Shown here: positions 1 through 64,000 of the stretch, piece after piece
Position numbering within the stretch: the first letter of the stretch is position 1
Layout: every line of letters begins with the position of its first letter
DNA from: a virus
Strand: one strand, 5' to 3'
DNA length: 64,000 bases
Virus record (IMG/VR): IMGVR_UViG_3300028392_001993
Location: 1-64,000 of that record
The notes under the pieces: model-generated
What the model was told of the DNA's origin: nothing
Databases searched by the model: none
The model's input: only the letters and a program-made list of their open reading frames with translations
Program-made: the position numbers and the translations under genes

Positions 1-1271
1 CACTCTTGGTCAACACTCTGGCTCAAATGGATGCTGAAGTTTTACGGCCCTACGATGAACAACCAGACAAACCTGGCGCACCACAGACCGGCACAGGAAC
101 CTATGAACTGTTTGATAGACGCACTGGTGAGGCCATTCCCGACACTGAATTCTCTGCTCGCAATCAAGCAGATGTAAACACAAGATTAGATGATTATATC
201 AATTTTGGTCCCCACGGCATAGGCACAGTAGATGCTAGATTGGTGTTTGGTGCCAGACCCGTGGGTGATGCTGATCAAGGTACCCTGTCCAACAGTCTGC
301 GACCCACAGGTCCTGGACCTTGGGAAATCTACAACAGAGCGACTGGTAACTCGGCTGCTAACCTCAGTGTGGACGGCCGACCCATAACTGATCGTGCTCA
401 AGCACAACGCATGGCCATGGGAAGTATTGCCGCTGGACAACATGACAATTATGGCGTGAGAACTAGAGGCACACTTAGTGGGGCCAACATAGGCACACAA
501 ACCGACATGGAAAACCGCTTGGGTATGCCCAGTCAATCAGAGGACGCCAACTATGCAGTTGTGGATCGCCAAACTCTTGACCCGGTGTTTAGATTCCGTG
601 CAGCCGATAGAACCCAAGCCAATAGAATCTATGGTCTTTGGCTGACAGCCGCAGGCCTGCCCCAAACCACCGAAGACTACGGATTCCAAGAGATCAGACC
701 CGAATCTGTTGCTCAGCGACCTTCTGAAATCGCACGTGACTGGCGCATAGTGGATCGTGCGACTGACGAGACACTCAACACCGTACGTGGTGCCAGTCAG
801 GATCAGGCCCTGGCAGTGCGAGCCGACACAGCCCGCAGACATGGTGTTGATGCCAGTCAACTGAGCCTGCAGGTGATATTCAATCCAGCCGCGACCAATG
901 CGTCTGGTATCGTAGATCAGCGCAGTGACAGAACTGATGGCCGCAACACGGATTACTCATTCAGAGACTTGTTTGGCACCAACCCCACAGCAGATCAACA
1001 GCAGGGTGGCATAGTTGATGTGGCACCCGATGTGGCACAGAACTTCCCACAGGCTTCGGACAATGTGTATGGTGCAACAGGTCGCGCCAGTTCGGCACCA
1101 GCAGGCAATCAGTTTTCGGGACAGTGGCGGGTGGTTGATGTTCAGGGCCGTGAAGTATATCGTTTCCGTGGTGTGGGCAATAGTCAAGCCGATGCCAATA
1201 GAATTGCTTCATTATGGGCCATAGAAAACAACTATCGTGGCAACCTTCAAGTGTTACCGGTGATGATATGA
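1..1271 (+). CDS. Large virion-type protein with internal repeated domain (5'-truncated by window)
   Basis: ORF is open to the window edge; five copies of a W/Y-x-I/V-x-D-R...A-x-R motif; stop overlaps next ATG (ATGA). Confidence 0.7.
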   Translation, partial: LLVNTLAQMDAEVLRPYDEQPDKPGAPQTGTGTYELFDRRTGEAIPDTEFSARNQADVNTRLDDYINFGPHGIGTVDARLVFGARPVGDADQGTLSNSLRPTGPGPWEIYNRATGNSAANLSVDGRPITDRAQAQRMAMGSIAAGQHDNYGVRTRGTLSGANIGTQTDMENRLGMPSQSEDANYAVVDRQTLDPVFRFRAADRTQANRIYGLWLTAAGLPQTTEDYGFQEIRPESVAQRPSEIARDWRIVDRATDETLNTVRGASQDQALAVRADTARRHGVDASQLSLQVIFNPAATNASGIVDQRSDRTDGRNTDYSFRDLFGTNPTADQQQGGIVDVAPDVAQNFPQASDNVYGATGRASSAPAGNQFSGQWRVVDVQGREVYRFRGVGNSQADANRIASLWAIENNYRGNLQVLPVMI

Positions 1272-3328
1272 TCCTAACAGACTTGTTTGAATCCCAAGAA
1301 ATACACAACCAAGATCGACTGGATCAGGTGCTGGCACGTTGTATTGAAATGGTACACGAAAAAAATCGCGCCAATCCCAAAAAATATGGTAAGGTAGCGG
1401 CCTGTATCATTGACATGAAAAATCGCAAAGTGTTTGGCATAAACTCGCCTGGTGCCAATGGCACACGACGTCATGCTGAACGTGTGGCTATAGATGCTTA
1501 TCACAAGCGATATGGCAAGATCCTGCCTGGCGCCATTATTGTCACAACACTGAGTCCTTGCAACAGACCCATGGCCGAACGTGATGGTCCCAGTTGCCAA
1601 GACCTGCTGATGCAAGCGGGTATCGAAAAAGTCTATTCAGGCTATATGGATCCTAGTCAACATAGTGATCATCCATTCACAGAAGAAACAACCAAGAATG
1701 ATCAGTTGTGGGAGATCTGCAAACAACTCAGCGATAGTTTTGTACATGATGACCTTACAGAAGGTACTGAAAACCGTGCTGATGCTCAACAAGTGTTGGA
1801 CTATATTCATGGCACACACCATGAAAAGCTCACTCGAGAATTACAACGTGCAGTATTGAGCTATCCACAGTGGCAATTGAAAACTGTGCTATTACGCAGT
1901 TTACACATTCCTGACCAAGAGTATGACGATGAAGAACAAGAGCCCGAAGCGGATCCCTACAACCGAGTACAGGTAATAGACCCCGAACATGCCGGCGAAT
2001 ACAGCGCAAACTTTGTGGACAGTAGACCCATTGTGGTTGATCGTGAAGGTTGGATCATAGATGGCAATCACAGAGCCTGGGCTGCCGCAGAGTTATTGAA
2101 CAAAGACAGTATCAAAGCATGGGTTCCGGTTAAGAAACAAGGCGTAACAGAAGCCTTTGATCAACCTTATGCTGTTGAATGGAGCAAACAAAATGGTGAC
2201 TGGCATGCCACAGCCGACTTGGATGACGGCAGTGAACTGATTGTGTTGTTCATGGCACAAGGCGACAACAGCTGGATGGTAGAGTTTGAGCGTGACGAAA
2301 ACATGGACATCACCGGCGAAGGCGATGCTCCTCGTGTGTTTGCCACGGTGTTGACTGCTATGCAACAATTCATTGCCAAGCGTAAACCAGCAATGTTGAA
2401 TTTCAGCGCAGAGAAAGAAGACGACCCCACAGGCAGTAGAGCCCGACTGTATGATAGAATGATTCAGCGTTATATCACTGGTAGTGGTTACGATTTGACA
2501 AGAAAAGATGTGCCAGGTGGCGCAACTTATACGCTGACAAAACAAGCGCCGGGTGTGGCGGAAGGCTTGGATGATAATAGAGTTAGTTTTAAGGTACAAA
2601 AAGGTAAAAACAAATTTGCAACTACTTTAAGTGTTGGTGTTAACCCAGTAGGAGTATACCAATATGATGCTGATACAGGTCGTAGTGTGGCCGAGGTTTA
2701 TCCAGAATTCAAAGGCAAAGGATTAGGTAAATTATTAGTTTTACATGCTATCTATACCGCGGCCAAATTGGGATTAGATTTCCAAGAAGATGAATCAAGA
2801 ACTTCAGAGTATGATAATGTATTAGATAGTTTGAGTAGCAACGGTTATATTGTAGATGACGATGGTTATTGGTATGTTACCGGCGAAGGTGAACAATATC
2901 TACAACACTCATTAAAGCAAGGTGTGGCGGAAGGCGTCTATCGCGGCGACTGGGTACGACATCCAGACAATCCATGGCAGATAGGTCAAATACAAAGTAT
3001 TGACAATGGTCAAGCCGCGGTCATATGGAAAAAGACTGACAAAAGAAAGAAGGCAATGTCATCAACTCATGCAGTTGATGCCCTACAACATGCCAGGCGT
3101 GAGTTCTCTCAATTGACACAACCCACACATACACCGGGTATGGCAGAAAACTTTGCTGATGGTAAAAACCCTGGCCGCAAAGGACTTGCCAAACGCTCAG
3201 GTGTCAATACCAAAGCAAGTGTTAGCACTTTGAGAAATGTTGCCAAACATTCAACAGGTGAGAAGCAACGCATGGCACATTGGTTGGCCAACATGAAGGC
3301 TGGTAGAGCAAAGGCACGTAAAAAATGA
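1268..3328 (+). CDS. Multi-domain polyprotein: Zn-deaminase, ParB/Srx-like, unknown alpha/beta domain, GNAT-like, SH3-like, conserved basic C-terminus
   Basis: ATG at 1268 overlaps upstream stop; HAE...PC...C deaminase motif; IIDGNHR ParB motif; PEFKGKGLG acetyl-CoA-binding GNAT motif; linkers DLTEG, QGVTEA, PGVAEG, QGVAEG, PGMAEN. Confidence 0.75.
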   Translation: MILTDLFESQEIHNQDRLDQVLARCIEMVHEKNRANPKKYGKVAACIIDMKNRKVFGINSPGANGTRRHAERVAIDAYHKRYGKILPGAIIVTTLSPCNRPMAERDGPSCQDLLMQAGIEKVYSGYMDPSQHSDHPFTEETTKNDQLWEICKQLSDSFVHDDLTEGTENRADAQQVLDYIHGTHHEKLTRELQRAVLSYPQWQLKTVLLRSLHIPDQEYDDEEQEPEADPYNRVQVIDPEHAGEYSANFVDSRPIVVDREGWIIDGNHRAWAAAELLNKDSIKAWVPVKKQGVTEAFDQPYAVEWSKQNGDWHATADLDDGSELIVLFMAQGDNSWMVEFERDENMDITGEGDAPRVFATVLTAMQQFIAKRKPAMLNFSAEKEDDPTGSRARLYDRMIQRYITGSGYDLTRKDVPGGATYTLTKQAPGVAEGLDDNRVSFKVQKGKNKFATTLSVGVNPVGVYQYDADTGRSVAEVYPEFKGKGLGKLLVLHAIYTAAKLGLDFQEDESRTSEYDNVLDSLSSNGYIVDDDGYWYVTGEGEQYLQHSLKQGVAEGVYRGDWVRHPDNPWQIGQIQSIDNGQAAVIWKKTDKRKKAMSSTHAVDALQHARREFSQLTQPTHTPGMAENFADGKNPGRKGLAKRSGVNTKASVSTLRNVAKHSTGEKQRMAHWLANMKAGRAKARKK
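2552..2566 (+). repeat. GGTGTGGCGGAAGGC direct repeat, copy 1 (encodes GVAEG)
   Basis: Identical 15-mer at 2921-2935; 13-nt core again at 7938-7950. Confidence 0.9.
2921..2935 (+). repeat. GGTGTGGCGGAAGGC direct repeat, copy 2
   Basis: Exact match to 2552-2566; with copy 1 it brackets the GNAT domain. Confidence 0.9.
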
Positions 3329-3765
3329 AAATCTCAGAAGTATTCAACCAGCCCTATGCTTTTAGATGGGACAGCGACAGTGATAACGACACTTACAATG
3401 CTCATACACGACTGCCTGACGGCACCAATCTAACAATCAATTTCTATACCGATCCTGGTGTTGACGGCGATGAAGATTGGGTGGTTGAATTTTGGCGTGG
3501 CAGCCGTTTGGACATTTCCGGAGCCGGTGATCAACAGCGTGTGTTTGCCACAGTGCTAACAGCAATTGGCCAATTCATAGAAATGCAAGAACCTGAAACC
3601 CTGCGGTTCACAGCACACAAAGATGTTGAGCCTGGACAAAAGCCCATGAGCCGAAGCAACCTCTACGACCGACTGGTGCAACGCTATGCTCAAGCCTGGG
3701 GTTATAGATTGGATCGCAGTGACATGGCCGACACCACCGTTTACTTACTGTATAGAATAAGATGA
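3325..3765 (+). CDS. Hypothetical virion-type protein, stand-alone paralog of an internal domain of 1268-3328
   Basis: Shares F(D/N)QPYA-x-x-W, G(E/A)GD..RVFATVL.A..QFI and SR..LYDR..QRY with the upstream polyprotein. Confidence 0.75.
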   Translation: MKISEVFNQPYAFRWDSDSDNDTYNAHTRLPDGTNLTINFYTDPGVDGDEDWVVEFWRGSRLDISGAGDQQRVFATVLTAIGQFIEMQEPETLRFTAHKDVEPGQKPMSRSNLYDRLVQRYAQAWGYRLDRSDMADTTVYLLYRIR

Positions 3766-3986
3766 TACCATACCAAAATAGCCACCGAGGCTCACAATAC
3801 AACTTACAGGAATCAGTTGCACCCGGATTCCATGTGTATCAAGCCCGAGTCAAAGTCAAAAATGAGTTGTACACCAATTCAATGGATGTGGCCATATTTG
3901 CCAAGAATCCCTCAATGGCACGCCAACTGCTGATGGCCCAGTACGGTAAAGAAAGTGTGATCACGGCTGTGGTACAAATCGCATAA
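3762..3986 (+). CDS. Hypothetical protein
   Basis: 74-aa ORF translationally coupled (ATGA) to upstream gene. Confidence 0.6.
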   Translation: MIPYQNSHRGSQYNLQESVAPGFHVYQARVKVKNELYTNSMDVAIFAKNPSMARQLLMAQYGKESVITAVVQIA

Positions 3987-4023
3987 TAACACCTTGTGTG
4001 TGGTTTGTTACTAATTAAGTACA

Positions 4024-4923
4024 ATGACTGAAAAAATTCACTTAGACAAACTTGAGTTCTACATTACCAATGTATGTAATCTCACCTGTTCAAACTGCAA
4101 CAGATACAACAACTTTCACTTTCGAGGCTGGGCCAAGTGGGATGACTACGCCGAAGATCTAGAACGACTGAGTCATCGTGTGCATGTGCAGAAGCCAGTT
4201 ATTCTAGGCGGAGAGCCACTGCTGAACCCTGACATTGTGAAGTGGATCAGAGGCTTACAACGTTTATGGCCCAACAGTTACTCCGCGCAAATACAAAGTA
4301 ACGGCACTAGAATCGATCGTGTGCCAGGGTTGTATGAAGCACTACAAGAGGTCGCTGGTAGTTGGATTGGTGTTAGTATACATCGACCTGAGGATCGTGA
4401 AGAAATATTTGTCAGGATCCGTAAATTTCTACAAGGCGATATAACCTACAGTGAAGACCCAAACAACTCAATGGGTAGTGTATATCAATTCAGAGACACT
4501 AACGGTGTTGAAGTACATGTATGGAACAATGACATGTTTGGCAACACAAACATACTTGAGCAGCCTAATGGTCGATTTGGACTTTACAATAGCGATCCCG
4601 ATCGTGCTCACGAAATCTGTTCATTTAGAAAATGGAAAAATTATCACTGGATAAATGGAAAAATTTACAAATGCGGTCCAGTGGCCTTGATGCCTGAATT
4701 TGATCAACAACATCAATTTGATATTAGTAATGAAGACCGAGAAATCCTAAATGGATATCGTGGACTGAGTATGGACGAGTTTGATTCGCGTGGTCAAGAA
4801 TTTTTCAACACCATTGACAATGTTATTCCACAATGCAAGTTTTGCCCAGAATCTATAGAATATCGTCCAGTATACTTTACCAATACCAAAAAGTCATGGC
4901 GTGTTGAATCAGTGACCGCTTGA
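4024..4923 (+). CDS. Radical SAM protein
   Basis: CNLTCSNC, GGEPLL, QSNG motifs; paralog of 57153-58187. Confidence 0.85.
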   Translation: MTEKIHLDKLEFYITNVCNLTCSNCNRYNNFHFRGWAKWDDYAEDLERLSHRVHVQKPVILGGEPLLNPDIVKWIRGLQRLWPNSYSAQIQSNGTRIDRVPGLYEALQEVAGSWIGVSIHRPEDREEIFVRIRKFLQGDITYSEDPNNSMGSVYQFRDTNGVEVHVWNNDMFGNTNILEQPNGRFGLYNSDPDRAHEICSFRKWKNYHWINGKIYKCGPVALMPEFDQQHQFDISNEDREILNGYRGLSMDEFDSRGQEFFNTIDNVIPQCKFCPESIEYRPVYFTNTKKSWRVESVTA

Positions 4924-5943
4924 TCCGCAACTGGTAACACAGGTATAAAGTCGGCCTTCAGCAATGCTGGGTCGTGCCCAAGTTTCATCCACACGATCAA
5001 ACCAGGCCAGGCAATGTGCCAGATCATACTCCAGGGCATTGTTCTCTTGCACTAGATCTTTCAGTTGTGTATTGCCTGCGTGATGCATTTGCTTGGGATA
5101 AAATCCTGTAAAGCAACAAGGATATACTGATCCATCGGCAGCAATGTAAATTTCTCGATTCTTCAAGTGTTTGCAATTGTATTCAATATTGGGTTTGTCT
5201 TGTGGAATTGAATCTTTGCTGACTGCAAACCAGGTCACGTGTCCTTCGAGCAGGTACTTGACTGGTGGCACTCCGTCAGCATATTCATTTTTGCCCAAGT
5301 AGTGGCTGTATTCGCCTGCTCTGGTAAAAACAGGACCAGTGTCTCTGCCATCATAGATATTTTCAAAACGCCAAAAGCCCATCTTTTCTGCCATGGCTCT
5401 GCACTCTGCTTCTTGATGACGATTGTGCTCAAACGGAACAAAACGCCAGATGGCACGCCCACCTGCATTGATATATGCCTGTGCATTTTCTATCACACGA
5501 TTCCAGTCTGTATCCTGACGATATAATCCGTGTGTGTCAGCAAGCCCGTCTATGGCAAATCCAATCTGTACCCCCGGTAGGGCCAATCGTGCCCACCATG
5601 CAGGACTACGCAAACTGCCATTGGTGTTGATGTTTACTGTGACTCTGTTTGCTACAACATATTCAACAATTTCTGCACCGTCTTTTGATAGAGCAAAATC
5701 TCCCAGGTTACCATTGAAGTTAACTCCTGTCCCGGGACGATCTGTATCTAGATGAACCCCTGTTAACTGTTTTAAAAATTCAGGAGTAAAAATATGACGG
5801 AATTGGGCCAATGAAAGTTCAACGTCAGGATACCCACTATTGTAATCACTGCCGCGATAGTTTCGCATACACATAGGGCATCGTGCATTGCACCGTGTGG
5901 TCAATTCCACGTGTGCTGTGCGTATTTGATCAAGTTTAAGCAT
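4909..5943 (-). CDS. Radical SAM protein with C-terminal SPASM/twitch-like cysteines
   Basis: CNARCPMC, NTNG, DGSVYPCC. Confidence 0.85.
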   Translation of the reverse strand: MLKLDQIRTAHVELTTRCNARCPMCMRNYRGSDYNSGYPDVELSLAQFRHIFTPEFLKQLTGVHLDTDRPGTGVNFNGNLGDFALSKDGAEIVEYVVANRVTVNINTNGSLRSPAWWARLALPGVQIGFAIDGLADTHGLYRQDTDWNRVIENAQAYINAGGRAIWRFVPFEHNRHQEAECRAMAEKMGFWRFENIYDGRDTGPVFTRAGEYSHYLGKNEYADGVPPVKYLLEGHVTWFAVSKDSIPQDKPNIEYNCKHLKNREIYIAADGSVYPCCFTGFYPKQMHHAGNTQLKDLVQENNALEYDLAHCLAWFDRVDETWARPSIAEGRLYTCVTSCGSSGH

Positions 5944-5982
5944 CGTTAGATATTTATAGGCGTAGTTTTTGCTAAATATTAT

Positions 5983-6288
5983 ATGCGAACAGAATTTGTA
6001 TTAGCACTAACTGATGTGTATTGTAGCTGGTCGGGAGAGCCGCCACGCTATAGATGTTATGTCAACGACGAATTGTTTACAGAACGTACCTGGATATGGA
6101 CCGAGCATTATCTAGAAGAACAGTTACAAATACTAGCCAAGCCCGGACAATATCGCATACACTATGAGTTGGTTGACACTGAAACTGCTAAAATGAAAAT
6201 CAACAACTATAGAATCAAGCACGGTCCTGCTAGTGTGGATCAAAAAGGCAACATAACAATTCAGGAATCCAACTATGAGAATGCATGA
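5983..6288 (+). CDS. Hypothetical protein
   Basis: 101-aa ORF preceded by CTAAATA late-promoter-like sequence; in operon with downstream genes. Confidence 0.6.
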   Translation: MRTEFVLALTDVYCSWSGEPPRYRCYVNDELFTERTWIWTEHYLEEQLQILAKPGQYRIHYELVDTETAKMKINNYRIKHGPASVDQKGNITIQESNYENA

Positions 6289-6493
6289 AATAATGGAAAC
6301 CGCGTCTGCAGGCACCAGCTGTGCAGGTGGCGTGGCCCCTGTGGCAATGCCATTAGGCATGGTATCAAGAAATGGCGGATCAATGCTGTCAGGTAAATAT
6401 GTAACGAGTTCGGATCCCACCCCAAACACGCCCAAGGAATACAAAAGGAATAAGAATGCTCGCGGACAGTTTAAAAATTCTATTAGCAACTGA
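6275..6493 (+). CDS. Small hypothetical virion-type protein
   Basis: N-terminus MRMHEIMET resembles other putative capsid-targeting starts; overlaps both neighbours. Confidence 0.55.
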   Translation: MRMHEIMETASAGTSCAGGVAPVAMPLGMVSRNGGSMLSGKYVTSSDPTPNTPKEYKRNKNARGQFKNSISN

Positions 6494-6899
6494 ATATGCC
6501 TTCAGTATCAAGGCTCAGCTGTTTCACTGGAATGTGGAAGGCCCTGACTTTGCACAACTGCACGAGTTTTTTGGTAACTTATACGAAGAAGTCTATGACG
6601 GTAGTATAGACAAAACAGCAGAATACATTCGAGCACTGGGAGATTACTCCCCTGGCAGCTTTGAACGTTTCTCTGAACTTTCAACTATCAAAGGACAAAC
6701 AAAGATTCCACGTGCCCGTCTCATGATCGAAGAACTGTTGGCCAACAACAACCAACTGCTTGATCTACTCAACGAAACATTTGCCACTGCTGAACAAGAG
6801 AATCAGCAAGGCATTGCAAATTTTATAGCAGAACGCATTGATGCTCAACAAAAGCACGGCTGGATGCTGAGAAGTTTCTTGAAAGACGAAAGAGCATGA
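6456..6899 (+). CDS. dps: Dps / ferritin-like DNA starvation protein
   Basis: HWNVEGPDF..LHE.F...YEE....D..AE.IR.LG and QKHGWML Dps motifs. Confidence 0.9.
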   Translation: MLADSLKILLATEYAFSIKAQLFHWNVEGPDFAQLHEFFGNLYEEVYDGSIDKTAEYIRALGDYSPGSFERFSELSTIKGQTKIPRARLMIEELLANNNQLLDLLNETFATAEQENQQGIANFIAERIDAQQKHGWMLRSFLKDERA

Positions 6900-7726
6900 C
6901 GGATCCGATTTATAAGATAATTGAGCGCCTGGCCTTGATTGAGGGCAAGACAACCCCAGTTGCAGTCAAGCACGGCTTGAACCAACAACAAAAAGCAGCC
7001 GGACAATTGCCGGCCTTGTTCAAGCCAACTGATATTAGTCCTACACTGACCAAGAAACCTTATCAAAATCACCCCATGGACGGTCGACTGGTTGGTGACT
7101 CTGTTGAGCCCAAGAAGCCCAGTCTTGAAGAAGCCATGCAAGAAGTTGAAGAAGACATGGTTAGCAAGGTCAAACAAAACTTTGCTGATTATCTTGAGAA
7201 GTTGGAAAAACAAAATCACCTCGACAGTCATTTGGTTCGTAAAGCCAAACACGATCTTGAAATTGGCGATGATCAAGAAGTAGACGAAGACGACTATGAA
7301 CCCGATATGACAGGTGATATAGAACATGATATCAAAGCAAACCCAGTTACCGCTTTAGGAACAGGAACGGTATTAGGACTAATAGGTATGGAAGAAGCCA
7401 CCTGGGACGCTGATGTAGCACCCATTGGTGATCCTGCTGACACAGAAGTAGCACACGGTGTTGAAGATCACATAGCAGCCTCAGTGGCAGCACCGGCAGC
7501 GCCGATGTCGGCGGTGAGTGAATCACCAGCAAGAACATACACCTTAAAAGATGGCACGTGCCTTGAGTGCTGGGGCGATGATGACAACGGTTACGAAGTC
7601 CGCCACGGTGAGCGCAAGTTACCCACACGTTTTCCCCGCATTGACCATGCTGACATGGCAGTAAAACTGTTTCAAAAGCGTAGACAGAAACAGGATCTAT
7701 CCCAAGATTATATAGAAGAACGATAA
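6896..7726 (+). CDS. Hypothetical acidic virion-type protein
   Basis: 276-aa ORF coupled to dps; several x-x-E linker-like sites (LIEG, SLEEA, GMEEA, AVSES). Confidence 0.65.
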   Translation: MTDPIYKIIERLALIEGKTTPVAVKHGLNQQQKAAGQLPALFKPTDISPTLTKKPYQNHPMDGRLVGDSVEPKKPSLEEAMQEVEEDMVSKVKQNFADYLEKLEKQNHLDSHLVRKAKHDLEIGDDQEVDEDDYEPDMTGDIEHDIKANPVTALGTGTVLGLIGMEEATWDADVAPIGDPADTEVAHGVEDHIAASVAAPAAPMSAVSESPARTYTLKDGTCLECWGDDDNGYEVRHGERKLPTRFPRIDHADMAVKLFQKRRQKQDLSQDYIEER

Positions 7727-7727
7727 T

Positions 7728-10700
7728 ATGATAGTAGACCAATTATTCACACCCAAGCCTCTCAAAGAAGGTGGCCCATATGACTTGCCAGGCAAGGACT
7801 ATGACCGTCCTGGTGATACTCCGCGCAAAGCACCCGCTAGCGATGAACACAATCCCTATCCTTTCAGTCCGGAAGAGGATGATGATTACTTCCGTGAAAT
7901 CTTCCGCAAGAAGCGTGAAGCGGCCGCTAAAGATCAAGGTGTGGCGGAAGATTATCGTGACAGCCCAAGGGCCGGAATAGATCCAGACTTTGATTCCTTG
8001 CTTCTTCGCAGAGATGCTAGGCGCAAGGGCATGACTGTGGCTCAATATAAACATTATCTAGCAACACAGGATCAAGACAGAGAATATGAATTGACCATTG
8101 GCCCAGCGGCTCGCGCAGAATTAAAACGTCAAGCAGATGAGATTGCAGAATTAAAACGTCAGCAGTTGCGACAAGAACGTTTAGAAGATGAAGCCGCGGC
8201 ACATCAACGTTATACAGAAAAAGCCGAACGTGAGATGGAAATGGAAAAGATCCGCAAGGCTTACCAACATGAACTTAATGTAATCAATAACAAACATACA
8301 AATAGTTTACAGACATTAAATGCAGAAAACTCACACGACATACGTAAGTTATCAATACAACAACAACACGAGTTGACTATGCTAAAAGCAAATCAACCCG
8401 AACGTCCTACACGCCCACAAAGACCCGGTCGCCCACAGCGACCCACTGCAGAACCCGAAGATGACTTTGAACCAGAACCTGAGATCAGTGTTAAACCAGC
8501 ACCAATGACGTCTAATAAACCCTCTATTGGTAATGCAAATTTTGATAGTGAAACCGGAAAACCATTAAAACCACAACAATGGCACACCAGCCAACAATTA
8601 CCATATAAAAAACCCCCAGCACTGGGTTATAAAAATGATGATGATGTAACTGATATTGAACCAAAAAAGTTAGGTGAAACTGGTATTGATCGTGCAGTCA
8701 ATGACAAAGGTCTTACTCAACAACGATGGCTACAGTTAGTTCAAACTAAATTTCCAGACGCTAAAATTGTTTGTGCAAAAATGATTGACGGACCATGTCG
8801 TGCCACGTTGCCCGATGGTAAAACACTGTCTTGGGTCAAAGTAGACCAAGGTACTGATGGCAACAACAATAGCACAGGCGGTGTCAAGCCTGTTGGGACA
8901 GGCAAGTATAAGGCTTTACAAACAGGCATAGATCAGCGCAAAGCGGCCAGAGATAAGATGCAAGCATATGTTGCAACCCTTCCAACTTATACTAGAAAAG
9001 GCATGTCTGAAAGCAAACGCAACAAACAACGCCGACTAAACGAAGCCCTGCTCATGGAAGATCCTGTCTATCGCAGATTCAAGCGTGTGGGTCGTTATAT
9101 CGCGGAACAAAAATTAACTGAACCAGAAATCTTACAAATCTTCTCCGACGCCGAAGCAGGCATGACTGACAAGGCCACAGGCGCCAACCGCACTTTTGCA
9201 GGCCGTGGTAAAGATGCCACTGTGGACTTTGCCAAAGATGTAGCCGGTGCTGTTAAAGGCGTTCTCAACAGCATACAAAATTCAGTTCCTGTGGCCGCAG
9301 TTGACACGGCGTACGATCAGGCCACTGATGCTTTAGGCGACTTGGCTGGTGGACAAAAAGGTGCTGTGATGGATGCGATCAAGAAGTATCGCAATCTTGT
9401 GAAACAATATCCCAAGACAGCAGGCTTTGCCAAGGCTGCATTGGTAGCTATCGCTGGTCTTGCCACAGGCGGTGCTGGTTTGCCTGCTATTGCTGGATTA
9501 ACATACGCATTGGACTCAGCCATCAAAGGCGACAAGTTATCCAGTGTTATTGGTAAAGGTGCCGGAGCGGCCGCATTGGCGGCCGCTGGTCAAGCCATAC
9601 ACGGTGGAGCCACACAAACAGGACCTGCTGATACAAATGCATTTACCAATGTGAATCAAATGGGCGACCACACAGGCGAATACGTTGACATGCCGGACGG
9701 TTCCGATATAGTAAGTCCATTGGTAGCACCACCACCTGAACTTGCTACATATACTGTGCAATCGGGTGATACCTTGAGTCAAATTGCCCAGGCCAACAAT
9801 ACCACAGTACAAGAACTGGTTGGACTTAATCCACAACTGGCCGCCGCAAGCGGTGCCATAGGCGGACAAGGACTTAATCCTGATGTCATATTCCCTGGAC
9901 AACAAATCACATTGCCACCAGCAACACCCGGTGCAGATGTCTATGCTGGGGCAGTTGGTACCAATGCCAACACCATGGCTGATATTGCTCGTGGTCAAGT
10001 GCCCAACAGCGCAATCACACAAGGTATGGCTGCTAGAAATGCAGTAAGAGAATCCATCAAGTATCGTGCAAGAATTTTACATGCTGACAAACTAATCGAT
10101 CAAAAGGCTACAGTGCTGAACTGGGCCTTGAGCGAAAGCGTTGGTCGTAAGAGCAAGAGTGTTAACTTGACTACCTTAGGCACTTACACAGTATTTGAAA
10201 ACATCGACCGTTATCGCCGAGCAATTCTTGAAGCAACACAACCTGGTCGTCCTGAACTGCCAGATCAATATCGTCCAGACTTGCCAGGCGGCGCAGGAGT
10301 GCAATCACAGCCTGGTATGATTGGTCGTGGACTCAATTGGCTAGATAACAAAGCCAAAGCAGTAGGTGGAGCACTCAGCAACTTTGGACACCAATTTACT
10401 ACCAATGTCACAAAAGAAAAACTCAAGATGAACTGGCATCAAGCTGGCAAACCCAGTGATTCAGATCAATTGGCCGCCTGGTTGGTTGGTCAAGGTGTGC
10501 CGCAACAGGTTGTGACCAGTGTGTTTGGCAAGATGGGTATTCCATACACAGCGCCTACTACAGTACAACCAGCAGGTCAATCAGATGAACCAACCGCTAC
10601 TTCTACTGCCACAAGACAAATGCCATGGTACGGAAAAGATGCAAATGGTAAAGTACGTGATTCTGAATCATTACGTGCCCGCGGCAATGCTGAACTAGTT

Positions 10701-11360
10701 AAACGTGGATTGCCTAATATGGCCAATGCAACATCACAAGTTGCCAAAGATATTATCGCTCAAACTGGTGGCGAGCCATTGTTAAGTCAACCAACTGCAA
10801 CAACTACCCCGGCCATAACTACAACTACCACCGCCGCAGGTCAGTTCCCCGGTGAAGATCCAAATGGTCCTGGCTATGTTGGCCGTAGAGAAGTTGCTCG
10901 TCGACAAGCCGCACGTGCCGCACAAACTAGTACAACGCCTGCTAAACCTAATTTTGCTCAACAAGGTGGTGGATACAAGAGTGTGAACTATGCACCCAAT
11001 ATCAAGACTGGTGTTGGTTTGCCTAAACCAACTACTCCTGCGGCACCAATTACAACGGTATCAAAAGGTGGCCTTGACAAGAAAACACAAGATTATATCA
11101 ATGCTATCAATGCCAAACAACCAGCAAGTTTAGCAGAGAACCGTATTGCTATCGCATTGAAACAGCCAGTAGCAGAAATGTTGCAAATGGTCGAGACCAA
11201 AGAAGATGTGCAAAAGATCAAACAGTTTGTTGATCAAACATTTGCCCGCTACGGTGCTGTGAATGAATCAGCATTTGCTTTGCGTAACCAAATACTTGAG
11301 CACATAACGCAAGTTGGTGCTCAACGTCGTAGAGAACACAGCCAGAAAGTGGCCCACTAA
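7728..11360 (+). CDS. Large LysM-domain virion/ejection-type polyprotein
   Basis: YTVQSGDTLSQIA...VQEL..LNP...IFPGQQITLP LysM; Gly/Ala-rich hydrophobic segment; QGVAE linker. Confidence 0.75.
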   Translation: MIVDQLFTPKPLKEGGPYDLPGKDYDRPGDTPRKAPASDEHNPYPFSPEEDDDYFREIFRKKREAAAKDQGVAEDYRDSPRAGIDPDFDSLLLRRDARRKGMTVAQYKHYLATQDQDREYELTIGPAARAELKRQADEIAELKRQQLRQERLEDEAAAHQRYTEKAEREMEMEKIRKAYQHELNVINNKHTNSLQTLNAENSHDIRKLSIQQQHELTMLKANQPERPTRPQRPGRPQRPTAEPEDDFEPEPEISVKPAPMTSNKPSIGNANFDSETGKPLKPQQWHTSQQLPYKKPPALGYKNDDDVTDIEPKKLGETGIDRAVNDKGLTQQRWLQLVQTKFPDAKIVCAKMIDGPCRATLPDGKTLSWVKVDQGTDGNNNSTGGVKPVGTGKYKALQTGIDQRKAARDKMQAYVATLPTYTRKGMSESKRNKQRRLNEALLMEDPVYRRFKRVGRYIAEQKLTEPEILQIFSDAEAGMTDKATGANRTFAGRGKDATVDFAKDVAGAVKGVLNSIQNSVPVAAVDTAYDQATDALGDLAGGQKGAVMDAIKKYRNLVKQYPKTAGFAKAALVAIAGLATGGAGLPAIAGLTYALDSAIKGDKLSSVIGKGAGAAALAAAGQAIHGGATQTGPADTNAFTNVNQMGDHTGEYVDMPDGSDIVSPLVAPPPELATYTVQSGDTLSQIAQANNTTVQELVGLNPQLAAASGAIGGQGLNPDVIFPGQQITLPPATPGADVYAGAVGTNANTMADIARGQVPNSAITQGMAARNAVRESIKYRARILHADKLIDQKATVLNWALSESVGRKSKSVNLTTLGTYTVFENIDRYRRAILEATQPGRPELPDQYRPDLPGGAGVQSQPGMIGRGLNWLDNKAKAVGGALSNFGHQFTTNVTKEKLKMNWHQAGKPSDSDQLAAWLVGQGVPQQVVTSVFGKMGIPYTAPTTVQPAGQSDEPTATSTATRQMPWYGKDANGKVRDSESLRARGNAELVKRGLPNMANATSQVAKDIIAQTGGEPLLSQPTATTTPAITTTTTAAGQFPGEDPNGPGYVGRREVARRQAARAAQTSTTPAKPNFAQQGGGYKSVNYAPNIKTGVGLPKPTTPAAPITTVSKGGLDKKTQDYINAINAKQPASLAENRIAIALKQPVAEMLQMVETKEDVQKIKQFVDQTFARYGAVNESAFALRNQILEHITQVGAQRRREHSQKVAH

Positions 11361-11437
11361 ACTCAGCCCTTAGGACCGAGTGGGCGGCTTCTGCCCGGGC
11401 CAATGGATTCGCTACCTGGCGGCCCAAAACGAGCACA
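11361..11437 (+). ncRNA. Candidate structured RNA element (unassigned)
   Basis: Three adjacent GC-rich hairpins (CTC/GAG, GGGC/GCCC, GGGCC/GGCCC) in an intergenic gap, no U-tract. Confidence 0.4.
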
Positions 11438-11443
11438 TACAAG

Positions 11444-11471
11444 TTGACATCTCCTAAATAACTGTTATAAT
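11444..11471 (+). promoter_or_regulatory. Sigma70-like promoter
   Basis: TTGACA-16 nt-TATAAT with TG extension; AGGAG RBS before ATG 11491. Confidence 0.75.
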
Positions 11472-11490
11472 AGTATTTTAGGAGATTTCT

Positions 11491-11751
11491 ATGACAGCAA
11501 AAACATTCAACGGCGATCAAAAGATCAAACTTACCCAAATTATCAATGAAGGCATGCAGGTCATGCACGAAATCGACACACTTCAGGGCGGACTCAATGA
11601 CACTATCAAAGCCGTAGCAGAAGAACTGGAAGTCAAGCCTGCTATTTTGAAGAAGGCTATCAAATTGGCACACAAGGCTGAATTTGGCAAGGAAAAACAA
11701 GATCACGAAACACTTGAGAATATTCTCGAGACCGTTGGTAAAACCTTATAA
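11491..11751 (+). CDS. DsbA/GapR-like small dsDNA-binding protein
   Basis: 86-aa helical protein with A-EEL-VKP..LKKAIK pattern reminiscent of T4 DsbA; upstream of DNA polymerase. Confidence 0.55.
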   Translation: MTAKTFNGDQKIKLTQIINEGMQVMHEIDTLQGGLNDTIKAVAEELEVKPAILKKAIKLAHKAEFGKEKQDHETLENILETVGKTL

Positions 11752-11754
11752 TTT

Positions 11755-12789
11755 GTGATTAGAGTCTTCCCGGCAAAACAATTCCAAGGACAATATTGTC
11801 TATCACCCTTTGTCATGATTGAGGTCACACTCAATGGTGACGTGAGAATGTGCGGGTGTGGCGCCTGGATGCCCAGCACTATCGGAAACCTAACCAGGAC
11901 AACTCTTAAAGAAATGTTGTCCTCGGACTTGGCGCAAAAAATTAGACAAAGCATTATCGATGGGTCTTATGTTTATTGCAATGAAAAACTATGTGGGGTT
12001 ATTACTAATAATGCTCTAAACAGCATTGATACTGTTCCGCCTAATATCACAGCATTGTTTGATGATGTATCAAAATTTGAAATGCCACATCATATTAGTT
12101 TTCAAGGTGATGAAACCTGTAATCTAAGTTGTCCTAGTTGTCGTACCTCTATCAAAAAAACATCAGCAGATAAACTACAAGAACAACAACATATAGGAAA
12201 ACTTATTTCAAAAAATTTGTTTTCTGAACCCACTGATCAAAAAATAAAATTAGAACTAAGTGGCACAGGTGAAGTATTTGCTAGTCCTCTGTTGTTGAAT
12301 TTTATTAATTCAATCGATCCATCTAACTTTCCTAACCTAGAACTAGATATTGGTACCAACGGATTACTATGCGAACAGAATTGGCATCGACTGGGATTGA
12401 TGCAATCATCAGTAAAAAAAGTAACAGTGAGCATTGATGCTTCCCAAGCCAGCACATATGAAAGACTTCGTCGTGGTGGCAAGTGGGAAAATTTATTAGA
12501 GTCTATGAATTTTTTACAAAATAAAAAACATAGCCAAGGCATAGCATTACACACTAGAATGATTGTACAACAACAAAATTATCCTGAAATTGAATCATTT
12601 TATCAAATGTGTCAACAGTTTGATGTAGACATGGTAGAATATTCAAGAGTAACAAACTGGGGAACTTGGTCCCAAAAAGAATTTCAGTTTCACGATGTTG
12701 TTAATCCTGCACATGCTGAATATGAAATGGCACAAGCAGAAATTGCCAAAGTAAAAAAATTATCAGGCACATGGTTTGCAGGACTATAA
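11755..12789 (+). CDS. Radical SAM protein with N-terminal SPASM-like Cys cluster
   Basis: C..PF.....NGDV..C.C...IGNL; CNLSCPSC; TNG; SIDA. Confidence 0.85.
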   Translation: MIRVFPAKQFQGQYCLSPFVMIEVTLNGDVRMCGCGAWMPSTIGNLTRTTLKEMLSSDLAQKIRQSIIDGSYVYCNEKLCGVITNNALNSIDTVPPNITALFDDVSKFEMPHHISFQGDETCNLSCPSCRTSIKKTSADKLQEQQHIGKLISKNLFSEPTDQKIKLELSGTGEVFASPLLLNFINSIDPSNFPNLELDIGTNGLLCEQNWHRLGLMQSSVKKVTVSIDASQASTYERLRRGGKWENLLESMNFLQNKKHSQGIALHTRMIVQQQNYPEIESFYQMCQQFDVDMVEYSRVTNWGTWSQKEFQFHDVVNPAHAEYEMAQAEIAKVKKLSGTWFAGL

Positions 12790-12792
12790 ATA
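12785..12792 (+). promoter_or_regulatory. T4-type late promoter motif TATAAATA
   Basis: Exact T4 late consensus; also at 44863, 46159, 55091. Confidence 0.55.
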
Positions 12793-12854
12793 TAGTATGA
12801 GTCGCTCACGTTACGAGCATGTAGTATGGCCTACCAGCCACAAATGGAGAAAAA

Positions 12855-15515
12855 TTGAGTTACATTGACGCATTATTTGATCGTGAGCACGATCGCATTC
12901 ACACAGTAGAACGCCGCAATGGCGAACGAGTATATAGAGAGTATCCCGCCAACTACATATTCTATTATGATGATCCCCGAGGTAAATTCCAAAGCATCTA
13001 TGGCACACCCGTATCAAGATTTTCTACACGCAATAACAAAGAGTTCCGCAAGGAAGTCCGCGTTCACAGCCATCGGCCGCTTTACGAAAGCGACATCAAC
13101 CCAATCTTTAGATGCCTTGAAGAAAACTACAAGGACCAAGATGCGCCTGAACTTCACACAGCGTTTTTTGACATTGAGGTGGCGTTTGATCAAGATCGCG
13201 GCTTCTCACCTGTATCAGACCCTTTTAATCCCATTACTGCAATCTCGGTCTATCTGGACTGGCTAGATCAACTGGTAACACTTGCTGTGCCACCCAAACA
13301 TCTAAGTTGGGAAACAGCACAAGAACTGGTCAAAGACTTTGAAAACACAATCTTGTTTGCTGACGAAGCAGACATGATCAAGACCTTCCTAGACTTGATT
13401 GACGACGCAGACGTAGTATCAGGTTGGAATAGTGAAGGCTATGACATTCCTTATACTGTAAACAGATGTACTAGAGTGCTATCAAAAGATGACACACGCA
13501 AGTTTTGTTTGTGGGGGCAACTGCCCAAGAAGCGTATGTTTGAACGCTTTGGTGCCGAAAACGAAACCTATGACTTGATTGGTCGTGTGCATATGGACTA
13601 TATGCAACTGTATCGCAAGTACACCTATGAAGAACGCCACAGTTATAGCCTGGATGCTATTTGTGAATACGAACTGGGTGAACGCAAGACACAGTTCGAA
13701 GGCACCCTGGATAGTTTGTATAACCAACACTTCAAAACATTTATTGAATACAACCGCCAAGACACATTGTTGATTGGCAAGTTAGATAAAAAACTACGCT
13801 TCTTGGACCTGGCCAACGAACTGGCACACGCTAATACTGTGTTGCTCCAGACCACTATGGGTGCGGTAGCAGTAACTGAACAGGCTATTATCAATGAGGC
13901 CCACGAACGTGGCATGGTTGTGCCCAATCGCAAGCAACGCCTTACAGACGAGGATACACAGGCCGCGGGTGCCTATGTTGCTTATCCCAAGAAAGGTGTG
14001 CATGAGTGGATTGGTTCAGTTGACATTAACAGTCTGTATCCAAGTGCTATTCGCGCAATGAATATGGGTCCGGAGACTGTGGTAGGACAACTACGCCAGA
14101 CCATGACAGATCACTTGATCAAAGCCAACATGGCCAAAGGTCAGAGTTTTGCGGCTGCATGGGAAGGTATCTTTGCCAGTTTAGAATACACAGCCGTGAT
14201 GAATCGAGAACGTGGCACAGAGATTACCATTGACTGGGAGAACGGCGAAGAGAGTGTACACTCAGCCGCAGAGATCTGGAACATTATATTTGATTCAAAC
14301 CAACCTTGGATACTCACTGCTAACGGCACTATTCTTACATTTGAGAAGAAAGGTATCATTCCCGGCTTGCTAGAACGTTGGTATAGTGAGCGCAAGGACT
14401 TGCAGGCTCGAAAGAAGGACGCAAAAGATGCCAAAGAAATTGCTTTCTGGGACAAACGACAACTGGTTAAAAAGATTAATCTCAACAGTTTGTACGGGGC
14501 TATTCTTAACCCGGGCTGTAGGTTCTTTGACAAACGTATTGGACAGTCAACGACACTTACTGGTCGTTCAATTGCCCGGCACATGGACGCTCATCTTAAT
14601 GAGTGTATCACAGGCGAATATGACCACGTGGGCAAAGCAGTCATCTACGGGGACACAGACTCGTGTTATTTCTCCGCGTGGCCGGTCCTCAAGAAAGAAG
14701 TCGAAGAAGGCCGGATGGCATGGTCAAAAGAGGCTTGTATTCAACTGTATGACAGCCTTGCTGAGCAGGTCAACGAAAGTTTTCCCGGCTTCATGGAACA
14801 GGCGTTCCATTGTCCCAGGGATATGGGCGAATTGATCAAGTGTGGTCGTGAAACAGTGGCGGATCGTGGGCTGTTTATTACCAAGAAACGTTATGCTGTA
14901 AATGCCATTGACATTGAAGGTAAACGACTTGATATCAATGGTTCAATTGGCAAGACCAAAGCCACAGGACTTGACCTAAAACGCAGTGATACACCCAAAG
15001 TAATTCAAGACTTCTTGTTAGAAATTCTAAATAAACTACTTGCTGGCGCAGGTAAAGATGAGATTGTGGAACGTATTCGTGAATTCAAGTATGAGTTCAA
15101 AGAGCGTCCAGGTTGGGAGAAAGGCTCACCCAAGCGTGTGAATAACTTGACCAAGTACTTGGCAGAAGAAACACGATTAGGCAAGGCTAATATGCCCGGC
15201 CACGTGCGAGCCGCAATCAACTGGAATAACATGCGTAAGATGAATAGTGACAACTATAGTATGCAAATTGTGGATGGTATGAAAACTATTGTGTGTAAAC
15301 TCAAGTCAAATGCTCTAGGTTGGACATCGATTGGTTATCCCACAGACGAGCAACGGCTGCCAGCTTGGTTCACTGCATTACCATTTGATGATGGAGAGAT
15401 GGAAGCAACTGTGGTCGATGGTAAAGTTGATAACTTGCTGGGTGTGTTGGATTGGGATTTAGCATCAGCAACCAACACAGAAAATACATTTACTAGTTTG
15501 TTTGACTTCGAATGA
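12855..15515 (+). CDS. Family B DNA polymerase (gp43-like), uninterrupted
   Basis: Exo motifs FDIE, GWNSEGYD, YNRQD; polymerase motifs DINSLYPS, KINLNSLYG, YGDTDS, KKRY; TTG start with GGAG RBS. Confidence 0.95.
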   Translation: MSYIDALFDREHDRIHTVERRNGERVYREYPANYIFYYDDPRGKFQSIYGTPVSRFSTRNNKEFRKEVRVHSHRPLYESDINPIFRCLEENYKDQDAPELHTAFFDIEVAFDQDRGFSPVSDPFNPITAISVYLDWLDQLVTLAVPPKHLSWETAQELVKDFENTILFADEADMIKTFLDLIDDADVVSGWNSEGYDIPYTVNRCTRVLSKDDTRKFCLWGQLPKKRMFERFGAENETYDLIGRVHMDYMQLYRKYTYEERHSYSLDAICEYELGERKTQFEGTLDSLYNQHFKTFIEYNRQDTLLIGKLDKKLRFLDLANELAHANTVLLQTTMGAVAVTEQAIINEAHERGMVVPNRKQRLTDEDTQAAGAYVAYPKKGVHEWIGSVDINSLYPSAIRAMNMGPETVVGQLRQTMTDHLIKANMAKGQSFAAAWEGIFASLEYTAVMNRERGTEITIDWENGEESVHSAAEIWNIIFDSNQPWILTANGTILTFEKKGIIPGLLERWYSERKDLQARKKDAKDAKEIAFWDKRQLVKKINLNSLYGAILNPGCRFFDKRIGQSTTLTGRSIARHMDAHLNECITGEYDHVGKAVIYGDTDSCYFSAWPVLKKEVEEGRMAWSKEACIQLYDSLAEQVNESFPGFMEQAFHCPRDMGELIKCGRETVADRGLFITKKRYAVNAIDIEGKRLDINGSIGKTKATGLDLKRSDTPKVIQDFLLEILNKLLAGAGKDEIVERIREFKYEFKERPGWEKGSPKRVNNLTKYLAEETRLGKANMPGHVRAAINWNNMRKMNSDNYSMQIVDGMKTIVCKLKSNALGWTSIGYPTDEQRLPAWFTALPFDDGEMEATVVDGKVDNLLGVLDWDLASATNTENTFTSLFDFE

Positions 15516-16456
15516 AACTCAGCGAAATTGTTGCTTACTTAAATTTACTCAATTCACTTGATGTTCCAAGCGAATGCGATGCCGCGGTAAAAAAGCTAAG
15601 TCATGTAACGCATGTGGTTGCTGATAACGCTGGTCAATGGCAATCTGCCAGTGATAAGATTATTAAAACGTTTGATAATCTAGGTAGTATTATCGCAAAA
15701 TATTCTAGTGAAATTGAAGATCTTAAAGGAGAGTTAAGATCTGAAATAGAACAACGCGAGCAAGAATATCTCCAGGCTAGCATGCGTTTATATCGTGAAC
15801 AACTAATACACCGGCCTGTTGATCGCATTCTAAATACCCGTATGCGAATTGATGATAGCGATGATCTTTCTTTGCGTACCCACCTTAAAAATCTTACTGA
15901 TTGGCGAATGCCTGGCATGATAATAAGACCTGGCGTTGAAAACTACATCGAAGATATGGTTCCGTTAGATCCTTTATATGTTGTTGACCACCACAAAGAA
16001 TTAATTCGTGTCGCAACTAGCAAGTTTACTCCTGAATATCAACGTAGACTGCGAGAGTATGTAATAAATGACTGGGCCGACGGACCAATTTTATCAAAGA
16101 TGCCTAATAATCAATTTGGTGTAATATTTGCGTATCATTATTTTAATCACAAACCCATACCAATTATCAATAAATTTCTAACAGAGTTCTATGAAAAATT
16201 ACGCCCAGGTGGGTCAGTAATTATGACCTATAACAACTGTGATCTAGCACACGGAGTGATTCGTGCCGATCATATGTGGATGTTATATACTCCACGTAGA
16301 TTGATCGAACGCCATGCTCTAGCTGTGGGATTTGAATTAGTTCATGCTGTGGATGGCAAAGGAGATGTAAGTTGGCTAGAACTACGCAAACCTGGTGATA
16401 TTACTTCGCTGAGAGGCGGACAAACATTAGCCAAAATACTTGCAAAAACAGATTGA
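15512..16456 (+). CDS. Coiled-coil plus class I SAM methyltransferase-like domain
   Basis: C-terminal F.VIFAY..F.H...LRPGG motif; no clear GxGxG. Confidence 0.55.
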   Translation: MKLSEIVAYLNLLNSLDVPSECDAAVKKLSHVTHVVADNAGQWQSASDKIIKTFDNLGSIIAKYSSEIEDLKGELRSEIEQREQEYLQASMRLYREQLIHRPVDRILNTRMRIDDSDDLSLRTHLKNLTDWRMPGMIIRPGVENYIEDMVPLDPLYVVDHHKELIRVATSKFTPEYQRRLREYVINDWADGPILSKMPNNQFGVIFAYHYFNHKPIPIINKFLTEFYEKLRPGGSVIMTYNNCDLAHGVIRADHMWMLYTPRRLIERHALAVGFELVHAVDGKGDVSWLELRKPGDITSLRGGQTLAKILAKTD

Positions 16457-16468
16457 AACCTGTATACT
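16440..16468 (+). promoter_or_regulatory. Sigma70-like promoter
   Basis: TTGCAA-17 nt-TATACT; AGGAG RBS. Confidence 0.55.
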
Positions 16469-16487
16469 TAACACTTAGGAGAAATTT

Positions 16488-17210
16488 ATGAGAGATTACT
16501 TATTAGACTTGGTAGAACACACTTATGACTTGGGCTGTATTGACCTAGTCAAGATTGTTGGAGATACTAGCAAAACTGAAATTGTGGGATTGGCGGAAGA
16601 TTTGAGTGTGGTTATTCGCGGCAACTTCCACAATCCCGTGGCAGACTTTGTGGGCACATTTGGTATGCCTAACTTGGGTAAACTAAAAACTTTGCTTAAC
16701 TTACAAGAGTACAAAGAAGATGCCAAACTTGCTATTACCAAACGTGCTGATGGTGAACCAGATGGTATTTTGTTTGAAAATAAAATTGGCGACTTTAAAA
16801 ACAACTATCGTTTTATGGCATCAGGTATTGTAAACGAAAAACTAAAGACTGCAAAGATCCGCCCTGTAACATGGCACATTGAGTTTGAACCAACCAATGC
16901 GGCTATTCAGCGAATGAAATGGCAAATGAGTGCCAACGCAGAAGAAGCCAACTTCCAGGCCAAAACTGAAGGCAATGATCTCAAGTTTTTCTTTGGTGAT
17001 CATTCAACACATTCAGGAAACTTTGTGTTCCATCCAGGTGTAGGCGGGCAATTGAAACGTGCGTGGGCCTGGCCTGCCAAACAGTTTGTGAGTATCATGG
17101 ACTTGACTGGTGACAAGAAGGTACGCATCAGCGACGACGGTGCCGCAGAGATCACTGTTGATTCAGGCCTGGCTGTATATCAATATCTATTGCCAGCACA
17201 AAGCAAATAA
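16488..17210 (+). CDS. Sliding clamp (gp45-like)
   Basis: 240 aa, beta/alpha repeat pattern, ends VDSGLAVYQYLLPA; position next to PolB. Confidence 0.6.
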   Translation: MRDYLLDLVEHTYDLGCIDLVKIVGDTSKTEIVGLAEDLSVVIRGNFHNPVADFVGTFGMPNLGKLKTLLNLQEYKEDAKLAITKRADGEPDGILFENKIGDFKNNYRFMASGIVNEKLKTAKIRPVTWHIEFEPTNAAIQRMKWQMSANAEEANFQAKTEGNDLKFFFGDHSTHSGNFVFHPGVGGQLKRAWAWPAKQFVSIMDLTGDKKVRISDDGAAEITVDSGLAVYQYLLPAQSK

Positions 17211-18775
17211 TGACTGACCCTGTTGTTCAAGATAACTTAACTGCCAAGCAGAATGACTATGCTGTGTTCCTTCCGGCCATCAGCGGGTTTTATGCTACTT
17301 TTGTGGGCAAACAAAGAAATGAACCATACGTGGATCCGGCGAGATTGCCTCAGGGCATTACTGATATGGAGCAACTTAACTGGCTCAATTCCAACAAGGC
17401 TTTATTCCCGTATAAGTGGAGCCTATACTCCGGCGGCCATGCTAACCTCGATCTTGCAAAGCAAGACTGGTCAGAGGATATGGTCCGAAATAGAGAACCG
17501 GGAACGTTCATACTGGGGGACTCAGGCGGTTTTCAGATTGCTAAAGGCTTGTGGGAAGGTGATTGGCGAGCCAACTCAGGTTGTGCTAAAGCTCAAAAGA
17601 AAAGATCACTTATCTTAAACTGGTTAGACAATGTAGCTGACTATGGCATGATCTTGGATATCCCAACTTGGGTCATCCACGACAAGAAAGCAAGTGATGC
17701 ATGTCAGATAACCACACTACAAGAAGCAGTGGATGCCACAAAGTTCAATAATGAATACTTTATGAAACACCGCAAGGGTGTGGAGAATGGTGGTGCCAAG
17801 TTCTTGAATGTGTTGCAAGGTGACAATCATACGTCAGCAGATCAGTGGTATGAGACCATGAAGGAATACTGCGATCCTGTGAAGTATCCAGACACACACT
17901 TTGACGGTTGGTCAATGGGTGGACAAAACATGTGCGACGTACACCTAGTGCTTCGCAGACTGGTAGCACTACGCTATGACAATTTACTTCAAGAGGGCAA
18001 ACACGATTGGATGCATTTCTTGGGAACCTCCAAACTGGAGTGGGCTGTTTTATTAACTGTAATCCAAAGGGCCGTAAGAAAATATGTCAATCCACAATTC
18101 ACAATCTCGTTTGACTGCGCCAGTCCGTTCCTTGCAACAGCAAACGGACAAGTCTATTTTGAAAATGTCTTTGAACACGACAGTAAATGGTCGTATCGCA
18201 TGGCTCCTTCAGCCGACGACAAAAAGTACTCCACAGACACACGCAAGTGGGGAACAGGAGTAGTAGCAGACGGCATCTATCCACGTTGGGAAGATAGTCC
18301 AATAAGCAATCTGCTTAAGATGAAAGATATTTGCATCTACAAGCCCGGCGACCTAAATAAGATTGGCAAAGAAGGCAAGACAAGTTGGGACAGTTTCTCA
18401 TATGCTTTGCTTATGGGGCATAATGTCTGGATGCATCTGACCGCAGTACAAGAAGCCAACCGGCGTTTTGATGCAGGGGAGCATCCTGCTATGATGCGGC
18501 GCAGTACTGGAGACTATGCCAAGTTCGAAGACATTGTGGAAGCAATCTTTGCGGCACCAGATCGCGAAACCAGCGAAGCCATTATTGAAATGTACGACAC
18601 ATATTGGATGGAGATTGTGGGCACACGAGGATTCAAAGGCAAGAAAACCAAAAATGCTCGCACACAATTCAATGCGTTGTTTGAATTCGAAGAAACTGAC
18701 TCTGTACAACCAACCGATGATAGTGTACAATTAGACATATCAGCATTAGATCAATTAGAAAATGAACAGACCTGA
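17210..18775 (+). CDS. dpdA: TGT-fold transglycosylase, DpdA-like (7-deazaguanine insertion)
   Basis: DSGGFQ, LDIP, VLQG, GWSMGG, HFLG, SFDCAS TGT motifs; no CxCxxC zinc site of tRNA TGT; next to replication genes and que genes. Confidence 0.75.
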   Translation: MTDPVVQDNLTAKQNDYAVFLPAISGFYATFVGKQRNEPYVDPARLPQGITDMEQLNWLNSNKALFPYKWSLYSGGHANLDLAKQDWSEDMVRNREPGTFILGDSGGFQIAKGLWEGDWRANSGCAKAQKKRSLILNWLDNVADYGMILDIPTWVIHDKKASDACQITTLQEAVDATKFNNEYFMKHRKGVENGGAKFLNVLQGDNHTSADQWYETMKEYCDPVKYPDTHFDGWSMGGQNMCDVHLVLRRLVALRYDNLLQEGKHDWMHFLGTSKLEWAVLLTVIQRAVRKYVNPQFTISFDCASPFLATANGQVYFENVFEHDSKWSYRMAPSADDKKYSTDTRKWGTGVVADGIYPRWEDSPISNLLKMKDICIYKPGDLNKIGKEGKTSWDSFSYALLMGHNVWMHLTAVQEANRRFDAGEHPAMMRRSTGDYAKFEDIVEAIFAAPDRETSEAIIEMYDTYWMEIVGTRGFKGKKTKNARTQFNALFEFEETDSVQPTDDSVQLDISALDQLENEQT

Positions 18776-19289
18776 ACACGAAAATGTCAACTTCTTTATA
18801 GGCACAGAAGTAGAACGCACTCCTGCATTTGGCCAACGTACTTTGTTTGTTGTGGGCTGGCAACCCGTGCTTGAGATTGTTCGACTACTGGCCGAACACA
18901 ACTCGTATATAGACAAGTCCAAGCATATTGAACACATCTTCTTTGGTGCTAATCACAGTTTCCATCCTGCCAACAGACTGGAGTGGCAACGCTGGGAAAG
19001 TATGATTGAACCGTTCCTGGGCGATGGATATCTATGTAGTTTAGACATTCCAATCACCCACGTGGACGAGTTTCACGATGGCCCCCTCTGCGACTACAGA
19101 AATTTTATTCCACAAATTCGAGTAAGTCTGCCCTATACAAAGTTGTGGAATTATAATACAATGTTAAAAATAGATGATAAGGACTTTGATGCTACCAATC
19201 CTGGTGTTTGGTGTCATAGTTTGCAGAGTCTAATGAGTCGTGAAACATTTACTAGTTGGGATGATTACAAGGGAGATTCAAAACTATGA
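18762..19289 (+). CDS. Hypothetical protein in dpd operon
   Basis: 175-aa ORF overlapping dpdA-like stop and next start. Confidence 0.7.
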   Translation: MNRPEHENVNFFIGTEVERTPAFGQRTLFVVGWQPVLEIVRLLAEHNSYIDKSKHIEHIFFGANHSFHPANRLEWQRWESMIEPFLGDGYLCSLDIPITHVDEFHDGPLCDYRNFIPQIRVSLPYTKLWNYNTMLKIDDKDFDATNPGVWCHSLQSLMSRETFTSWDDYKGDSKL

Positions 19290-19738
19290 ATCAAAGAGAT
19301 CAAGCATTAACAGAACAACGTGAGCGAATCATGAGCCAAGCAAAACGTAAAATCTGGATCACATTCCGCAAAGAAGGTATACATTGCTACCCAGCGGCTG
19401 CCACTGATCCTAGTCTGGCCACAGGCGATGAATATGATGTTAGTTTCCTTGGCACACCACATCGTCACATATTCCACTTTAGAGTGTGGATTGATGTGCT
19501 ACACAACGATCGTGACATTGAGTTTATCCAGTTCAAACGCTGGTTAGAAAACTTGTACAAAGACGGCATCTTGCAACTGGACTATAAAAGTTGTGAAATG
19601 ATGGCTGACGATTTGTACGCTGAAATTTCTGCACGGTATCCAGATCGTGCAGTATGGATTGAGGTTGCCGAAGATGGTGAGAACGGCGCCTTAATTAAAT
19701 ATGAACTTTCTCGCCCTAGCAATTCAATTAAAATTTAA
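19286..19738 (+). CDS. QueD-like T-fold protein, DpdL (CDG decarboxylase) candidate
   Basis: LGTPHRHIF fits the LxxxHRHxF signature I recall for DpdL; SCE and EDGENG T-fold motifs; separate canonical queD exists at 25627. Confidence 0.65.
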   Translation: MNQRDQALTEQRERIMSQAKRKIWITFRKEGIHCYPAAATDPSLATGDEYDVSFLGTPHRHIFHFRVWIDVLHNDRDIEFIQFKRWLENLYKDGILQLDYKSCEMMADDLYAEISARYPDRAVWIEVAEDGENGALIKYELSRPSNSIKI

Positions 19739-19747
19739 GGAAATTAA

Positions 19748-19972
19748 ATGGCCAAGCCATCACTCAAATCCAACCCACGTGTCGCTGAGATCTTTAATGA
19801 TCTAGAAGTGTTCTTGGAGTTCTGTCAGGACTTTGGATATCGTTTCAACGAATCGGACCTGTATAACTTTAAGAGTTATGCCTGGCAACAGTTCAACAAG
19901 TGGCATCAAGGCAAGAATGCCAAGAACATGTGGAACGAGGATGCTCGTAGATTTGCAGGATTCCGTGCATGA
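19748..19972 (+). CDS. Hypothetical protein
   Basis: 74-aa ORF with AAGGA RBS, coupled to the glycosyltransferase. Confidence 0.65.
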   Translation: MAKPSLKSNPRVAEIFNDLEVFLEFCQDFGYRFNESDLYNFKSYAWQQFNKWHQGKNAKNMWNEDARRFAGFRA

Positions 19973-21171
19973 GGAAACTGTTTTACATGGGCTTAGAAAG
20001 TTACGAAGCCCGATACACACTACAATTAACCAACTGGAACCAACGTGTGTTTGACCGTAGAGGTCTTGACGTTGTGTACGTTCCAGGTACTACTATCGAT
20101 AACACACAGGCCATATCAGTTGGTCAGGTGTTAGATGCACACGGTCGCAGTTACTTTGGTATGAGCCAGATGATGAACTTGGTTCAACTCATGAAGAACG
20201 GTGATGTATCTGGTGAGGACGTGATATACTTTGAAGATATGTTCCAACCGGGCATTGAGTCATTGCCTTATATCATGGATCAAATTCCCCAAGAACAACG
20301 TCCGCAAGTATGGGTGCGTTGTTTAGCACAGGCCATCGACCCCGATGACTTTGTACATGTCTGGGGCATGGCAGGATGGATGAGCACATATGAAAAGATG
20401 GTCAATCACTTTGTTACTGGAGTTCTTGCTACCAACGAGGAGATGGTGGCTCATATGCGGATTGCTGGTTGGACTGCTCCGATCTACAACATTTCCGGTC
20501 TTGCATTTGGAAAAGCAGAAGTTCTTGAGCGTGCTGGCGGTAAAGAAAATATTAAACCGTTCGCAGAGCGTCCACGACGAGTTGGGTTTGCGGCTCGTTT
20601 CGATCAAGAGAAACAACCTGGCTTCTTTATGGACCTTATTGAGATGTATGGTGAACTCACCAGCGAGCCTTGTGAGTTTGCAATATACAGTGGCGGACCT
20701 CTGCGAAGCAACAACCCAGAGTATGTTGAACGTGCCCGCCGTATGGAGGCACAGGGGAAACTCAAAATATACGACAACATAACAAAGAATGAATACTATG
20801 CTCATCTTAACAACACTCGTGTGCTTTTTAATTGCGCTCTTCAGGACTGGGTATCTAACACCGTCAGTGAGGCTGATACTCTTGGCTGTAACGTGCTCTA
20901 CCCTGCTTATCGCAGTTTCCCCGAGACTTTCGCAAATGATCCCAACCGTTTATACGTTCCCTGGTCTATAGATGATGCTTATCACAAGATGCAAATGCTC
21001 TTGCGTGAACCACATCATAATATGGGGTTGATCTCAGACTGGAATAACGGAACTGTTGATCGCGTCATTGATATCTTACAAGGCAACGGCGAGCAGTGGA
21101 ACCGAGCAGGTAATCGGTATCGTGACCACGTGGCTCACGAAAAATATCAAGTGGTAAAGATTGAATCATGA
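19969..21171 (+). CDS. GT-B fold (GT4-like) glycosyltransferase
   Basis: FAARFDQEKQP and FNCALQDWVSNTVSEA..LGC..LYP, equivalent to the GT4 E-x7-E region. Confidence 0.75.
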   Translation: MRKLFYMGLESYEARYTLQLTNWNQRVFDRRGLDVVYVPGTTIDNTQAISVGQVLDAHGRSYFGMSQMMNLVQLMKNGDVSGEDVIYFEDMFQPGIESLPYIMDQIPQEQRPQVWVRCLAQAIDPDDFVHVWGMAGWMSTYEKMVNHFVTGVLATNEEMVAHMRIAGWTAPIYNISGLAFGKAEVLERAGGKENIKPFAERPRRVGFAARFDQEKQPGFFMDLIEMYGELTSEPCEFAIYSGGPLRSNNPEYVERARRMEAQGKLKIYDNITKNEYYAHLNNTRVLFNCALQDWVSNTVSEADTLGCNVLYPAYRSFPETFANDPNRLYVPWSIDDAYHKMQMLLREPHHNMGLISDWNNGTVDRVIDILQGNGEQWNRAGNRYRDHVAHEKYQVVKIES

Positions 21172-22115
21172 TTGCAGTAACAGGAGCCTCGGGCTATATT
21201 GGTGGACAGATTGCGCTAAAGTTAGCTGATGCTGGTCAAAAAGTATTAGGTATTGATCTCCGACTATGCCATAGTGGATTATATAGTTCATTTACAGATT
21301 TTGTTCAAGGAGACTTTGCTGACGAAGCATCATTAACTAGACTACTTGAGGCACAACCCACTGCTATCATTCATTGTGCTGGCACAAGTCTAGTAGGGCC
21401 CAGTGTAAAGAATCCTGCTGAGTACTACAAAAACAACGTGGCCAAGACCATGGCACTGCTGGATATTGTGAGATCGGCTTTGCCCAAGACTAGATTTATA
21501 TTCAGTTCTAGTGCGGCTGTGTACGGCGAACCTATCATGAATCCCTGTCACGAAGTCGATCCTTGCGAACCAATCTCTCCATATGGAGAGAGCAAACGTA
21601 TGATAGAACAAATACTAGAAAGTTACCACCGTGCATACGGGTTAGACTATGTGGCGTTCCGCTACTTCAATGCCTGTGGTGCTGATCCCCAAGGTAGACA
21701 TGGACAGGATCCAGGCGCAACGCACGTGATTGCTCGTTTACTAGAAGCCACAAGAGATGGCGGACAGTTCAATATTTACGGCAATGATTATCCTACCGAT
21801 GACGGCACTTGCATACGTGACTATGTACACGTAGATGATATTGCTCACGCACATATTTTGGCTCTAAATCCTATAATTGAATCTGGGGTGTACAATCTTG
21901 CCGAAGGTACAGGCACCAGTGTTCAACAAATTATCGATCGTGCCCAGGATGTGTTAGGTAAAATGCCCAATGTTGGCGTTGAATCTCGTCGTACTGGAGA
22001 TCCTGCCATGCTCACCGCCAATCCAGAAAAGTTTGATCGCGTAATTGGAATGCCGTGGCGTAATTATAATTTGTCCGATGTAATCAACCATACCTGGGCC
22101 TGGTATGTTCGATAA
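21168..22115 (+). CDS. NAD-dependent nucleotide-sugar 4-epimerase (GalE-like)
   Basis: GASGYIG, FSSSAAVYG, YGESK, RYFNACG, IRDYVHV. Confidence 0.9.
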   Translation: MIAVTGASGYIGGQIALKLADAGQKVLGIDLRLCHSGLYSSFTDFVQGDFADEASLTRLLEAQPTAIIHCAGTSLVGPSVKNPAEYYKNNVAKTMALLDIVRSALPKTRFIFSSSAAVYGEPIMNPCHEVDPCEPISPYGESKRMIEQILESYHRAYGLDYVAFRYFNACGADPQGRHGQDPGATHVIARLLEATRDGGQFNIYGNDYPTDDGTCIRDYVHVDDIAHAHILALNPIIESGVYNLAEGTGTSVQQIIDRAQDVLGKMPNVGVESRRTGDPAMLTANPEKFDRVIGMPWRNYNLSDVINHTWAWYVR

Positions 22116-22701
22116 GATTCTAAAGTTCGAACAAGAACTAGCAGAATTCACTGGCGCACCATATGCTATTATGACCGATTGCTGTACTCATGCAATTGAG
22201 TTATGCTTGCGATATGATCAAGTTCAAGAATGTGCGTTCACTCCTTATACCTATTTAAGTATTCCTATGCTTATGCATAAGTTAGGTATCAAATACAATT
22301 ATTTAGATCATGCCTGGCAGCGATGGGTAGGCGAATATCCGTTTGTAGATACACGAATTTGGGATAGTGCCCGTAGATTAGAACGCAATATGTATCGCTC
22401 AAATACCATGCAATGTTTGAGTTTTGGACATGATAAACCTTTACATATAGGCCGTGGTGGTGCTATAATACTTGATGACAAGACAGCATATGATGCAATA
22501 ATTCGTATGAGGTATGACGGTCGCGATCTAAATATCACACCCTGGATAGCACAACGTGAGTTTAGAGTTGGATATCATTACAAGCCCACACCAGAAGAAG
22601 CCATACAAGGGCTGGCATTACTAGAAGGCCTTAAAGAATTTTGTTCCGAACCAAGACACGTTGACTATCAAGATTTAAGAACTATCACAATCAAGGAATA
22701 A
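22105..22701 (+). CDS. Short DegT/DnrJ/EryC1-like PLP aminotransferase
   Basis: FE..LA...G..YA....CT.A.EL; SFG..K.L..G.GG PLP-lysine motif; only 198 aa. Confidence 0.7.
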   Translation: MFDKILKFEQELAEFTGAPYAIMTDCCTHAIELCLRYDQVQECAFTPYTYLSIPMLMHKLGIKYNYLDHAWQRWVGEYPFVDTRIWDSARRLERNMYRSNTMQCLSFGHDKPLHIGRGGAIILDDKTAYDAIIRMRYDGRDLNITPWIAQREFRVGYHYKPTPEEAIQGLALLEGLKEFCSEPRHVDYQDLRTITIKE

Positions 22702-22702
22702 G

Positions 22703-23404
22703 ATGACAGACAACAGTTTAAACCTATCGCAAGTAATTCGCAAGCGTCTAATAGATGCAGACAAGCGGTTCTGGGCAGGTGACAACATCAGTGAGTATAT
22801 CACCGACAAAGAAAAAGACTTACTAGTTGATGAACTTACTGGAAAATTCGAAGGTGTACTAGAAAGTTTAATCATTGATACCAAAACTGATCCAAACTCT
22901 AAAGGCACTGCTCGACGTTTAGCAAAGATGTATGTATATGAAATTATGGCTGGCAGGTACGAGGAGAGTCCTAATGCTACGGCTTTCCCGAACGATACGG
23001 ACGGAGCATACGACGGTATGCTTGTGGTGCGTTCAGAGCTTAAGAGCATGTGTAGCCATCATCACCAGCCTGTTACAGGTGTGGCTTATATTGGAATCAT
23101 TGCTGGTCCCAAACTCATTGGTCTTTCCAAGTACACCCGTATCGCACAGTGGTGTGCTAGAAGAGGAACACTCCAAGAAGAACTTTGCATGGACATTGCA
23201 CGTGAAATCGAGTTTGCGACTGGATCAAAAGACGTGGCAGTTTATATTCAAGCAACACATGGATGTTGTGAGAATCGCGGTATTATGGCACACAGTAGTC
23301 TCACGCAAACCACAGTTTTGCGTGGAAACTTCAAATCAGACCAAAGTGTAAAGAAGGAATTCTTTGACAATATCAAACTACAACAGGACTTTGCACCAAG
23401 ATGA
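22703..23404 (+). CDS. folE: GTP cyclohydrolase I
   Basis: SMCSHH, GLSK..R, LQE, HGCC..RG. Confidence 0.95.
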   Translation: MTDNSLNLSQVIRKRLIDADKRFWAGDNISEYITDKEKDLLVDELTGKFEGVLESLIIDTKTDPNSKGTARRLAKMYVYEIMAGRYEESPNATAFPNDTDGAYDGMLVVRSELKSMCSHHHQPVTGVAYIGIIAGPKLIGLSKYTRIAQWCARRGTLQEELCMDIAREIEFATGSKDVAVYIQATHGCCENRGIMAHSSLTQTTVLRGNFKSDQSVKKEFFDNIKLQQDFAPR

Positions 23405-23802
23405 TTAGTTACGCAACCCTAACAGCCGCACAGGACGGTAAAGTAGCACCCTGGACCAATAATGTACCTGAACTCAGCAACACTCACATAGCCGTATTTC
23501 GTGATGCATATCCTGTTACAGAAGGTCACTTGTTGTTTGTGCCAAGAGCCAACACCGATGAGTCTATTGTGGTAGCTCTAGGTCTAGCATTGTTAACCGG
23601 GCGGCAAATGGTGCAAAACAATCAGTGCGATGCATTCAATGTTGGGCTAAATATGGGTACTGCCGCAGGGCAGACAGTAATGTACCCACACGTACACTTG
23701 ATACCAAGAATGCACGGTGATACTCCCGATCCCATTGGCGGTGTACGTAATGTGGTTGCCGGTCAAGGCAACTACAAAACCAACACTTATCAACAACCAT
23801 AA
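23401..23802 (+). CDS. HIT family hydrolase
   Basis: AGQTVMYPHVHLIPR histidine triad. Confidence 0.9.
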   Translation: MISYATLTAAQDGKVAPWTNNVPELSNTHIAVFRDAYPVTEGHLLFVPRANTDESIVVALGLALLTGRQMVQNNQCDAFNVGLNMGTAAGQTVMYPHVHLIPRMHGDTPDPIGGVRNVVAGQGNYKTNTYQQP

Positions 23803-23805
23803 ACT

Positions 23806-24711
23806 ATGACCACACCATTACAAGCCAATCTAGTTGGCATTGCCACAGCACCCGCTGACTGTGTTGCCGATCCGTTGAAGGATCAACTGGTAAACACCAT
23901 TGTAAAATCCATTACCACCAATTGGTTAGAGGATGACCATGTGGTGCCTCAATTTCTCAGACGATATCGAAAATGGATCGAAAGCACAAAACTAAATCGT
24001 GTGTCAGGACTAGATAATTTTCCCAGTGTGACTTATTCACAAGGTACAACTGAGAGTTTTGATAAATTTTATTTGCGACATCACCGTCGTCGCTTTCGTT
24101 GTTTCCGTGGTGATTACTTGTATCATGAACTTACCTGGAAACACTTAGATTATGATTGGGCGTACATTGATGATGAACCACTACAAACCAATGATGCTGT
24201 GGTATTCAGTTTGCCCTTTGCTGACACCGGCGACCAAAAACACACTCAAGCAATGTTAGATCGTTGTTTAGAACTAGGAATACCTGTGTTAATAGATTCA
24301 GCATTTTTTGGTATCTGTTCAGACGTTGATTTTGATTATAGTCATCCTGCTATCACGGATGTTACCATGAGCCTTAGCAAGCCGTTCCCAGTATACGGAA
24401 TGCGTATTGGCATTAGATTTAGCAAAGATACCGCAGATGGATTGAATATCTATGGTAATACTCACTACGTCAACAAGTTTGGTGCGGCTGTGGGCATACA
24501 ACTTTTCAATCATCAAAACCCAGACAAAATATTCACTCGCTATAGAGATCAACAGTTGGCCTGGTGCAAACAGTATGACCTAGTGCCCAGTAAATGTGTG
24601 ACCTTTGGACTGGACTACAATCACAAGTATGACAATCACAATCGTGGAAGTGTAGACAGCAACCGTATTTGCTTTGCCAAGTTCTTTAACAAAGGCCATC
24701 TGCCATTATGA
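23806..24711 (+). CDS. PLP-dependent (fold type I) enzyme
   Basis: LIDSAF and SLSK.F...G.RIG motifs. Confidence 0.65.
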   Translation: MTTPLQANLVGIATAPADCVADPLKDQLVNTIVKSITTNWLEDDHVVPQFLRRYRKWIESTKLNRVSGLDNFPSVTYSQGTTESFDKFYLRHHRRRFRCFRGDYLYHELTWKHLDYDWAYIDDEPLQTNDAVVFSLPFADTGDQKHTQAMLDRCLELGIPVLIDSAFFGICSDVDFDYSHPAITDVTMSLSKPFPVYGMRIGIRFSKDTADGLNIYGNTHYVNKFGAAVGIQLFNHQNPDKIFTRYRDQQLAWCKQYDLVPSKCVTFGLDYNHKYDNHNRGSVDSNRICFAKFFNKGHLPL

Positions 24712-25544
24712 CTTGGCGGTTTGGCGGCCATAATGATTGGTTTTCAGTTAGTGTTAGTGAGCCAAATTTTCGATTGAGATTTAACAGTCGTGCATCGACC
24801 CTATACCAAAATTTTGACGATGCGGCAGATCATGCCGCTCAGTTGTTGTTCAAGGAATGGGGCGATCGTCCACTTTATCTATCATTAAGCGGCGGGCTCG
24901 ACAGCGAATTCACTGCAAGAATATTACTTAAGAATAAAATTCCATTTATACCAATTATAGTCAAAATTGGAACTCTAAATCAGTCTGAGTCGTGGTACGC
25001 TGAGTATTGGTGCCATGTCAATTCAATTCAACCAATAATTTTAGAGTACACTATTGATGCTTATGTAGATTGCCTTGCTTTACTTTCTCCCAAACTAAAA
25101 CAAATCAAAAACTTTTACATGACTACATCTATGCTGATCTATGAATACGTAGATCAACTTGACGGTTATTGTATATTCTGTGGTGGTGATGTTAACCTTG
25201 ATTCAGCAAGTGGAAAATTTTACTGTCGTAGTTTGGATTTTGCCTCCAATCTAGTCGATGATAGTAGACACCCAACATCTTTTTTTATGTATACTCCGGA
25301 ACTTGTCCTAAGTTATATCAATAAATTTGACATTGCTCAAGATGAGCAGTATAATAAGTTAAGTTTTTACAATGTAACACCTCGACCCAAGATTGATTAC
25401 ATACCAGCATTAAATGCTAACAGTCAATATCGGGAGGTTATGGGCAAACTTTCTCATCTTTTAAAAACGGATCCTTTTGATACTGACACTCAAAAATTTT
25501 GGTATGGTACTAAAGAACAACTCATACAAACTTTACAACCATAA
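24708..25544 (+). CDS. PP-loop (N-type ATP pyrophosphatase) family protein
   Basis: LSLSGGLDS; lacks QueC zinc-binding Cys motif; AT-rich. Confidence 0.6.
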   Translation: MTWRFGGHNDWFSVSVSEPNFRLRFNSRASTLYQNFDDAADHAAQLLFKEWGDRPLYLSLSGGLDSEFTARILLKNKIPFIPIIVKIGTLNQSESWYAEYWCHVNSIQPIILEYTIDAYVDCLALLSPKLKQIKNFYMTTSMLIYEYVDQLDGYCIFCGGDVNLDSASGKFYCRSLDFASNLVDDSRHPTSFFMYTPELVLSYINKFDIAQDEQYNKLSFYNVTPRPKIDYIPALNANSQYREVMGKLSHLLKTDPFDTDTQKFWYGTKEQLIQTLQP

Positions 25545-25556
25545 ATATTTCTCACA

Positions 25557-25619
25557 AGCGGCCTTTGGCGTTCATCCCGCTATACAAACTCTGCCAGCCT
25601 ATGCTCATTAACATAGGAG
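25557..25619 (+). promoter_or_regulatory. Riboswitch-like pseudoknot plus SD-sequestering hairpin upstream of queD
   Basis: AGCGG/CCGCT stem, A-rich tail, loop TTGGCG pairs with TGCCAG; CCTATG/CATAGG covers part of AGGAG. Confidence 0.55.
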
Positions 25620-25626
25620 AAACAGC

Positions 25627-26133
25627 ATGACAACATTAAATCCCGTAGTTTACAAATACACCTCAACCAAAGAGTATCACGACGCATTTCCGTGTGCGTA
25701 TAGACAGTGGAGGGCAGACAGTCATTGTAACTTGATACACGGTTATTCGTTTAGTATGAAGTTTTACTTTGGCACTAATGAACTAGATGTACGTAACTGG
25801 GCAGCCGATTACGGTGGGCTCAAGGAACTTAAAAAAACCTTAGAAGATCAATTTGATCACACACTTATTGTGGCAGCAGATGATCCTGAAATGGAAACAT
25901 TTAAATTGCTACAAGAAAAAAACATGGCCAAGATTGTGGTGTTACCAAGGCTCGGATGCGAAGGACTTAGCGATATGCTGTACAAGTATGTGAATGGTGT
26001 TTACATTCCAGAGATGTGGGGTCCTGGCGAGGCGGCTCGCCTGTGGTGCTATCGTGTGGAAGTACGTGAAACACAAAGCAATATGGCTTATCGTGAAGGC
26101 CATCGTGAATGGAATGAAGATTTATTTGCATGA
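25627..26133 (+). CDS. queD: 6-carboxy-5,6,7,8-tetrahydropterin synthase
   Basis: CNLIHGY, DYGGLK..K..L...FDH, CE, E-T motifs. Confidence 0.85.
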   Translation: MTTLNPVVYKYTSTKEYHDAFPCAYRQWRADSHCNLIHGYSFSMKFYFGTNELDVRNWAADYGGLKELKKTLEDQFDHTLIVAADDPEMETFKLLQEKNMAKIVVLPRLGCEGLSDMLYKYVNGVYIPEMWGPGEAARLWCYRVEVRETQSNMAYREGHREWNEDLFA

Positions 26134-26972
26134 TAGAACACGAGTTTGATATTGCTATGCTGTTGGCCACCCGTGGCCGCACTGATATGTTGGATCGCAG
26201 TATCCGTAGTTTAGTAACTCTTGCAGATGACCCTGGTCGTATACAACTGATGTTTGCATTCGACCGGGACGACGACATTGGGTTCGATTACTTTACGGAA
26301 CATCTCCAGCCTTGGTTAGATACTCAAGATGTTGGGTATACTGCCATGCGATTCGACCGTATGGGTTATATCAATCTCCACAAGTACAACAACGCACTAG
26401 CCGCCAAATCCAGTGCTCGTTGGCTTATGATTTGGAATGATGATGCTGTGATGCAAAGTCAAGGGTGGGATACCACTATTATGAGCCACGAAGGGCAGTT
26501 TAAAGTACTCAGCTTTAAGACTCATAATATGCATCCTTACAGTATCTTTCCTATTGTACCTAGGACGTGGCTTGATTTGTTAGGTTATATCAGTCCACAT
26601 CCAACACAAGATGGATGGGTTAGTCAACAGGCGTATATGTTAGACATTTATGAACGCATTGATGTAAATGTACTACACGACCGATTTGACTTAACTGGCA
26701 ACAATAATGATGAGATATTTAATAATCGCCCTATGCTAGAAGGCAATCTCAATCATCCCATGGACTTTCACAGTCCGCAACAGATCAAACTAAGACAAGG
26801 TGACTGTGCTAAGTTAGCTACATATATGCACGAACAAGGAATCAGCACTGAGTTCTTTGAAAATATATTTAAGGGTACGCAAGATCCTTGGGAAAAATTG
26901 CGACAAAACGATCCAAACAGCCAGATGTTTGCCTTTGAAAGTCCAAACAAGGATCTAAGAAATGTTAAATAG
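26130..26972 (+). CDS. GT-A fold (GT2-like) glycosyltransferase
   Basis: LATRGR, FDRDD, WNDD DxD-like motif; paralog of 29006-29857. Confidence 0.7.
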   Translation: MIEHEFDIAMLLATRGRTDMLDRSIRSLVTLADDPGRIQLMFAFDRDDDIGFDYFTEHLQPWLDTQDVGYTAMRFDRMGYINLHKYNNALAAKSSARWLMIWNDDAVMQSQGWDTTIMSHEGQFKVLSFKTHNMHPYSIFPIVPRTWLDLLGYISPHPTQDGWVSQQAYMLDIYERIDVNVLHDRFDLTGNNNDEIFNNRPMLEGNLNHPMDFHSPQQIKLRQGDCAKLATYMHEQGISTEFFENIFKGTQDPWEKLRQNDPNSQMFAFESPNKDLRNVK

Positions 26973-26975
26973 AGT

Positions 26976-28958
26976 ATGACATACAAAATTGCCTGGGTCC
27001 AGCCCAACTTCCAACAAGGACCTAAAGAGTTCAATGCTCACTATTTGCCATACTCAGCTGGCGTAATATGGAGTTATGCCTTAACTGATCCTTGGGTTAA
27101 AGAAAACTTTGAATGCACAGACATGGTCTGGCGTAGAGATGCTGTGGAACCCCTGGCACAAAAACTTGCCGCCAACGATGTGGTTACATTTAGTACCTAT
27201 GTATGGAACCACCAATACAACTATACTCTAGCACGTATGGTCAAACAATTGAATCCCAACTGCTTGATCATCTTTGGTGGTCCTGAACCTGCTATTACAG
27301 ATCCAGATATCTTTGTCAAAGAACCTTACATGGATCTTGTGATTTGCTTTGAGGGAGAGATTACATTCCGTAATGTAATGCGAGCTTTTGAGTCGCGCAA
27401 CTTTGATGAGATTCCCGGACTGTTGGTCAACAAGAACGGTACAGCACTAAACACCGGCGATGCCAAGCGTATCGAAGCACTTGGAGAAATTCCTAGTCCA
27501 TACTTGAGTGGGGTGTTTGACAAGATTGTGGCAGAGAATCCTGGCATAGAGTGGAACGGCACACTAGAAACCAATCGTGGTTGTCCGTTTGCTTGTACCT
27601 TCTGTGACTGGGGTAGTTTGACCTATAACAAGGTCAAGCACTTTGATGTACAAAGAGTTTATGATGAACTGGAATGGATGGCAAAGCACCGGTGTGGGTT
27701 TATCAGTATTACTGATGCAAACTTTGGTATGTTCCCCGAACGTGATAATCTCATCGCCGATAAAATTATCGAAGTACAGAGCAAGTATGGATATCCAAAA
27801 ACGTTTAGCGTGGCCTGGGCAAAAAACCAAAAGAAAGAGGTTGTGGACATTGTCAAGAAACTTTTGGATGCCCCAGGTTTCAATCAAGGACTTACCTTAT
27901 CTGTGCAGAGTCTCGACGTGGACGTCTTGGAAAATATCCGCAGAAAAAACATGGAAATGAACAAGTTGGAAGAAGTGTTTGAACTGTGTGAACAGCGCAA
28001 CATTCCAACCTACACAGAACTTATTCTTGGCTTGCCTGGCGAAAGTTTAAAGACCTGGAAGGACAACTTCTGGAAACTGTTCCGTATGGGCAACCACACA
28101 GGCCTTACTGTGTTCCAAGCGCAGTTGTTGGAAAATGCAGAGATGAATCTACTGCAAAAGAAACTGTTCAAGATTGGTTCGCAACGTGTGACTGATTACT
28201 TCTCTGGTTCCTACTCTAATGAACACATTGAAGAAGGTATTGATATTATTACTAGCACCAAAGACTTGCCTTTTGAAATCATGTTGGATGCTGAAATCTT
28301 CTCGTGGTACATCAACACTTTTCACATCAATGGTGTGAGCACTTTGTTGAGTCGCTTGGTCTACAAGTATCTTGACATAGACTACAGTGTATTCTACGAA
28401 GACTTGTTTGAGTTTCTACAGCACGACGAATGGTTTGTAAAAGAACAAACAGAGGTGCGCCAGTATTTCAGTAACTGGATGACACAAGGTCAAATTCGTC
28501 ATCCCAACATTGGCGGCATTGAGATTCATGGTTGGAACTTGATTCACCGCAGTATCTTGAACATGCACGTGGAACATCAATATGAAAACATCTTTGCCAA
28601 ACTTGAAGCGTTTATGAGCCGATACAATTTGCCCAAGGAATTGTTAGACAATGTGATGAAGTTTCAAAAGAAATATCTCATTGCATACGATGATGTTGCC
28701 CAGTATCCACAGAAACTAGAACTAGATTACAACATCTGGGAATATTTGACATTTGATCAACCATTGCAACAAGGTGCAGTGATATATAATTTAGACTTTC
28801 CCGAAGACAAGACCATGAGCTTTCCACGATTCCTGGAACTGTTCTATTTTGCAAGACGTAGAAACTTTGGCAAAGCCACAGTAGATACCATAGATGGCAG
28901 TACCAACAACAGTGCCCGAAGAGGCGAAGCCGCTGTGCAAGCAATGGCTATAATATAA
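26976..28958 (+). CDS. B12-binding radical SAM protein
   Basis: N-terminal cobalamin-binding region (FGGPE, EGE); ETNRGCPFACTFCDW; ELILGLPGE. Confidence 0.9.
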   Translation: MTYKIAWVQPNFQQGPKEFNAHYLPYSAGVIWSYALTDPWVKENFECTDMVWRRDAVEPLAQKLAANDVVTFSTYVWNHQYNYTLARMVKQLNPNCLIIFGGPEPAITDPDIFVKEPYMDLVICFEGEITFRNVMRAFESRNFDEIPGLLVNKNGTALNTGDAKRIEALGEIPSPYLSGVFDKIVAENPGIEWNGTLETNRGCPFACTFCDWGSLTYNKVKHFDVQRVYDELEWMAKHRCGFISITDANFGMFPERDNLIADKIIEVQSKYGYPKTFSVAWAKNQKKEVVDIVKKLLDAPGFNQGLTLSVQSLDVDVLENIRRKNMEMNKLEEVFELCEQRNIPTYTELILGLPGESLKTWKDNFWKLFRMGNHTGLTVFQAQLLENAEMNLLQKKLFKIGSQRVTDYFSGSYSNEHIEEGIDIITSTKDLPFEIMLDAEIFSWYINTFHINGVSTLLSRLVYKYLDIDYSVFYEDLFEFLQHDEWFVKEQTEVRQYFSNWMTQGQIRHPNIGGIEIHGWNLIHRSILNMHVEHQYENIFAKLEAFMSRYNLPKELLDNVMKFQKKYLIAYDDVAQYPQKLELDYNIWEYLTFDQPLQQGAVIYNLDFPEDKTMSFPRFLELFYFARRRNFGKATVDTIDGSTNNSARRGEAAVQAMAII

Positions 28959-28968
28959 AAATAATCCG

Positions 28969-28997
28969 TAGACAACAGCCAACCATTGTGTTATAAT
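28969..28997 (+). promoter_or_regulatory. Sigma70-like promoter
   Basis: TAGACA-17 nt-TATAAT with TG extension. Confidence 0.65.
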
Positions 28998-29005
28998 ATA
29001 CAACT

Positions 29006-29857
29006 ATGACTGACTTTGATTCTGATATCGCAGTATTACTGCCCACTAGAGCTCGCACCACCATGGTGGAACGAAGCATTAAAAGTTTATTTGAATTAGC
29101 TGAGCAACCTGATCGAGTTGAAATCGTATTTGGTTACGACAACGACGACACAGTGGGCTTTGATTATTTTAACAAAACCGTGCGTCCTTGGATGGACAAA
29201 AAATCTATTACATATTCGGCCATGAAGTTTGAACCCATGGGCTATATTCGACTCAATGAATATGTAAATGCCATGGCCAAGACTACCAGAGCCAAATGGT
29301 ATATCATCTGGAATGATGATGCGGTGATGCGTACTGTGGGCTGGGATACAGAGATCATTGCCCAAAATGGCAAGTTTAACTTGTTGGCTTTCCATACACA
29401 TAATCAACATCCTTACAGTATCTTTCCTATTATTCCATACAAATGGTTTGAGCTATTAGGTTATCTATGTCCTCACCAAATTGGTGATGCTTGGACTAGC
29501 CAACAGGCTTATATGCTGAACATATTCAAACGTATTGATGTTGTGGTCAAACACGACCGCTATGACCTGACAGGAAACAATCAGGATTCAACATTTGCCA
29601 ATCGTCCTATGAAGGAAACAAATCCATTTGAGCCCGGTGATTTTAACCATGTAGACATGACTAATTTACGAATAAGTGATTGTGTTAAATTGGCCAACTA
29701 TATGAAAAGTATTGGTATGGATACGCAATATTTTGAAAACATTCTAGCAGGCAAACAAGATCCCTGGGAGATGTTGGTACGTAACGATGTGCTCCGACAA
29801 CAAGTACAATGGAAAATAGATCACGATAATCAACGAGTAGAAAGACCAAAAAAATGA
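29006..29857 (+). CDS. GT-A fold (GT2-like) glycosyltransferase
   Basis: LPTRAR, YDNDD, WNDD, YSIFPI shared with 26130-26972. Confidence 0.7.
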   Translation: MTDFDSDIAVLLPTRARTTMVERSIKSLFELAEQPDRVEIVFGYDNDDTVGFDYFNKTVRPWMDKKSITYSAMKFEPMGYIRLNEYVNAMAKTTRAKWYIIWNDDAVMRTVGWDTEIIAQNGKFNLLAFHTHNQHPYSIFPIIPYKWFELLGYLCPHQIGDAWTSQQAYMLNIFKRIDVVVKHDRYDLTGNNQDSTFANRPMKETNPFEPGDFNHVDMTNLRISDCVKLANYMKSIGMDTQYFENILAGKQDPWEMLVRNDVLRQQVQWKIDHDNQRVERPKK

Positions 29858-30636
29858 CAGATCACAATTTAGAAGAACGTATTGTGCGTTACTGGAACGC
29901 ACAGCCTTGCAATATTAAGCATGGCAAAAGCGAAGTAGGTACCTTGGAGTTTTACCAAGAAGTTACCGAACGTAGGTATCGGGTGGAACCACACATGAAA
30001 GAATTTGCTAGTTTTCATCTCTGGACCGGGAAACGTGTGTTGGAGATTGGCTGCGGCATTGGTACTGATGCGGCTGAGTTTGCTAGACTTGGTGCAGACT
30101 ATACTGCCATTGACATCAGTACCAATACAATCGAGTTGGCCAAGAAACGTTTTGAAGTAGAAGGTCTCGAAGGTACATTTGTTTGTGGTGACGCTAGCGA
30201 TCCTAAAACATACAAGGATTTGGGCAAGTTTGATTTAGTATACAGTTGCGGCGTGATGCATCATTTCCCTAAAATTGACGAAATGATTCAAAATGCTTAT
30301 GATGCGTTAGAACCAAATGGAGAGTTTAGATTTTTGGTATATGCCAAGAACTCCTGGAAGTACAGTATGATTCGTAAAGGTCTGGATCAATTTGAAGCAC
30401 AAGCAGGTTGCCCTTTTGCACAGGCTTACTCAAATGACGAAGTATATAAACTTTTGGGCGATCGATTCCACATTGAGAGGTTGCGTCAGGCCCACTGTTT
30501 CATGTATAATGTAGAAGCGTACAAACAAGGAAGATATGAACTGGAGCCGTGGTTTGCGGCCATGCCAGAAGAAATGCGCGAAGCGGTGAAAGAATATTTA
30601 GGTTGGCATTTGTTAGTTAAAGCAAGGAAAGTATGA
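29854..30636 (+). CDS. Class I SAM-dependent methyltransferase
   Basis: VLEIGCGIG, IDIS, FDLVYS.GVMHH. Confidence 0.9.
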   Translation: MTDHNLEERIVRYWNAQPCNIKHGKSEVGTLEFYQEVTERRYRVEPHMKEFASFHLWTGKRVLEIGCGIGTDAAEFARLGADYTAIDISTNTIELAKKRFEVEGLEGTFVCGDASDPKTYKDLGKFDLVYSCGVMHHFPKIDEMIQNAYDALEPNGEFRFLVYAKNSWKYSMIRKGLDQFEAQAGCPFAQAYSNDEVYKLLGDRFHIERLRQAHCFMYNVEAYKQGRYELEPWFAAMPEEMREAVKEYLGWHLLVKARKV

Positions 30637-31484
30637 GTAAACTCAAAGTAGCAGAACTGTTTTATAGTGTGCAAGGAGAAGGCCGGTACATGGGTGTGCC
30701 TAGTGTGTTCTTGCGTGTGTTTGGATGTAACTTTAAATGTGCCGGTTTTGGCATGCCTCGAGGAGAACTAAGTGATGAAGCAAACAACATTAACCCAGAT
30801 CTGTATACTGAGTATAAGTCGTTGCCTCTTGTGTCTACAGGTTGTGATAGTTACGCTAGTTGGGATCCTAGGTTTCGTCATCTTAGTCCCGTTCTTGATA
30901 CTGGTACGATTGCCGATGCTATTGTGGATACGCTACCGTACAAGGAATGGCGCGACGAACATCTCGTGATCACTGGTGGTGAACCATTGCTAGGTTGGCA
31001 ACGTGCTTACCCAGATTTGTTGGGTCATCCCAAGATGTCAAACTTGAAAGAGATTACATTTGAAACAAATGGTACTCAACCACTGGACGATTCTTTTAAA
31101 CAACATCTGCACACATGGACCTTACATCATGGTCAAGACTTTTATAGAGAAGTAACATTCAGTGTCAGTGCCAAGTTACCCGGCTCAGGTGAGTCATGGG
31201 CAGATGCTATATGTCCAGAAGTGGTGTGTGAATATGAAGAATATGGTTACACATACTTGAAATTGGTAATAGCAACAGAACAGGATTTGACAGATGCAGA
31301 ACGTGCAGTTGAAGAATATCGTGCGGCTGGGTTTACTGGTCATGTGTATGTTATGCCTGTTGGCGGGGTTGAGCGGGTGTACCATCTTAATAATAGAGCA
31401 GTGGCAGAGATGGCAATGCGAAAAGGCTGGAGATACTCAGACAGACTCCAAGTCCCGCTGTTTAAAAACGAATGGGGAACCTGA
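30633..31484 (+). CDS. queE: 7-carboxy-7-deazaguanine synthase
   Basis: ELFYSVQGEG...G.PSVFLR..GCNFKC...CDS; TGGEPL; ETNG; RLQVPL. Confidence 0.9.
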   Translation: MSKLKVAELFYSVQGEGRYMGVPSVFLRVFGCNFKCAGFGMPRGELSDEANNINPDLYTEYKSLPLVSTGCDSYASWDPRFRHLSPVLDTGTIADAIVDTLPYKEWRDEHLVITGGEPLLGWQRAYPDLLGHPKMSNLKEITFETNGTQPLDDSFKQHLHTWTLHHGQDFYREVTFSVSAKLPGSGESWADAICPEVVCEYEEYGYTYLKLVIATEQDLTDAERAVEEYRAAGFTGHVYVMPVGGVERVYHLNNRAVAEMAMRKGWRYSDRLQVPLFKNEWGT

Positions 31485-31873
31485 TGGGAATATTTGATCG
31501 ATTTCGCAAAAAGCCGGAACCAAAAGTCCGGGCCGAGCCTAAACCTAAGGCACCAGAGAAAACTGAAAAACAACTGGCCACCGAAAAAAACGAGCCTTAT
31601 GTTAGTATTCTCAGGATGGATATCGATCCCAACAACTTGCACCAAGGTGCATTTGAACTAGACTGGAATGAAATCTTTGTGGCACGGCTGGTCAAGGCCG
31701 GTTATATGATGAAACCCGACGATGTTGATGCCGAGATTGTGGATCGGTGGTTCCAAAATATCTGCAGGCATGTTGTTATGGAAACTTGGGAACAGGAACA
31801 GGCCATAAACAAATACAGCAATCAGTATGTAAACAGCCGCGACATCGGTGGCGGCCGGAGTGAAGTAAGTTGA
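31484..31873 (+). CDS. Hypothetical protein
   Basis: ATG overlaps queE stop; coupled to next gene. Confidence 0.65.
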   Translation: MGIFDRFRKKPEPKVRAEPKPKAPEKTEKQLATEKNEPYVSILRMDIDPNNLHQGAFELDWNEIFVARLVKAGYMMKPDDVDAEIVDRWFQNICRHVVMETWEQEQAINKYSNQYVNSRDIGGGRSEVS

Positions 31874-32568
31874 ATATATACTTTAATGGTGATAGTTATG
31901 TTGAGGGTACAGAACTTGATGATCCTGCAACTCAAAGTTTTGCCGCAAAGTTATCTGCTAAATTAAATGCACAATTTATAAATCAAGCAGAGAATGGTTC
32001 GAGCAACAGTTTGATCATACGCAAGATGACCGAGTACTTGTACCAGTGCAAACAAACAAACACTTTTCCAGATCTTGTTGTAATTGGTTGGAGCGAGGCC
32101 ACTCGAGAAGACTGTTTTATACTCAATGAGTATAGATCGCTTGCTGGAACTGGTCCTGATCATGAACTCATTGATCCTGATGAGTATAGATATTGGAGTT
32201 ATAACAATCAAAACTGGCAGTACCGGCACCAACTATGTAAGTTTTATAATAGAGCCATACACAACCTGCACCTAGAATTACAATATTTAAAAATACCTCA
32301 TTTGTTCTTCAATGCTATTGAACCTTTAAACAAGATAGAGATTTCAGCTCCAGGTATAGCCCATGAAAATGGAAATAATATTTTAAAATTAGAGTGGCAT
32401 GACTGTTATTTTTATCCTTATGATAGACTTGATATGGCCTGGCGAGATTGGGCAACCGAACGTAATTATCAGCAAGTTACTCCTGACTTTTATCATTTTA
32501 AAGAAGATTGTCATGCAGCCTGGACAGACGTAATCTACAATTATATTAAAGAAAAAAACATAGCATGA
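31870..32568 (+). CDS. SGNH/GDSL hydrolase-like protein
   Basis: NGDS block I, G.SN block II, C-terminal H. Confidence 0.6.
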   Translation: MNIYFNGDSYVEGTELDDPATQSFAAKLSAKLNAQFINQAENGSSNSLIIRKMTEYLYQCKQTNTFPDLVVIGWSEATREDCFILNEYRSLAGTGPDHELIDPDEYRYWSYNNQNWQYRHQLCKFYNRAIHNLHLELQYLKIPHLFFNAIEPLNKIEISAPGIAHENGNNILKLEWHDCYFYPYDRLDMAWRDWATERNYQQVTPDFYHFKEDCHAAWTDVIYNYIKEKNIA

Positions 32569-33047
32569 TATTCAATCACATCAAACAACTCAAACAAGAC
32601 GGAAAGAAAATTGGCATTACTTTCTCCACTTTCGATATGCTCCACGCAGGACACATTGCCATGCTCTCGGAAGCCAAGAATCACTGTGACTACCTGATCT
32701 GTGGGCTCCAAACAGACCCGACTATCGATAGACCTGACACTAAAAATCACCCTATACAAAGTATTGTGGAGCGACAAATACAATTGGCCGCATGCCGTTA
32801 CGTTGATGAAGTTGTTGTGTATCAAACCGAACAAGATCTTATTGACTTGCTGTTGATACTGCCATTAGATGTTCGCATACTAGGTGTGGAATATCAAGAC
32901 AAGGATTTCTCTGGTCGTGACGAATGTTATGATCGCGGCATCGAGTTGGTGTTCAATGGTAGAGATCATTCGTTCTCCAGTTCAAGTCTACGCAAACGTG
33001 TGGTCGCGGCTGAAACTTACAAGGTGTTAAAAGATGGAACCACTTAA
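32565..33047 (+). CDS. Cytidylyltransferase (TagD-like)
   Basis: FSTFDMLHAGH HxGH motif; ER, SSS.LR. Confidence 0.85.
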   Translation: MIFNHIKQLKQDGKKIGITFSTFDMLHAGHIAMLSEAKNHCDYLICGLQTDPTIDRPDTKNHPIQSIVERQIQLAACRYVDEVVVYQTEQDLIDLLLILPLDVRILGVEYQDKDFSGRDECYDRGIELVFNGRDHSFSSSSLRKRVVAAETYKVLKDGTT

Positions 33048-33276
33048 ACCACCAGCCACATACAAAGTTTACACAGTAATTAAACAAACCGGCATGAGCA
33101 TGAACTATGTTTATGTATCTATGCAGAGTAGCATAAACTACGGGGCTGGTTTTTACGGGACCAGACGCGAAGCCGAGCAGGCTCGCACGTTCGAACTGCT
33201 CAAAGAAACCACAGTGCCTAAACCTCAGTTTCATGTTTTTGAACTTGAAGTGCCCAACCCAGCATACCAAGAATGA
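33034..33276 (+). CDS. Hypothetical protein
   Basis: 80-aa ORF coupled to both neighbours. Confidence 0.55.
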   Translation: MEPLKPPATYKVYTVIKQTGMSMNYVYVSMQSSINYGAGFYGTRREAEQARTFELLKETTVPKPQFHVFELEVPNPAYQE

Positions 33277-34001
33277 TACTGTACGTAAATGGTTGCAGTC
33301 ACAGTGCGGCCGCAGAAGCCGCTGTTGTTCATTCTTGGGCCTGTGATGATGGAGCATTATGGCAACGCGGCGATGAGCCGCATCCTGAAAATCTAGCAGT
33401 CAGTTATGGTCGACATATTGCTGATGCATTGGGTGCAGAGTTAATTTGTCAGGCCAGTTCTGGAGGCAGTAACGATCGTATTATACGTATCACAAAGAAA
33501 TGGATTGAAAATAATCCAGACAAATTGGCTGATACATTTATGATCTTACAATGGACCACTTGGGAACGAGAAGAGTGGTTTCACAAAGGTAAATGGTATC
33601 AAGTTAACGCATCAGGTATAGACATAGTGCCACCCGAGTTACAAGAACGCTACAAAAACTACGTTATAAATGTAGACTGGAATATCAAAACCCCCGAAGC
33701 ACACGAAAAGATTTGGGCAATGCATCAGTACCTTAATGAGCAGGGCATACGACATTTGTTCTTTAGTGGACATAGTACATTTAGTGATATCCAAAATCAA
33801 TTTGATTGGGGCAAGGACTATATGCATCCATATGTTCGGGAAGAATCCTACCATAATTGGCTAATAAACAACGGTGGAACCTATTCTCACCCCGAAGGTT
33901 ACCATTTTGATGCCAAAAGTCATAGACTTTGGGCAGATCATGTGTTACAATACATCTATGATAACAACTTGATTGCATCTGATGAAATACGTACTGATTG
34001 A
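33273..34001 (+). CDS. SGNH/GDSL hydrolase-like protein
   Basis: NGCSHS, GGSNDRI, C-terminal YHF...H...A; paralog of 31870. Confidence 0.6.
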   Translation: MILYVNGCSHSAAAEAAVVHSWACDDGALWQRGDEPHPENLAVSYGRHIADALGAELICQASSGGSNDRIIRITKKWIENNPDKLADTFMILQWTTWEREEWFHKGKWYQVNASGIDIVPPELQERYKNYVINVDWNIKTPEAHEKIWAMHQYLNEQGIRHLFFSGHSTFSDIQNQFDWGKDYMHPYVREESYHNWLINNGGTYSHPEGYHFDAKSHRLWADHVLQYIYDNNLIASDEIRTD

Positions 34002-35031
34002 CACTGCCAATATGTTTTTTCGTGCTAGACACGGAGCGTTTAGAGCCGCAGACTCTTGGACCAAACTAGGCTTTGCTCTGCACGTTACACTAATGGCAGT
34101 GAACAAGATGGCCAAGCGATTTGAAGCAGATCACGTGGTGTTTGCACTGGAAGGACGCTCGTGGCGCAAGGACTACTATAAACCTTACAAGGCTAACCGT
34201 GCTGTGGCTCGGGGTAAAATGACCGAAGAGGAAGCAGAAGAAGATAAACTGTTCTGGGAAACATATGACGAACTGACTAAATACTTGGCTACTAAAACTA
34301 ATTGTAGCGTTATCCGATGTGCCACTGCCGAAGCAGATGATATCATAGCACGTTGGATTGCTTTGCACCCCCAAGACGAACACGTTATTATCAGCTCAGA
34401 TTCTGACTTTGTACAATTACTTGCACCCAACGTCACACAATACAATGGCATTAGTGATGAACTGTTAACTCTGGAGGGCATATTTGATGCTAAAGGTAAC
34501 CACGTCAATGATAAGAAAACTAAACAGCCAAAAACGATCCCGGATCCGGCCTGGTTGTTATTTGAGAAGTGTATGCGTGGCGACAGCTCAGACAACGTAT
34601 TCAGTGCGTATCCTGGAGTACGTGAGAAAGGCACAAAGAATAAAGTTGGTCTCCGTGAGGCCTTTGGAGACAGAGACCGTCGCGGATACAATTGGAACAA
34701 TCTAATGTTGCAACGTTGGACCGACCATGAGGGTGCCGAGCACCGTGTGTTAGATGACTATGAACGCAATCGTGTGCTAGTTGATCTTACAGCACAACCA
34801 GATGATATCAAGAACACTATAGACACAGCCATATGTGAGCAAGTGAGTCACAAGGATGTAGGACAAGTGGGAGTGAGATTTATGCAATTCTGCGGCAAGT
34901 ACGAATTGAACAAATGTAGCGATGCGGCCGAACAGTTTGGTCGCTGGCTCAATGAAACATATAAAGGAGTGCTAGATGATATTAGCCAAACCAGTAGTAG
35001 ACAATCAGTATTACATACTCAAGAAGGATGA
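33982..35031 (+). CDS. RNase H / 5'-3' exonuclease (T4 rnh-like)
   Basis: LIDTAN, EADDII, SSDSDF.QL, GDSSDNV. Confidence 0.9.
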   Translation: MKYVLIDTANMFFRARHGAFRAADSWTKLGFALHVTLMAVNKMAKRFEADHVVFALEGRSWRKDYYKPYKANRAVARGKMTEEEAEEDKLFWETYDELTKYLATKTNCSVIRCATAEADDIIARWIALHPQDEHVIISSDSDFVQLLAPNVTQYNGISDELLTLEGIFDAKGNHVNDKKTKQPKTIPDPAWLLFEKCMRGDSSDNVFSAYPGVREKGTKNKVGLREAFGDRDRRGYNWNNLMLQRWTDHEGAEHRVLDDYERNRVLVDLTAQPDDIKNTIDTAICEQVSHKDVGQVGVRFMQFCGKYELNKCSDAAEQFGRWLNETYKGVLDDISQTSSRQSVLHTQEG

Positions 35032-35416
35032 TCGCAAGATTGGCCAACTTGAAGTAAAAGAAAACGGTAATTGTACAATAAAAATTCTCGATAGTGTAGT
35101 AAGTTATAAAACTATCAAGATGGCTCGAGAGGCGGTTGACATCCAATTCGAGCCAGCTGAAACAGCAACTCCATTACCACCAAACGTGGTTTATGGTCAC
35201 GAAGTCGCGGGCGAAGTGTTTAATCCATTATGGGATGTCAAACACAAGTTACCATTGTTCACCAGAGAAGACAAAAGCAAGTCGTGGTTTGCCGCGGGTT
35301 GGTACAAGGTCAAGCAACATCGCAAATGGCGAGCTGTGCAACACCCTAAACTTATCACCTTGGAGCGTTATGCTTATCAAGGTCCCTTTCAAACCAAGGA
35401 ACAAGCAAGTGACTAA
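34976..35416 (+). CDS. Hypothetical protein
   Basis: 146-aa ORF with AAGGAG RBS. Confidence 0.65.
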   Translation: MILAKPVVDNQYYILKKDDRKIGQLEVKENGNCTIKILDSVVSYKTIKMAREAVDIQFEPAETATPLPPNVVYGHEVAGEVFNPLWDVKHKLPLFTREDKSKSWFAAGWYKVKQHRKWRAVQHPKLITLERYAYQGPFQTKEQASD

Positions 35417-35765
35417 TCCATTTAGAGATCAAGAAAAATTCATGCGAGCCTGCGAACAAACAGTAGGCGAGTTCAATGAGGCACAATATCAACTGTATTG
35501 TAATCTTATCAGTGAAGAATTCAACGAACTGGTAGCGAGTACAACCAAAGTAGACGATCTTGATGCACTCATTGATATCCTTGTTGTCACAATTGGTGCT
35601 ATCCATAGTCTTGGGGCAGATCCCGAAGGTGCTTGGAAGGAAGTGATGTCAACAAACTTTGCCAAGATTGACCGACAAACGGGTCGGGTACGCAAACGCG
35701 AGGACGGCAAGGTACTCAAACCTGCTGGCTGGACTCCTCCAGAACTGGAACAGTTTGTGAAATGA
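35409..35765 (+). CDS. MazG-like/PRA-PH-like NTP pyrophosphohydrolase
   Basis: EE..EL...D..D.L.D acidic motif, SN.AK, GKVLKP; GTG start inferred. Confidence 0.75.
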   Translation: MTNPFRDQEKFMRACEQTVGEFNEAQYQLYCNLISEEFNELVASTTKVDDLDALIDILVVTIGAIHSLGADPEGAWKEVMSTNFAKIDRQTGRVRKREDGKVLKPAGWTPPELEQFVK

Positions 35766-35977
35766 GTTTGCATATAAATCGCTTCGTAGACAGCATCAAA
35801 GCACACGAATCGCGTGGTCAACGTGATTTTGTTATGACCATGCGTGAAGCCAAAGATCTGCATAGTGATATTACAAAACTATTACTAACTTTAGAGTCCT
35901 TGCATACCCGAAATACCCAGCCAAAAGAAGAAATAATTACGGTAGAATTGAGTGGTGGCAGTTTCAAAACCACGTAG
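35762..35977 (+). CDS. Hypothetical protein
   Basis: 71-aa ORF, ATGA-coupled. Confidence 0.6.
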   Translation: MSLHINRFVDSIKAHESRGQRDFVMTMREAKDLHSDITKLLLTLESLHTRNTQPKEEIITVELSGGSFKTT

Positions 35978-36005
35978 TTTTTGAGATAAATAAACTACGG
36001 AGATA

Positions 36006-36305
36006 ATGATGTCAAGACCCAAACCAAATGTGTTGATCGAACACACTGACAAAGCAACTTACAAGACCGAACAAGTGTTGGCCTCCGAAGGCGTGTGGGC
36101 AGTTTTTTATGATACTAAACCTATCAATTTGAAAACTTCTAATATGCTCACACAATATCCAGGACCCAAGTACAAGAAGGTCAGCTTCTCAAATCCTGGC
36201 CATGCCAAAAACTTGGCACGTAAACTCAACACACAATTCAAGACCGACAAGTTCACAGTCGTGCTCTTGACGCAGGGGGCGCAAGTATACCCCGATGCCA
36301 AGTAA
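36006..36305 (+). CDS. Hypothetical protein
   Basis: 99-aa ORF with GGAG RBS and ATAAATA upstream. Confidence 0.65.
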   Translation: MMSRPKPNVLIEHTDKATYKTEQVLASEGVWAVFYDTKPINLKTSNMLTQYPGPKYKKVSFSNPGHAKNLARKLNTQFKTDKFTVVLLTQGAQVYPDAK

Positions 36306-36654
36306 ACAATACCTTACCCAACAACTGTTAAATCAATTACCGGCAGATGACCGGCTCAGTGTTGAGCAGGCATTAAAATCGTGGTGGCAAGATCCGCGTG
36401 ACGATAGTGGATTGAGATTGAGTATTTCAGGCTACGATGTTTTTAAATTTTTAAAAATTGAACTGCACGATTTCGAATTTACCAAGGCAATGAGTCCCAG
36501 TTTGTTGATGACCTTGAATCGTAAACTGGACTGCCCTTACTTTCTCAAGGGCAGTAAGACCCCTAAGTTAATTTTGTTTGGTAGTCAGCAAGCCATCATG
36601 TATGCCATGTACGGTGATATGGAAAAGTTTTTACGCTATTTGGATCGTACATAA
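36295..36654 (+). CDS. Hypothetical protein
   Basis: 119-aa ORF overlapping upstream gene. Confidence 0.6.
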
Positions 36655-36715
36655 AATGTAACCCAAAGTATTACTTTTTAGAAACCCAAAAATGTAACAA
36701 AAAGTACTACTTTTT
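36653..36715. repeat. Two tandem 27-nt units each containing an AAAGTAnTACTTT palindrome
   Basis: AAAATGTAACCCAAAGTATTACTTTTT at 36653 and AAAATGTAACAAAAAGTACTACTTTTT at 36689. Confidence 0.75.
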
Positions 36716-36741
36716 TGTTGCAAAATACAATGAAATTTCGG

Positions 36742-36770
36742 TTGACCAGAAATGTCCATTTTGCTATAAT
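36742..36770 (+). promoter_or_regulatory. Early-type promoter
   Basis: TTGACC-17 nt-TGCTATAAT type; near-identical architecture at 37114. Confidence 0.75.
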
Positions 36771-36776
36771 ACTTGT

Positions 36777-37124
36777 ATGGAACTTAAAAAGCAGTCACGC
36801 AAAAAGCGCACCGATCGTACACACATTGTTTACTTCATCCAAATTGGACTAGAGTACTACATTGGTGTTACAGCAAAAACCCAACGCACAATAACAATGT
36901 CGTTGCGCTCACGCATCAACAAGCATATCTATCGCTCACGCACAGAAGACAAATCATGGCGCCTGTACGAAGCAATTCGTGGCGCTGGTGAGTCGGCTGT
37001 TAATTTTGCAATCATAGACATTGTGCGTGGCAAGACCCAAGCACACCAACTAGAGCGCGAACTAATACGAAAGTATACACCTGCTCTCAACACTGATGTG
37101 CGTACAAAAACGGTTGACCAATAA
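36777..37124 (+). CDS. GIY-YIG nuclease-like protein
   Basis: IVY....YYIGVT, R...H, E..LI...P.LN; catalytic domain only. Confidence 0.6.
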
Positions 37125-37142
37125 TTACCGATTTGCTATAAT
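37114..37142 (+). promoter_or_regulatory. Early-type promoter
   Basis: TTGACC-17 nt-TATAAT with TG extension. Confidence 0.75.
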
Positions 37143-37172
37143 ATACACATAAAGACACAAAAGGAACCTAAA

Positions 37173-37436
37173 ATGAGTTGGAACAGTTTTATTGCACAAG
37201 TAGCCGAAGATCAAGCAAACGCACTAGTATTTGGCCACAGTCGCCGCATTACCGGTGCCGGGCAAGCCGCTTATATACGCTACGGCAAGGGCCCACGTGC
37301 ATTGTATAATGCATTAGACAAAGCCCTGCCTGCCGCTATAGACCGTGCAAAAGCCAGAAAAAATGCAAGTCACATTGCCGAATTGGAACGTGCTGGTTTT
37401 ACAGTAACTAAAAACACAGAAACACAAGGAGCCTAA
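37173..37436 (+). CDS. Hypothetical early protein
   Basis: AAGGA RBS; same leader (AAGGA-CCTAAAATG) as next gene. Confidence 0.65.
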   Translation: MSWNSFIAQVAEDQANALVFGHSRRITGAGQAAYIRYGKGPRALYNALDKALPAAIDRAKARKNASHIAELERAGFTVTKNTETQGA

Positions 37437-37437
37437 A

Positions 37438-37785
37438 ATGACAGTAACAGTAAACGGTGTCAAAGTAGACACAATCGTAGCCGAAGCCAAGTCAGCCGCT
37501 CGTGAAGCCGCTGAACGTTTCTTCCAAGAAAAACTAAACGGTCGAGATCAGTTTGCCTGTGGCTTTGCCTGGGTTGACATCTTTGGTGTCAAGGGCAATA
37601 CCAAACTGGGTCGTGCTCTCAAAGAAGCAGGCGTGAGCAAGAGTCACACAGGTGCTTTCCAAATTTGGAATCCAGCCAATATGTACGTGCAAAACGTAGA
37701 CACCCTGGAAGCAGGTGCCCAAGCGGCGGCTGATGTGTTTAAGAAATACGGCTTCTCTGCCTACGCTGGTAGCCGTTTAGACTAA
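37438..37785 (+). CDS. Hypothetical early protein
   Basis: AAGGAG RBS; 115 aa. Confidence 0.7.
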   Translation: MTVTVNGVKVDTIVAEAKSAAREAAERFFQEKLNGRDQFACGFAWVDIFGVKGNTKLGRALKEAGVSKSHTGAFQIWNPANMYVQNVDTLEAGAQAAADVFKKYGFSAYAGSRLD

Positions 37786-37874
37786 GGAAAATTATGATCG
37801 AAATGTTCTTATTCCTGGCCATTACCTTTGCAATCAAAGTTTGGTTTATTAACAAATATATGTAAGGAAATCAT

Positions 37875-38057
37875 ATGAGACTATCACCACTTGACGAGCG
37901 TATGAACGCAGACATTGATGCGCTGATTGCCAAATTGGAAGCGGCAAAGACCTCACGCACTTATCTACAACGTGCAAGCCTTGTGGGCAAGGTTGCTGAA
38001 CAGTGCCAAAGTTATGAATTTTATTGGGAAGATAGACTTTACAGTTTAATGGACTAA
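37875..38057 (+). CDS. Hypothetical protein
   Basis: AAGGA RBS; 60 aa. Confidence 0.55.
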   Translation: MRLSPLDERMNADIDALIAKLEAAKTSRTYLQRASLVGKVAEQCQSYEFYWEDRLYSLMD

Positions 38058-38059
38058 CT

Positions 38060-38284
38060 ATGCAAAAGCGGGTTAAAGAATTAATGGCACAGACGCTGGA
38101 CGAAAAGTTCAGCCATACCTGGACCACCTTGACCCCCGCGGACTTGGAAAAGTTTGTGAAACACTTTGCTGAGTTGTTGATCCGCGACTGTGCTGATGTT
38201 GCCTACAGGTTTGATGGACTTACACTAGGACAAGGCTACACCATTGCCAAGCACATCAAAAAGAACTATGAGGTTGAAGAATGA
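38060..38284 (+). CDS. Hypothetical protein
   Basis: 74 aa in a tightly packed run. Confidence 0.55.
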   Translation: MQKRVKELMAQTLDEKFSHTWTTLTPADLEKFVKHFAELLIRDCADVAYRFDGLTLGQGYTIAKHIKKNYEVEE

Positions 38285-38457
38285 ACGAACTTGAAACTGC
38301 CCTAAAAAATCACGACTGGAGTCTGGATGGATGGAAAACTCGTACTGAACTAGATCGATTGATGAAAGAGAATCCCGATACAGGCAAAGCACTATGGGAA
38401 CAATATTGTCCGTGGAGTGATACCAATGGTGGGTATATCAAATGGAGTCAGAAATGA
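38281..38457 (+). CDS. Hypothetical protein (58 aa, not in ORF track)
   Basis: MNELETALKNHDW...SQK; ATGA overlaps at both ends. Confidence 0.55.
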   Translation: MNELETALKNHDWSLDGWKTRTELDRLMKENPDTGKALWEQYCPWSDTNGGYIKWSQK

Positions 38458-38690
38458 ACCAGATCAGTCAGTATCTCGTCAGCATTGATCGGCCACCCTA
38501 TGTGGATGGTCGGCGAGTAGGGCAGGCCACACCTTGTCGAAGTTATGGTCAGCCCTCTTGGTTTATCTCATTTTATGATGGCTATACTCATACAAGTGAT
38601 CCGGTGTTTACTGACGAAGACGGCCTGAACGGCGCACCCACCGTTCGAGAATACGCAAACAATTTAGGATATGAACCATGTATCAATTAA
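38454..38690 (+). CDS. Hypothetical protein
   Basis: ATGA-coupled start. Confidence 0.5.
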   Translation: MNQISQYLVSIDRPPYVDGRRVGQATPCRSYGQPSWFISFYDGYTHTSDPVFTDEDGLNGAPTVREYANNLGYEPCIN

Positions 38691-38875
38691 TCTTTACATT
38701 TTTGGTTGTGACCAAGGCAGGGCTTCCGGGCTTTAATATAGAACACATCAGTCAGTTTCGTGAAATAGAGGACTGTGAAAAGACCAAGACCGCCATGGTT
38801 GCATACATGGACAAGTTAGTGCGAGAGAACAAAATGTTCCCGGGCGTGTTTGAATGTCAAAAGGTACAGCGATGA
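38678..38875 (+). CDS. Small protein with N-terminal hydrophobic segment and CE...C motif
   Basis: MYQLIFTFLVV; similar layout to 44890-45069. Confidence 0.55.
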   Translation: MYQLIFTFLVVTKAGLPGFNIEHISQFREIEDCEKTKTAMVAYMDKLVRENKMFPGVFECQKVQR

Positions 38876-39141
38876 ACAAAGAAATTACACTCACTCCTGC
38901 GGGTGGCCGATTCTATCGTGCCATGGCCTTCCACTGGGTTACTGTGGTATTTGTCATGCCGGTACTAGCCACGTTCATGATTGCGGCCATACTGAATCCT
39001 TTTTGGTTTCGCGATTCAATGTTTAACTTTGTAGAACGCCGGGTTAATGAATTCACCCGCTGGCGTAACAATGTGAAATACCGCATCTATCTTGGATGTG
39101 ACCCCGTTGTTTGGCACACCCTCAAAGGCGACTTAAAGTGA
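38872..39141 (+). CDS. Small membrane protein
   Basis: One long hydrophobic stretch followed by NPFWFR. Confidence 0.6.
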   Translation: MNKEITLTPAGGRFYRAMAFHWVTVVFVMPVLATFMIAAILNPFWFRDSMFNFVERRVNEFTRWRNNVKYRIYLGCDPVVWHTLKGDLK

Positions 39142-39446
39142 ACAAGTTGATTCGTAAGGGTTGTGTAGCAGTAATTTATTCGCCCGAGTTTGGTGCAGGC
39201 TGGTCAACATGGAATCGCAAATATCCTGAAATTTTGTTTGATCCTGCTATTGTTGAATTCGTAGAAAAAGATCAATCTCAAGAACTGCAAGTGTATGTCA
39301 CTCTCAAATACCCCGGCATCTATGACGGTGGTATAGTGGGATTAAAAATAGAGTGGATTCCTGAAGGCTCTTTTTTTCGTGTGAATGAACACGATGGTGC
39401 TGAAAGTATCGAATTAAGAGACAGGATCAAGTGGATACAGGCTTGA
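39138..39446 (+). CDS. Hypothetical protein
   Basis: GTGA-coupled start; VAVIYSP.FGAGWSTWN. Confidence 0.6.
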   Translation: MNKLIRKGCVAVIYSPEFGAGWSTWNRKYPEILFDPAIVEFVEKDQSQELQVYVTLKYPGIYDGGIVGLKIEWIPEGSFFRVNEHDGAESIELRDRIKWIQA

Positions 39447-39471
39447 CAATAAATAGATTTCCTGTTACAGT
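39443..39471 (+). promoter_or_regulatory. Sigma70-like promoter for tRNA pair
   Basis: TTGACA-17 nt-TACAGT with TG extension, 10 nt before tRNA. Confidence 0.65.
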
Positions 39472-39480
39472 ACACTTATA

Positions 39481-39557
39481 GCCTTGGTAGCTCAGTTGGT
39501 CAGAGCAGGCGACTCATAATCGCTTGGTCGGGGGTTCAAGTCCCTCCCAAGGCACCA
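39481..39557 (+). tRNA. tRNA-CAT, Ile2 (lysidine)-like
   Basis: Cloverleaf with G1-C72; GGCGA-CTCATAA-TCGCT arm resembles the E. coli ileX body; encoded CCA. Confidence 0.8.
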
Positions 39558-39561
39558 GCCG

Positions 39562-39636
39562 CTGGCGTTCGTTCAACGGATAGGACACGATTCTTCTAAA
39601 GTCGTTATAGAGGTTCGATTCCTCTACGCCGGACCA
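39562..39636 (+). tRNA. tRNA-Arg(TCT)
   Basis: CGATT-CTTCTAA-AGTCG arm; TTCGATT T loop; CCA. Confidence 0.9.
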
Positions 39637-40163
39637 AATCCTGATACTGTGATAGCAATGCGCGGAACAGTGATATTTTCTACATTGTGAATTTTTGTAA
39701 CGTCAATGTAATGCCATCTGTGATGTTCTAGGATCACGGAATCTGTCAATTCAATGTCATTGAGAGAAATTGCCTCGTTAGTTTTACTAGGCCGAATATC
39801 AGGATTCAGTTTATGTTTATAAAAACATGTGGTGGCTGTGGAATCAGTTAGTATATAATTGATTGCAAATATTCTAGGATAATCCATATGAGGATAAATT
39901 CTATCACCATCAAACATGCAATGTATCCTGGCTTGCCATACATTTTTATTTACTATTTCTTGATCATTTAACCAAGAGATCAATTGCTTTGGTGGTAGGT
40001 ATTGTTTGTATTGAGCAAAATTTTTTCGAGGATAGTCAACACTGATTTGATCAATGTTACTTACTACTGGCCATTTAAGATTAGGTTCTAAATTATCAAA
40101 GTCCAGGCACATGGCTTCTAATTCAATTGGTAATTTTGGATAGTCAAGATATTTGTACAACAT
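39624..40163 (-). CDS. 2OG-Fe(II)/cupin-like oxygenase
   Basis: PHMD...H.V.N...R pattern; stop lies inside tRNA-Arg 3' end. Confidence 0.6.
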   Translation of the reverse strand: MLYKYLDYPKLPIELEAMCLDFDNLEPNLKWPVVSNIDQISVDYPRKNFAQYKQYLPPKQLISWLNDQEIVNKNVWQARIHCMFDGDRIYPHMDYPRIFAINYILTDSTATTCFYKHKLNPDIRPSKTNEAISLNDIELTDSVILEHHRWHYIDVTKIHNVENITVPRIAITVSGFGPA

Positions 40164-40220
40164 GAAACTATTTAATCTAAATATTTGACTATGTTAACTT
40201 CTTGTGTTAACATAGTCAAT

Positions 40221-40433
40221 ATGACAGAACTTAACGACGCACTTCAAATTCACACACCAGCTAAAGAAAACACTATTAGTTTTTACATTGCAGGCAACGA
40301 CGAAATGCTAAAAATATCCCCCGCCGGTTTTTATGTACGTGGCAAGCGAGTTCCAATGGATGACAAAGAAGCACAAACTGTATATAATTCATTCCAGGCC
40401 TGGTTAACTTGGCAGAACTTGCAACGCCGCTAA
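40221..40433 (+). CDS. Hypothetical protein
   Basis: Downstream ATG of the 82-aa ORF chosen. Confidence 0.5.
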   Translation: MTELNDALQIHTPAKENTISFYIAGNDEMLKISPAGFYVRGKRVPMDDKEAQTVYNSFQAWLTWQNLQRR

Positions 40434-40451
40434 ATATTTCTGGAGGACATT

Positions 40452-40628
40452 ATGGAACCCATCAAACCTGTAAAACTTGCAGATGCTGTAAAAGAGGCAC
40501 TTGCAAAAAAACATCAAGCCGCGCACCCTGATGCGAAACTTAGTAAAACACAACAAAAAGCCGCCAAACGTGGCACTCCAGCAATTACTGGAAAACCCAT
40601 GCGAAAGGTCACTGGCCGAGGAGGCTAA
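40452..40628 (+). CDS. Small basic protein (58 aa, not in ORF track)
   Basis: GGAGG RBS; MEPIKPVKLADAVKEALAKK...TGRGG. Confidence 0.6.
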   Translation: MEPIKPVKLADAVKEALAKKHQAAHPDAKLSKTQQKAAKRGTPAITGKPMRKVTGRGG

Positions 40629-40629
40629 T

Positions 40630-41112
40630 TTGAGCAAAGTAAATAGCAGTCCCGAACGTCATACATTTCAAAATTCTTCAGATGAATTAGCTGAAGTACT
40701 TGAACGTTTACGGAATCAAGATCAGGACCGCATAACCGATCCTGAGTGGCAAAAAGATAACTTAGAATACGATCTTCGCAGTACCAAATGGATCTGCGAT
40801 AAAACAAAAAGTACCAAGACTTACGCTCAAAACTTGTATGCGGCCCTGTGCAATCAGGACTGGCAACGCAATGATGTTTGGCCGTTGCTGAAAGATCAAC
40901 GCTGGCATTGCAGTTGGCGATATGCTGGTGGTATTGTGGCTGACATGCGTGAAGAAGGCGATTACATTGACTGGTACTGTTCGGGCATACAAGGCGAGCC
41001 CGATGATGACTGGGTAGATCTAGGGCATGTGCCTGAAGGCACTGTGACCGATCAAATACGTGAAGATTTTTTTCGATTGGGTTGGATTCCGGTTGACGAA
41101 AACAAAGATTAA
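40630..41112 (+). CDS. Hypothetical protein
   Basis: TTG start after GGAGG; YAQNLYAALCN...W.CSWR.AGGIVA..DY.DWYCSG. Confidence 0.65.
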   Translation: MSKVNSSPERHTFQNSSDELAEVLERLRNQDQDRITDPEWQKDNLEYDLRSTKWICDKTKSTKTYAQNLYAALCNQDWQRNDVWPLLKDQRWHCSWRYAGGIVADMREEGDYIDWYCSGIQGEPDDDWVDLGHVPEGTVTDQIREDFFRLGWIPVDENKD

Positions 41113-41127
41113 AGGTATAATATACAC

Positions 41128-41361
41128 ATGAACAAATATATAGAAAAAATCCCACGCAGTTTTGCCAAGGTGCTGAGCTGGCGTATTATCATTATTGGTC
41201 AATACATTGGCATTGGGTATTTTACTACCGGTAGTCTTGCATTTGGTGTTGGCCTTGCTGGGGTCACCACTGTGGTAAACAGTTGCCTGTATTTTTTCCA
41301 CGAACGTGCTTGGAACCGGGCAGGATGGGGCAAAGATGCAGTCACTCCTGCTGTCGAATAA
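41128..41361 (+). CDS. DUF2061-like small membrane protein
   Basis: RS.AK..SWR...YF.HER.W pattern. Confidence 0.65.
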   Translation: MNKYIEKIPRSFAKVLSWRIIIIGQYIGIGYFTTGSLAFGVGLAGVTTVVNSCLYFFHERAWNRAGWGKDAVTPAVE

Positions 41362-42562
41362 AGATCGTTATGGTTACTATACTGTGGGCAAGTTCAAAAC
41401 CTACAGCAAACTAGAGGCCATAGAACACAGCGGAAAAGTTCACCTGCCGGTCAAGTGGAACTTCAACTGTGACACATTTGAAAAGTTTGACTGGACACAA
41501 GAACCTCCGGGTAGTCTAGACTTTTGGTATGCGGCTCGTGCTAGGCAAATAAGAGAAAAATACGATTATCTTGTGCTGTGGTATTCCGGCGGCGCAGATA
41601 GTCATAATGTTCTCATGAGCTTTGTAAAAAATAATATCTTCATTGACGAGATTGCACAATTTCATAACTTAGCCGGTGAAAAAGGCAACAAGCAATCCTG
41701 GGTCAATGAAGAAGTATTTGCGACTTCAATTCCTACTACTCAGTCCCTAATAGAAAACAATCCTGTATATCGCAACACAAAACACAGACTAGTAGACTTG
41801 TCAGAGTTAGAATTTGATCTACTAAAAATAGACGATAACAAGTGGGATTACTTTTACAAAGTCACAAGATTTCTTAGCCCCAATACTCTAGCGCGAAGTT
41901 ACAAAAGAGAACTTATCCCTGACTATCAGATCTTGATGGATCAAGGCAAAAGCGTTTGTTTTATACATGGCTCTGAAAAGCCCAAGGTAGAAAATCGAAA
42001 CAACAAATGGTACATGGTGTTCAACGACTGCTTGGACAATGTGGTAACCCCAAGAACGCAGATGTTAAATCGAGAGTGGGAACATGATGAATTATTTTAC
42101 TGGTCAGACGAACTGCCACAACTGGTTGCCAAACAAGCACATGTGATCAAAAAGTTCATGTCTCAACTTACTCCCGACAAAGCTGACAATGTGAATGTGT
42201 TTAGCGATCAACGCAGTAAAAAAATTCCCGATATTTCATACAGCAATATTGTAATTGATTCTGTTGAATACCGGCTTCTGCCCGACGGCTTACATCAACT
42301 GATCTATCCTGACTGGAATCCTAACTTTATTGTGTGCGGCAAAACCCCCAGTGCCGCATATAGCAATAGAGATACCTGGATGTTTGATAGTATTGCTCCT
42401 GATCTAGGACAACGTTATTATAACCGTGGGTTATTGCATCTTAGACAACTAGTGAAACGTGCCAATCCAGACTATTGGTTTGAATATCCATATGATCCTG
42501 CATCCGGTATTCCTTATAATGGTGGCATGCAACACATGTACAACCGATACTGTATAACTTAA
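41336..42562 (+). CDS. PP-loop family protein
   Basis: YSGGADS; paralog of 42563 and 51815. Confidence 0.7.
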   Translation: MQSLLLSNKDRYGYYTVGKFKTYSKLEAIEHSGKVHLPVKWNFNCDTFEKFDWTQEPPGSLDFWYAARARQIREKYDYLVLWYSGGADSHNVLMSFVKNNIFIDEIAQFHNLAGEKGNKQSWVNEEVFATSIPTTQSLIENNPVYRNTKHRLVDLSELEFDLLKIDDNKWDYFYKVTRFLSPNTLARSYKRELIPDYQILMDQGKSVCFIHGSEKPKVENRNNKWYMVFNDCLDNVVTPRTQMLNREWEHDELFYWSDELPQLVAKQAHVIKKFMSQLTPDKADNVNVFSDQRSKKIPDISYSNIVIDSVEYRLLPDGLHQLIYPDWNPNFIVCGKTPSAAYSNRDTWMFDSIAPDLGQRYYNRGLLHLRQLVKRANPDYWFEYPYDPASGIPYNGGMQHMYNRYCIT

Positions 42563-43753
42563 ATGAGTTCAATAAAATTAGAAAACAATCCCAAACTAGG
42601 GTATTATAAAGTAGGCGACAAAACGTTCTACAGCAAGCCCGAGGCCTTGGTCGAAGCAACCAAAACCAATCAGTTTCCTGAGTGGAATTTTAGCCGCCAC
42701 ATCTTTGATGCAGTGAACTGGCTGGTAGAACCGCAGACTGATCTGCGTATGTTGTATCGCATACGTGCTCAACAACTGCGTGACCGGTATGACTGGATTA
42801 GAGTAGAAGCCAGCGGCGGCGGCGATTCAACCACTGCGGTGTTGAGTTTTCTCAACAATGGCATTCACCTGGATGAAGTTGTGTTTCGTTATCCCAAGAC
42901 CGGAGAGAAGGATGTACACAACGACCCATTCAATACCAAGTGTGAAAACACTCTAAGCGAATGGGAGTTTGCTGCCAAGCCCTTGCTACAATGGATTGCC
43001 ACTCACCACTCCACAGTAAAAATTACTGTGCATGACTATTCAGAAAACATGCTGGAAGGTGGGGCAGACGAAACTTGGGTGTTCAACAGCAAAGATTATT
43101 TTCAACCAGGACATGCATTCAAGCACGACAACATTGGCTTGATCGATCATCGTCGTGATGCAGATGCAGGCAAGAGCATTTGTGTGTTGTATGGCATCGA
43201 CAAACCCAAGATGTGTATCCGAGATGGCCGTTGGTTTGTGTACTTTATGGATCTACAGGCCAATCATTCTAATTCTGTAGTGTACGAATACACCAACATC
43301 ACCAACGAGTATTTTTACTGGACCCCGGACTTGCCTGAGATTATACACAAACAGGCACACATCATCAAGAACTGGTTTAGTCTTCCGCAGAATCAATTCT
43401 TACAATATCTAGTGCGTTGGCCCAATCACTCTATTGCTAATCGTACTGCATACGAAGCCATGGTCAAACCCTTGATCTATCCAGACTATGATCCTGCTAC
43501 ATTTCAAGTTGCCAAGCCTACCAACAGTTTTTACAACGAAATGGACTTTTGGTTCTACAAAAACTTTCAAGAAACTCGAGCGTTCCAAATCTGGGAAGCA
43601 GGTTTAAAACTGTTGGTGGACAACATTGATTTGAAATATTTTAACACTGAACTAGGACGTCCTGTGGGGTTCATAGGATTCCTCAGCCCATTCTACGATT
43701 TGGGTCCGGCTCAATATGTAAACACCGGGGTGAATAATTTTTCAAAATTCTAA
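42563..43753 (+). CDS. PP-loop family protein
   Basis: ASGGGDS; shares EYFYWTPD, KQAHII and YP.Y/W motifs with paralogs. Confidence 0.7.
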   Translation: MSSIKLENNPKLGYYKVGDKTFYSKPEALVEATKTNQFPEWNFSRHIFDAVNWLVEPQTDLRMLYRIRAQQLRDRYDWIRVEASGGGDSTTAVLSFLNNGIHLDEVVFRYPKTGEKDVHNDPFNTKCENTLSEWEFAAKPLLQWIATHHSTVKITVHDYSENMLEGGADETWVFNSKDYFQPGHAFKHDNIGLIDHRRDADAGKSICVLYGIDKPKMCIRDGRWFVYFMDLQANHSNSVVYEYTNITNEYFYWTPDLPEIIHKQAHIIKNWFSLPQNQFLQYLVRWPNHSIANRTAYEAMVKPLIYPDYDPATFQVAKPTNSFYNEMDFWFYKNFQETRAFQIWEAGLKLLVDNIDLKYFNTELGRPVGFIGFLSPFYDLGPAQYVNTGVNNFSKF

Positions 43754-43921
43754 TAGAGCATAAGTAGAATCAGCAACGCCGATACAGTATCGACGTCGGA
43801 AACATATTGACGCCTGGGGTAGCGAAACCCTTTTACTGGTGTGTTACACATAGAACGCCGATCTCCGTAGCAGATTCTCTGCAAGCTCTTAAACTTATTG
43901 ACACTAACTTTAGGAGAAATC

Positions 43922-44836
43922 ATGTCAAAAATTCTAGCAACCTTGTTGGCTGCCATTGCCATCACCGCGGCTCAGGCTCGCGAAAACATCACAATCTTGT
44001 ATGCTTACAGCGCAGGTGATTCAGTAGCCAACTACCATCGAACCATTGCCAACGAAGCAAACAAGATCCAAGACCGATATAACTTTGTATTTGATGCCAA
44101 ACCCGGGGCCGGAGGTGCTATTGCATCCAACCAGGCACTGGGCACACCAAATACTATCTTGGCACACTCAACTGCGTTCTTTGTTCGTCCAGTTGTGTTT
44201 CCCAACGAAAGTTACGACATTGCTCGATTCCGGCAACAATACGTTCACTGTATGGCGCCCATGGCAGTGACCAGCAGTCGATATCGATCGCTGAAAGATG
44301 TTCCTACCACGGCTACCGTGGGTATCAGTGGCTTGGGAGTTACCACACACCTGGCTGCAATTGAACTCAAGAAAAAGTTTCCTGACCTGAACATTATCCC
44401 ATTCAAATCAACCACAGACTCAATGTTGAGCATGGTGGGTGGGCAAACTGACTTGCACATTGGTTTTATATCAGAAGCAGAGCAATGGAGCCGGGATAAT
44501 ACCAGCAGTGATCGCAAGGTCTCTGTGTTGGGTATTACTGGCAACAAAACAGTCAACGGTTATACTCCCCTGGCAAAACTGGGTCTTGATCCCAGTTTCG
44601 CTGACATGAATGTGGGGCATCACATGGTGCTTCCTGTCACAATTGATGATGCAAAACGCAAAGAGTTTTATGAAATTTTTGCCAAGGCCTCTCGAACAGA
44701 TGCAGTACGTGCGGCCTATGCTGTGGACTATTGCGAACCACAATCAGTCAAGTACGAAGACTTAAACAAGTTTTTTGTGTTTCATACTGAGTACTGGCGC
44801 AAATTGGCCAGTCAAGTTAAACTAGACAACAAGTAA
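43922..44836 (+). CDS. Bug/TctC-like periplasmic substrate-binding protein
   Basis: Signal peptide; KPGAGG; G.G...HL; GGQ.D. Confidence 0.75.
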   Translation: MSKILATLLAAIAITAAQARENITILYAYSAGDSVANYHRTIANEANKIQDRYNFVFDAKPGAGGAIASNQALGTPNTILAHSTAFFVRPVVFPNESYDIARFRQQYVHCMAPMAVTSSRYRSLKDVPTTATVGISGLGVTTHLAAIELKKKFPDLNIIPFKSTTDSMLSMVGGQTDLHIGFISEAEQWSRDNTSSDRKVSVLGITGNKTVNGYTPLAKLGLDPSFADMNVGHHMVLPVTIDDAKRKEFYEIFAKASRTDAVRAAYAVDYCEPQSVKYEDLNKFFVFHTEYWRKLASQVKLDNK

Positions 44837-44889
44837 ACACATCGGCAGATTCCCTGACTACTTATAAATATAGCAGTTAGGAATTTGCT

Positions 44890-45069
44890 ATGAGCCGGAC
44901 ATTGATCTGGGTGTTGAGTTGGAGTGTGTTAGGACCAGTGCCTGAGTCGGGCGAACAAGCCAAGTTCAAAACTCAAGCAGAATGCGAACAGGCTCGAGTT
45001 CAAAAGCGTGAAGAATACCAGGCACAGAAAAAACAGATTGTGGCTAGTTGTCACCAGAGTACCAAATAG
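44890..45069 (+). CDS. Small late-type protein (59 aa, not in ORF track)
   Basis: TATAAATA upstream; MSRTLIWVLSW...CEQAR...SC. Confidence 0.5.
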   Translation: MSRTLIWVLSWSVLGPVPESGEQAKFKTQAECEQARVQKREEYQAQKKQIVASCHQSTK

Positions 45070-45070
45070 T

Positions 45071-45099
45071 TTGACATCAAATCAATTTTGTGGTATAAT
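45071..45099 (+). promoter_or_regulatory. Sigma70-like promoter for tmRNA
   Basis: TTGACA-17 nt-TATAAT. Confidence 0.8.
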
Positions 45100-45105
45100 A
45101 AATAC

Positions 45106-45442
45106 TTGAACAGCGTAAACTGTTACTGAGAAAAGGATTCAAGACCCGGGGGCAGTGCCCGGCAGGTCCACCATAAGCATACTTAAATCTCTACAAAACC
45201 GAAAGGTTGGGATCAGGGCTGGTACACCGGATTACTCTAGGGAAACCTATAAGTGCGGATAGACCATAGTATGCTTTTGATGGGCCTGACACAGGATCGA
45301 TTGGGTCAAGAGTACAAGTAATGGCGCTCGGTAGGCGATGACCGTTAATCAAGCAAAACAAGTATCTGCAAACGATGATACATACCTCTTAGCCGCAAAC
45401 GCCTAAGAGCGAGGCAGTTATGCCTTGTAACCAAAAATAGCA
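45106..45442 (+). ncRNA. ssrA: Circularly permuted (two-piece) tmRNA
   Basis: T arm and CAGGTCC-A-CCA (ends 45173) precede GGGCCTG (45282), pairing with G3.U70; tag frame 45368-45406 ANDDTYLLAANA*. Outer ends approximate. Confidence 0.85.
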
Positions 45443-45464
45443 ATAGGGACTTCGGTCCCTATTT

Positions 45465-46079
45465 TTATGGGTATTGCCAAGTCCAGGAGCCATCTTGCTT
45501 ATAAAGTCGTGTTCTTCCTTTAACTTTAGCAGATAGTTTAGAGGCACCTTTTCTGCCATTTTCTGCCGCAGTTGGATTAGGCAATCCTTTATTCCACGGA
45601 GTCGCACCTTTATTTCTGGATACAGACGATGTATAATTTGAACCATTAAATTTTGCGGCACAGGATTGACTACACCAAGCCTTTTCTCTAATCGGGTGAT
45701 GACAAAACTCTATCTTACCAAATAAGTTAGAACATTGAATGCAGGTGTATTGTCGTGTCTCTTTTGGTCTAGTTTTAGTGCGTTTATTTTGAGCAGATAA
45801 CAATTTTGAATGCTCTATCCTTGCCTTCTCGTAATGTCTGTTCGAATACTTCTTTAATCTGCCCATTAGATTTACAGCATGCCATAATGTTCCGCCGTGT
45901 ATCTTCGCTAATAATATATGGGCTATATAATGCTCACGAGCAGTTAGATCAACCAAGTTAGAAGGTTCGTTAGTTCCTCCTAAACACTTTGGAATAATAT
46001 GGTGTTCTTCTTTGTAGCCAGTAGTAGTTCTAAGTTTGGCTCTTTCTATCAGCGATGTATAATGGTTTAAATAATTCAT
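45465..46079 (-). mobile_element. Free-standing HNH homing endonuclease
   Basis: EEHHIIPKCLGG.N...NLV.LT.REH...H; PWNKG C-terminal DNA-binding motif; AT-rich. Confidence 0.85.
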
Positions 46080-46130
46080 AACTTTATTTATGCTTTCGTA
46101 GCCTAATATACCTCGTAACAGAAACCACCA

Positions 46131-46152
46131 AACCCGCTTCGGCGGGTTTTTT
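46131..46152 (+). terminator. Intrinsic terminator
   Basis: AACCCGC-TTCG-GCGGGTT followed by T-run. Confidence 0.85.
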
Positions 46153-46186
46153 AATTTGTATAAATAAATGATATTAGGAGTATAGC

Positions 46187-46510
46187 ATGAGCACCGATTT
46201 TTTAAAAAAATACATCGATATCATCAATGAAGCAGAACAACCACAAGTTCAACTTGATGAAGATGGTCCTTACAGCAAAAAGCAAATTAACTGGGTTATA
46301 AAATACAACCAGCATGACAAGTATGAGGGCAAGGGCGCAGTCTTTAATGTAGATTCCACTGCTAGAAAGGTACGTTGGAAACAACCTCTTAACTATGACG
46401 TAAAGGAATTTGAGAAGGTCGGCTTGGACGTATGGGACCGGAAATTGCGTCAAGCAGTCACTAACGCAGTCTTGGCCCAAATGCCCCCTGCCCCTGGGTA
46501 CGACAACTAA
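46187..46510 (+). CDS. Hypothetical late/virion-type protein
   Basis: TATAAATA at 46159, AGGAG RBS; N-terminus MSTDFLKKYIDIINEAE. Confidence 0.7.
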   Translation: MSTDFLKKYIDIINEAEQPQVQLDEDGPYSKKQINWVIKYNQHDKYEGKGAVFNVDSTARKVRWKQPLNYDVKEFEKVGLDVWDRKLRQAVTNAVLAQMPPAPGYDN

Positions 46511-46526
46511 TTTTCACAAACACCAG

Positions 46527-46550
46527 AACCCGCTTCGGCGGGTTTCTCTT
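46527..46550 (+). terminator. Intrinsic terminator identical to 46131
   Basis: AACCCGCTTCGGCGGGTTT then TCTCTT. Confidence 0.8.
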
Positions 46551-46601
46551 GTCAACCCTTTCGAGGGCTAAGGCGTTGTATATGTATGTCAAGGAGACAT
46601 C

Positions 46602-46766
46602 ATGCAACATGCTATCAAATGTGACAATTGGGGAAAACCCGGCAAAAATGAAGTGGTGAGATTCATGCCTGTTAACTTGGCCAGGTTTAGAAACTGCCCA
46701 GACTGTGATCGTAAACGAATCACTGCTTGCAAAGATCCTGCTTGCAATCGAACCCGAAAGCCTTGA
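46602..46766 (+). CDS. Small Cys-rich protein (54 aa, not in ORF track)
   Basis: AAGGAG RBS; CPDC, C..PAC. Confidence 0.45.
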   Translation: MQHAIKCDNWGKPGKNEVVRFMPVNLARFRNCPDCDRKRITACKDPACNRTRKP

Positions 46767-46926
46767 CTCTTATACAATTCTCATATATAATACACTTATG
46801 AAACAAACAACTACAATCGTTACAATCGTTCGCTCAGAACATGAGTGGGATTGCCATTGGGGGCTTTGCCTGTAATACGAAAGTACTACCCTGCAAAGAC
46901 CCTCCACTTCGGAGGGTTTTCTTTTT
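46763..46926 (+). promoter_or_regulatory. Promoter, 25-aa leader ORF (46798-46875) and attenuator
   Basis: TTGACT-17-TATAAT; MKQTTTIVTIVRSEHEWDCHWGLCL*; terminator ACCCTCC/GGAGGGT + T-run; competing helix 46860-46869/46893-46902. Confidence 0.6.
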
Positions 46927-46931
46927 AGTGC

Positions 46932-46960
46932 TAGACCATAAATTGAAACTCTGCTACAAT
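46932..46960 (+). promoter_or_regulatory. Early-type promoter for RNA cluster
   Basis: TAGACC-17 nt-TACAAT with TG extension, same family as 36742/37114. Confidence 0.6.
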
Positions 46961-47046
46961 AGAACTTAACAAAGCAACAAAGTAGATCGATACTAGTTGT
47001 AACAGATCTTTAAAAATCGTATTTCATTTAGTCCTGGTAACAGGGA

Positions 47047-47271
47047 CTATATGAGAACACATTAGGGTTACCAGACCCGTTAGAGGCATTGGTAGAAGTG
47101 AATTGACACCGGCGGGTGTCCACTTGCTACCAGTCATGAAGCCGGCTCTCTACTGTAAAAAGTAGATCCAGAAAAGCGGCGGATCGTCTGGCAGTAATGA
47201 CCGTGGTGACTTGGTCTCGCAAGCCAAGCAGAACGAGATCCACAACGGTTCCCAAATGTTTTTTCATATGG
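47047..47271 (+). ncRNA. Stem-clamped structured RNA, unit 1 (unassigned)
   Basis: 17-nt arms 47047-47063/47255-47271 enclose about 190 nt with several hairpins. Confidence 0.6.
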
Positions 47272-47345
47272 TGGGTTCATCTAGAGGCCTAGGATAGTGC
47301 CCTTTCACGGCATTCACACCGGTTCGAATCCGGTACCCACTACCA
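47270..47345 (+). tRNA. tRNA-Glu(TTC)
   Basis: GTGCC-CTTTCAC-GGCAT arm; ACCGG/CCGGT T stem; CCA. Confidence 0.9.
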
Positions 47346-47778
47346 TACGAAAACACACTGGAGATAAGCAGGAACTTGTGGCCACGAGGTCGCCTCGTCC
47401 AGTGTGTTTTTATATGGTCACTATATAGAAATACATTGCCGAGGAGCGACGTCTTTACCATGGGCTCCGACCATAAAGAGAGGTAGTGTGTTTCTATATA
47501 GCAATCATATAGAAGTATTCTTGGCATAAGTCAAAGCGAGAGAAGAAGCCTAGTATCTGCAGATGCGAAAGTTTCAGTGGTGCAAGTCCCCTCCTAGGCC
47601 TGCTGTTGAGAGTGCTTCTATATGGTAGATGTTATAGTCAAGCATCGATAAGGTATCGTGTATGGACGCATACACTATTCGGGTCACAGCGGCCGGCGAC
47701 TGATCCTAATATAACTGCATCGGCTTTTGCACTCTTAGCGGAGGACGCATAAATTGGCATTCTCGGTGCTTGACTATG
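47342..47778 (+). ncRNA. Tandem stem-clamped RNA units 2-5 (unassigned)
   Basis: Back-to-back 16-20 bp stems of related sequence with unrelated internal loops. Confidence 0.6.
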
Positions 47779-47785
47779 ATATTTT

Positions 47786-47860
47786 GGTCTGATAGTATAT
47801 CGGTTAGTATCCCACACTGTCACTGTGGGGAGACGGGTTCGATTCCCGTTCAGACCGCCA
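47786..47860 (+). tRNA. tRNA-Asp(GTC)
   Basis: CCACA-CTGTCAC-TGTGG arm; GGTCTGA/TCAGACC; CCA. Confidence 0.9.
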
Positions 47861-48180
47861 AGTTTGAAGCCACACCGCCTGGGCACTTCTCTCAGTAATG
47901 AGACACTAGGTCCTGCAACCGTGGCTTCTCCCCAACGTTCCAGCGTCACTGGATAGTCTGACCCAGACGATGAGAAGTGTGATGACACACACGGGTGGTT
48001 CTGAAACGGCGAAGTTTCACTGAGCAATCAGCGGTCTAACCTAACCGGCGTTGGCAATACGAGAACGGTCCCTGTCGAGAAGCGGGTGGAAGGTGTGACG
48101 AAAATACTTGTGTGGCAGTCCATGACGAGCCTAACAAATTTTCTATCTCACTATAATTACCGCCGGGGGACGCAGAGCAC
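47861..48180 (+). ncRNA. Large pseudoknotted structured RNA candidate (possibly GOLLD-related)
   Basis: GAAGCCAC/GTGGCTTC stem whose loop CACTTCTC pairs with GAGAAGTG; GNRA hairpins; no credible ORF. Confidence 0.45.
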
Positions 48181-48184
48181 TTGA

Positions 48185-48421
48185 TCAAGCAGTGTGCTGA
48201 GCATTTGCGTACTCAATCCATTCTGAATTGATCTTGCCAGCATCGCCATTGTGAGATGCAGGGTCTGCATCGGGGTTGGCATTTTTCCATTCATTGTAAA
48301 CTTTAGTGGCTTCGTGCCAGTTTTGTTCACGAGCGGCATCATCTTTTATCCACGCATCAAAATCAAGTTTACCGTCATCAAATGTCCAAACACGTTTGTT
48401 AAAATCTGTCCAAGTTGCCAT
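48185..48421 (-). CDS. Hypothetical Trp-rich small protein
   Basis: 78-aa ORF following the radical SAM gene; GGAG-like RBS. Confidence 0.55.
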   Translation of the reverse strand: MATWTDFNKRVWTFDDGKLDFDAWIKDDAAREQNWHEATKVYNEWKNANPDADPASHNGDAGKINSEWIEYANAQHTA

Positions 48422-48442
48422 AATATTTCTCCTGTGCAGTAT

Positions 48443-49645
48443 TTATCCGTTACGGGCAATCCAATCAGCCCAGAGCGCATGCCACTCTGGGAATACTTCA
48501 GCAAAACTTTCACTGCGGAGTTGGTCAAGTTTAGCATTATGATACCAAAACGATATTTGTTTTTCGTGGGTGTAATCCGGAGGAGTCCCCATCAAAAACT
48601 TAACAACTTCTCTAAATCGATCAATGGTTTTGAATTTTTCAGCCACTTTGAGTTTGAGTTCGTAAGGCATATATTGAATATTGTTGTGGGGTTCGTCTAA
48701 TACATAATTTTCAAAACTTATGGGCCATTTGCGTTTGAGCCCTTCGGCGTGTAGTTCATCCATGTCAAACACATTTAAAATAGTGGGACTGCAACGAATG
48801 TGTGTTTTTATGTTTGGATACGGGGCTACGTCTATTAGATACTTGTCAGTTACTGCTAGAACTTCGTCCCATTTGCTACCGTAACGTAAATAATCGTTTT
48901 TTGCCCCTACCCCATCAATACTGATAGCAAAATTAACCAGTTTGAATTCTTTGAAGTAGTCTACCAACTTAGGATCATAGATTGTGCCATTGGTATGTGT
49001 TCCGAGTATTTGATTCTTGGCGCCACCTGTACTGACTGCAGACTCTAGGATTTTGTAACTTAACGGAATCATCAATGGTTCGCCACCGTACAAGTCCCAA
49101 AATACCAGTTCTTTTTGCCACTCATCAAATGTGGCTTCAAGAGGTTTGTTATTTTTGTAGATAGTGGTATGAGGTTCCCATTTTTTTAACCAAATCTTAA
49201 ACGGTTTATCGTAGCCATCGTCCTTGTCAAATTCGTAGGCATCTTTGAACCACGATGTACTGGTAATTTCGTTGCAACTACGGCAGGCGTTGTTGCATTG
49301 TATGCCCGGTTTAATTATGATGACCCGGGGCTGATCTGGATGCGATTCAACATCAGCAAAGTCTAGATTTACTTGTTGCCGCATACTAACAACACCAATT
49401 TCCTCTTTCTGCCAACAACTATCACATTCTTTAATGCGTTCACCGTTTTCTAAATGTTGAACAAATTCTTGTCTATGCGGAGACTTCCACACCCGTTTAA
49501 GATCATCGTTAACATCAAACATATGATGATGTTCTGCTGTGGTATCTTTGTACCACCAGGTGCAAATCGGACAGGGACTGACCATGCCACTCATATCCAA
49601 CATAAGAGATAGTTCAGCAAGTTTACATTTGGTATCGTATTTCAT
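48443..49645 (-). CDS. Radical SAM protein with N-terminal SPASM-like Cys cluster
   Basis: C...L..G.V.PC; CNNACRSC; GGEPL; TNG; SIDG. Confidence 0.85.
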   Translation of the reverse strand: MKYDTKCKLAELSLMLDMSGMVSPCPICTWWYKDTTAEHHHMFDVNDDLKRVWKSPHRQEFVQHLENGERIKECDSCWQKEEIGVVSMRQQVNLDFADVESHPDQPRVIIIKPGIQCNNACRSCNEITSTSWFKDAYEFDKDDGYDKPFKIWLKKWEPHTTIYKNNKPLEATFDEWQKELVFWDLYGGEPLMIPLSYKILESAVSTGGAKNQILGTHTNGTIYDPKLVDYFKEFKLVNFAISIDGVGAKNDYLRYGSKWDEVLAVTDKYLIDVAPYPNIKTHIRCSPTILNVFDMDELHAEGLKRKWPISFENYVLDEPHNNIQYMPYELKLKVAEKFKTIDRFREVVKFLMGTPPDYTHEKQISFWYHNAKLDQLRSESFAEVFPEWHALWADWIARNG

Positions 49646-49748
49646 AACTATATTTAACGACACAACCTTTTGGTAATTTAATTAAAGTCATCCCCCCAAG
49701 GATGAGAAGTGCTATGACAAAAATCATCTGGTAAATATATCACGCAAC

Positions 49749-51704
49749 ATGACAGATTCTAAAAAACAAATTTTCGAAATTAAAACAGTTTCTGACAACG
49801 AGCCTGTGGTAATTGAAAATTCAATGGGCGAAAATTCGCCACATTTGGCCATACTAGAAACCATTGGTACTCTGAGTCGCGGTAGGCCTCAAAAAAATCT
49901 AGATCGAATAATTATCAATCCAGTTACAAAACAAACACGAGTAGCAATGGTATTGCTTCCTTATTGGTCCATACACCACGCACCGTATAATATTGCACGT
50001 CTGGTAGGTTTGGCAAAGGCTGCAGGATTTAGCAGTTGTGCATTTGACGTCAATGTGGAAACTTACAATTTAACAGACAAAAAAGAATTATGGCATTCAT
50101 ACCTGTCTTGGAAATGGGAACAGCCGGAATATTACTATGCAGATATACATCCGTTCATTGAATCTACTCTGTTAGATCAAATTGACAAGATTGTAGAATT
50201 CAAGCCAGATGTCATTGGATTTAGTATATACTATTGTAATAATGAGACTGTGGCCTGGGCGGTGCCAAAGATCAGAGAAAAGTTACCTAATGTAAAAATA
50301 ATAGTGGGCGGATCTCAAGTGATCCAAGGAAAACTTAAATATGCAGAATTATTTGATCACGTGGTCAAAGGTGAAGGAGAACAAGTGTTCCTTGACATCC
50401 TAGAGAAAATTGAAAACAAAACACCTATCTCTGAACGCTTTCTAAGTTATCCTAAAGATCAACGCATTGATCTAGATTCCATGCCGTGGCCAGACTACGC
50501 AGACTTTGACTTGAGTTTGTATCAGTATGGTGCTGCCGTAGGGTCAGAAATCAGTCGAGGGTGTATAGCAAAATGCGAGTACTGTATTGAAACACAATTT
50601 TGGCGTTATCGCGGCAGAGTTGCTACCACAGTAGTTGATGAAATTGAATATCAGTACAAAACATTTGGCGTTAGAGCCATACACTTTGTTGACAGTTTGG
50701 TCAATGGTAATTTAAAAGAGTTAAGAGCATTTGCACTCGGAGTAGTAGCAAAGGGCATGACTGACCTTGCATGGGCCGGTTATGCTCGATCCGACGGTCG
50801 AATGGATCTTGCATATCTGCAGGATTTAAAAAATGGTGGGTGTCACTTTTTAAATTTTGGAGTAGAGTCGGGTAGCAACAAGACACTTGCATTGATGAAG
50901 AAAAATGTCACCCGAGAAGAGATGGAACAAAATTTTAAGGATCTCAAAACAGTAGGCATTAACGCTTACAGTAATTGGATTGTTGGATTTCCCGGAGAGG
51001 AAATCGCCGACGTTGCAGACTCGTTGATTTTTTTATGGCGCACCAGAGATACTGCCATACGTCATTATAGTTTAAACTTATGTTACAACGAGCCGGGCAC
51101 TCCATTGGGAACCAATCCTGACAAGTTTAATATCAGTAGCACTGAGTGGGCCGGCAAATGGATCACTAAAGATTATCGCAATACCAATATACACCGACTG
51201 ATTAGATATAAATCTTTGTTAATATTCACCGCTCACATGCGTCGACATTTGGTTCGACCACACGAAGGTTGGGGGCTTGGGGGTATGGAACGTTACAATT
51301 TTGAAAATCACTACACGTTTTTGTACGATCCGAAGAATGCAAGAAATGTTATAGACTACGACGATTTTGATTACAACATTATAAAAATCAATGTCAATCC
51401 CGTGGCCGATAGTATGGTTAACGAAATATGGCCTTTGCTGAGAACTTTGTATCTTGCCTGGGGTGCATACGAGTTTAGTGTACGTTTTGATCAAGACGAG
51501 GATTTTAAAGAATTTGGAAATCAATTTGTTTTTTCGCCAACTTTTGAAGAAAAATTTAAATTCGATGGCAACGTTTGGTTTAAGATTGATGCCGCTGGCA
51601 ATTGGCAGGCCAAATTAGATTATGTATTTGATTCTGCTATTCCCAACTTGAACTTTGATCTACATTTTGATGAGACGGGAAATTGGGAAAGAATTTCCCG
51701 ATAG
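49749..51704 (+). CDS. B12-binding radical SAM protein
   Basis: IVGGSQ, GEGE, SRGCIAKCEYC, GVESGS, IVGFPGE. Confidence 0.9.
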   Translation: MTDSKKQIFEIKTVSDNEPVVIENSMGENSPHLAILETIGTLSRGRPQKNLDRIIINPVTKQTRVAMVLLPYWSIHHAPYNIARLVGLAKAAGFSSCAFDVNVETYNLTDKKELWHSYLSWKWEQPEYYYADIHPFIESTLLDQIDKIVEFKPDVIGFSIYYCNNETVAWAVPKIREKLPNVKIIVGGSQVIQGKLKYAELFDHVVKGEGEQVFLDILEKIENKTPISERFLSYPKDQRIDLDSMPWPDYADFDLSLYQYGAAVGSEISRGCIAKCEYCIETQFWRYRGRVATTVVDEIEYQYKTFGVRAIHFVDSLVNGNLKELRAFALGVVAKGMTDLAWAGYARSDGRMDLAYLQDLKNGGCHFLNFGVESGSNKTLALMKKNVTREEMEQNFKDLKTVGINAYSNWIVGFPGEEIADVADSLIFLWRTRDTAIRHYSLNLCYNEPGTPLGTNPDKFNISSTEWAGKWITKDYRNTNIHRLIRYKSLLIFTAHMRRHLVRPHEGWGLGGMERYNFENHYTFLYDPKNARNVIDYDDFDYNIIKINVNPVADSMVNEIWPLLRTLYLAWGAYEFSVRFDQDEDFKEFGNQFVFSPTFEEKFKFDGNVWFKIDAAGNWQAKLDYVFDSAIPNLNFDLHFDETGNWERISR

Positions 51705-51727
51705 TTTTTACATATAAGTAAGAATAC

Positions 51728-51802
51728 CGCGGGGTGGAGAAGAGGTAACTCACTAGGCTCATAATCTAGAGATCGGCGGTTCGATTCCGTCTCCCGCAAC
51801 CA
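51728..51802 (+). tRNA. Initiator-like tRNA-fMet(CAT)
   Basis: C1.A72 mismatch, CAT anticodon; anticodon stem CTAGG/TCTAG lacks three G-C pairs. Confidence 0.8.
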
Positions 51803-51814
51803 ATTCCCAAACTA

Positions 51815-53011
51815 ATGAAATTTTTTGAAGATACATCTGCCTCATCTGATGATGTAAAGCATCATGGTTTTTACATTGTCAATGGCAAAAATTATCTGTA
51901 TCGGTACAATGCACTGGTGGCGGCCACACAGGCCAAGTGCGAACTAGAGTGGCGCTTCAATGACGAAGTGTACAATAGCATAGATTGGTCTATACCACTA
52001 AACAAACCCATACTTGAAATTTATCGTGAGCGGGCACAACAACTGCGTGACAAATACGACTATCTAATTCTTTCTTATAGTGGCGGGTCTGACAGCGACA
52101 ACATTCTTCGTGCGTTTGTGGACAACAATATACATCTTGACGAAGTGTGGATTGACTGGCCACACGGCATAATGGACAAAACTGGATTTAAACCATCTTT
52201 TGATTTGAGTCATGAGAATCTTGCCAGCGAATGGCACTACACCATTGAACCTAAACTTCGAGAGTTGGCTAAAAATCATCCCGGGGTAAAAATACACATA
52301 TCCGATACCACAAGTCAGGGTATTGTAGATGACCTTGAGGACACTTCTGTTATTGTGGGATTTAGAACATCTTACCAAAACATAAGACGCATGAGGTATA
52401 TTTGCAATTATCAACAAAATATGTACGACAACGGTATTGATGTTGCACTTGTATCCGGTATAGAGAAACCATCAGTGACACTAACCCCCGATAACATGAT
52501 TGCGGCGGTGTTTCATGAGTTACCGACTGTTTTTAAAAACGATGTCACTCCGGATCGCCACACTGTGATAGAATATTTTTATTGGACACCTGAGTATCCG
52601 CATATTGTAGTAAACCAAGCGCACGAACTCATAAGATATTTTCAACAGCACGTGGAAGAATTTAAAAATTTAGAAGAGCACTTGAGAACTAATAAATATG
52701 CAATACACCGCTCGATGAGTCTAGATCGAGCTGTGAACATATCCTGTTATCCTACTTGGGATAACTGTTTTCAAACAGATAAATTCTTCTACACATTTGC
52801 CAGTAATCAGTTCAACAAATTGTTGATCCCGTTTATTCGCACAGAACAATTTGCTAAAACATACTATCATCGTTACTTCAATGATGCCAACATCATTGAT
52901 CCCAAACTGATTTTTCATCCGGTTTACAAGAATCGATCAAAAGTTTGTTACAAATATTATCCCGTTATGAGTTTACAAAAATTTTATCAAGGAGTCGTTA
53001 GAAATGTTTAA
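51815..53011 (+). CDS. PP-loop family protein
   Basis: YSGGSDS; R.RAQQLRDKYDY and EYFYWTP shared with 41336/42563. Confidence 0.7.
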   Translation: MKFFEDTSASSDDVKHHGFYIVNGKNYLYRYNALVAATQAKCELEWRFNDEVYNSIDWSIPLNKPILEIYRERAQQLRDKYDYLILSYSGGSDSDNILRAFVDNNIHLDEVWIDWPHGIMDKTGFKPSFDLSHENLASEWHYTIEPKLRELAKNHPGVKIHISDTTSQGIVDDLEDTSVIVGFRTSYQNIRRMRYICNYQQNMYDNGIDVALVSGIEKPSVTLTPDNMIAAVFHELPTVFKNDVTPDRHTVIEYFYWTPEYPHIVVNQAHELIRYFQQHVEEFKNLEEHLRTNKYAIHRSMSLDRAVNISCYPTWDNCFQTDKFFYTFASNQFNKLLIPFIRTEQFAKTYYHRYFNDANIIDPKLIFHPVYKNRSKVCYKYYPVMSLQKFYQGVVRNV

Positions 53012-53960
53012 AAATATCATCAGTATTGTTTGTTTGCTATTTGCCATGGCCGCTAATGCAACAGAGATGCCAGCAGAGCTAAAAGGCAAGACTATTCGAT
53101 ATGTTGTGCCCACGGCACCAGGTTCACTGAGTGATGTGCGTTCACGTGAAGTGCTTGACGTTGTATCAAAGCAAACTGGACTGACATTTGTGATCACTTA
53201 CAAACCAGGCAATAAAAACGGGGTTGGCATGCAAACCATTGCAGAGTCAGCACCCGATGGCCTGACCATGGGTTGGACCAGTTCGCCCACACGCATCATC
53301 TACGATCTCAAGAACGCAACTGGCTTCCCCAAGCGTGATGAGCTTGTGCCGTTTGTGAATCTTTGGAAATTCTCCAATGTGGTATCTGCAGATGTCAATG
53401 CACCGTTTAATACCATGCGAGAGGCTTTGACGTATATTCGAGCAAATCCAAACCGACTAAACTATGCTCAAGTTGATGCAGTATCAGCTATTACACTAGA
53501 AAGATTGTTCAACAACGACAATAAAGACACAGTGGTTGGTATTCCAATGACCACCTTTCCCGAAGCAATTGCATTGATGAAAAACAAACAGATGACTTTT
53601 ATTGCCACTAGCATTGGATACGCACAAGACAATGCCTCACACATCAAGATGTTGGCCACCACTGGCGCCACAAGACATTCAACATTGCCTAACATTCCCA
53701 CTGTGGGAGAGTTTGTGCCAGGATTTGAAATGCCATCATATGGTTCAGCATTTTTGCCACGTGGTGTACCACAACACATCTTGAACTACTACAATGAAGT
53801 GTTTGTGACTGCACTGCGTAATCCTGAGTTACAGTCCAAAATGCGAACCTGGGAATACGAACCTTGTGTAGATAATCTAGCACAGACACAGGCAGTATAT
53901 GATCGAGAATATGTGCGCTTTGACCGTATGATCAAACAAACCAAGATTGAAATCAAATGA
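53004..53960 (+). CDS. Bug/TctC-like periplasmic substrate-binding protein
   Basis: Signal peptide; VP.APG..SD..R; KPG; APDG.T; LP.IPT..E. Confidence 0.8.
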   Translation: MFKNIISIVCLLFAMAANATEMPAELKGKTIRYVVPTAPGSLSDVRSREVLDVVSKQTGLTFVITYKPGNKNGVGMQTIAESAPDGLTMGWTSSPTRIIYDLKNATGFPKRDELVPFVNLWKFSNVVSADVNAPFNTMREALTYIRANPNRLNYAQVDAVSAITLERLFNNDNKDTVVGIPMTTFPEAIALMKNKQMTFIATSIGYAQDNASHIKMLATTGATRHSTLPNIPTVGEFVPGFEMPSYGSAFLPRGVPQHILNYYNEVFVTALRNPELQSKMRTWEYEPCVDNLAQTQAVYDREYVRFDRMIKQTKIEIK

Positions 53961-54499
53961 AAGTTGCAATCACCGGACACTCTCGAGGACTTGGCCGTGT
54001 GTTGTGGGATAGATTTGCGGCACAGGATGATGTAGAGCTAGTGGGCTTTTCAAGAAGCAACGGCTACGACATTGTCAAGGCACAAGATAAAATTGTTGCA
54101 GAATCACTTGACTGTGATTTGTTTATCAACAATGCCTACAATGGCTTTGCCCAGGTGGATCTCTTGGTCAAGATGGTGGATGCTTGGAAACACCAGCCCA
54201 ACCGACACATTATTAATGTCAGCAGTTTGTCATCGTATCACGACAAACGCAGAATGTGGCCTTATAGCATACACAAGATTGCACTAGACCGACAAGCAGA
54301 ACAGATTCAATCAAACTTTTTGTGGCCCAAGGTCATTAACTTTCGTCCTGCACTATTTGAAAGCGATATGGGCTACTCTAGTGAGTTCAATCGCTGGCGT
54401 CAGAAAATTCCCGTAGATACCATGGCCGATGTGGTGATGTACACTGTTGACAATCGGCACCGGTTTACCATCAAGGATATAGTTGTCGATCACGCCTGA
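53957..54499 (+). CDS. Short-chain dehydrogenase/reductase
   Basis: ITGHSRGLG, INNA, NVSS, YSIHK (YxxxK). Confidence 0.85.
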   Translation: MKVAITGHSRGLGRVLWDRFAAQDDVELVGFSRSNGYDIVKAQDKIVAESLDCDLFINNAYNGFAQVDLLVKMVDAWKHQPNRHIINVSSLSSYHDKRRMWPYSIHKIALDRQAEQIQSNFLWPKVINFRPALFESDMGYSSEFNRWRQKIPVDTMADVVMYTVDNRHRFTIKDIVVDHA

Positions 54500-55067
54500 C
54501 ATCCATGGCCTTTAGTCGAGCAATGGTTGGCGAGTCGTCCCAGAATCCAATCTGAATAGCAGTTCTACCACCGTCAGGCATGGGTTCAATTGAGTGTAAT
54601 ACCTGTGCATTGATCAAGTACCATTCACCTACAGGCATACGATGTCTGCAAATTTCTGTCAAGTTATCATAAGTCTTTGGATACTCTTTCACAAGGGGTC
54701 TAATGTAAGGCTTGCCTTCTTCCAGCCAGTGGATTGTGTCCACTGCTGGTCCACCTGTTTGCAACAACCAAATCAGTGTCCAGTTACGACTTGTGTCATG
54801 ATGTGGACAGGCCCAGCCAGCGCCATGAATACTTACCCCGATATCGGTGTAGTCTGTGCCCACATGTTCGTGTACCCAATCTTTGATACCTTGACTGACA
54901 TCGAACCTGTCATAGGGTGTGTTGATAAATTTAATGCCTTTGCGTGTGCAGATGCGATCTATTTGTTTGGCCAATTGTTTGCTGGTATCATAAGCGTCTG
55001 GTGCTTCATAAAGCTCGCGTGGCAGTGGGGGGAGATCTGGAAAGATCATGAGTTCTTCTGGAGTCAT
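54471..55067 (-). CDS. 2OG-Fe(II)/cupin-like oxygenase
   Basis: PHHD...LHSIE...R; paralog of 39624-40163; TATAAATA-like sequence upstream on minus strand. Confidence 0.6.
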   Translation of the reverse strand: MTPEELMIFPDLPPLPRELYEAPDAYDTSKQLAKQIDRICTRKGIKFINTPYDRFDVSQGIKDWVHEHVGTDYTDIGVSIHGAGWACPHHDTSRNWTLIWLLQTGGPAVDTIHWLEEGKPYIRPLVKEYPKTYDNLTEICRHRMPVGEWYLINAQVLHSIEPMPDGGRTAIQIGFWDDSPTIARLKAMDVRRDRQLYP

Positions 55068-55127
55068 TTATGTGCTTTCAAGTTGGGAGATATAAATATT
55101 TATACAACACCTCTTTCCTATTAAAAT

Positions 55128-55955
55128 ATGAATCCTTACGAAAATATAGCCTACGCTCGACTCAACCTTGACTTTGATCATCGACTGTTTGCTCTGGAGT
55201 TTGATAAATTAATCTCTCCACACAGCACCGCAATCAACAATGGCAAGCAAAGTTGGGAACGAACACGTCGACTCAATCAGACATGGGGCATGGTAGATCC
55301 TGAAACATACGATAAGTGTACTGTAGAGATAGCCTATAAACAGATTGAGATGAGAGGAATACCACAGTGGCAAATGACTCAATTAATGTATATGGAGCCC
55401 GAAGAGTCTGATTCTGAAATGCTCAGAAGAGAAGCAGACTTTGGTGGCACTTATGCTCGAAACCTCGCTCTGCATCGTGAATGGAAAATTAAACCACAGT
55501 TTGAAAAACTAAAACTTATAAAGTTTATCAAGGCATTACCTTTCAAGCGAATGAACAGTATACATTGTGTGAGTCTTGATCCAGGAAGTTTTGCCAGTAT
55601 ACATCGAGATAGTCGTTGGTTTGAAGGTAGTGATGTACCCAACGTGGCCGGTAAGAATGGTGTTATTCGACAAGGGTTTGTTATTATTACATTAAACATC
55701 AGTGACGGCGGTGTCCCATTGTACTGGGCGTTTGACAACAAATATGTGAACGATGCATATCATGCAAACGACCCAGTTTACATAACCAGCGATTACTTCT
55801 TACACGGTGTGCCTGTTTGTGCCAGTCGTCGTAGACAAATAAGAATTACTGGTATTCCCACAGATGATCTTGCCAACCTAATAGACCAAGACAGTAAAAT
55901 AATGGTGCCGCCGGACATGGAGTATGCTGTTGGTGATCAATGGTATCCTGGATAA
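55128..55955 (+). CDS. 2OG-Fe(II)-like oxygenase
   Basis: IHRD...LHGV...RRQIRI; TATAAATA at 55091. Confidence 0.55.
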   Translation: MNPYENIAYARLNLDFDHRLFALEFDKLISPHSTAINNGKQSWERTRRLNQTWGMVDPETYDKCTVEIAYKQIEMRGIPQWQMTQLMYMEPEESDSEMLRREADFGGTYARNLALHREWKIKPQFEKLKLIKFIKALPFKRMNSIHCVSLDPGSFASIHRDSRWFEGSDVPNVAGKNGVIRQGFVIITLNISDGGVPLYWAFDNKYVNDAYHANDPVYITSDYFLHGVPVCASRRRQIRITGIPTDDLANLIDQDSKIMVPPDMEYAVGDQWYPG

Positions 55956-55992
55956 CGTTGTAAAAATACAACATCAAGTTTGCCAAAAACAA

Positions 55993-56202
55993 TTGACACA
56001 CAAAGGTAAATAAACTATAATTGATACTATGAAAACGACACTTTGTTTATTGCAACCCAAGAATATGTTCAGTCAGACATCTGCCTGGTCACACGCCTAT
56101 GGTCGCTTGACAAGCATTCTAGGAGACACAGGGTCTTAAATAGTACGCAATCGTATCTTATTCAAAGACCCTGGAACTAAAAACTCCGGGGTTTTTCTTT
56201 TT
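55993..56202 (+). promoter_or_regulatory. Promoter, 36-aa leader ORF (56029-56139) and attenuator
   Basis: TTGACA-17-TATAAT; antiterminator CAGGGTCTT/AAGACCCTG (9 bp); terminator ACCCTGGA/TCCGGGGT + T-run. Confidence 0.6.
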
Positions 56203-56215
56203 AAGGAGAACTTAG

Positions 56216-56263
56216 ATGACCGAAGAAGAATATTGGAAGTGGATTCAAGAGAACGTGCAATAA
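56216..56263 (+). CDS. 15-aa micropeptide candidate MTEEEYWKWIQENVQ
   Basis: TAAGGAG RBS directly after the attenuator. Confidence 0.35.
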   Translation: MTEEEYWKWIQENVQ

Positions 56264-56402
56264 ACGTTCAAAGTGCAACAGGAAACGCGGTCCTGTGCCT
56301 CACTCAAAACCGGCACAAACGGGCGGCCTCGGGGATGGCTTGTGTTCTTGTACATAAAAAAATCCGAGCGTATTAAAGCATTCTCTATCTGCAAGGAGAC
56401 AA

Positions 56403-57053
56403 GTGGGTTCATCCATGAAGAGTGCTTTAGTACACGCATTCCAAAGAGTGCGTAAATACTTTATGGAAATTATTGTTCACAAGCATTTTACTATCAGATC
56501 CGATGCTGATGTACTCAAACAATACAACACTCCAATCTGGGAAGTTGAGATCCGATCTGACATAATAGACTCGTCTGAGTTTGAGTCTGCATTGCGGTGC
56601 GATGATAATTTTCAAATGAATCCAGGACATAACTCTTTCTTGCGTGGTGCTTGTAACAGAACTGGAGCAGTTGCTGATTTGTTAAACGAGTCCCAGCAAG
56701 GGTTTTTGCTAGACCTTGTGTCCGAAACACCAGAATTTAAATCTAGATATCCTCGTAAAGATCAATATCAAACAAAAACACATTGGTTTGCTGATATAAT
56801 TAGGGATCAAGCAGGATTTGCTATGGGGCCGCATATTGACAATAGTCATATCATGGTGCAGATGGTGGTTAATTTGTTGCAAGACAATACAACCGCAACA
56901 GAATTTTATCAGTTTAACAATTCAGTGCCGTATTATCGTGCGCCACTCAAACGCAATCAAGGTATAGTGTTTGTGAACACCCCCGGCGCTGTACACAGAA
57001 TCGCCAACATTGATCAAACACGTTGGATCTTGTATGGTGGTCTAACAATATAA
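56403..57053 (+). CDS. 2OG-Fe(II)-like oxygenase (start uncertain)
   Basis: MGPHIDN...VH.I...RW; true start may be ATG 56463. Confidence 0.6.
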   Translation: MGSSMKSALVHAFQRVRKYFMEIIVHKHFTIRSDADVLKQYNTPIWEVEIRSDIIDSSEFESALRCDDNFQMNPGHNSFLRGACNRTGAVADLLNESQQGFLLDLVSETPEFKSRYPRKDQYQTKTHWFADIIRDQAGFAMGPHIDNSHIMVQMVVNLLQDNTTATEFYQFNNSVPYYRAPLKRNQGIVFVNTPGAVHRIANIDQTRWILYGGLTI

Positions 57054-57055
57054 TT

Positions 57056-57132
57056 GGCTCCGTAGTTCAGTCCGGCAGAACGTTGGTCTCCAAAACCAAA
57101 TGTCAGAGGTTCAAATCCTTTCGGGGTCGCCA
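57056..57132 (+). tRNA. tRNA-Trp(CCA)
   Basis: TTGGT-CTCCAAA-ACCAA arm; CCA end. Confidence 0.9.
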
Positions 57133-57152
57133 ATGTTTATAAGTATGCTATC

Positions 57153-58187
57153 GTGCTAAAACTTAATTATTGTGAATTTTACATAACCAATGTATGCAAT
57201 TTGAACTGCTCGCGTTGCAATAGATTTAACAACTATGCGTTCTCCGGACATTATAAATGGAACGAGTATGCTGAGGTATACAAAAGTTGGTCAGAAAAAC
57301 TAGATGTTGGCAGAATTGGCATCTTGGGCGGTGAGCCTATGCTCAATCCCGAATTTGATGTATGGGTTGAAGAAATTGCTAAACTTTGGCCCAGGGCCTC
57401 CATATTGATTATAACCAATGGAACTCAATTTCACCGTTGGCCTATGTTGTATAAGTTGCTAGAAAAATATCAAGGCAGAGTCAGAATTGATATTAATCGC
57501 CATGATATAAATGCTGAGGCGGAAGTAGTTCGCAATGTTGAACAATTTTTTCCCGGAGATTACAAAAAGTTTTATGTCAATGACGGGTATTACACACAAG
57601 GCCCTGACCATGTTAAGCATTTTAATTTTGCAGATAACGGAATAAAATATGAGGTTTGGGAAGACCAAACATACAAACTTGCATGGAGAGATCACAATCA
57701 GATCTTTGTTAGATATGGTCTTGCAAATACATTTAGTAAGATACCAATAGAACGTTATGATGATCGAGTTAAATTAGTTTATTGGAGTGATCCAACCGCC
57801 GCTATATCTATTTGCGGTGGCAAAGAATCTCATCATTTTCTCAATGGTAAACTTTACAAATGTAATGTCTCTGCAATATTACCAAATTTTATCAAGCAAT
57901 TTGATGTTGCTATGACAGATCAACAAAAAGAGTTAATTGAATCTTATGAACCAGCAGAAATAACATGGAACAATGATAAATTAACAGAATTTGTTGAAGG
58001 GTTACGGCAGACTCGATGTATCGAGCAGTGTCGGTTATGTCCAGATGTGCTAGATGCAAAAGAGTTTCAAGCAGGTATTAAAAAGGTACATATAAAAAAA
58101 ATACAGAATTTGGAGAGTGAGAAGCATTGGCGACTTCAGGAGACTGTAAATCTTCCACCTTACGGTATACGGGGTTCGAATCCCTGA
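57153..58187 (+). CDS. Radical SAM protein; 3' end reads through tRNA-Tyr
   Basis: CNLNCSRC, GGEPML, TNG; paralog of 4024-4923. Confidence 0.85.
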   Translation: MLKLNYCEFYITNVCNLNCSRCNRFNNYAFSGHYKWNEYAEVYKSWSEKLDVGRIGILGGEPMLNPEFDVWVEEIAKLWPRASILIITNGTQFHRWPMLYKLLEKYQGRVRIDINRHDINAEAEVVRNVEQFFPGDYKKFYVNDGYYTQGPDHVKHFNFADNGIKYEVWEDQTYKLAWRDHNQIFVRYGLANTFSKIPIERYDDRVKLVYWSDPTAAISICGGKESHHFLNGKLYKCNVSAILPNFIKQFDVAMTDQQKELIESYEPAEITWNNDKLTEFVEGLRQTRCIEQCRLCPDVLDAKEFQAGIKKVHIKKIQNLESEKHWRLQETVNLPPYGIRGSNP

Positions 58188-58197
58188 CTCTCCACCA
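58112..58197 (+). tRNA. tRNA-Tyr(GTA)
   Basis: GGAGA-CTGTAAA-TCTTC arm, long variable arm, GGAGAGT/ACTCTCC, CCA. Confidence 0.85.
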
Positions 58198-58205
58198 AAT
58201 AGTTG

Positions 58206-58234
58206 TTGACACAACCGCACGTTAACTATATAAT
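58206..58234 (+). promoter_or_regulatory. Sigma70-like promoter
   Basis: TTGACA-17 nt-TATAAT, 9 nt before tRNA-Ser. Confidence 0.75.
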
Positions 58235-58242
58235 ACTATAAT

Positions 58243-58332
58243 GGAGACGTGGCCGAGTGGCCGATGGCACCGGATTACTAACCCGGCGAGGTAGCAATAC
58301 CTCCGTGAGTTCGAATCTCACCGTCTCCGCCA
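58243..58332 (+). tRNA. tRNA-Ser body with ACT anticodon
   Basis: Type II variable arm, G73, loop TTACTAA. Confidence 0.8.
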
Positions 58333-58337
58333 AAAAT

Positions 58338-58574
58338 ATGACACTGACATTAAACGATTTGAAAGCGAATGACCAGGCTGTGATAGCCAGCGTCACTAAC
58401 GAACGACTACAACAAATGGGCATTGTGCCCACTAGGGTTGTGACTGTATTGAGACGCAAGCCTGGTTGTCTTCACATACGTGTGGGTAGCACTGAGTGGG
58501 CCATACGTGATCAAGACGCTCGGTCAGTAAAAATTATTCCACGGGAGCCGCCGGGTGTGGCAGCAGACTGTTAA
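58338..58574 (+). CDS. feoA: FeoA-domain protein; 3' end reads into tRNA-Asn
   Basis: LNDLK....A.I......RL..MGI.P...V.V.RR.P....IRV.....AIR...A..V.I. Confidence 0.75.
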   Translation: MTLTLNDLKANDQAVIASVTNERLQQMGIVPTRVVTVLRRKPGCLHIRVGSTEWAIRDQDARSVKIIPREPPGVAADC

Positions 58575-58618
58575 TCTGTGCGAAAGCAAGCTAGGTTCGA
58601 GCCCTAGCCGTGGAGCCA
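58538..58618 (+). tRNA. tRNA-Asn(GTT) with extended variable arm
   Basis: TCCACGG/CCGTGGA, GCAGA-CTGTTAA-TCTGT, extra TGC-GAAA-GCA hairpin; G73; CCA. Confidence 0.75.
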
Positions 58619-58633
58619 ATCATAAATAACTAT

Positions 58634-59239
58634 ATGTATAAATGTATAGAATGTGATAAATCGTTTAATAGTATTATGGCATTGACTGGACATAAACGAA
58701 TGCACGGTCAATCCAATGGTAAATCTAAAAAAATATTTTGCTCTTGTTTGATTACTCGCATAGCAATGCCATATCAATATTTGGCAGAGTATCAAGCAAA
58801 ATTGATTGGGTGTAAACAATGTAATAAACTGTTTAAACCAGATAGCAACAAAAAAACTTTTTGTTCTCAATCCTGTGCCGCAACATATAATAATACTGTT
58901 TACGTAAAACGCCTGAAAAAAGAAAAGCCACCAAAGATCATTCGAGAGAAAAAAGTTTACACAGAAACTGAGAAAAAATCTAAAAACGTTTCGGCAGTTC
59001 AAGCATATCGTGCTAGAAAATACAGTGCAACATTACCAGACACAGATCGCAAACTTATCAACAAGATTTACGAAATGTGCCCAAACGGATACGAAGTAGA
59101 TCATATTATTGCATTAAGCGAAGGTGGGCCTCATCATCAAGACAATTTGCAATACCTTCCTGCTATGGAAAATAGACGAAAGAATAGAACGCAAAATTAC
59201 AATAGAAGCCTTGCTATCAATTGGCAAGATATGTTATAA
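58634..59239 (+). mobile_element. HNH endonuclease with C2H2 zinc finger
   Basis: C..C.K.F.....L..H.R.H; EVDHII.LSEGG.H..DNLQ; AT-rich, between tRNAs. Confidence 0.85.
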
Positions 59240-59252
59240 TAAGAAAAAATTT

Positions 59253-59328
59253 GCCCTTATAGCTCAGTTGGTAGAGCAACGGTTTTGTAAACCGTAGGTC
59301 CCGTGTTCGAGTCATGGTGGGGGCACCA
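59253..59328 (+). tRNA. tRNA-Thr(TGT)
   Basis: ACGGT-TTTGTAA-ACCGT arm; CCA. Confidence 0.9.
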
Positions 59329-59339
59329 AAGGAAATGTA

Positions 59340-59606
59340 ATGGCTAAACTACTGATAGTTACCTGGATCCCAGGCAAAGACGAATCTAAGAATCAAAAGT
59401 CAGAAACAGCAAGAAATATCAAACTAGGTATGATGTGTGTTAAGGGCAAAGTAAATCCTTTTGATTTTAAAGTAACAGACAAATTTACCACACAACGACG
59501 TTGGCGGGATCAAGAATCAGTAGACGAGTACATCAAATTTCTCTACGAATTAGAAACAAGATATGGTGGCCGGTTGGTCAAAATTCAAGTCAAAGATGTT
59601 GACTAA
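59340..59606 (+). CDS. Hypothetical protein
   Basis: AAGGA RBS; 88 aa. Confidence 0.6.
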   Translation: MAKLLIVTWIPGKDESKNQKSETARNIKLGMMCVKGKVNPFDFKVTDKFTTQRRWRDQESVDEYIKFLYELETRYGGRLVKIQVKDVD

Positions 59607-59627
59607 ACTGTGCAATCACAGTATAAT
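59599..59627 (+). promoter_or_regulatory. Sigma70-like promoter
   Basis: TTGACT-17 nt-TATAAT before tRNA-Gly. Confidence 0.7.
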
Positions 59628-59635
59628 AAAAATAT

Positions 59636-59709
59636 GCGGAGTTGGCATATTGGTTGTGTCCCAGCCTTCCAAGCTGGTTAAACGAGTTCGATTCTCGTAC
59701 TCCGCTCCA
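59636..59709 (+). tRNA. tRNA-Gly(TCC)
   Basis: CCAGC-CTTCCAA-GCTGG arm; T73; CCA. Confidence 0.9.
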
Positions 59710-59719
59710 AAGGAACATT

Positions 59720-60079
59720 ATGGATTATTGGGGAAATCATCTTATATTAGATTGCAGTGGTTGTGATCCTGATCGAATCCGTGATCCTGTACTGTTAGAT
59801 CGCTGGATCAGAGCACTTGTGATTGACATAGACATGAAGGCACACGGCGAACCTATCATAACTTACAATGGCGAAGAGCCTTATCACTCAGGCTATACTG
59901 TGGTGCAAGTTATTACTACTTCCAGCATTGTGGCTCACTTTATTGACAACCCGGCTAGTTGTTATCTGGATGTGTTTAGTTGTAAACCATTTGACATAGA
60001 AAAAGTCAAGTCAAGTATGAGAATCACGTTCGGTGCTGAACGTATGCGACAGTATTATATCACGCGACAAGCGGATTAA
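59720..60079 (+). CDS. Pyruvoyl-dependent AdoMet decarboxylase-family proenzyme
   Basis: G.HLILD..GC, G.T....I.TSSI..H, YLDVFSC; ATG after AAGGA. Confidence 0.75.
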   Translation: MDYWGNHLILDCSGCDPDRIRDPVLLDRWIRALVIDIDMKAHGEPIITYNGEEPYHSGYTVVQVITTSSIVAHFIDNPASCYLDVFSCKPFDIEKVKSSMRITFGAERMRQYYITRQAD

Positions 60080-60088
60080 GGAAAACAT

Positions 60089-60313
60089 ATGGACATGGAT
60101 CAAGCGGCTGTATTCTTAGCCGGCTCAATTTTGACAGCACTGGGCTTTATAGCCGTGGTGATTGGTCTTGTGGTGATTAATAATATCATTGCTCGATACT
60201 GGAAACCTGTTAGAATCTTTACCGAAGACAGTTGGCATGGTTTCAGCAGTTCAGCAAGATTTGCCGAGCCACAAGAAATTGAAAAAACACAAGAACCCAC
60301 ATTGAAGAAATAA
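60089..60313 (+). CDS. Small membrane protein
   Basis: Single hydrophobic helix; AAGGA RBS. Confidence 0.6.
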   Translation: MDMDQAAVFLAGSILTALGFIAVVIGLVVINNIIARYWKPVRIFTEDSWHGFSSSARFAEPQEIEKTQEPTLKK

Positions 60314-60314
60314 C

Positions 60315-60563
60315 ATGTGGAGTTATATCATAACTTTCTTTGCAGTATTTGCAACTGATTTGATTTACGTTTACTTTGTAAAGTCAATTCAAGACAATCG
60401 TCCACTCATGGCTGCATGGTGGTCGATGGCAGTGACATTCACAGCCAGTGTGGCAGTTATCAACTACACAGAAGATCACTGGGCCCTGATTCCAGCACTG
60501 GCGGGTGCCTACTGTGGCACATTGTTTGGCATGTGGATCAAAAGAAAAATCAACGGAGTATAG
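60315..60563 (+). CDS. Small multi-pass membrane protein
   Basis: Three hydrophobic segments; stop codon within tRNA-Pro 5' end. Confidence 0.6.
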   Translation: MWSYIITFFAVFATDLIYVYFVKSIQDNRPLMAAWWSMAVTFTASVAVINYTEDHWALIPALAGAYCGTLFGMWIKRKINGV

Positions 60564-60630
60564 CACAGCCTGGTAGTGCGCCTGGTTTGGGACCAGGAGG
60601 TCGTAGGTTCGATCCCTGCTACTCCGACCA
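60554..60630 (+). tRNA. tRNA-Pro(TGG)
   Basis: CCTGG-TTTGGGA-CCAGG arm; CCA. Confidence 0.9.
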
Positions 60631-60634
60631 ATAG

Positions 60635-60712
60635 GCAACGGTGGCAGAGAGGCCCAATGCATGGGATTGCAAATCCCAAAAGCCGCTGGTTCGAATCCAG
60701 CCCGTTGCTCCA
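60635..60712 (+). tRNA. tRNA-Cys(GCA)
   Basis: TGGGA-TTGCAAA-TCCCA arm; T73; CCA. Confidence 0.9.
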
Positions 60713-60717
60713 AACCA

Positions 60718-60809
60718 GGAAGATGATGCAGTGGCGTTGGTGCCGCGACTGGCCTTGAAAACCAGGTTCTCAGAAATGGGATGGGGTTCGACTCCTCCGT
60801 CTTCCGCCA
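60718..60809 (+). tRNA. tRNA-Ser(TGA)
   Basis: Loop CTTGAAA; long variable arm; G73; CCA. Confidence 0.85.
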
Positions 60810-60814
60810 AATAT

Positions 60815-60888
60815 GCCTCGTTCGTCTAATGGTAGGGCCGCGTCTTTACACGGCGCAGACGGCAGTTCGATTCTGTCACGAGGTACCA
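60815..60888 (+). tRNA. tRNA-Val(TAC)
   Basis: GCGTC-TTTACAC-GGCGC arm; CCA. Confidence 0.9.
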
Positions 60889-60889
60889 A

Positions 60890-61129
60890 TTATGCCTCTT
60901 TAGCTGATGTGGTCATAGCACCGGACTGAAAATCCGGGGAACCAGGGTCGGAACCTGGAGGAGGCACCACAAACGTAGTATCAAGTTGAAATTCTTTCTT
61001 GGGATTGATCAGCATGGCATTGAGTGTAAACTCGCGTGTGACTGTAGAATAGAATCGTTGTTGGTAAACACCTTGTGCCGCTTGGTACAAGGATAGCATA
61101 GCGTCATCAGCAGTTGTAATCATAAGCAT
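60890..61129 (-). CDS. Hypothetical protein antisense across tRNA-Phe
   Basis: Fills the gap between Phe and Ile tRNAs; minus-strand TATAAATA directly at its start. Confidence 0.45.
   Translation of the reverse strand: MLMITTADDAMLSLYQAAQGVYQQRFYSTVTREFTLNAMLINPKKEFQLDTTFVVPPPGSDPGSPDFQSGAMTTSAKEA
60894..60969 (+). tRNA. tRNA-Phe(GAA), atypical T loop
   Basis: CCGGA-CTGAAAA-TCCGG arm; T loop GTCGGAA. Confidence 0.85.
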
Positions 61130-61136
61130 ATTTATA

Positions 61137-61211
61137 GCCTCCGTAGCTCAGTGGTAGAGCACGATCTTGATAAGGTCGGGGTCGGTGGATCGTTCCCACC
61201 CGGCGGCACCA
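61137..61211 (+). tRNA. tRNA-Ile(GAT), atypical T loop
   Basis: CGATC-TTGATAA-GGTCG arm; T loop ATCGTTC. Confidence 0.85.
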
Positions 61212-61263
61212 ATTTTTTAAAAGGAGATCTGTCATGACAAGTGACAAGAGTGATAAGATTAGT

Positions 61264-61337
61264 GGGGGTGAAACTTTAAGGTGAAGTAACTGGCTTTTAA
61301 CCAGTAAAACTCGGATCGTTCCCGAGCACCCCTACCA
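61264..61337 (+). tRNA. tRNA-Lys(TTT), atypical T loop
   Basis: ACTGG-CTTTTAA-CCAGT arm; T loop ATCGTTC. Confidence 0.8.
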
Positions 61338-61377
61338 TATAAAAACACATTTGACAACCAGGGTGTTTTTATATGGT
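61334..61377 (+). repeat. Minimal stem clamp between tRNA-Lys and tRNA-His
   Basis: Perfect 15-bp ACCATATAAAAACAC/GTGTTTTTATATGGT, same family as units at 47342-47626. Confidence 0.85.
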
Positions 61378-61451
61378 GCGTGTCGTCAAGTGGTTAAGAC
61401 CTCGGATTGTGATTCCGATACACGTGGGTTCGAATCCCATCATGCACCCCA
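61375..61451 (+). tRNA. tRNA-His(GTG)
   Basis: G-1:C73; TCGGA-TTGTGAT-TCCGA arm. Confidence 0.9.
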
Positions 61452-61460
61452 AGTTTTTGT

Positions 61461-61534
61461 TCGGGAATAGTGTAATGGTAACACTACAGACTTTGACTCT
61501 GTCATTCTAGGTTCGACCCCTAGTTCCCGTGCCA
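61461..61534 (+). tRNA. tRNA-Gln(TTG)
   Basis: ACAGA-CTTTGAC-TCTGT arm; 1:72 mismatch. Confidence 0.9.
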
Positions 61535-61541
61535 GTATTCA

Positions 61542-61618
61542 GCCCCGATGACGGAATTGGTATACGTGTTGGTCTTAGAAGCCAAATTTTGCGAGTTCGA
61601 GTCTCGCTTGGGGCACCA
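61542..61618 (+). tRNA. tRNA-Leu(TAG) with short variable loop
   Basis: TTGGT-CTTAGAA-GCCAA arm; variable region only ATTTT; A73. Confidence 0.8.
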
Positions 61619-61659
61619 TTAATAAAACTGTAATGTCTACAGAGTTAAATAAAAGGCAA

Positions 61660-62130
61660 ATGATGAAAAAACTAGACATTGACCAAGTGGCAGCGTTTAT
61701 CCGTGGCCAAACTCCCGAAACTCGAATCTATCTTGGTTGTGATAGTGAACGTGTGAAAGTTGACGGTAAATGGTATGCTGATTACATTCTTGCTATTGTA
61801 GTCCACATCAACGGCAACAACGGTTGCAAACTGTTTGGTGAAGTACAACGTGAACGCGACTGGGATCAACGGGCATCACGGCCAGCGTTGCGATTAATGA
61901 CCGAAGTTTACAAAGTAAGTGAATTATACTTGAAACTTGAAGAAGTGCTAGACGGTCGTGAGGTTGAAGTCCATCTTGATATTAACCCAGACGAGATGTA
62001 TGGCTCAAGTTGTGTGATCAGCCAAGCCGTTGGTTACATCAAAGGTGTATGCAATGTTATACCTTTTGTCAAGCCAGAAGCGTTTGCGGCTAGTTATGCC
62101 GCAGATAGATTCAAGAGTCTAGCGGCATAA
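61660..62130 (+). CDS. YkuK/DUF458-like RNase H-fold protein
   Basis: YLGCDS, RL..EV..., EVHLDIN, A.YAAD. Confidence 0.75.
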   Translation: MMKKLDIDQVAAFIRGQTPETRIYLGCDSERVKVDGKWYADYILAIVVHINGNNGCKLFGEVQRERDWDQRASRPALRLMTEVYKVSELYLKLEEVLDGREVEVHLDINPDEMYGSSCVISQAVGYIKGVCNVIPFVKPEAFAASYAADRFKSLAA

Positions 62131-62136
62131 GTTAAT

Positions 62137-62211
62137 GCAGGATTAATTCAGTGGTAGAATGTCTCGTTGCCAACGAGAATGTCATCGGTTCGAACCCGAT
62201 ATCCTGCTCCA
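62137..62211 (+). tRNA. tRNA-Gly(GCC)
   Basis: TCTCG-TTGCCAA-CGAGA arm; CCA. Confidence 0.9.
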
Positions 62212-62215
62212 AGTT

Positions 62216-62398
62216 TAAAGAAAGTGTGTTAGAAACAGATCGACTATCGGCCCAACTACTAGGGATCTAGTTAATCCAGCGCCGCTGAACGGGCGAGAGC
62301 CGCGGTAGACTGCTAGTCACAGTCGTGTCATGTTGCTGGAGGGAAGGGAGTGCAGTCTTGTATTCCGAACCCTTAAACATCAGGTAGTACTTTCTTTA
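62216..62398 (+). ncRNA. Stem-clamped structured RNA candidate between tRNA-Gly and tRNA-Thr
   Basis: TAAAGAAAGTG/TACTTTCTTTA closing stem, about 160-nt GC-richer interior with hairpins, no ORF. Confidence 0.45.
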
Positions 62399-62404
62399 TT
62401 TCAT

Positions 62405-62478
62405 GCTCCTATAGTATAAAGGTATTACACGGCATTGGTAATGCCGAAACGGAGGATCGTTACCCCCTAGGAGCACCA
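62405..62478 (+). tRNA. tRNA-Thr(GGT), atypical T loop
   Basis: CGGCA-TTGGTAA-TGCCG arm; T loop ATCGTTA. Confidence 0.85.
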
Positions 62479-62481
62479 GTT

Positions 62482-62556
62482 CGGCCTTTAGTTCAACGGA
62501 TAGAATACGTGGCTTCGAACCATGTGATGGGAGTTCGATTCTCTCAGGGTCGGCCA
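62482..62556 (+). tRNA. tRNA-Arg(TCG)
   Basis: CGTGG-CTTCGAA-CCATG arm; CCA. Confidence 0.85.
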
Positions 62557-63597
62557 TCTATGTTCATATATTCGACGAACAGTTGATTCAAATTGATTTC
62601 TTGATTTTGGGTCTTGTTTGACTGACTGTATGGTGTCACATAATTTTTTTACAAATTGTTTTTGTGTTGGAGTTATTTGATACTGCTCGCATTGATCTTG
62701 TAGCATGTTGACCATGTCAATTCGTTCTTGCTTTGAAAATATTGCCCACCCAAGGTATTCGGGTTGAATCAAGTTGGTCACTCTAGTTGGTCTACGTTGT
62801 CGATTGCACCAATCCAGTGTGGGTACTAGTTGTTGTATGTTGAGTGCCTGTACAACAAAGTGAAAATTTATATCAGCCTCGGGCAATTGTTTAATCAACT
62901 GACTGGTATTATTGACAAAGTTATCCCATACAGCAGGATAACGCATGATTTCATAACCTTCTTTATATCCGTCTACACTGATTTGTAATTCTAAATTTTT
63001 GATTTGCTTTAGCCGGTCAAGATGTGAGTCTAGTATTACAGTGGCATTGGTCACAATGCGAAGTGATATTTGCTGTGCTATCACAAAATCCATAATTTCT
63101 AAATTGCCCTTGGTCAAGAAAAATTCGCCACCAATTATACTGATGCTTTCAATGTTATTGACTTTGGACAGCATCTCTAGTTGTTGTTGGGCAGTGTTGT
63201 TTTCGCGACTGAGATCAATGTTTTCTATTCCGATAATGAATCGTTCTTTGGATAGCGCGGTACTATACGGTGGCGAACACATTATACATTTTAAATTGCA
63301 CACATTGCTGGGCATGAGTTCATATCGAACTCCTGATATGTTGCTTAACGCCTGATTGGCATGATGTCTGTAACTGGTTTGATTCTGTGCCTCTTGGTGT
63401 TGACACACCGTACACCCATCGGGCCAATCAGTAGCCGATTGTAACTGTTGTATTTCGTTGCTGGCGTAATATTGTTCCAAGGTTTGATAGTGCTGGTCGG
63501 TTTTATAAACACAACAAGGCAAAATTTTTACTTGGGAATCTGGAGTGGTATCAAAACGAATATTGTGATGGATGGCCGCACAACGAAAATCAGTCAT
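62488..63597 (-). CDS. Radical SAM protein; 3' end runs antisense through tRNA-Arg
   Basis: N-terminal C...PCC; CNLKCIMC; GGEF; TNA; SVDG. Confidence 0.85.
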   Translation of the reverse strand: MTDFRCAAIHHNIRFDTTPDSQVKILPCCVYKTDQHYQTLEQYYASNEIQQLQSATDWPDGCTVCQHQEAQNQTSYRHHANQALSNISGVRYELMPSNVCNLKCIMCSPPYSTALSKERFIIGIENIDLSRENNTAQQQLEMLSKVNNIESISIIGGEFFLTKGNLEIMDFVIAQQISLRIVTNATVILDSHLDRLKQIKNLELQISVDGYKEGYEIMRYPAVWDNFVNNTSQLIKQLPEADINFHFVVQALNIQQLVPTLDWCNRQRRPTRVTNLIQPEYLGWAIFSKQERIDMVNMLQDQCEQYQITPTQKQFVKKLCDTIQSVKQDPKSRNQFESTVRRIYEHRWPTLRESNSHHMVRSHVFYPLN

Positions 63598-63648
63598 ACA
63601 ATATTTACTCACTATTATCCTCATAGAAAAATTCAATAACAAAATGCC

Positions 63649-63678
63649 TTGACTTAGGCAATTACTATACTATATAAT
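63649..63678 (+). promoter_or_regulatory. Sigma70-like promoter
   Basis: TTGACT-18 nt-TATAAT; AAGGAGG RBS. Confidence 0.6.
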
Positions 63679-63701
63679 AGTGTTGTCTACAAGGAGGAAA
63701 T

Positions 63702-64000
63702 ATGACACAATCTGTAAAAGGTACACTTACCGAAGAAAACTTAAAAGCGGCATTTGCCGGAGAAAGCCAGGCCAATCGCCGTTATCTGTATTTTGCAAAC
63801 ATGGCCGATGTGGCCGGCGACAATGACATCTCGGCCCTGTTCCGTAGCACAGCCGAAGGCGAAACAGGCCACGCACACGGTCACATGGAATACCTGATTG
63901 ATGGTGGTTCGGGAGATCCTGCCACAGGCATGGCAGCCAAGACCACTGCTGAAGCATTAGAATCAGCCATACACGGCGAAACACATGAGTACACCGACAT
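63702..64000 (+). CDS. Rubrerythrin (3'-truncated by window; absent from ORF track)
   Basis: T.ENLKAAFAGESQANRRYLYFA...E..HA.GH...E..EY di-iron motifs. Confidence 0.9.
   Translation, partial: MTQSVKGTLTEENLKAAFAGESQANRRYLYFANMADVAGDNDISALFRSTAEGETGHAHGHMEYLIDGGSGDPATGMAAKTTAEALESAIHGETHEYTD

Follow-up and report, generated by a model that had tools for sequence, protein, structure and literature searches.

Here we report a short DNA linker found in uncultured giant T4-like phages, in whose multidomain proteins it connects hundreds of unrelated domain cassettes. In the cargo polyproteins of this phage clade, the linker probably serves two purposes, as a protease site and as an in-frame homology patch. 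We give about even chances to the further claim that its DNA is a portable in-frame joint maintained by selection, an 'integron without an integrase', in which the same six codons are the protease site that frees the enzymes. The repeat described below, from a window of 64,000 nucleotides (positions 1 to 64,000 of the IMG/VR record IMGVR_UViG_3300028392_001993), is one copy of this widespread linker (consensus AAG CAA GGT GTG GCG GAA GGC).

Linker copies and modules in the window

The polyprotein gene consists of six modules (in order: deaminase, ParB-like, DUF6934-like, GNAT-like, DUF3553-like and a basic C-terminal tail), and a second gene carries the third copy of the linker. The features are as follows.

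1268-3328, plus strand: polyprotein gene; the reading frame is open from 1214, and the likely start is Met19 at 1268
1760-1771, plus strand: decayed linker E-G-T-E at the joint of the deaminase and ParB-like modules, a module boundary in segment mapping
2138-2152, plus strand: decayed linker Q-G-V-T-E (CAAGGCGTAACAGAA) at the joint of the ParB-like and DUF6934-like modules, located by segment mapping and HSP ends
2549-2566, plus strand: 5' linker copy P-G-V-A-E-G, containing the exact 15-mer at 2552-2566
2564-2932, plus strand: mobile cassette (residues 451-573), with a GNAT-like core, a small end resembling a winged helix and a 3' linker of its own (..SLKQGVAE)
2918-2935, plus strand: 3' linker copy Q-G-V-A-E-G, containing the exact 15-mer at 2921-2935
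2933-3148, plus strand: DUF3553-like module, which terminates in the linker variant P-G-M-A-E (3134-3148)
3149-3325, plus strand: basic C-terminal module (NFADGK.PGRKG...KK); HSPs begin at 3137-3146
7728-11360, plus strand: second linker-bearing gene, encoding 1210 aa with a LysM domain and a leader (MIVDQLF) similar to that of the polyprotein gene
7935-7950, plus strand: third linker copy Q-G-V-A-E-D, following a 74-aa N-terminal segment
7950-9034, plus strand: segment of about 1.1 kb directly 3' of the third linker copy, delimited by comparison with the syntenic genes of the relatives L004 and L005

An earlier note on this DNA had claimed exact repeats of 15 and 16 nt with identical synonymous positions, and a drop in G + C content from about 48% to about 35% between the first two copies; these observations were all reproduced. 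The 15-mer GGTGTGGCGGAAGGC is located at 2552-2566 and 2921-2935, and the 16-mer CAAGGTGTGGCGGAAG at 2918-2933 and, in the other gene, at 7935-7950. The copies share their codons, including the rare alanine codon GCG, and the 354 nt between the first two (2567-2920) have a G + C content of 35.9%, compared with 48.5% in the preceding module. A count against expectation had been proposed in the same note: shuffles gave a mean of 0.06 and 0.01 matches, with three or more matches in 0 of 100 shuffles. In the whole 178-kb record, the 13-mer core occurs at only three sites, all on the plus strand and all in the G-V-A-E frame. GCG accounts for 7.9% of the alanine codons genome-wide and is used in none of the seven V-A-E tripeptides listed outside the two linker-bearing genes; the shared linker codons are not the preferred ones. 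A match of the three copies by chance or codon bias is already refuted, with a probability close to nil: apart from the short length of the repeat nothing speaks for it, whereas the shuffles expect 0.06 matches, the probability that three G-V-A-E motifs share all codons is about 3e-4 (calculated from genome codon usage), and hundreds more copies exist.

Nucleotide similarity to relatives breaks at the joints of both genes. At the first joint (1760-1771), the stretch similar to L004 and L005 stops at 1765-1804, and the one similar to L020 and L034 begins at 1777. Ten HSP ends are located near the second joint (2138-2152; counting window set 3 nt upstream), and in L007 an intact Q-G-V-A-E precedes the same module that here follows the decayed Q-G-V-T-E. 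Similarity to at least 15 loci starts at 2552 in the 5' linker copy, and at the 3' copy HSPs end at 2931-2936 and new HSPs begin at 2915-2918. The DUF3553-like module has 96-98% nucleotide identity to copies in L014, L015 and L023, where its neighbours differ, and the basic C-terminal module is carried by dozens of related polyproteins, in nearly all of which it comes last. At the third linker copy, similarity to L005 and L029 ends at 7950 and that to L004 and L048 at 7939-7940; the adjacent segment (7950-9034) is missing in the syntenic gene of L004 and has a different module in its place in L005.

The low G + C content of the cassette is mainly caused by third codon positions (GC3 of 0.227, compared with 0.37-0.47 in the other five modules), and its GC3 lies at the 1.6th percentile of the 357-nt coding windows of the genome. 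The cassette can fairly be called foreign because its codon usage matches that of relatives with 35-39% G + C, and one of them, the 37%-GC phage L021, carries a copy that is 99.2% identical. The best other stretch shared with L021, located in the DNA polymerase gene, is 67.6% identical; the low-GC cassette has moved very recently between phages. It is invariably 123 aa long and has eight different left and seven different right neighbours. The GNAT label of the earlier note agrees with the top structural matches, which are all acetyltransferases, and is not borne out by scores of curated strength: the top Foldseek matches of the AlphaFold model (pLDDT 84.7; the linker ends are its low-confidence parts) are all MYST or GNAT enzymes with weak E-values (3e-3 to 1e-2; TM 0.42-0.53), and Pfam GNAT families match 15 of 15 aligned homologues, all below curated cut-offs (best E-value 4.7e-5). 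A profile search against PDB sequences yielded only weak matches, GNAT and eS10-like (E = 0.02-0.3), and the motif-A-like FKGKGLGK is nearly invariant across the cassette family.

Linker conservation and cassette exchange among related phages

Linkers elsewhere do not use random synonymous codons. The exact GGTGTGGCGGAA is present in 58 of the 90 linkers of homology-ascertained relatives, and third positions are 80-93% conserved among the 70 unique linkers of this kind, a set that is free of the inflation caused by ascertainment via the exact 17-mer. Codon use in these 70 linkers is GGT 91%, GTG 80%, GCG 87%, GAA 93% and CAA 86%, compared with 38%, 31%, 8%, 75% and 72%, respectively, genome-wide. 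Within the same ORFs, GCG is used in 84% of cases inside linkers and in 7% elsewhere, figures that are inflated because many of these linkers were ascertained via the exact 17-mer. This 17-mer was found in at least 120 IMG/VR stretches, and 102 of the 103 sites examined are in the QGVAEG frame of long ORFs. Its matches in bacterial genomes are single, scattered hits in high-GC DNA, only 35% of them in the QGVAEG frame and with all six frames represented; they were rejected as hosts or prophages and represent chance background. Among cultured phages, the polyprotein gene had no match by blastn, and tblastn recovered a single module, with about 30% identity, in Vibrio T4-like phages.

Relatives do gain, lose and swap domains at the repeat boundaries, where similarity breaks, insertions and replacements are located. 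Within 8 nt of the five linkers of the polyprotein gene, which make up 7.6% of its length, lie 64% of the 160 blastn HSP ends inside the gene, although these ends are not phylogenetically independent. The 692 modules sampled form 531 clusters, and recurrent cassettes nearly always have different neighbours on both sides. L013 and L037 share 95.6% identity as far as the final base of a linker, beyond which L037 carries an extra deaminase cassette of 468 nt; between L013 and L016, and between L011 and L037, cassettes are replaced between linkers. L191 contains a tandem duplication of a 201-nt cassette, with 2 nt differing between the copies; the linker in the middle is a hybrid of both outer linkers, which places the crossover inside the linker. 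Metagenome assemblies can form chimeras at repeats, which leaves in-frame cassettes of equal length across dozens of samples unexplained. Together, the conserved codons and the clean insertions and deletions of cassettes support the proposal of the earlier note that the linker codons double as a site where foreign domains are inserted or excised in frame; neither of the two observations that the note had named as refuting it holds.

The linkers could also be a passive trace, if rare illegitimate recombination were followed by selection for in-frame, domain-preserving products and if identical linkers, inherited from one recently expanded ancestor, were not involved in the exchange. Since the 3' linker travels with each cassette, identity by descent explains part of the pattern; the shortness of the homology patch and the persistence of decayed linkers (GVTE, EGTE) at module borders fit as well. 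However, random breakpoints would leave remnants of neighbouring modules, whereas cassette length is invariant and the 5' borders lie at the same nucleotide in at least eight independent contexts. The third positions of GTG and GCG stay GC-rich even in genomes with 35-39% G + C, and the silent sites of the linker are more uniform than the four-fold sites of the capsid (0.56-0.65) and protease (0.39-0.58) genes in three genomes. Considering also the crossover inside the linker of L191, we regard a passive origin as unlikely. The identity of the linker DNA may be a cause of recombination beyond being its trace, and may be selected for recombination rather than being a mere by-product.

Putative functions of the linker

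The genome of this phage (G000) encodes a gp21-type prohead protease (PF03420, Peptidase_S77; 85 bits, G000 151921-152379, in a homologue spanning 151867-152502) and a Gp23-type capsid protein (PF07068; 327 bits, G000 153782-154750), both above the cut-off. The gp21 protease cleaves after L/I-x-E (PMC9026906), and the cassette joints have a hydrophobic residue, any residue and Glu (V-A-E or M-A-E); position -3 is occupied by V, where T4 canonically has L or I (PMC9026906). In distant relatives the linker varies, but [VILM]-x-E is kept. The Glu is replaced in only 2 of 463 sites, and its codon shows 27 synonymous and 2 non-synonymous changes among the 463 linker variants; the numbers are about equal at the G, V and A codons (21/35, 34/34 and 26/29, respectively). 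The capsid targeting sequence (CTS) of T4-type cargo is an N-terminal leader of some 10 residues with a cleavage site at its end. Leaders resembling a CTS, such as those of the two genes in the window (MILTDLFESQE at 1268 and MIVDQLF..LKE, the former similar to the N-terminal ends encoded by the second gene and by relatives), are present in 51% of the linker-bearing ORFs and in 16% of the others, as counted with a regular expression that was defined after seeing the data. Judging from these sequence features, the most likely role of (K)-Q-G-V-A-E, with G, D, N or A as the next residue, is that of a cleavage site for the gp21-type prohead protease of the phage, and we infer that the modules are cleaved, packaged into the capsid and injected.

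The following mechanism would account for both purposes of the linker. The prohead protease would cut after Glu and free each module as a separate small protein. At the DNA level, the 16-21 nt of AAGCAAGGTGTGGCGGAAGG(C), kept identical across genes and phages, would form an in-frame homology patch at which the general recombination and replication machinery of the phage would cross over. Crossovers between copies in one gene would delete or duplicate a cassette, and those between co-infecting relatives would insert or replace one, with frame and domains intact. A RecA/UvsX-like gene is present in relatives.

Genes for tyrosine (PF00589) or serine (PF00239) recombinases are absent in five genomes, including a 100%-complete relative of 367 kb, whereas control genomes were positive. 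With no site-specific recombinase found, recombination by homology or microhomology is the favoured mechanism. Precise borders, direct repeats flanking each cassette, and a GIY-YIG nuclease domain inside the polyprotein of one relative would be in line with a dedicated site-specific 'domain integron', in which a phage enzyme recognizes the linker and excises and inserts cassettes as circles. However, crossover within identical sequence predicts precise borders equally well, and the linker block has neither dyad symmetry nor a fold. In view of the negative recombinase searches, such a system was down-weighted and is considered very improbable.

The conserved nucleotides might instead serve translation or the mRNA, as a G-rich Shine-Dalgarno-like element, a rare-codon folding pause or a site of RNA processing. 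The idea that translation pauses at domain borders is established, GCG is rare, and the block is purine- and G-rich; but it contains only one rare codon among six, with GGT, GAA and CAA being the commonest for their amino acids, and breakpoints and cassette insertions and deletions exactly on the block would be left unexplained. A reading as an internal start with a Shine-Dalgarno sequence was rejected because the sequence downstream offers no start codon at a consistent and usable distance and encodes variable residues. An Rfam scan gave no match, and the RNA folds around five linkers were neither significant nor shared (z from -0.86 to +0.81), for which reason the RNA-structure reading was dropped. 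As the sole explanation, translation or mRNA function is quite improbable, but it may be an added role of the linker block.

At 16-21 nt, the homology patch is short for recombination of the UvsX/RecA type, and exchange may take place at a low rate. Selection among rare events may account for much of the observed pattern, and nucleotide identity could result from frequent exchange instead of selection for identity.

Related systems and implications

The earlier note knew of no named system of this kind. This holds for the linker itself, of which no published description was found (a literature search on the peptide motif gave nothing on phages, with alpha-synuclein papers making up most of the hits listed), and does not extend to its close analogues, namely Botstein-type linkers, PeSL cassettes and the internal-protein loci of T-even phages (PMC2839356). 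PeSLs are intergenic units of a promoter and a stem-loop terminator that move whole ORFs in T4-type phages (Arbiol et al. 2010, PMC2839356; PMC4122927). As in PeSL cassettes and Botstein's 'linker' sequences, variable cassettes are bordered by short conserved stretches, which contain the ends of the insertions, deletions and replacements that distinguish close relatives; no dedicated recombinase is known, and general T4 recombination on small homology patches is invoked. Unlike PeSLs, the element described here has only 16-21 nt, is located inside a reading frame, lacks a stem-loop, moves protein domains and encodes a putative protease site.

The T4 internal proteins (IPs) IPI-III and Alt, with their CTS and gp21 processing (PMC9026906), share with the linker polyproteins the T4-like phage background, a gp21-type protease, Glu-terminated h-x-E sites and, in the polyproteins, N-terminal leaders resembling a CTS. 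The T-even IP loci are described as hypervariable (Repoila 1994, as cited in PMC2839356) and, like the linker polyproteins, encode highly variable cargo thought to serve host conflict. However, each T4 IP is encoded by a small gene of its own and has its own leader, whereas the polypeptides described here contain up to nine cassettes, with a putative internal cleavage site at every joint, and the joints themselves are conserved as DNA. Polyvalent proteins (Iyer et al. 2017, PMC5512222) likewise combine unrelated activities in one protein, and both are presumed to enter the host together with the DNA and to be processed by a peptidase. The linker-bearing proteins, with deaminase, ParB-like, GNAT, nucleotidyltransferase, GIY-YIG and TonB_C domains, have the two to fifteen domains of disparate activity in one polypeptide that characterize this family. 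The polyvalent-protein paper names in-cis zincin-like peptidases, and the words linker and shuffling are absent from it (PMC5512222); the polyproteins differ in having a uniform linker conserved at the nucleotide level and no peptidase domain in the 12 linker-bearing proteins scanned, although such a domain is common and not strictly required in that family.

Integron gene cassettes resemble the linker-bounded cassettes in that both form arrays of exchangeable units bounded by a repeated site and draw on a large cassette pool. Integrons, however, use an integrase and a folded attC and move whole genes; the searches described above recovered no integrase and no folded site. In 1998, Tetart and colleagues reportedly described domain swapping mediated by His boxes in the tail-fibre adhesins of T-even phages. 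Like the linkers, His boxes are short conserved coding motifs within a gene that act as recombination points for the exchange of protein segments between phages, but they are a structural part of one protein family, whereas the linkers separate unrelated, independently folding cassettes at presumed cleavage sites.

If the proposed mechanism is correct, one short sequence determines reading frame and domain border as well as the points of cleavage and crossover, and provides a natural mechanism for an evolution resembling exon shuffling in an intron-less virus. Giant T4-like phages would then exchange capsid-cargo enzymes between lineages with less than 70% identity in their core genes, which would explain the large and fast-changing repertoire of presumed anti-host effectors in these phages (531 clusters among the 692 modules sampled). 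It also suggests a design rule by which foreign proteins could be loaded into T4-type capsids as cleavable strings. With the 17-mer as a simple handle, uncharacterised candidate cargo domains could be collected from metagenomes by the hundreds.

Repeat copies and modules of the polyprotein gene

Both repeats described in the earlier note were recovered as exact matches, with the third copy in a different gene:

2552-2566 and 2921-2935, + strand: GGTGTGGCGGAAGGC, exact matches
2918-2933 and 7935-7950, + strand: CAAGGTGTGGCGGAAG, exact matches

Dinucleotide-preserving shuffles gave 0.06 expected matches for GGTGTGGCGGAAGGC and 0.01 for CAAGGTGTGGCGGAAG, and the 13-nt core occurs only three times in the whole 178-kb record, namely in the three window copies, all on the + strand. 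All three copies read G-V-A-E; two lie inside a 704-aa ORF (1214-3328) and the third inside a 1210-aa ORF (7728-11360). Codon bias does not account for the codons they share: GCG makes up only 7.9% of the Ala codons in this genome and is used in none of the seven V-A-E tripeptides listed outside the two linker genes. Six modules, one after another, make up the 704-aa protein:

Module 1: cytidine/dCMP-type deaminase (Pfam E = 8e-13)
Module 2: ParB-like segment
Module 3: DUF6934-like segment
Module 4: GNAT-like cassette (2564-2932, + strand)
Module 5: DUF3553-like segment
Module 6: basic C-terminal tail (3149-3325)

Its joints read, in order, EGTE, QGVTE, PGVAE, QGVAE and PGMAE. Between the first and second copies, the 354 nt have a G + C content of 35.9%, compared with 48.5% in the preceding module (about 35% and 48% by the earlier hand count), and the fall is concentrated at third codon positions (GC3 of 0.227 versus 0.37–0.47 in the five other modules; 1.6th percentile of the genome's coding windows). 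The cassette had been called a GNAT domain, of which "GNAT-like" can be retained: Pfam GNAT families and a winged-helix family match 15 of 15 aligned homologues, all below threshold, and the top matches of an AlphaFold model (pLDDT 84.7, pTM 0.79) are MYST and GNAT acetyltransferases only, with weak E-values. The low-confidence parts of the model are the linker residues at both ends, as expected of flexible joints.

The basic C-terminal module (NFADGK.PGRKG...KK, 55–59 aa) may serve as a tail for packaging or for DNA binding. Dozens of related polyproteins (186 to 2085 aa) carry it, almost always as their final module. An h-x-E joint precedes it in every case, and in the simplest relatives a single deaminase or GNAT module stands directly before it. 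The DUF6934-like module has a free-standing paralogue (phrog_16075, phrog_6387) in the 146-aa ORF directly downstream of the gene (3325-3765), so that the same domain exists side by side as cassette and separate gene.

Conservation of the linker

The protein was used as query against IMG/VR and yielded 79 loci, whose matches break near residues 447–465 and 570–574. In the large ORFs of these loci there are 90 G-[VMLI]-A-E joints, 58 of them exactly GGTGTGGCGGAA, and the logo of 70 unique sites reads AAG CAA GGT GTG GCG GAA GGC, with third positions 80–93% conserved and no conservation beyond about 21 nt. Since the set was gathered by protein homology and not by a DNA word, this silent-site conservation is not circular; the synonymous identity of the linker codons claimed in the earlier note extends to G-V-A-E linkers elsewhere, which do not use random synonymous codons. 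The exact 17-mer was found in at least 120 further IMG/VR stretches (up to four copies per locus), and 102 of the 103 sites examined are in a long ORF and in the QGVAEG frame; two loci (L032 and L033) have eight linkers within one ORF. Five large relatives (209–367 kb) contain one to twelve matching sites each, grouped in few genes per genome. The matches to the 17-mer in bacterial genomes were rejected as linkers because their pattern is that of chance (single, in high-GC DNA, only 35% in the QGVAEG frame).

Among 463 unique in-frame variants (up to three mismatches from the 18-nt consensus), the Glu codon showed 27 synonymous and 2 non-synonymous changes; protein function therefore constrains this residue. 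Synonymous and non-synonymous changes were about equally frequent at Gly (21/35), Val (34/34) and Ala (26/29), and GGTGTGGCG behaves as conserved DNA and not as conserved amino acids. In comparisons between three of these genomes, four-fold sites (0.56–0.65 identical in the capsid gene, 0.39–0.58 in the protease gene) are less uniform than the silent sites of the linker, which remain GC-rich in low-GC genomes.

Domains in linker proteins include GNAT, deaminase, ParB_N, nucleotidyltransferase, GIY-YIG, TonB_C, DnaJ-type zinc finger and many DUFs. The polyproteins at L031:3778-9012 and L032:4840-8040 have a GIY-YIG nuclease domain, a nucleotidyltransferase and a TonB_C domain; the latter sits behind a weak, below-threshold TAT-signal-like stretch and is unexpected for cargo presumed to act in the cytoplasm.

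Exchange of cassettes at the linkers

Comparison with relatives confirmed that gain, loss and swapping of domains take place precisely at the linker. Nucleotide similarity to the window begins at 2552 and ends at 2931-2936 in more than 15 loci, new similarities begin at 2915-2918 and 3137-3146, and in an eight-way alignment the conserved cassette meets unrelated flanks at the linkers. Inside the gene, 64% of 160 HSP ends, which are not phylogenetically independent, fall within 8 nt of the five linkers (7.6% of gene length). At the third copy, similarity to loci L005 and L029 ends at 7950, and about 1.1 kb found after this linker in the window is missing from the syntenic gene of L004. Some differences between relatives point to recent events. 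Loci L013 and L037 are 95.6% identical across 2 kb, as far as a linker's last base, where an extra 468-nt deaminase cassette follows in L037; the pairs L013/L016 and L011/L037 show cassette replacements between two linkers. The 692 modules of 233 unique linker-bearing ORFs form 531 clusters, and cassettes seen at least three times are, almost without exception, flanked by different neighbours on either side. The GNAT-like cassette is 123 aa long in every case and occurs with eight different neighbours on its left and seven on its right.

This cassette is 99.2% identical to a copy in L021, a contig of 37% GC whose best other match to this genome lies in the DNA polymerase gene (67.6% identical). 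Its GC3 is low (0.19–0.34) in every location found, in agreement with the foreign origin first proposed; since this value fits the rest of the gene in phages of 35–39% GC and stands out in those of 44–47% GC, the window phage most likely received the cassette recently from a lower-GC relative. In L191 (IMGVR_UViG_3300025466_000012; 833-1234), a 201-nt (67-aa) cassette is duplicated in tandem with 2 nt differences between the copies, and the linker between them is a hybrid, its 5' half being that of the downstream linker and its 3' half that of the upstream linker. Such a hybrid is the expected product of unequal crossover inside the linker; an assembly error is a less likely reading of this single case.

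Searches of five genomes, including a complete one, revealed neither a tyrosine nor a serine recombinase; three of the five have a RecA/UvsX-like gene. The linker shows no dyad symmetry, Rfam match or significant fold. The best-supported mechanism would be crossover at this short identity patch by the general recombination and replication machinery of T4-type phages, with selection for intact frames and domains doing the rest. Crossover of this kind has been proposed for PeSL cassettes, the intergenic promoter plus stem-loop units of these phages (PMC2839356). The earlier suggestion that the linker codons double as a recombination site is supported in that breakpoints, indels and the L191 hybrid fall on the linker. 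Its identity may be selected for exchange or may merely be maintained by exchange traffic, and both readings fit these observations. In two relatives (G003:125541-126311, G005:5660-6421), a RecA/UvsX-like gene lies 2–3 kb downstream of a linker-bearing polyprotein gene, possibly by coincidence.

Presumed protease site and known systems

The genome is T4-like and contains, adjoining scaffold-like genes, those of a Peptidase_S77 (gp21-type) prohead protease and of a Gp23-type capsid protein. The capsid proteins carry LKE or LAE sites at the position of the T4 gp23 cleavage site. Joints in more distant homologues of the same modules (DVDE, DVSE, NIDE, GISE, LNE, IAE) all retain [VILM]-x-E; T4 gp21 cleaves L/I-x-E sites after the Glu, and Glu is also the residue after which related giant-phage proteases cleave (PMC9026906, PMC5694885). 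A leader pattern that recalls the T4 capsid targeting sequence (CTS), M-(K/R/N/I)-x-x-(D/E/Q)-(F/L/I), was drawn up once the data had been inspected; 51% of linker-bearing ORFs have it, compared with 16% of other ORFs. The leaders of the two window genes are similar to each other (MILTDLF.. from Met19, MIVDQLF..). Protease and capsid genes, joints and CTS-like leaders together make cleavage at the linkers, packaging and injection of the putative cargo plausible. Older versions of the GNAT-like cassette end in ..SLNE directly before the next module, compared with ..SLKQGVAE in the linker clade, which suggests that an earlier and simpler h-x-E site was either displaced by the uniform linker or lengthened into it.

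Taken singly, the elements are already known: Botstein-type linker sequences and shuffling through PeSLs in T4-type phages, internal proteins that are targeted by a CTS and processed by gp21, with their hypervariable loci, and polyvalent proteins. A search for the linker motif found nothing on phages, and neither "linker" nor "shuffling" occurs in the polyvalent-protein paper (PMC5512222). What appears to be new, with no description in the literature searched, is the combination: a uniform, nucleotide-conserved, in-frame joint at a presumed protease site, bounding hundreds of different domain cassettes.

The annotated-length ORF begins at 1214; relatives and the second gene suggest Met19 at 1268 as the true start, with which both genes (start regions 1214-1300 and 7728-7770) begin MI(L/V)xD(x)LF, resembling the T4 CTS. 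Three radical-SAM-like genes flank the two polyprotein genes (4024-5943 and 11755-12789), followed by a T4-like family B DNA polymerase at 12855-15515.

Follow-up and report, generated by a model that had tools for sequence, protein, structure and literature searches.

The window analysed here covers the first 64 kb of one 178,197-bp contig and has 23 tRNA genes and one permuted tmRNA gene. The closest relatives of this virus record are viral and freshwater metagenome contigs. The tmRNA gene (45071-45463; Rfam tmRNA_permuted, 108 bits) has a perfect promoter (12/12) with an extended -10 TG. Two terminators, at 46130-46149 and 46527-46544, have in common a GC stem with a TTCG loop, and the first of them is flanked on each side by A and T tracts and scores in both orientations. 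Next is a conserved, Cys-rich gene of 54 codons (46602-46766), and behind it lies the element described in our work. The whole design is compact (about 165 bp) and combines a promoter (P1), a short leader frame and two overlapping RNA hairpins, the second of which is an intrinsic terminator. A second promoter (P2), a structured non-coding RNA and the genes for tRNA-Glu and tRNA-Asp come after it (Table 1). The region 46763-46930 gave no Rfam match at E-values up to 1.

Table 1. Features of the element and of the tRNA unit behind it (positions in the window).
Feature	Position	Strand	Remarks
Promoter P1	46763-46791	+	TTGACT (46763-46768), 17-nt spacer, TATAAT (46786-46791); 11/12 consensus matches
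Leader frame, putatively leaderless	46798-46875	+	25 codons (46798-46872), TAA (46873-46875); A of the ATG is the predicted +1
In-frame hairpin	46823-46853	+	-11.8 kcal/mol; candidate pause hairpin, weak support
Candidate control codons Glu14-His15-Glu16-Trp17-Asp18	46837-46851	+	GAA CAT GAG TGG GAT
Antiterminator hairpin	46860-46902	+	Lower stem 46860-46869 x 46893-46902, 9/10 paired, G.A mismatch 46863:46899
Antiterminator upper stem	46872-46878 x 46883-46889	+	GAAA loop; holds the stop codon (46873-46875)
Intrinsic terminator	46896-46926	+	Stem 46896-46905 x 46911-46920, loop ACTTC, T tract 46917-46926
Promoter P2	46932-46960	+	TAGACC-17-TACAAT, directly 3' of the terminator
Structured non-coding RNA	47040-47270	+	Between P2 and tRNA-Glu; fold z-score -4.4, no Rfam match
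tRNA-Glu (UUC)	47270-47345	+	First tRNA of the unit
tRNA-Asp (GUC)	47786-47860	+	Second tRNA of the unit

P1 is one of only two sites of its quality within the 8 kb that were scanned, and its -35 box overlaps the stop codon of the 54-codon gene. The ATG of the leader frame is located 6 nt past the -10 box and has no Shine-Dalgarno sequence; given this distance, the A of the ATG is the expected transcription start. Genome-wide scanning led to 31 promoters with at least 11/12 consensus matches. In five of them an ATG located 5-8 nt past the -10 box opens a frame of 77-283 codons (window positions 28969, 36742 and 41093, and genome positions 66915 and 74969). One gene of this type, with its ATG 6 nt past a consensus -10 box, encodes a protein of Pfam family DUF2061 (E-value = 2e-15). 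Judged from these sequences, the phage seems to use leaderless mRNAs regularly. Nevertheless, the ATG alone proves little, because 'AT' at +1/+2 is common to these promoters generally; in two tRNA promoters an ATG stands at this place as well, its G being base 1 of the tRNA.

Relatives of the element were collected with three sequence patterns. The first required the -10 box together with the ATG and the AAAGACCC motif, the second fixed only both strands of the antiterminator lower stem, and the third, run on metagenomes, fixed only the stretch from the -10 box through codon 4. Together they returned 54 different leaders of the present type from uncultured freshwater phages, as well as three leaders of a sister type, which is represented in the window at 55993-56202. 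Chance matches to the patterns came without a frame, without a terminator and without tRNAs. A 2.2-kb stretch around the element, searched against 50,697 GenBank phage records, yielded tRNA matches only and no relative, and the upstream 107-codon gene, used as a query, led to a locus without the element. In three contigs the 54-codon gene and P1 precede unrelated cargo, so the leader is not bound to the 54-codon gene. The promoter-proximal cargo behind this gene and P1 appears to be swapped as a module; unrelated genes replace the leader in L005, L006 and L007.

The promoter and the 25-codon ORF of the preliminary description are both present in the window and have counterparts throughout the family. 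P1 was found in every relative (9-12/12 matches, spacing of 17-18 nt, 5-6 nt to the ATG), and the frame is open in all 54, with a length of 25-32 codons. The same holds for the sets obtained with the third and the second pattern. All 32 different sequences of the third pattern have an open frame (25-31 codons), and all 12 true matches of the second pattern have an open frame and an ATG 5-6 nt past the -10 box, though this pattern did not demand one. The leaderless ATG, together with a stop codon within the top of the competing hairpin, is kept in 54/54 relatives. The CTTTG core of the helix is located 66, 75, 78, 81, 84, 87 or 93 nt from the ATG, and all of these distances are multiples of three. 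The sole exception is one lineage (L041, L073, L076 and L092) with a 1-nt deletion five codons before the frame end, and even there the new frame still stops in the hairpin loop. In that lineage the frame ends at a second TAA located 7 nt further on, and the stop codons of the two frames overlap (GGTAAGTAA) in the loop. The other two reading frames are free of stop codons in 0/54 and 6/54 relatives. Translation of the leader frame is supported indirectly, by the ATG that coincides with the predicted +1 even in the relatives of the second pattern and by the other putatively leaderless genes of the phage.

The peptide itself drifts. Among 22 close variants we counted 10 synonymous and 24 non-synonymous codon variants, a synonymous share of 29% compared with the 23% expected from random single changes, and these counts gave no sign of selection on the protein. 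Since the leader peptide evolves almost neutrally, it is unlikely to be a working protein. The hairpin within the frame was considered as a pause hairpin. Its pairing is kept in one relative through two G.U changes, but the in-frame structure is not universal (mean z -1.2), and the family as a whole lends this role no support.

Concerning the end of the frame, the preliminary description had proposed a pair of mutually exclusive helices, namely an antiterminator of 9 of 10 bp and a terminator. Both are confirmed in the window, and they have 46896-46902 in common. The upper stem of the antiterminator was absent from that description. The terminator has the most stem pairs (10) among the 11 terminator-like sites of the region and is present in 54/54 relatives. 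The RNAalifold consensus contains two covarying terminator pairs, UA/GC in 40/12 and CG/GC in 36/16 sequences. Run on the whole alignment, RNAalifold returned the terminator only, so the pairs of the antiterminator were counted on a specified structure. Across the 54 relatives 85.4% of the antiterminator cells are paired, compared with 35-53% in controls that shift the partner strand by 1-3 columns, which places the antiterminator beyond chance. Covariation is modest: six pairs changed on both sides, against 3.8 ± 0.9 in shuffles, a value that 20 of 500 shuffles also attained. Both strands of the lower stem hardly vary, even at third codon positions, and what this stem displays is therefore conservation rather than covariation. 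A compensatory change at the innermost pair 46869:46893 (C-G to U-A) was also considered and set aside as weak, as this pair is mismatched (C.A) in most close variants.

Folding of the full-length leader RNA favours the terminator form (-36.7 kcal/mol, compared with -33.7 kcal/mol with the antiterminator forced), whereas a transcript ending before the 3' arm of the terminator folds into the antiterminator. The choice between the two would thus be kinetic, as is also seen in known attenuators. Hairpin energies across 22 representatives range from -11 to -22 kcal/mol for the antiterminator and from -13 to -17 kcal/mol for the terminator. We then masked the part of each RNA that a ribosome would cover. 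Free nascent RNA formed the antiterminator in 20/22 representatives, while with the stop codon in the ribosomal A site the terminator arm was left unpaired in 16/22. With the ribosome on the last Glu codon the antiterminator was again formed in 20/22; with the ribosome on the last acidic codon, which is usually Asp, only a partial antiterminator was formed in most of the 22. With the ribosome stalled on Asp18, the first G residues of the antiterminator would be masked. We found neither a conserved anti-antiterminator nor a conserved pause hairpin, and the upstream sequence never pairs with the 5' strand of the antiterminator in the folds. It follows that a leader that is not translated is predicted to read through, and that the timing would depend on fast leaderless initiation.

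Downstream of the terminator, the second promoter pointed out by the preliminary description was recovered in all relatives. It begins 4-10 nt past the T tract and its spacing is always 17 nt, although the spacer sequence is variable. Because P2 is universal, read-through from P1 can only add to a basal tRNA level, in agreement with the earlier remark that read-through would only modulate output. The genes that would be regulated are the structured RNA, tRNA-Glu and tRNA-Asp, and not genes for amino-acid biosynthesis or synthetases. In all relatives with enough flanking sequence tRNA-Glu (UUC) is the first tRNA or an early one, usually followed by tRNA-Asp (GUC), and tRNA-Tyr and tRNA-Leu are often present.

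The codons that a ribosome would read shortly before it masks the helix may correspond to these tRNAs. The preliminary description had Trp, Cys and His in mind as the sensed codons, but the Cys-His-Trp stretch after Asp18 is replaced in close relatives. In contrast, codons 14-18 are nearly invariant in the 22 close variants, the exceptions being one Glu-to-Ala change, one Glu-to-Asp change and three synonymous His changes. Glu16 is located 17 nt and Asp18 11 nt before the 5' strand of the antiterminator. Despite differing frame lengths, the last Glu codon is 17 nt from the helix in 16/22 representatives and 14 nt from it in three. For the last acidic codon, which is mostly Asp, this distance is 11 nt in 17/22. 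Across 19 leader types the eight codons before the helix are enriched in Glu (3.7-fold), Asp (2.35-fold), Tyr (2.3-fold), Cys and Arg, and GAA/GAG, GAT/GAC and CGT/CGC alternate among the types. The leader of this window has only three Glu/Asp codons in 25, which is not above an average protein. The Glu/Asp signal is therefore one of clustering and conservation and not a codon run as in the trp or his leaders. On these grounds Glu and Asp are more likely to be the sensed codons than Trp, Cys or His.

The variable residues of the leaders point in the same direction. In one type, the six codons before the point of ribosome masking encode Asp-Leu-Tyr-Ala-Tyr-Glu and the operon comprises tRNAs for Leu, Leu, Glu, Asp and Tyr. 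When the variable leader residues (Tyr, Leu and others, with Glu and Asp set aside) were compared with the tRNAs of the operon, the score was 1.18 against 0.78 ± 0.18 for shuffled sets (p = 0.010; permutation test over 14 types, kinship ignored). All members of the family share one origin, hence the link of the Glu/Asp codons to tRNA-Glu and tRNA-Asp represents essentially one evolutionary event.

Taken together, these data favour the interpretation, to which we assign a probability of roughly 0.6, that the element is a translation-coupled transcription attenuator heading the phage tRNA-Glu/tRNA-Asp unit. The attenuator proposed by the preliminary description is supported by the conservation of the frame, the terminator, P2 and tRNA-Glu in the relatives and by the ribosome-mask folding. 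According to this interpretation, P1 would start the RNA at the A of the ATG, making the 25-codon leader a leaderless mRNA. A ribosome that reaches the stop codon would hold the 5' strand of the antiterminator and leave its 3' strand free; the terminator could then form and the P1 transcript would end as an RNA of about 130 nt. With no ribosome on the leader, or with one stalled upstream, the antiterminator would form first and take 46896-46902 away from the terminator. The likeliest stall sites would be the two conserved Glu codons, which precede the hairpin by 17 and 23 nt. With the antiterminator in place, RNA polymerase would read past P2 into the genes of the structured RNA, tRNA-Glu and tRNA-Asp. 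Given P2, the tRNAs are made in any case; P2 would set their basal level and the stronger P1 would add to it when Glu and Asp codons are decoded slowly, the net result being a feedback loop on tRNA supply. In this interpretation the leader frame would be translated, termination would depend on its translation, and the signal would be the supply of Glu- and Asp-tRNA. Probably, then, the phage makes more tRNA-Glu and tRNA-Asp when ribosomes read Glu and Asp codons slowly.

Leader-peptide attenuators are well known from enterobacteria (trpL, hisL, thrL, leuL and pheL, and pheM of the pheST operon). Like them, the phage element has a promoter-proximal mini-frame, an intrinsic terminator and an antiterminator whose 5' strand a ribosome at the frame end would cover, and the codons of its frame may correspond to what the operon supplies. 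Unlike them, it would regulate tRNA genes instead of amino-acid or synthetase genes, its mRNA would be leaderless, it is encoded by a phage, its control codons form a short mixed cluster and not a run, and a second promoter lies behind the terminator. In addition, no counterpart of the region 1:2 anti-antiterminator or pause hairpin was found here, and untranslated RNA should read through. The geometry, called classical by the preliminary description, departs from the classical case in the putatively leaderless mRNA and in that no conserved anti-antiterminator or pause hairpin was recognised. In mycobacteria, leaderless polycysteine short ORFs have been described as cysteine-responsive attenuators (bioRxiv 10.1101/834739). 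What they have in common with the proposed phage attenuator is a short leaderless frame that opens the operon transcript and, by being translated, governs the expression of what lies behind it; the host group, the codons and the targets are different.

T-box riboswitches resemble the element in that a choice between terminator and antiterminator reports the tRNA status for one amino acid. However, a T-box is an untranslated RNA that recognises uncharged tRNA by direct binding, and its targets are synthetase or amino-acid genes. No Rfam T-box match was obtained here.

Among the other explanations, the one that fares best keeps the attenuator and changes its signal. The acidic motif could act through the nascent peptide, by intrinsic destabilisation of the ribosome as in MgtL, so that translation would abort before the stop codon and read-through would report the general state of the ribosomes or Mg2+ rather than tRNA supply. 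The translating ribosome is destabilised when Asp, Glu and Pro cluster near the start of the chain, within the N-terminal 20-30 positions (bioRxiv 10.1101/2021.02.02.429294). The leader motif falls within this range: it occupies residues 14-26, and no chain is longer than 32 residues. Moreover, in many relatives Pro stands right behind the acidic cluster, several reach 4-6 Asp/Glu/Pro residues per ten, and MgtL itself sets a precedent for control of a downstream gene by ribosome destabilisation. The MgtL leader of mgtA is likewise a short peptide with an early acidic motif, the incomplete translation of which raises downstream expression; its motif, though, follows directly after Met1 and senses Mg2+, while the one described here is weaker, is placed at residues 14-18 and precedes matching tRNA genes (bioRxiv 10.1101/2021.02.02.429294). 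The leader of this window has three acidic residues, non-adjacent and with no Pro, and falls short of the published threshold of more than three Asp/Glu/Pro per ten-residue window in the first 20-30 residues (bioRxiv 10.1101/2021.02.02.429294). Additionally, the motif always precedes tRNA-Glu and usually tRNA-Asp genes, and the Tyr and Leu content of the leaders tracks the tRNAs of the operon, which a charge effect does not predict. We therefore regard a nascent-peptide signal as unlikely, and tRNA supply as the better candidate.

It is more doubtful still that the unit stands by itself, as a small gene or small RNA between a promoter and a terminator of its own, in which the hairpin serves as a stability or translation element, the tRNAs are not regulated by the unit and P2 transcribes them. 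P2 is indeed universal and adjoins the terminator, termination would yield a discrete RNA of about 130 nt, and in this window the full-length RNA is thermodynamically most stable in the terminator form. Against this, the near-neutral evolution of the peptide makes a working protein unlikely, and the hairpin always overlaps the terminator arm and always contains the stop codon. Furthermore, the unit was recovered only at the head of a tRNA-Glu block, and matches without tRNAs also lacked the frame and the terminator.

We see very little room for an RNA switch that works without translation, with a ligand, a protein or, as in a T-box, a tRNA as its binding partner and with the open frame being incidental. 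The strands of the lower stem, nearly invariant even at synonymous codon positions, would suit such a switch. However, a frame kept over seven lengths is hard to explain without translation, and the ATG at +1 was retained also in the members that were fetched without demanding it. Upstream of the motif the sequence varies too much to form a ligand pocket, and the Rfam search at E-values up to 1 returned no match. Finally, a precursor peptide of a ribosomally made natural product, matured by nearby radical SAM enzymes, is scarcely credible: two radical SAM proteins are encoded 1.5-3 kb downstream and the peptide is rich in Cys, Trp and His, but homologues of the enzymes occur in only 5/101 fetched loci, some of them chance matches without the leader, and at unrelated positions, tRNA genes run gapless for 6 kb behind the leader in some relatives, and the Cys-His-Trp stretch is not conserved. 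The link was therefore rejected.

Returning to the translation-coupled attenuator, a broader and more tentative proposal, to which we give slightly less than even odds, is that phages run codon-specific feedback on their own tRNA genes. A leaderless frame written in the matching codons would report a shortage of tRNA, arising for example from host anticodon nucleases or starvation, and would open P1 onto the tRNA operon. This genome would then hold at least two such sensors, one for Glu and Asp and one at the main tRNA cluster (55993-56202), and many large phages would share the design. The usual view of phage tRNA genes is that they add a constant amount to the host pool or serve as a bypass of host defences that cleave tRNAs, and to our knowledge the control of their output has been little studied. 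Our literature search found no description of leader-peptide control of tRNA genes. If the proposal is true, a phage gauges the decoding speed of particular codons and responds by transcribing the matching tRNA genes, and leader-peptide attenuation, known for amino-acid and synthetase operons, extends to the tRNA genes themselves. It would also offer a simple readout for host defences that target tRNAs.

The sister element that heads the main tRNA cluster (55993-56202) was confirmed to have the same architecture. It consists of a promoter with 12/12 consensus matches, an ATG 7 nt past the -10 box and a frame of 36 codons, whose stop codon is located within a helix pairing with the AAAGACCC motif before the terminator. 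Its leader contains Ser-Ala-Trp-Ser-His-Ala-Tyr, and the cluster in relatives begins with Trp, Ala, Tyr and Ser.

Regarding the surroundings of the two elements, in the radical SAM protein encoded at 48446-49663 (minus strand) the SPASM domain (residues 13-84) lies on the N-terminal side of the radical SAM core (residues 123-274), which is an unusual order. A second, B12-binding radical SAM protein is encoded at 49749-51701, and both are missing from most related loci. A weak tRNA-Sec-like match (36 bits, under the Rfam threshold) is located at 60718-60805, between tRNA-Cys and tRNA-Val. A tRNA-Ser was called at 58243-58332 with the unusual anticodon ACT. Lastly, at two consensus promoters, 58206-58243 for tRNA-Ser and 59599-59636 for tRNA-Gly, just 2 nt separate the predicted +1 from the mature 5' end of the tRNA, so the precursors of these two tRNAs would have almost no 5' leader.

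What the first reader, a model, noticed from the sequence alone, without database searches (positions are those of the whole stretch)
47047..47778. Array of stem-clamped RNA cassettes interleaved with tRNAs
Five units: 47047-63/47255-71, 47342-61/47399-418, 47421-37/47485-501, 47504-21/47609-26, 47633-48/47763-78. Arms are 16-20 nt, related to each other (CATATAGAAA-CAC...GTG-TTTCTATATG), and most deviations from perfect complementarity are G.U wobbles, which points to RNA-level selection. Interiors are unrelated, about 37 to 190 nt. Units 2-4 are separated by only 2 nt, and terminal arms use the ACCA of the upstream tRNA or the GG of the next. Inference: a polycistronic precursor cut at constant stems into a set of variable small RNAs (decoys, antitoxin-like or guide RNAs). 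I know of no described system matching it.
Basis: partly seen in the sequence, partly recalled or inferred. Interest (0 to 1): 0.86.

Follow-up and report, generated by a model that had tools for sequence, protein, structure and literature searches.

The report
Clamped small-RNA cassettes in phage tRNA operons
A clade of uncultured freshwater giant phages inserts many unrelated small structured RNAs into its tRNA operons, each inside the same conserved 20-base-pair helix, a modular RNA cassette arrangement that matched no known RNA family or paper I searched.

Summary
Window 47046-47784 folds into five long closing helices around unrelated interiors, interleaved with tRNA-Glu and tRNA-Asp (z = -11.4). 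An empty copy of the helix joins tRNA-Lys to tRNA-His at 61333-61378.

In relatives from IMG/VR I found 285 such cassettes (257 unique) in 159 loci, carrying 242 different interiors in 159 sequence clusters. The helix has a median length of 20 bp. Across 60 cargo families, 15 of 20 pairs show compensatory changes (0 of 500 shuffles reach this). It carries a recurrent A.C mismatch and a recurrent U.G wobble. Elsewhere G.U outnumbers A.C by 50 to 14 on the tRNA strand.

Genomes with identical tRNA-Glu carry different cassette sets. Cargos evolve as structured RNAs, and about one family in six carries a tRNA T-loop motif. None of the cargos scanned matches Rfam. The phages encode no RNase III, Ro, RtcB, Nop or ToxN.

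Best reading: a shared processing and stabilising handle, probably cut by host RNase III, releases variable small RNAs from a polycistronic tRNA precursor. The arms also let cassettes be gained and lost by recombination. Transcription, cleavage and cargo function are untested. The same scan's first-stage readers also noted this array and the empty clamp on this genome.

The parts
46932..46960 (+). Promoter-like site (TAGACC, 17 nt, TACAAT with an upstream TG) about 85 nt before unit 1. It follows the leader and terminator-like hairpin at 46763-46926.
   Evidence: Consensus scan only. The homologous sequence is conserved in G001. No terminator-like site lies between here and 48170.
47046..47272 (+). 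Unit 1. Clamp arms lie at about 47046-47066 and 47252-47272, around a conserved cargo RNA of about 185 nt. The 3' arm overlaps the first bases of tRNA-Glu.
   Evidence: Fold. Homologous cargo of 175-225 nt occurs in many relatives. Its clamp covaries: G003 has ACTATATGTAAACACATTAGGG/CCCTAATGTGTTTTCATATAGT, and G004 has TATTTTAAAATGTATTAAAGG/CCTTTAGTATGTTTTAAAATA with three G.U pairs. G001 keeps the cargo with only a short weak stem.
47270..47345 (+). tRNA-Glu (UUC). Its 5' GG closes unit 1 and its 3' ACCA opens unit 2.
   Evidence: ARAGORN and Rfam.
47342..47418 (+). Unit 2: a 21-bp clamp around a 35-nt cargo.
   Evidence: Fold -33.7 kcal/mol, z = -5.4. The same cargo, with one base changed, follows the identical tRNA-Glu in L124. 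A related cargo follows tRNA-Ala in L214.
47420..47502 (+). Unit 3: a 20-bp clamp around a 41-nt cargo. The cargo is a hairpin whose loop UCUUUA could pair with the 3' UAAAGA, a possible pseudoknot seen by eye.
   Evidence: Fold -34.2 kcal/mol on the + strand against -22.6 on the - strand. The same cargo follows tRNA-Glu directly in L119, and the family recurs after tRNA-Lys.
47502..47628 (+). Unit 4: a 23-25-bp clamp with six G.U pairs around a 77-nt cargo that contains a T-arm-like hairpin.
   Evidence: Fold -41.7 kcal/mol on the + strand against -27.2 on the - strand. Homologues occur in L122, L119 and L101-type loci, with compensatory changes in an internal 5-bp hairpin seen by eye.
47627..47784 (+). 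Unit 5: a separate conserved RNA family of about 146 nt with its own closing helix of about 21 bp (TATAGTCAAGCATCG / CGGTGCTTGACTATA).
   Evidence: 33 IMG/VR loci carry it, in differing tRNA contexts. The consensus fold shows a near-invariant closing helix and 12 internal pairs with compensatory changes.
47786..47860 (+). tRNA-Asp (GUC).
   Evidence: ARAGORN and Rfam.
47861..48170 (+). A further conserved non-coding stretch of about 310 nt in the same putative transcript. It has no clamp.
   Evidence: Conserved in G001, G003 and G004. In G004 it is split by tRNA-Glu, another RNA and tRNA-Tyr. It has no Rfam match. Its fold is only weakly better than shuffles, z = -1.6.
61333..61378 (+). Empty clamp: a 19-bp helix with an 8-nt loop. 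It fills the whole spacer from the ACCA of tRNA-Lys to the first bases of tRNA-His.
   Evidence: -20.3 kcal/mol, z = -5.2. At the same site, relatives hold an empty clamp or unrelated cargos of about 25 to 72 nt.
61633..62130 (+). RNase H-like protein gene (PF04308, DUF458/YkuK family) lying between tRNA-Leu and tRNA-Gly. It is only a candidate partner, and no link to the clamp is shown.
   Evidence: Pfam E = 1.9e-15. Present inside the tRNA island of all four long relatives and in 34 of 158 fetched loci. The family's function is uncharacterised (PMC3985635).

Best explanation
The array belongs to a previously unlisted family of modular small-RNA cassettes in the tRNA operons of an uncultured freshwater jumbo-phage clade. 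Each cassette has two parts. The first is a closing helix of about 20 bp with conserved sequence, 5' ACCATATAAAAACACAYT paired with 3' ARTGTGTTTCTATATGGT, often starting at the ACCA of the upstream tRNA and ending at the next tRNA. The second is a variable, structured cargo RNA of about 25-225 nt.

Shown here: the helix is a selected structure on the tRNA strand, the cargo is hypervariable and evolves as structured RNA, and cassette content differs between close relatives.

Inferred: cassettes are transcribed with the tRNAs as one precursor. The two-turn helix acts as a common processing and stabilising handle, most likely cut by the host's double-strand-specific RNase III, as in rRNA operons. 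RNase P and exonucleases would then trim the neighbouring tRNAs, and each cargo would be left as a small RNA with a protected terminal stem. At the DNA level the two conserved arms provide portable homology, so cassettes can be gained, lost and moved by recombination.

Cargo function is unknown. The turnover pattern and the tRNA-like subset make host-directed decoy or mimic RNAs the leading guess.
For: Structure:
- Five helices in one fold, z = -11.4.
- Each unit folds far better than shuffles.
- Units 3 and 4 are 11.6 and 14.5 kcal/mol more stable on the tRNA strand than on the opposite strand.

Family:
- 285 cassettes (257 unique) in 159 loci, with 242 unique interiors in 159 clusters.
- 139 of the 257 start at a tRNA's 3' end.

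Selection on the helix:
- A cassette's own arms pair at 18.5 of 20 positions, against 16.1 for arms from different cassettes; 0 of 10000 permutations reach this.
- On 60 cargo families, 91.8% of cells are paired against 83.6% when shuffled. 15 of 20 pairs have changes on both sides. The covariation score is 0.268 against 0.124. No shuffle of 500 reaches any of these values, and sliding the register drops pairing to 31-56%.
- Outside the two recurrent non-Watson-Crick positions, G.U outnumbers A.C 50 to 14.

Length: median 20 bp, interquartile range 19-22. From my own knowledge, this is about the minimal size of an RNase III substrate.

Operon context: a promoter-like site upstream and no terminator-like site inside.

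Cargo under selection:
- Unit 5 has 12 compensated internal pairs.
- T-stems in one cargo family show four different compensated variants.
- Cargo folds average z = -0.52, p = 3e-8.

Modularity:
- W, L119 and L124 have 100% identical tRNA-Glu, yet hold U2+U3+U4, U3+U4' and U2 respectively. L117 holds none and L122 holds U4 only.
- The tRNA-Lys site holds an empty clamp or unrelated cargos.
- The same cargo family appears behind different tRNAs.
Against:
- The phages encode no RNase III or dsRNA-binding domain, so the enzyme would have to be the host's, and the host is unknown.
- The arms are more conserved in sequence than a generic dsRNA substrate needs. Several pairs are invariant in 60 families. 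Unit 5's helix stays constant while its internal stems covary. A recurrent A.C mismatch and U.G wobble are retained.
- All of this fits a sequence-specific reader, or homogenisation of left and right arms at the DNA level, as well as it fits RNase III.
- Direct evidence for cassette exchange is limited. The seven locus pairs with at least 90% identical flanks on both sides of the tRNA-Lys site all carried the same cargo.
Confidence: 0.55

Rival explanations
1. The clamp is a sequence-specific handle read by a dedicated protein rather than by generic RNase III. It would load, cut or protect all cargos in the same way, as Cas6 uses CRISPR repeats or Ro uses Y RNA stems. The reader could be phage-encoded; the RNase H-like DUF458 gene inside the tRNA island is one candidate.
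For: - Several helix pairs are invariant or nearly so across 60 cargo families.
- The A.C mismatch at position 9 and the U.G wobble at position 17 recur across families.
- Unit 5's helix is invariant while its inner stems covary.
- DUF458 lies inside the tRNA island of all four long relatives, and it was the window protein found in the most tRNA-island loci.
Against: - Nothing links DUF458 to the clamp.
- A PHROG family (phrog_11311) matches the DUF458 protein, so it also occurs in other phages, while no cultured phage shows the clamp by blastn.
- Arm conservation could reflect recent spread and gene conversion.
- No known RNA-handle proteins (TROVE, Nop, dsrm, RtcB) were found.
Confidence: 0.2
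2. The clamp is only a spacer or insulator hairpin that helps neighbouring tRNAs fold and mature. The interiors are mostly decaying tRNA fragments or filler trapped in its loop, with no function of their own.
For: - The empty clamp alone fills the Lys-His spacer in several phages.
- T-loop motifs (GGTTC[GA]) and GTAGC are the most enriched words in cargos: 26 and 22 of 151 families, against about 7 expected.
- In about 15 families a T-arm abuts the 3' arm, as it would an acceptor stem.
Against: - Cargos are conserved between divergent phages and show compensatory changes.
- Most families have no tRNA-like feature.
- Arrays of up to three cassettes and up to eight cassettes per locus are hard to explain as filler.
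Confidence: 0.12
3. The repeats act as DNA rather than RNA: terminal inverted repeats of small mobile elements, a recombination or nuclease target, or a protein-binding palindrome.
For: - The arms are conserved inverted repeats.
- Cassette presence and absence varies between close relatives.
- HNH and GIY-YIG nuclease genes lie in or near these tRNA islands (first-stage note e1-5833492).
- The A.C and U.G positions are mirror images on the two strands, so they do not identify a strand.
Against: - Outside those two positions, G.U outnumbers A.C 50 to 14 on the tRNA strand.
- Units 3 and 4 fold much better on the + strand.
- Helices extend with cargo-specific pairs beyond the shared motif.
- By eye, cargos share no common ends and show no target-site duplications.
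- All cassettes were recovered in the orientation of the tRNA genes.
Confidence: 0.08
4. The array is a guide-RNA array of the CRISPR or TIGR kind, or an antitoxin array of the type III toxin-antitoxin kind.
For: - Conserved repeats alternate with variable segments.
- The 3' arm of one unit and the 5' arm of the next can also pair locally (17 bp).
- Many cargos of 35-50 nt are about the size of type III antitoxin repeats (own knowledge).
Against: - Variable parts range from 25 to over 200 nt and are structured.
- Arms covary across the cargo, not within a junction.
- Most cassettes are solitary: 254 of 267 runs.
- No Nop/Tas or ToxN gene was found (the ToxN search had no positive control).
- There is no Rfam CRISPR or ToxI hit.
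- Cargos show no complementarity to the phage genome.
Confidence: 0.03

Closest known systems
RNase III processing stems of bacterial rRNA operons
   Same: Sequences on both sides of a stable RNA pair into a helix of about two turns. The helix sits in a polycistronic precursor that also carries tRNAs, and cutting it releases the enclosed RNA (own knowledge).
   Different: Here one helix sequence is reused around more than 150 unrelated small cargos and also occurs empty. It is conserved in sequence and has recurrent non-Watson-Crick positions. Cleavage is not shown.
Stable small RNAs (species 1 and 2) in the phage T4 tRNA gene cluster
   Same: Small non-tRNA RNAs of unknown function are co-transcribed with phage tRNAs. 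T4 species 1 RNA was reported as an RNase III substrate in vitro. This is from my own memory of 1970s papers, which the held library did not return.
   Different: As far as I recall, T4 has two fixed RNAs, with no shared clamp and no cargo diversity. No cultured phage in the collection shows the clamp.
Bacterial Y RNAs (YrlA)
   Same: A long stem formed by the 5' and 3' ends carries a module that can mimic tRNA T and D arms (PMC4201824). A subset of cargos here have T-arms.
   Different: Y RNAs are defined by binding Ro60/Rsr and are encoded next to it. No TROVE gene was found in the two complete relatives or in this record. The clamp consensus lacks the GNCGAA motif, and there are no Rfam hits. 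Most cargos are not tRNA-like.
GOLLD and ROOL RNAs of phage tRNA islands
   Same: They are non-coding RNAs of unknown function embedded among phage tRNAs, and GOLLD was first described from lake metagenomes (10.1101/2024.12.08.627333). GOLLD occurs in relatives of this phage, with a clamp cassette starting 4-5 nt after it in L139 and L173.
   Different: GOLLD is one large conserved RNA. The window region has no GOLLD match and shares only clamp arms with the GOLLD loci.
Integron cassettes and CRISPR or TIGR arrays
   Same: Constant flanking elements frame exchangeable variable units.
   Different: Those systems have dedicated integrases or effectors and act through DNA recombination sites or short unstructured guides. 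Nop/Tas was searched for and not found here. The variable units are structured RNAs, and each unit's two arms pair with each other.

Membership tests
RNase III processing stem (rRNA-operon type) | Helix of about 20 bp or more, formed by the sequences flanking the released RNA | tested here: met
   Median 20 bp, interquartile range 19-22, over about 250 cassettes. The five window units have 18-25 bp.
RNase III processing stem (rRNA-operon type) | Lies inside a polycistronic precursor | tested here: inconclusive
   A promoter-like site lies upstream, no terminator-like site lies inside, and gaps to tRNAs are 0-7 nt. No transcript data were available.
RNase III processing stem (rRNA-operon type) | Staggered double-strand cleavage by RNase III | not testable with these tools
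   This needs RNA-end mapping or an enzyme assay. No phage RNase III was found, so the enzyme would be the host's.
Y RNA / YrlA | Encoded next to, and bound by, Ro60/Rsr (TROVE domain) | tested here: not met
   No TROVE match in G000, G003 or G004; the control genomes rang.
Y RNA / YrlA | tRNA-like T and D arm module on a terminal stem | tested here: inconclusive
   Canonical T-arm hairpins occur in 7 of 152 cargo families, and the GGTTC word in 26 of 151. Most cargos lack it. No Rfam match.
CRISPR array | Direct repeats separated by unstructured spacers of uniform length | tested here: not met
   Cargos are 25 to over 200 nt and structured. Pairing runs across the cargo. The only CRISPR-DR hit lies outside the array, on the other strand, at 20.8 bits against a 47-bit threshold. 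cas genes were not searched for.
TIGR-Tas array | Tas protein with a Nop domain, and short tandem guide units | tested here: not met
   No Nop domain in G000, G003 or G004; the control genomes rang. Unit sizes do not fit.
Type III toxin-antitoxin antitoxin array (ToxI type) | Tandem near-identical repeats next to a ToxN-family gene | tested here: not met
   Cargos are unrelated to each other. No ToxN match was found, but that search had no positive control. No Rfam hit. Mimicry of a host antitoxin was not tested.
MITE or other small transposable element | Terminal inverted repeats around a shared interior, with target-site duplications | tested here: not met
   159 unrelated interior clusters. 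By eye there are no shared cargo ends or duplications. The G.U over A.C bias is specific to one strand.
GOLLD RNA | Match to RF02032 | tested here: not met
   No match in the window or in G000, although relatives score above 200 bits.

The most novel reading that the evidence does not exclude
The clamp is the common handle of a phage RNA-cassette system. A dedicated reader recognises its conserved bases, its A.C mismatch and its U.G wobble. This would be an RNA-level counterpart of an integron or anti-defence island, carried inside tRNA operons.
Probability: 0.3. Interest if true: 0.92.

Novelty: new variant of a known kind. Interest (0 to 1): 0.8.

Why it matters
If the cargos are released as stable RNAs, these abundant lake phages carry a large, fast-changing repertoire of small non-coding RNAs whose existence and purpose are unknown. 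tRNA islands would then be hubs of RNA-based host manipulation, not only codon supplements.

The clamp would also be a natural, portable expression and stabilisation scaffold for arbitrary small RNAs. That parallels engineered tRNA-guide RNA arrays and RNA scaffolds.

The family gives a concrete handle, a 40-nt signature, for mining phage metagenomes for new functional RNAs. Its physical association with GOLLD in some relatives may help with the long-open question of what ornate phage RNAs near tRNAs do.

Tried and rejected
- **Rfam.** Gathering scores on the whole window, and E up to 10 on 46700-48300, returned only the two tRNAs and chance hits. Five relatives' loci, which my cassette table lists as holding 31 cassettes, gave no cargo match. 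One near-threshold Dicty_Class_I hit in L157 was not followed up.
- **GOLLD.** It is present in relatives but not in this genome, and it shares nothing with the window region except clamp arms.
- **Protein partners searched and not found** in this record and two complete relatives: RNase III (two models), dsrm, TROVE/Ro, RtcB, Nop and ToxN.
- **Flanking protein as an anchor.** The neighbouring radical SAM gene is not conserved in IMG/VR, so relatives were reached through polB, the unit 5 core and the arm pattern instead.
- **Cultured phages.** blastn of the array and of the empty clamp found only tRNA matches and chance hits.
- **Bacterial genomes.** The pattern scan was dominated by single matches, as expected by chance in a collection this large. 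True cassettes lay only in a few contigs; the three whose titles were shown come from freshwater metagenome bins labelled Planktophila, Polynucleobacter and Crocinitomicaceae. These look like mis-binned phage contigs, so the host was not identified.
- **Cargo complementarity to the phage's own genome.** Only chance-level matches.
- **Test for cargo swaps between nearly identical flanks at the tRNA-Lys site.** Only seven qualifying pairs, all with the same cargo, so this was uninformative.
- **A looser arm search** produced mostly false or mis-registered pairs and was discarded.
- **Literature.** Searches found no description of the clamp.
- **PDB sequence search of the DUF458 protein.** No match.

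Full report
**Where the window comes from.** The window is the first 64 kb of a 178-kb virus record. CheckV rates the record 51% complete. Its family B DNA polymerase has 84-97% identical relatives in hundreds of IMG/VR contigs. These include complete genomes of 347 and 364 kb with terminal repeats. The nearest cultured phages, Sinorhizobium phage Phosso and Agrobacterium phage Atu_ph07, are only about 50% identical in that protein. The window carries 23 tRNA genes and a permuted tmRNA.

**The observation.** Folding 47030-47870 gives five long closing helices around unrelated interiors, separated by tRNA-Glu and tRNA-Asp. The MFE is -314.8 kcal/mol against -257.7 for shuffles, z = -11.4. The repeat finder recovers the arm pairs.
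- The arm consensus occurs 7 times in the window, against 0.08 expected. In the whole record it occurs only in this array and at 61334-61377.
- At 61334-61377 the helix, with an 8-nt loop, fills the entire spacer between tRNA-Lys and tRNA-His.
- Units 1-4 share the motif. Unit 5 has a different arm sequence but the same architecture.
- A promoter-like site lies at 46932-46960, and no terminator-like site lies within the array.
- Units 3 and 4 fold 11.6 and 14.5 kcal/mol better on the tRNA strand than on the opposite strand.

**Relatives.** In G001 units 2-4 are absent. The cargo of unit 1 is kept with only a weak stem, and unit 5 is kept with its helix. In G003 and G004 the unit 1 cargo sits in clamps whose sequences differ from the window's but stay complementary; G004's has three G.U pairs. 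After tRNA-Lys, four genomes have the clamp with an 8-nt loop or with unrelated cargos of about 59-72 nt. G001 shows a triple compensatory change, TAA/TTA to AGC/GCT.

**Size of the family.** I scanned IMG/VR with the unit 5 core (33 loci) and with the 5' arm pattern (over 120 stretches). Together with the earlier loci this gave 159 loci and 1.4 Mb.
- A detector that treats G.U and A.C alike found 285 cassettes, 257 of them unique.
- The cassettes carry 242 unique interiors that fall into 159 blast clusters.
- Interiors are mostly 25-100 nt, with a second class at 175-225 nt, the unit 1 RNA.
- 139 of the 257 begin at the 3' end of a tRNA, 82 of them at tRNA-Lys. The search pattern favours that site.
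- Most cassettes stand alone. There are 11 doublets and 2 triplets, one of which is this window, and a locus can hold up to eight.

**Is the helix selected?** A cassette's own arms pair at 18.5 of 20 positions, against 16.1 for arms from different cassettes; 0 of 10000 permutations reach this. I aligned one cassette from each of 60 cargo families (A1).
- 91.8% of cells are paired, against 83.6% in shuffles.
- 15 of 20 pairs show changes on both sides.
- The covariation score is 0.268 against 0.124.
- No shuffle of 500 reaches any of these values, and sliding the register drops pairing to 31-56%.
- These sequences are related, so the shuffle counts are not probabilities. The slid controls and the many pair types argue for a real helix.
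- Helix length is tightly distributed: median 20 bp, interquartile range 19-22.

**Two features beyond simple pairing.** Position 9 is an A.C mismatch in 37 of 60 families, and position 17 is a U.G wobble in 41 of 60. These two mirror each other on the two strands, so they do not identify a strand. At all other positions G.U outnumbers A.C 50 to 14 on the tRNA strand. Several pairs are invariant across all 60 families.

**Cargos.** They are not filler.
- Unit 5 is a conserved RNA of about 146 nt in 33 loci. Its closing helix is almost invariant, while 12 internal pairs show compensatory changes.
- One cargo family keeps a T-arm through four different compensated stem variants.
- Cargo folds are on average more stable than shuffles: mean z = -0.52, p = 3e-8.
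- The most enriched words in cargos are GGTTC[GA], the tRNA T-loop, in 26 of 151 families against 7 expected, and GTAGC in 22 against 7.6.
- In about 15 families a T-arm abuts the clamp's 3' arm. The clamp then stands where an acceptor stem would. So a subset is tRNA-like, but most are not.
- No cargo among the 31 cassettes scanned in relatives matches an Rfam family, nor do the window's.
- The window's cargos have no significant complementarity to the phage's own genome.

**Modularity.** W, L119 and L124 have identical tRNA-Glu and near-identical units 1 and 5. Between tRNA-Glu and unit 5, however, they carry U2+U3+U4, U3 plus a variant U4, and U2 only. L117 has none, and L122 has U4 behind a different tRNA-Glu.
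- In L119 the first cassette's 5' arm is the outer part of the window's U2 arm joined to the inner part of U3's arm. That is what recombination between arms would produce.
- Cargo families recur behind different tRNAs.
- A stricter test, requiring at least 90% identity on both flanks of the tRNA-Lys site, found only seven pairs, all with the same cargo. Recent exchange is therefore not directly caught.

**Mechanism.** The architecture is that of rRNA operons: a two-turn helix made from the flanks of a stable RNA, inside a precursor that also carries tRNAs. The most economical reading is cleavage by host RNase III. RNase P and exonucleases would then finish the tRNAs, and each cargo would keep a protective terminal stem.
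- The phages encode no RNase III, dsRNA-binding domain, Ro, RtcB, Nop or ToxN.
- The sequence conservation of the arms, the retained A.C and U.G, and the invariant unit 5 helix leave real room for a sequence-specific reader.
- An RNase H-like DUF458 protein is encoded inside the tRNA island in all four long relatives. Its family is uncharacterised (PMC3985635). It is a lead only.
- None of transcription, cleavage or cargo function is shown.

**Comparison with known systems.**
- It works most like RNase III processing stems, and it recalls the stable small RNAs of the T4 tRNA cluster (own knowledge; not found in the library).
- It resembles Y RNAs in having a terminal stem plus, sometimes, a tRNA-like module (PMC4201824). 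It fails the defining Ro association.
- It is not a CRISPR, TIGR or ToxI array, and it is not a MITE (see the membership table).
- GOLLD RNA occurs in relatives' tRNA islands, with a clamp cassette starting 4-5 nt after it in L139 and L173. GOLLD is absent from this record.
- I found no paper or Rfam family describing a shared clamp with hypervariable cargo.
- First-stage readers of this scan noted the same array from another window, and the empty clamp, on this same genome. I found no note of it on other DNA.

**Verdict.** The feature is real, widespread in an abundant uncultured phage clade, and structurally well supported. Its mechanism is inferred by analogy, and its biological role is open. 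I class it as a new variant of a known kind (processing helices in stable-RNA operons). There is a substantial chance, about 0.3, that it is a distinct cassette system with its own reader.

Noticed in passing
window 47861-48170: A conserved non-coding stretch of about 310 nt follows tRNA-Asp. It is present in G001, G003 and G004. In G004 it is split into two parts by tRNA-Glu, another conserved RNA and tRNA-Tyr. It has no Rfam match, and its single-sequence fold is only weakly better than shuffles (z = -1.6).
   Followed up: partly
L130:70-535(-), L139:1864-2326(+), L173:2633-3098(+): Relatives carry GOLLD RNA (above 200 bits). Rfam places a tRNA hit inside the GOLLD match in L130 and L139. 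In L139 and L173 a clamp cassette starts 4-5 nt after the GOLLD 3' end. This genome's 178-kb record has no GOLLD.
   Followed up: partly
window 61633-62130: An RNase H-like DUF458/YkuK-family protein (PF04308) is encoded between tRNA-Leu and tRNA-Gly, 15 nt and 7 nt from them. It has the same island location in all four long relatives. The family's function is uncharacterised.
   Followed up: partly
window 45067-45444: A permuted (two-piece) tmRNA gene lies 1.6 kb upstream of the array. Relatives carry alpha- or beta-proteobacterial-type permuted tmRNAs, with tags such as ANDEKFLMAA.
   Followed up: no
window 47270-47345 and 47786-47860 compared with relatives: tRNA-Glu and tRNA-Asp are only 64-71% identical between phages whose unit 5 RNA is 87-90% identical. 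The tRNA genes themselves seem to be replaced within a conserved non-coding framework.
   Followed up: no
window 56370-56433: A 19-bp helix with a 26-nt loop (GTATTAAAGCATTCTCTAT / ATGAAGAGTGCTTTAGTAC) lies upstream of the main tRNA cluster. It resembles the AAGCATTCT/AGAGTGCTT clamp variants seen in relatives, for example in L094 and L159. It may be a divergent cassette, but it overlaps the start of ORF 56403-57053.
   Followed up: no
window 58610-59239: A 209-aa protein with an N-terminal C2H2 zinc finger and a C-terminal HNH nuclease motif is encoded inside the tRNA cluster. It is most likely a homing-type endonuclease.
   Followed up: no
window 46763-46926: A strong promoter-like site (TTGACT, 17 nt, TATAAT) is followed by a short leader and a terminator-like hairpin, just upstream of the array's own promoter-like site. 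Another first-stage note reads this as an attenuator.
   Followed up: partly
L198:4094-4286(-), L129:926-1123(-): Group I intron matches (57-65 bits) occur inside relatives' tRNA islands.
   Followed up: no
window 48443-49663(-), 49749-51704, 57153-58187, 62488-63642(-): Four radical SAM genes surround and interrupt the tRNA islands. One has an N-terminal SPASM domain and one a B12-binding domain. They are poorly conserved among relatives (4-11 of 158 loci).
   Followed up: no
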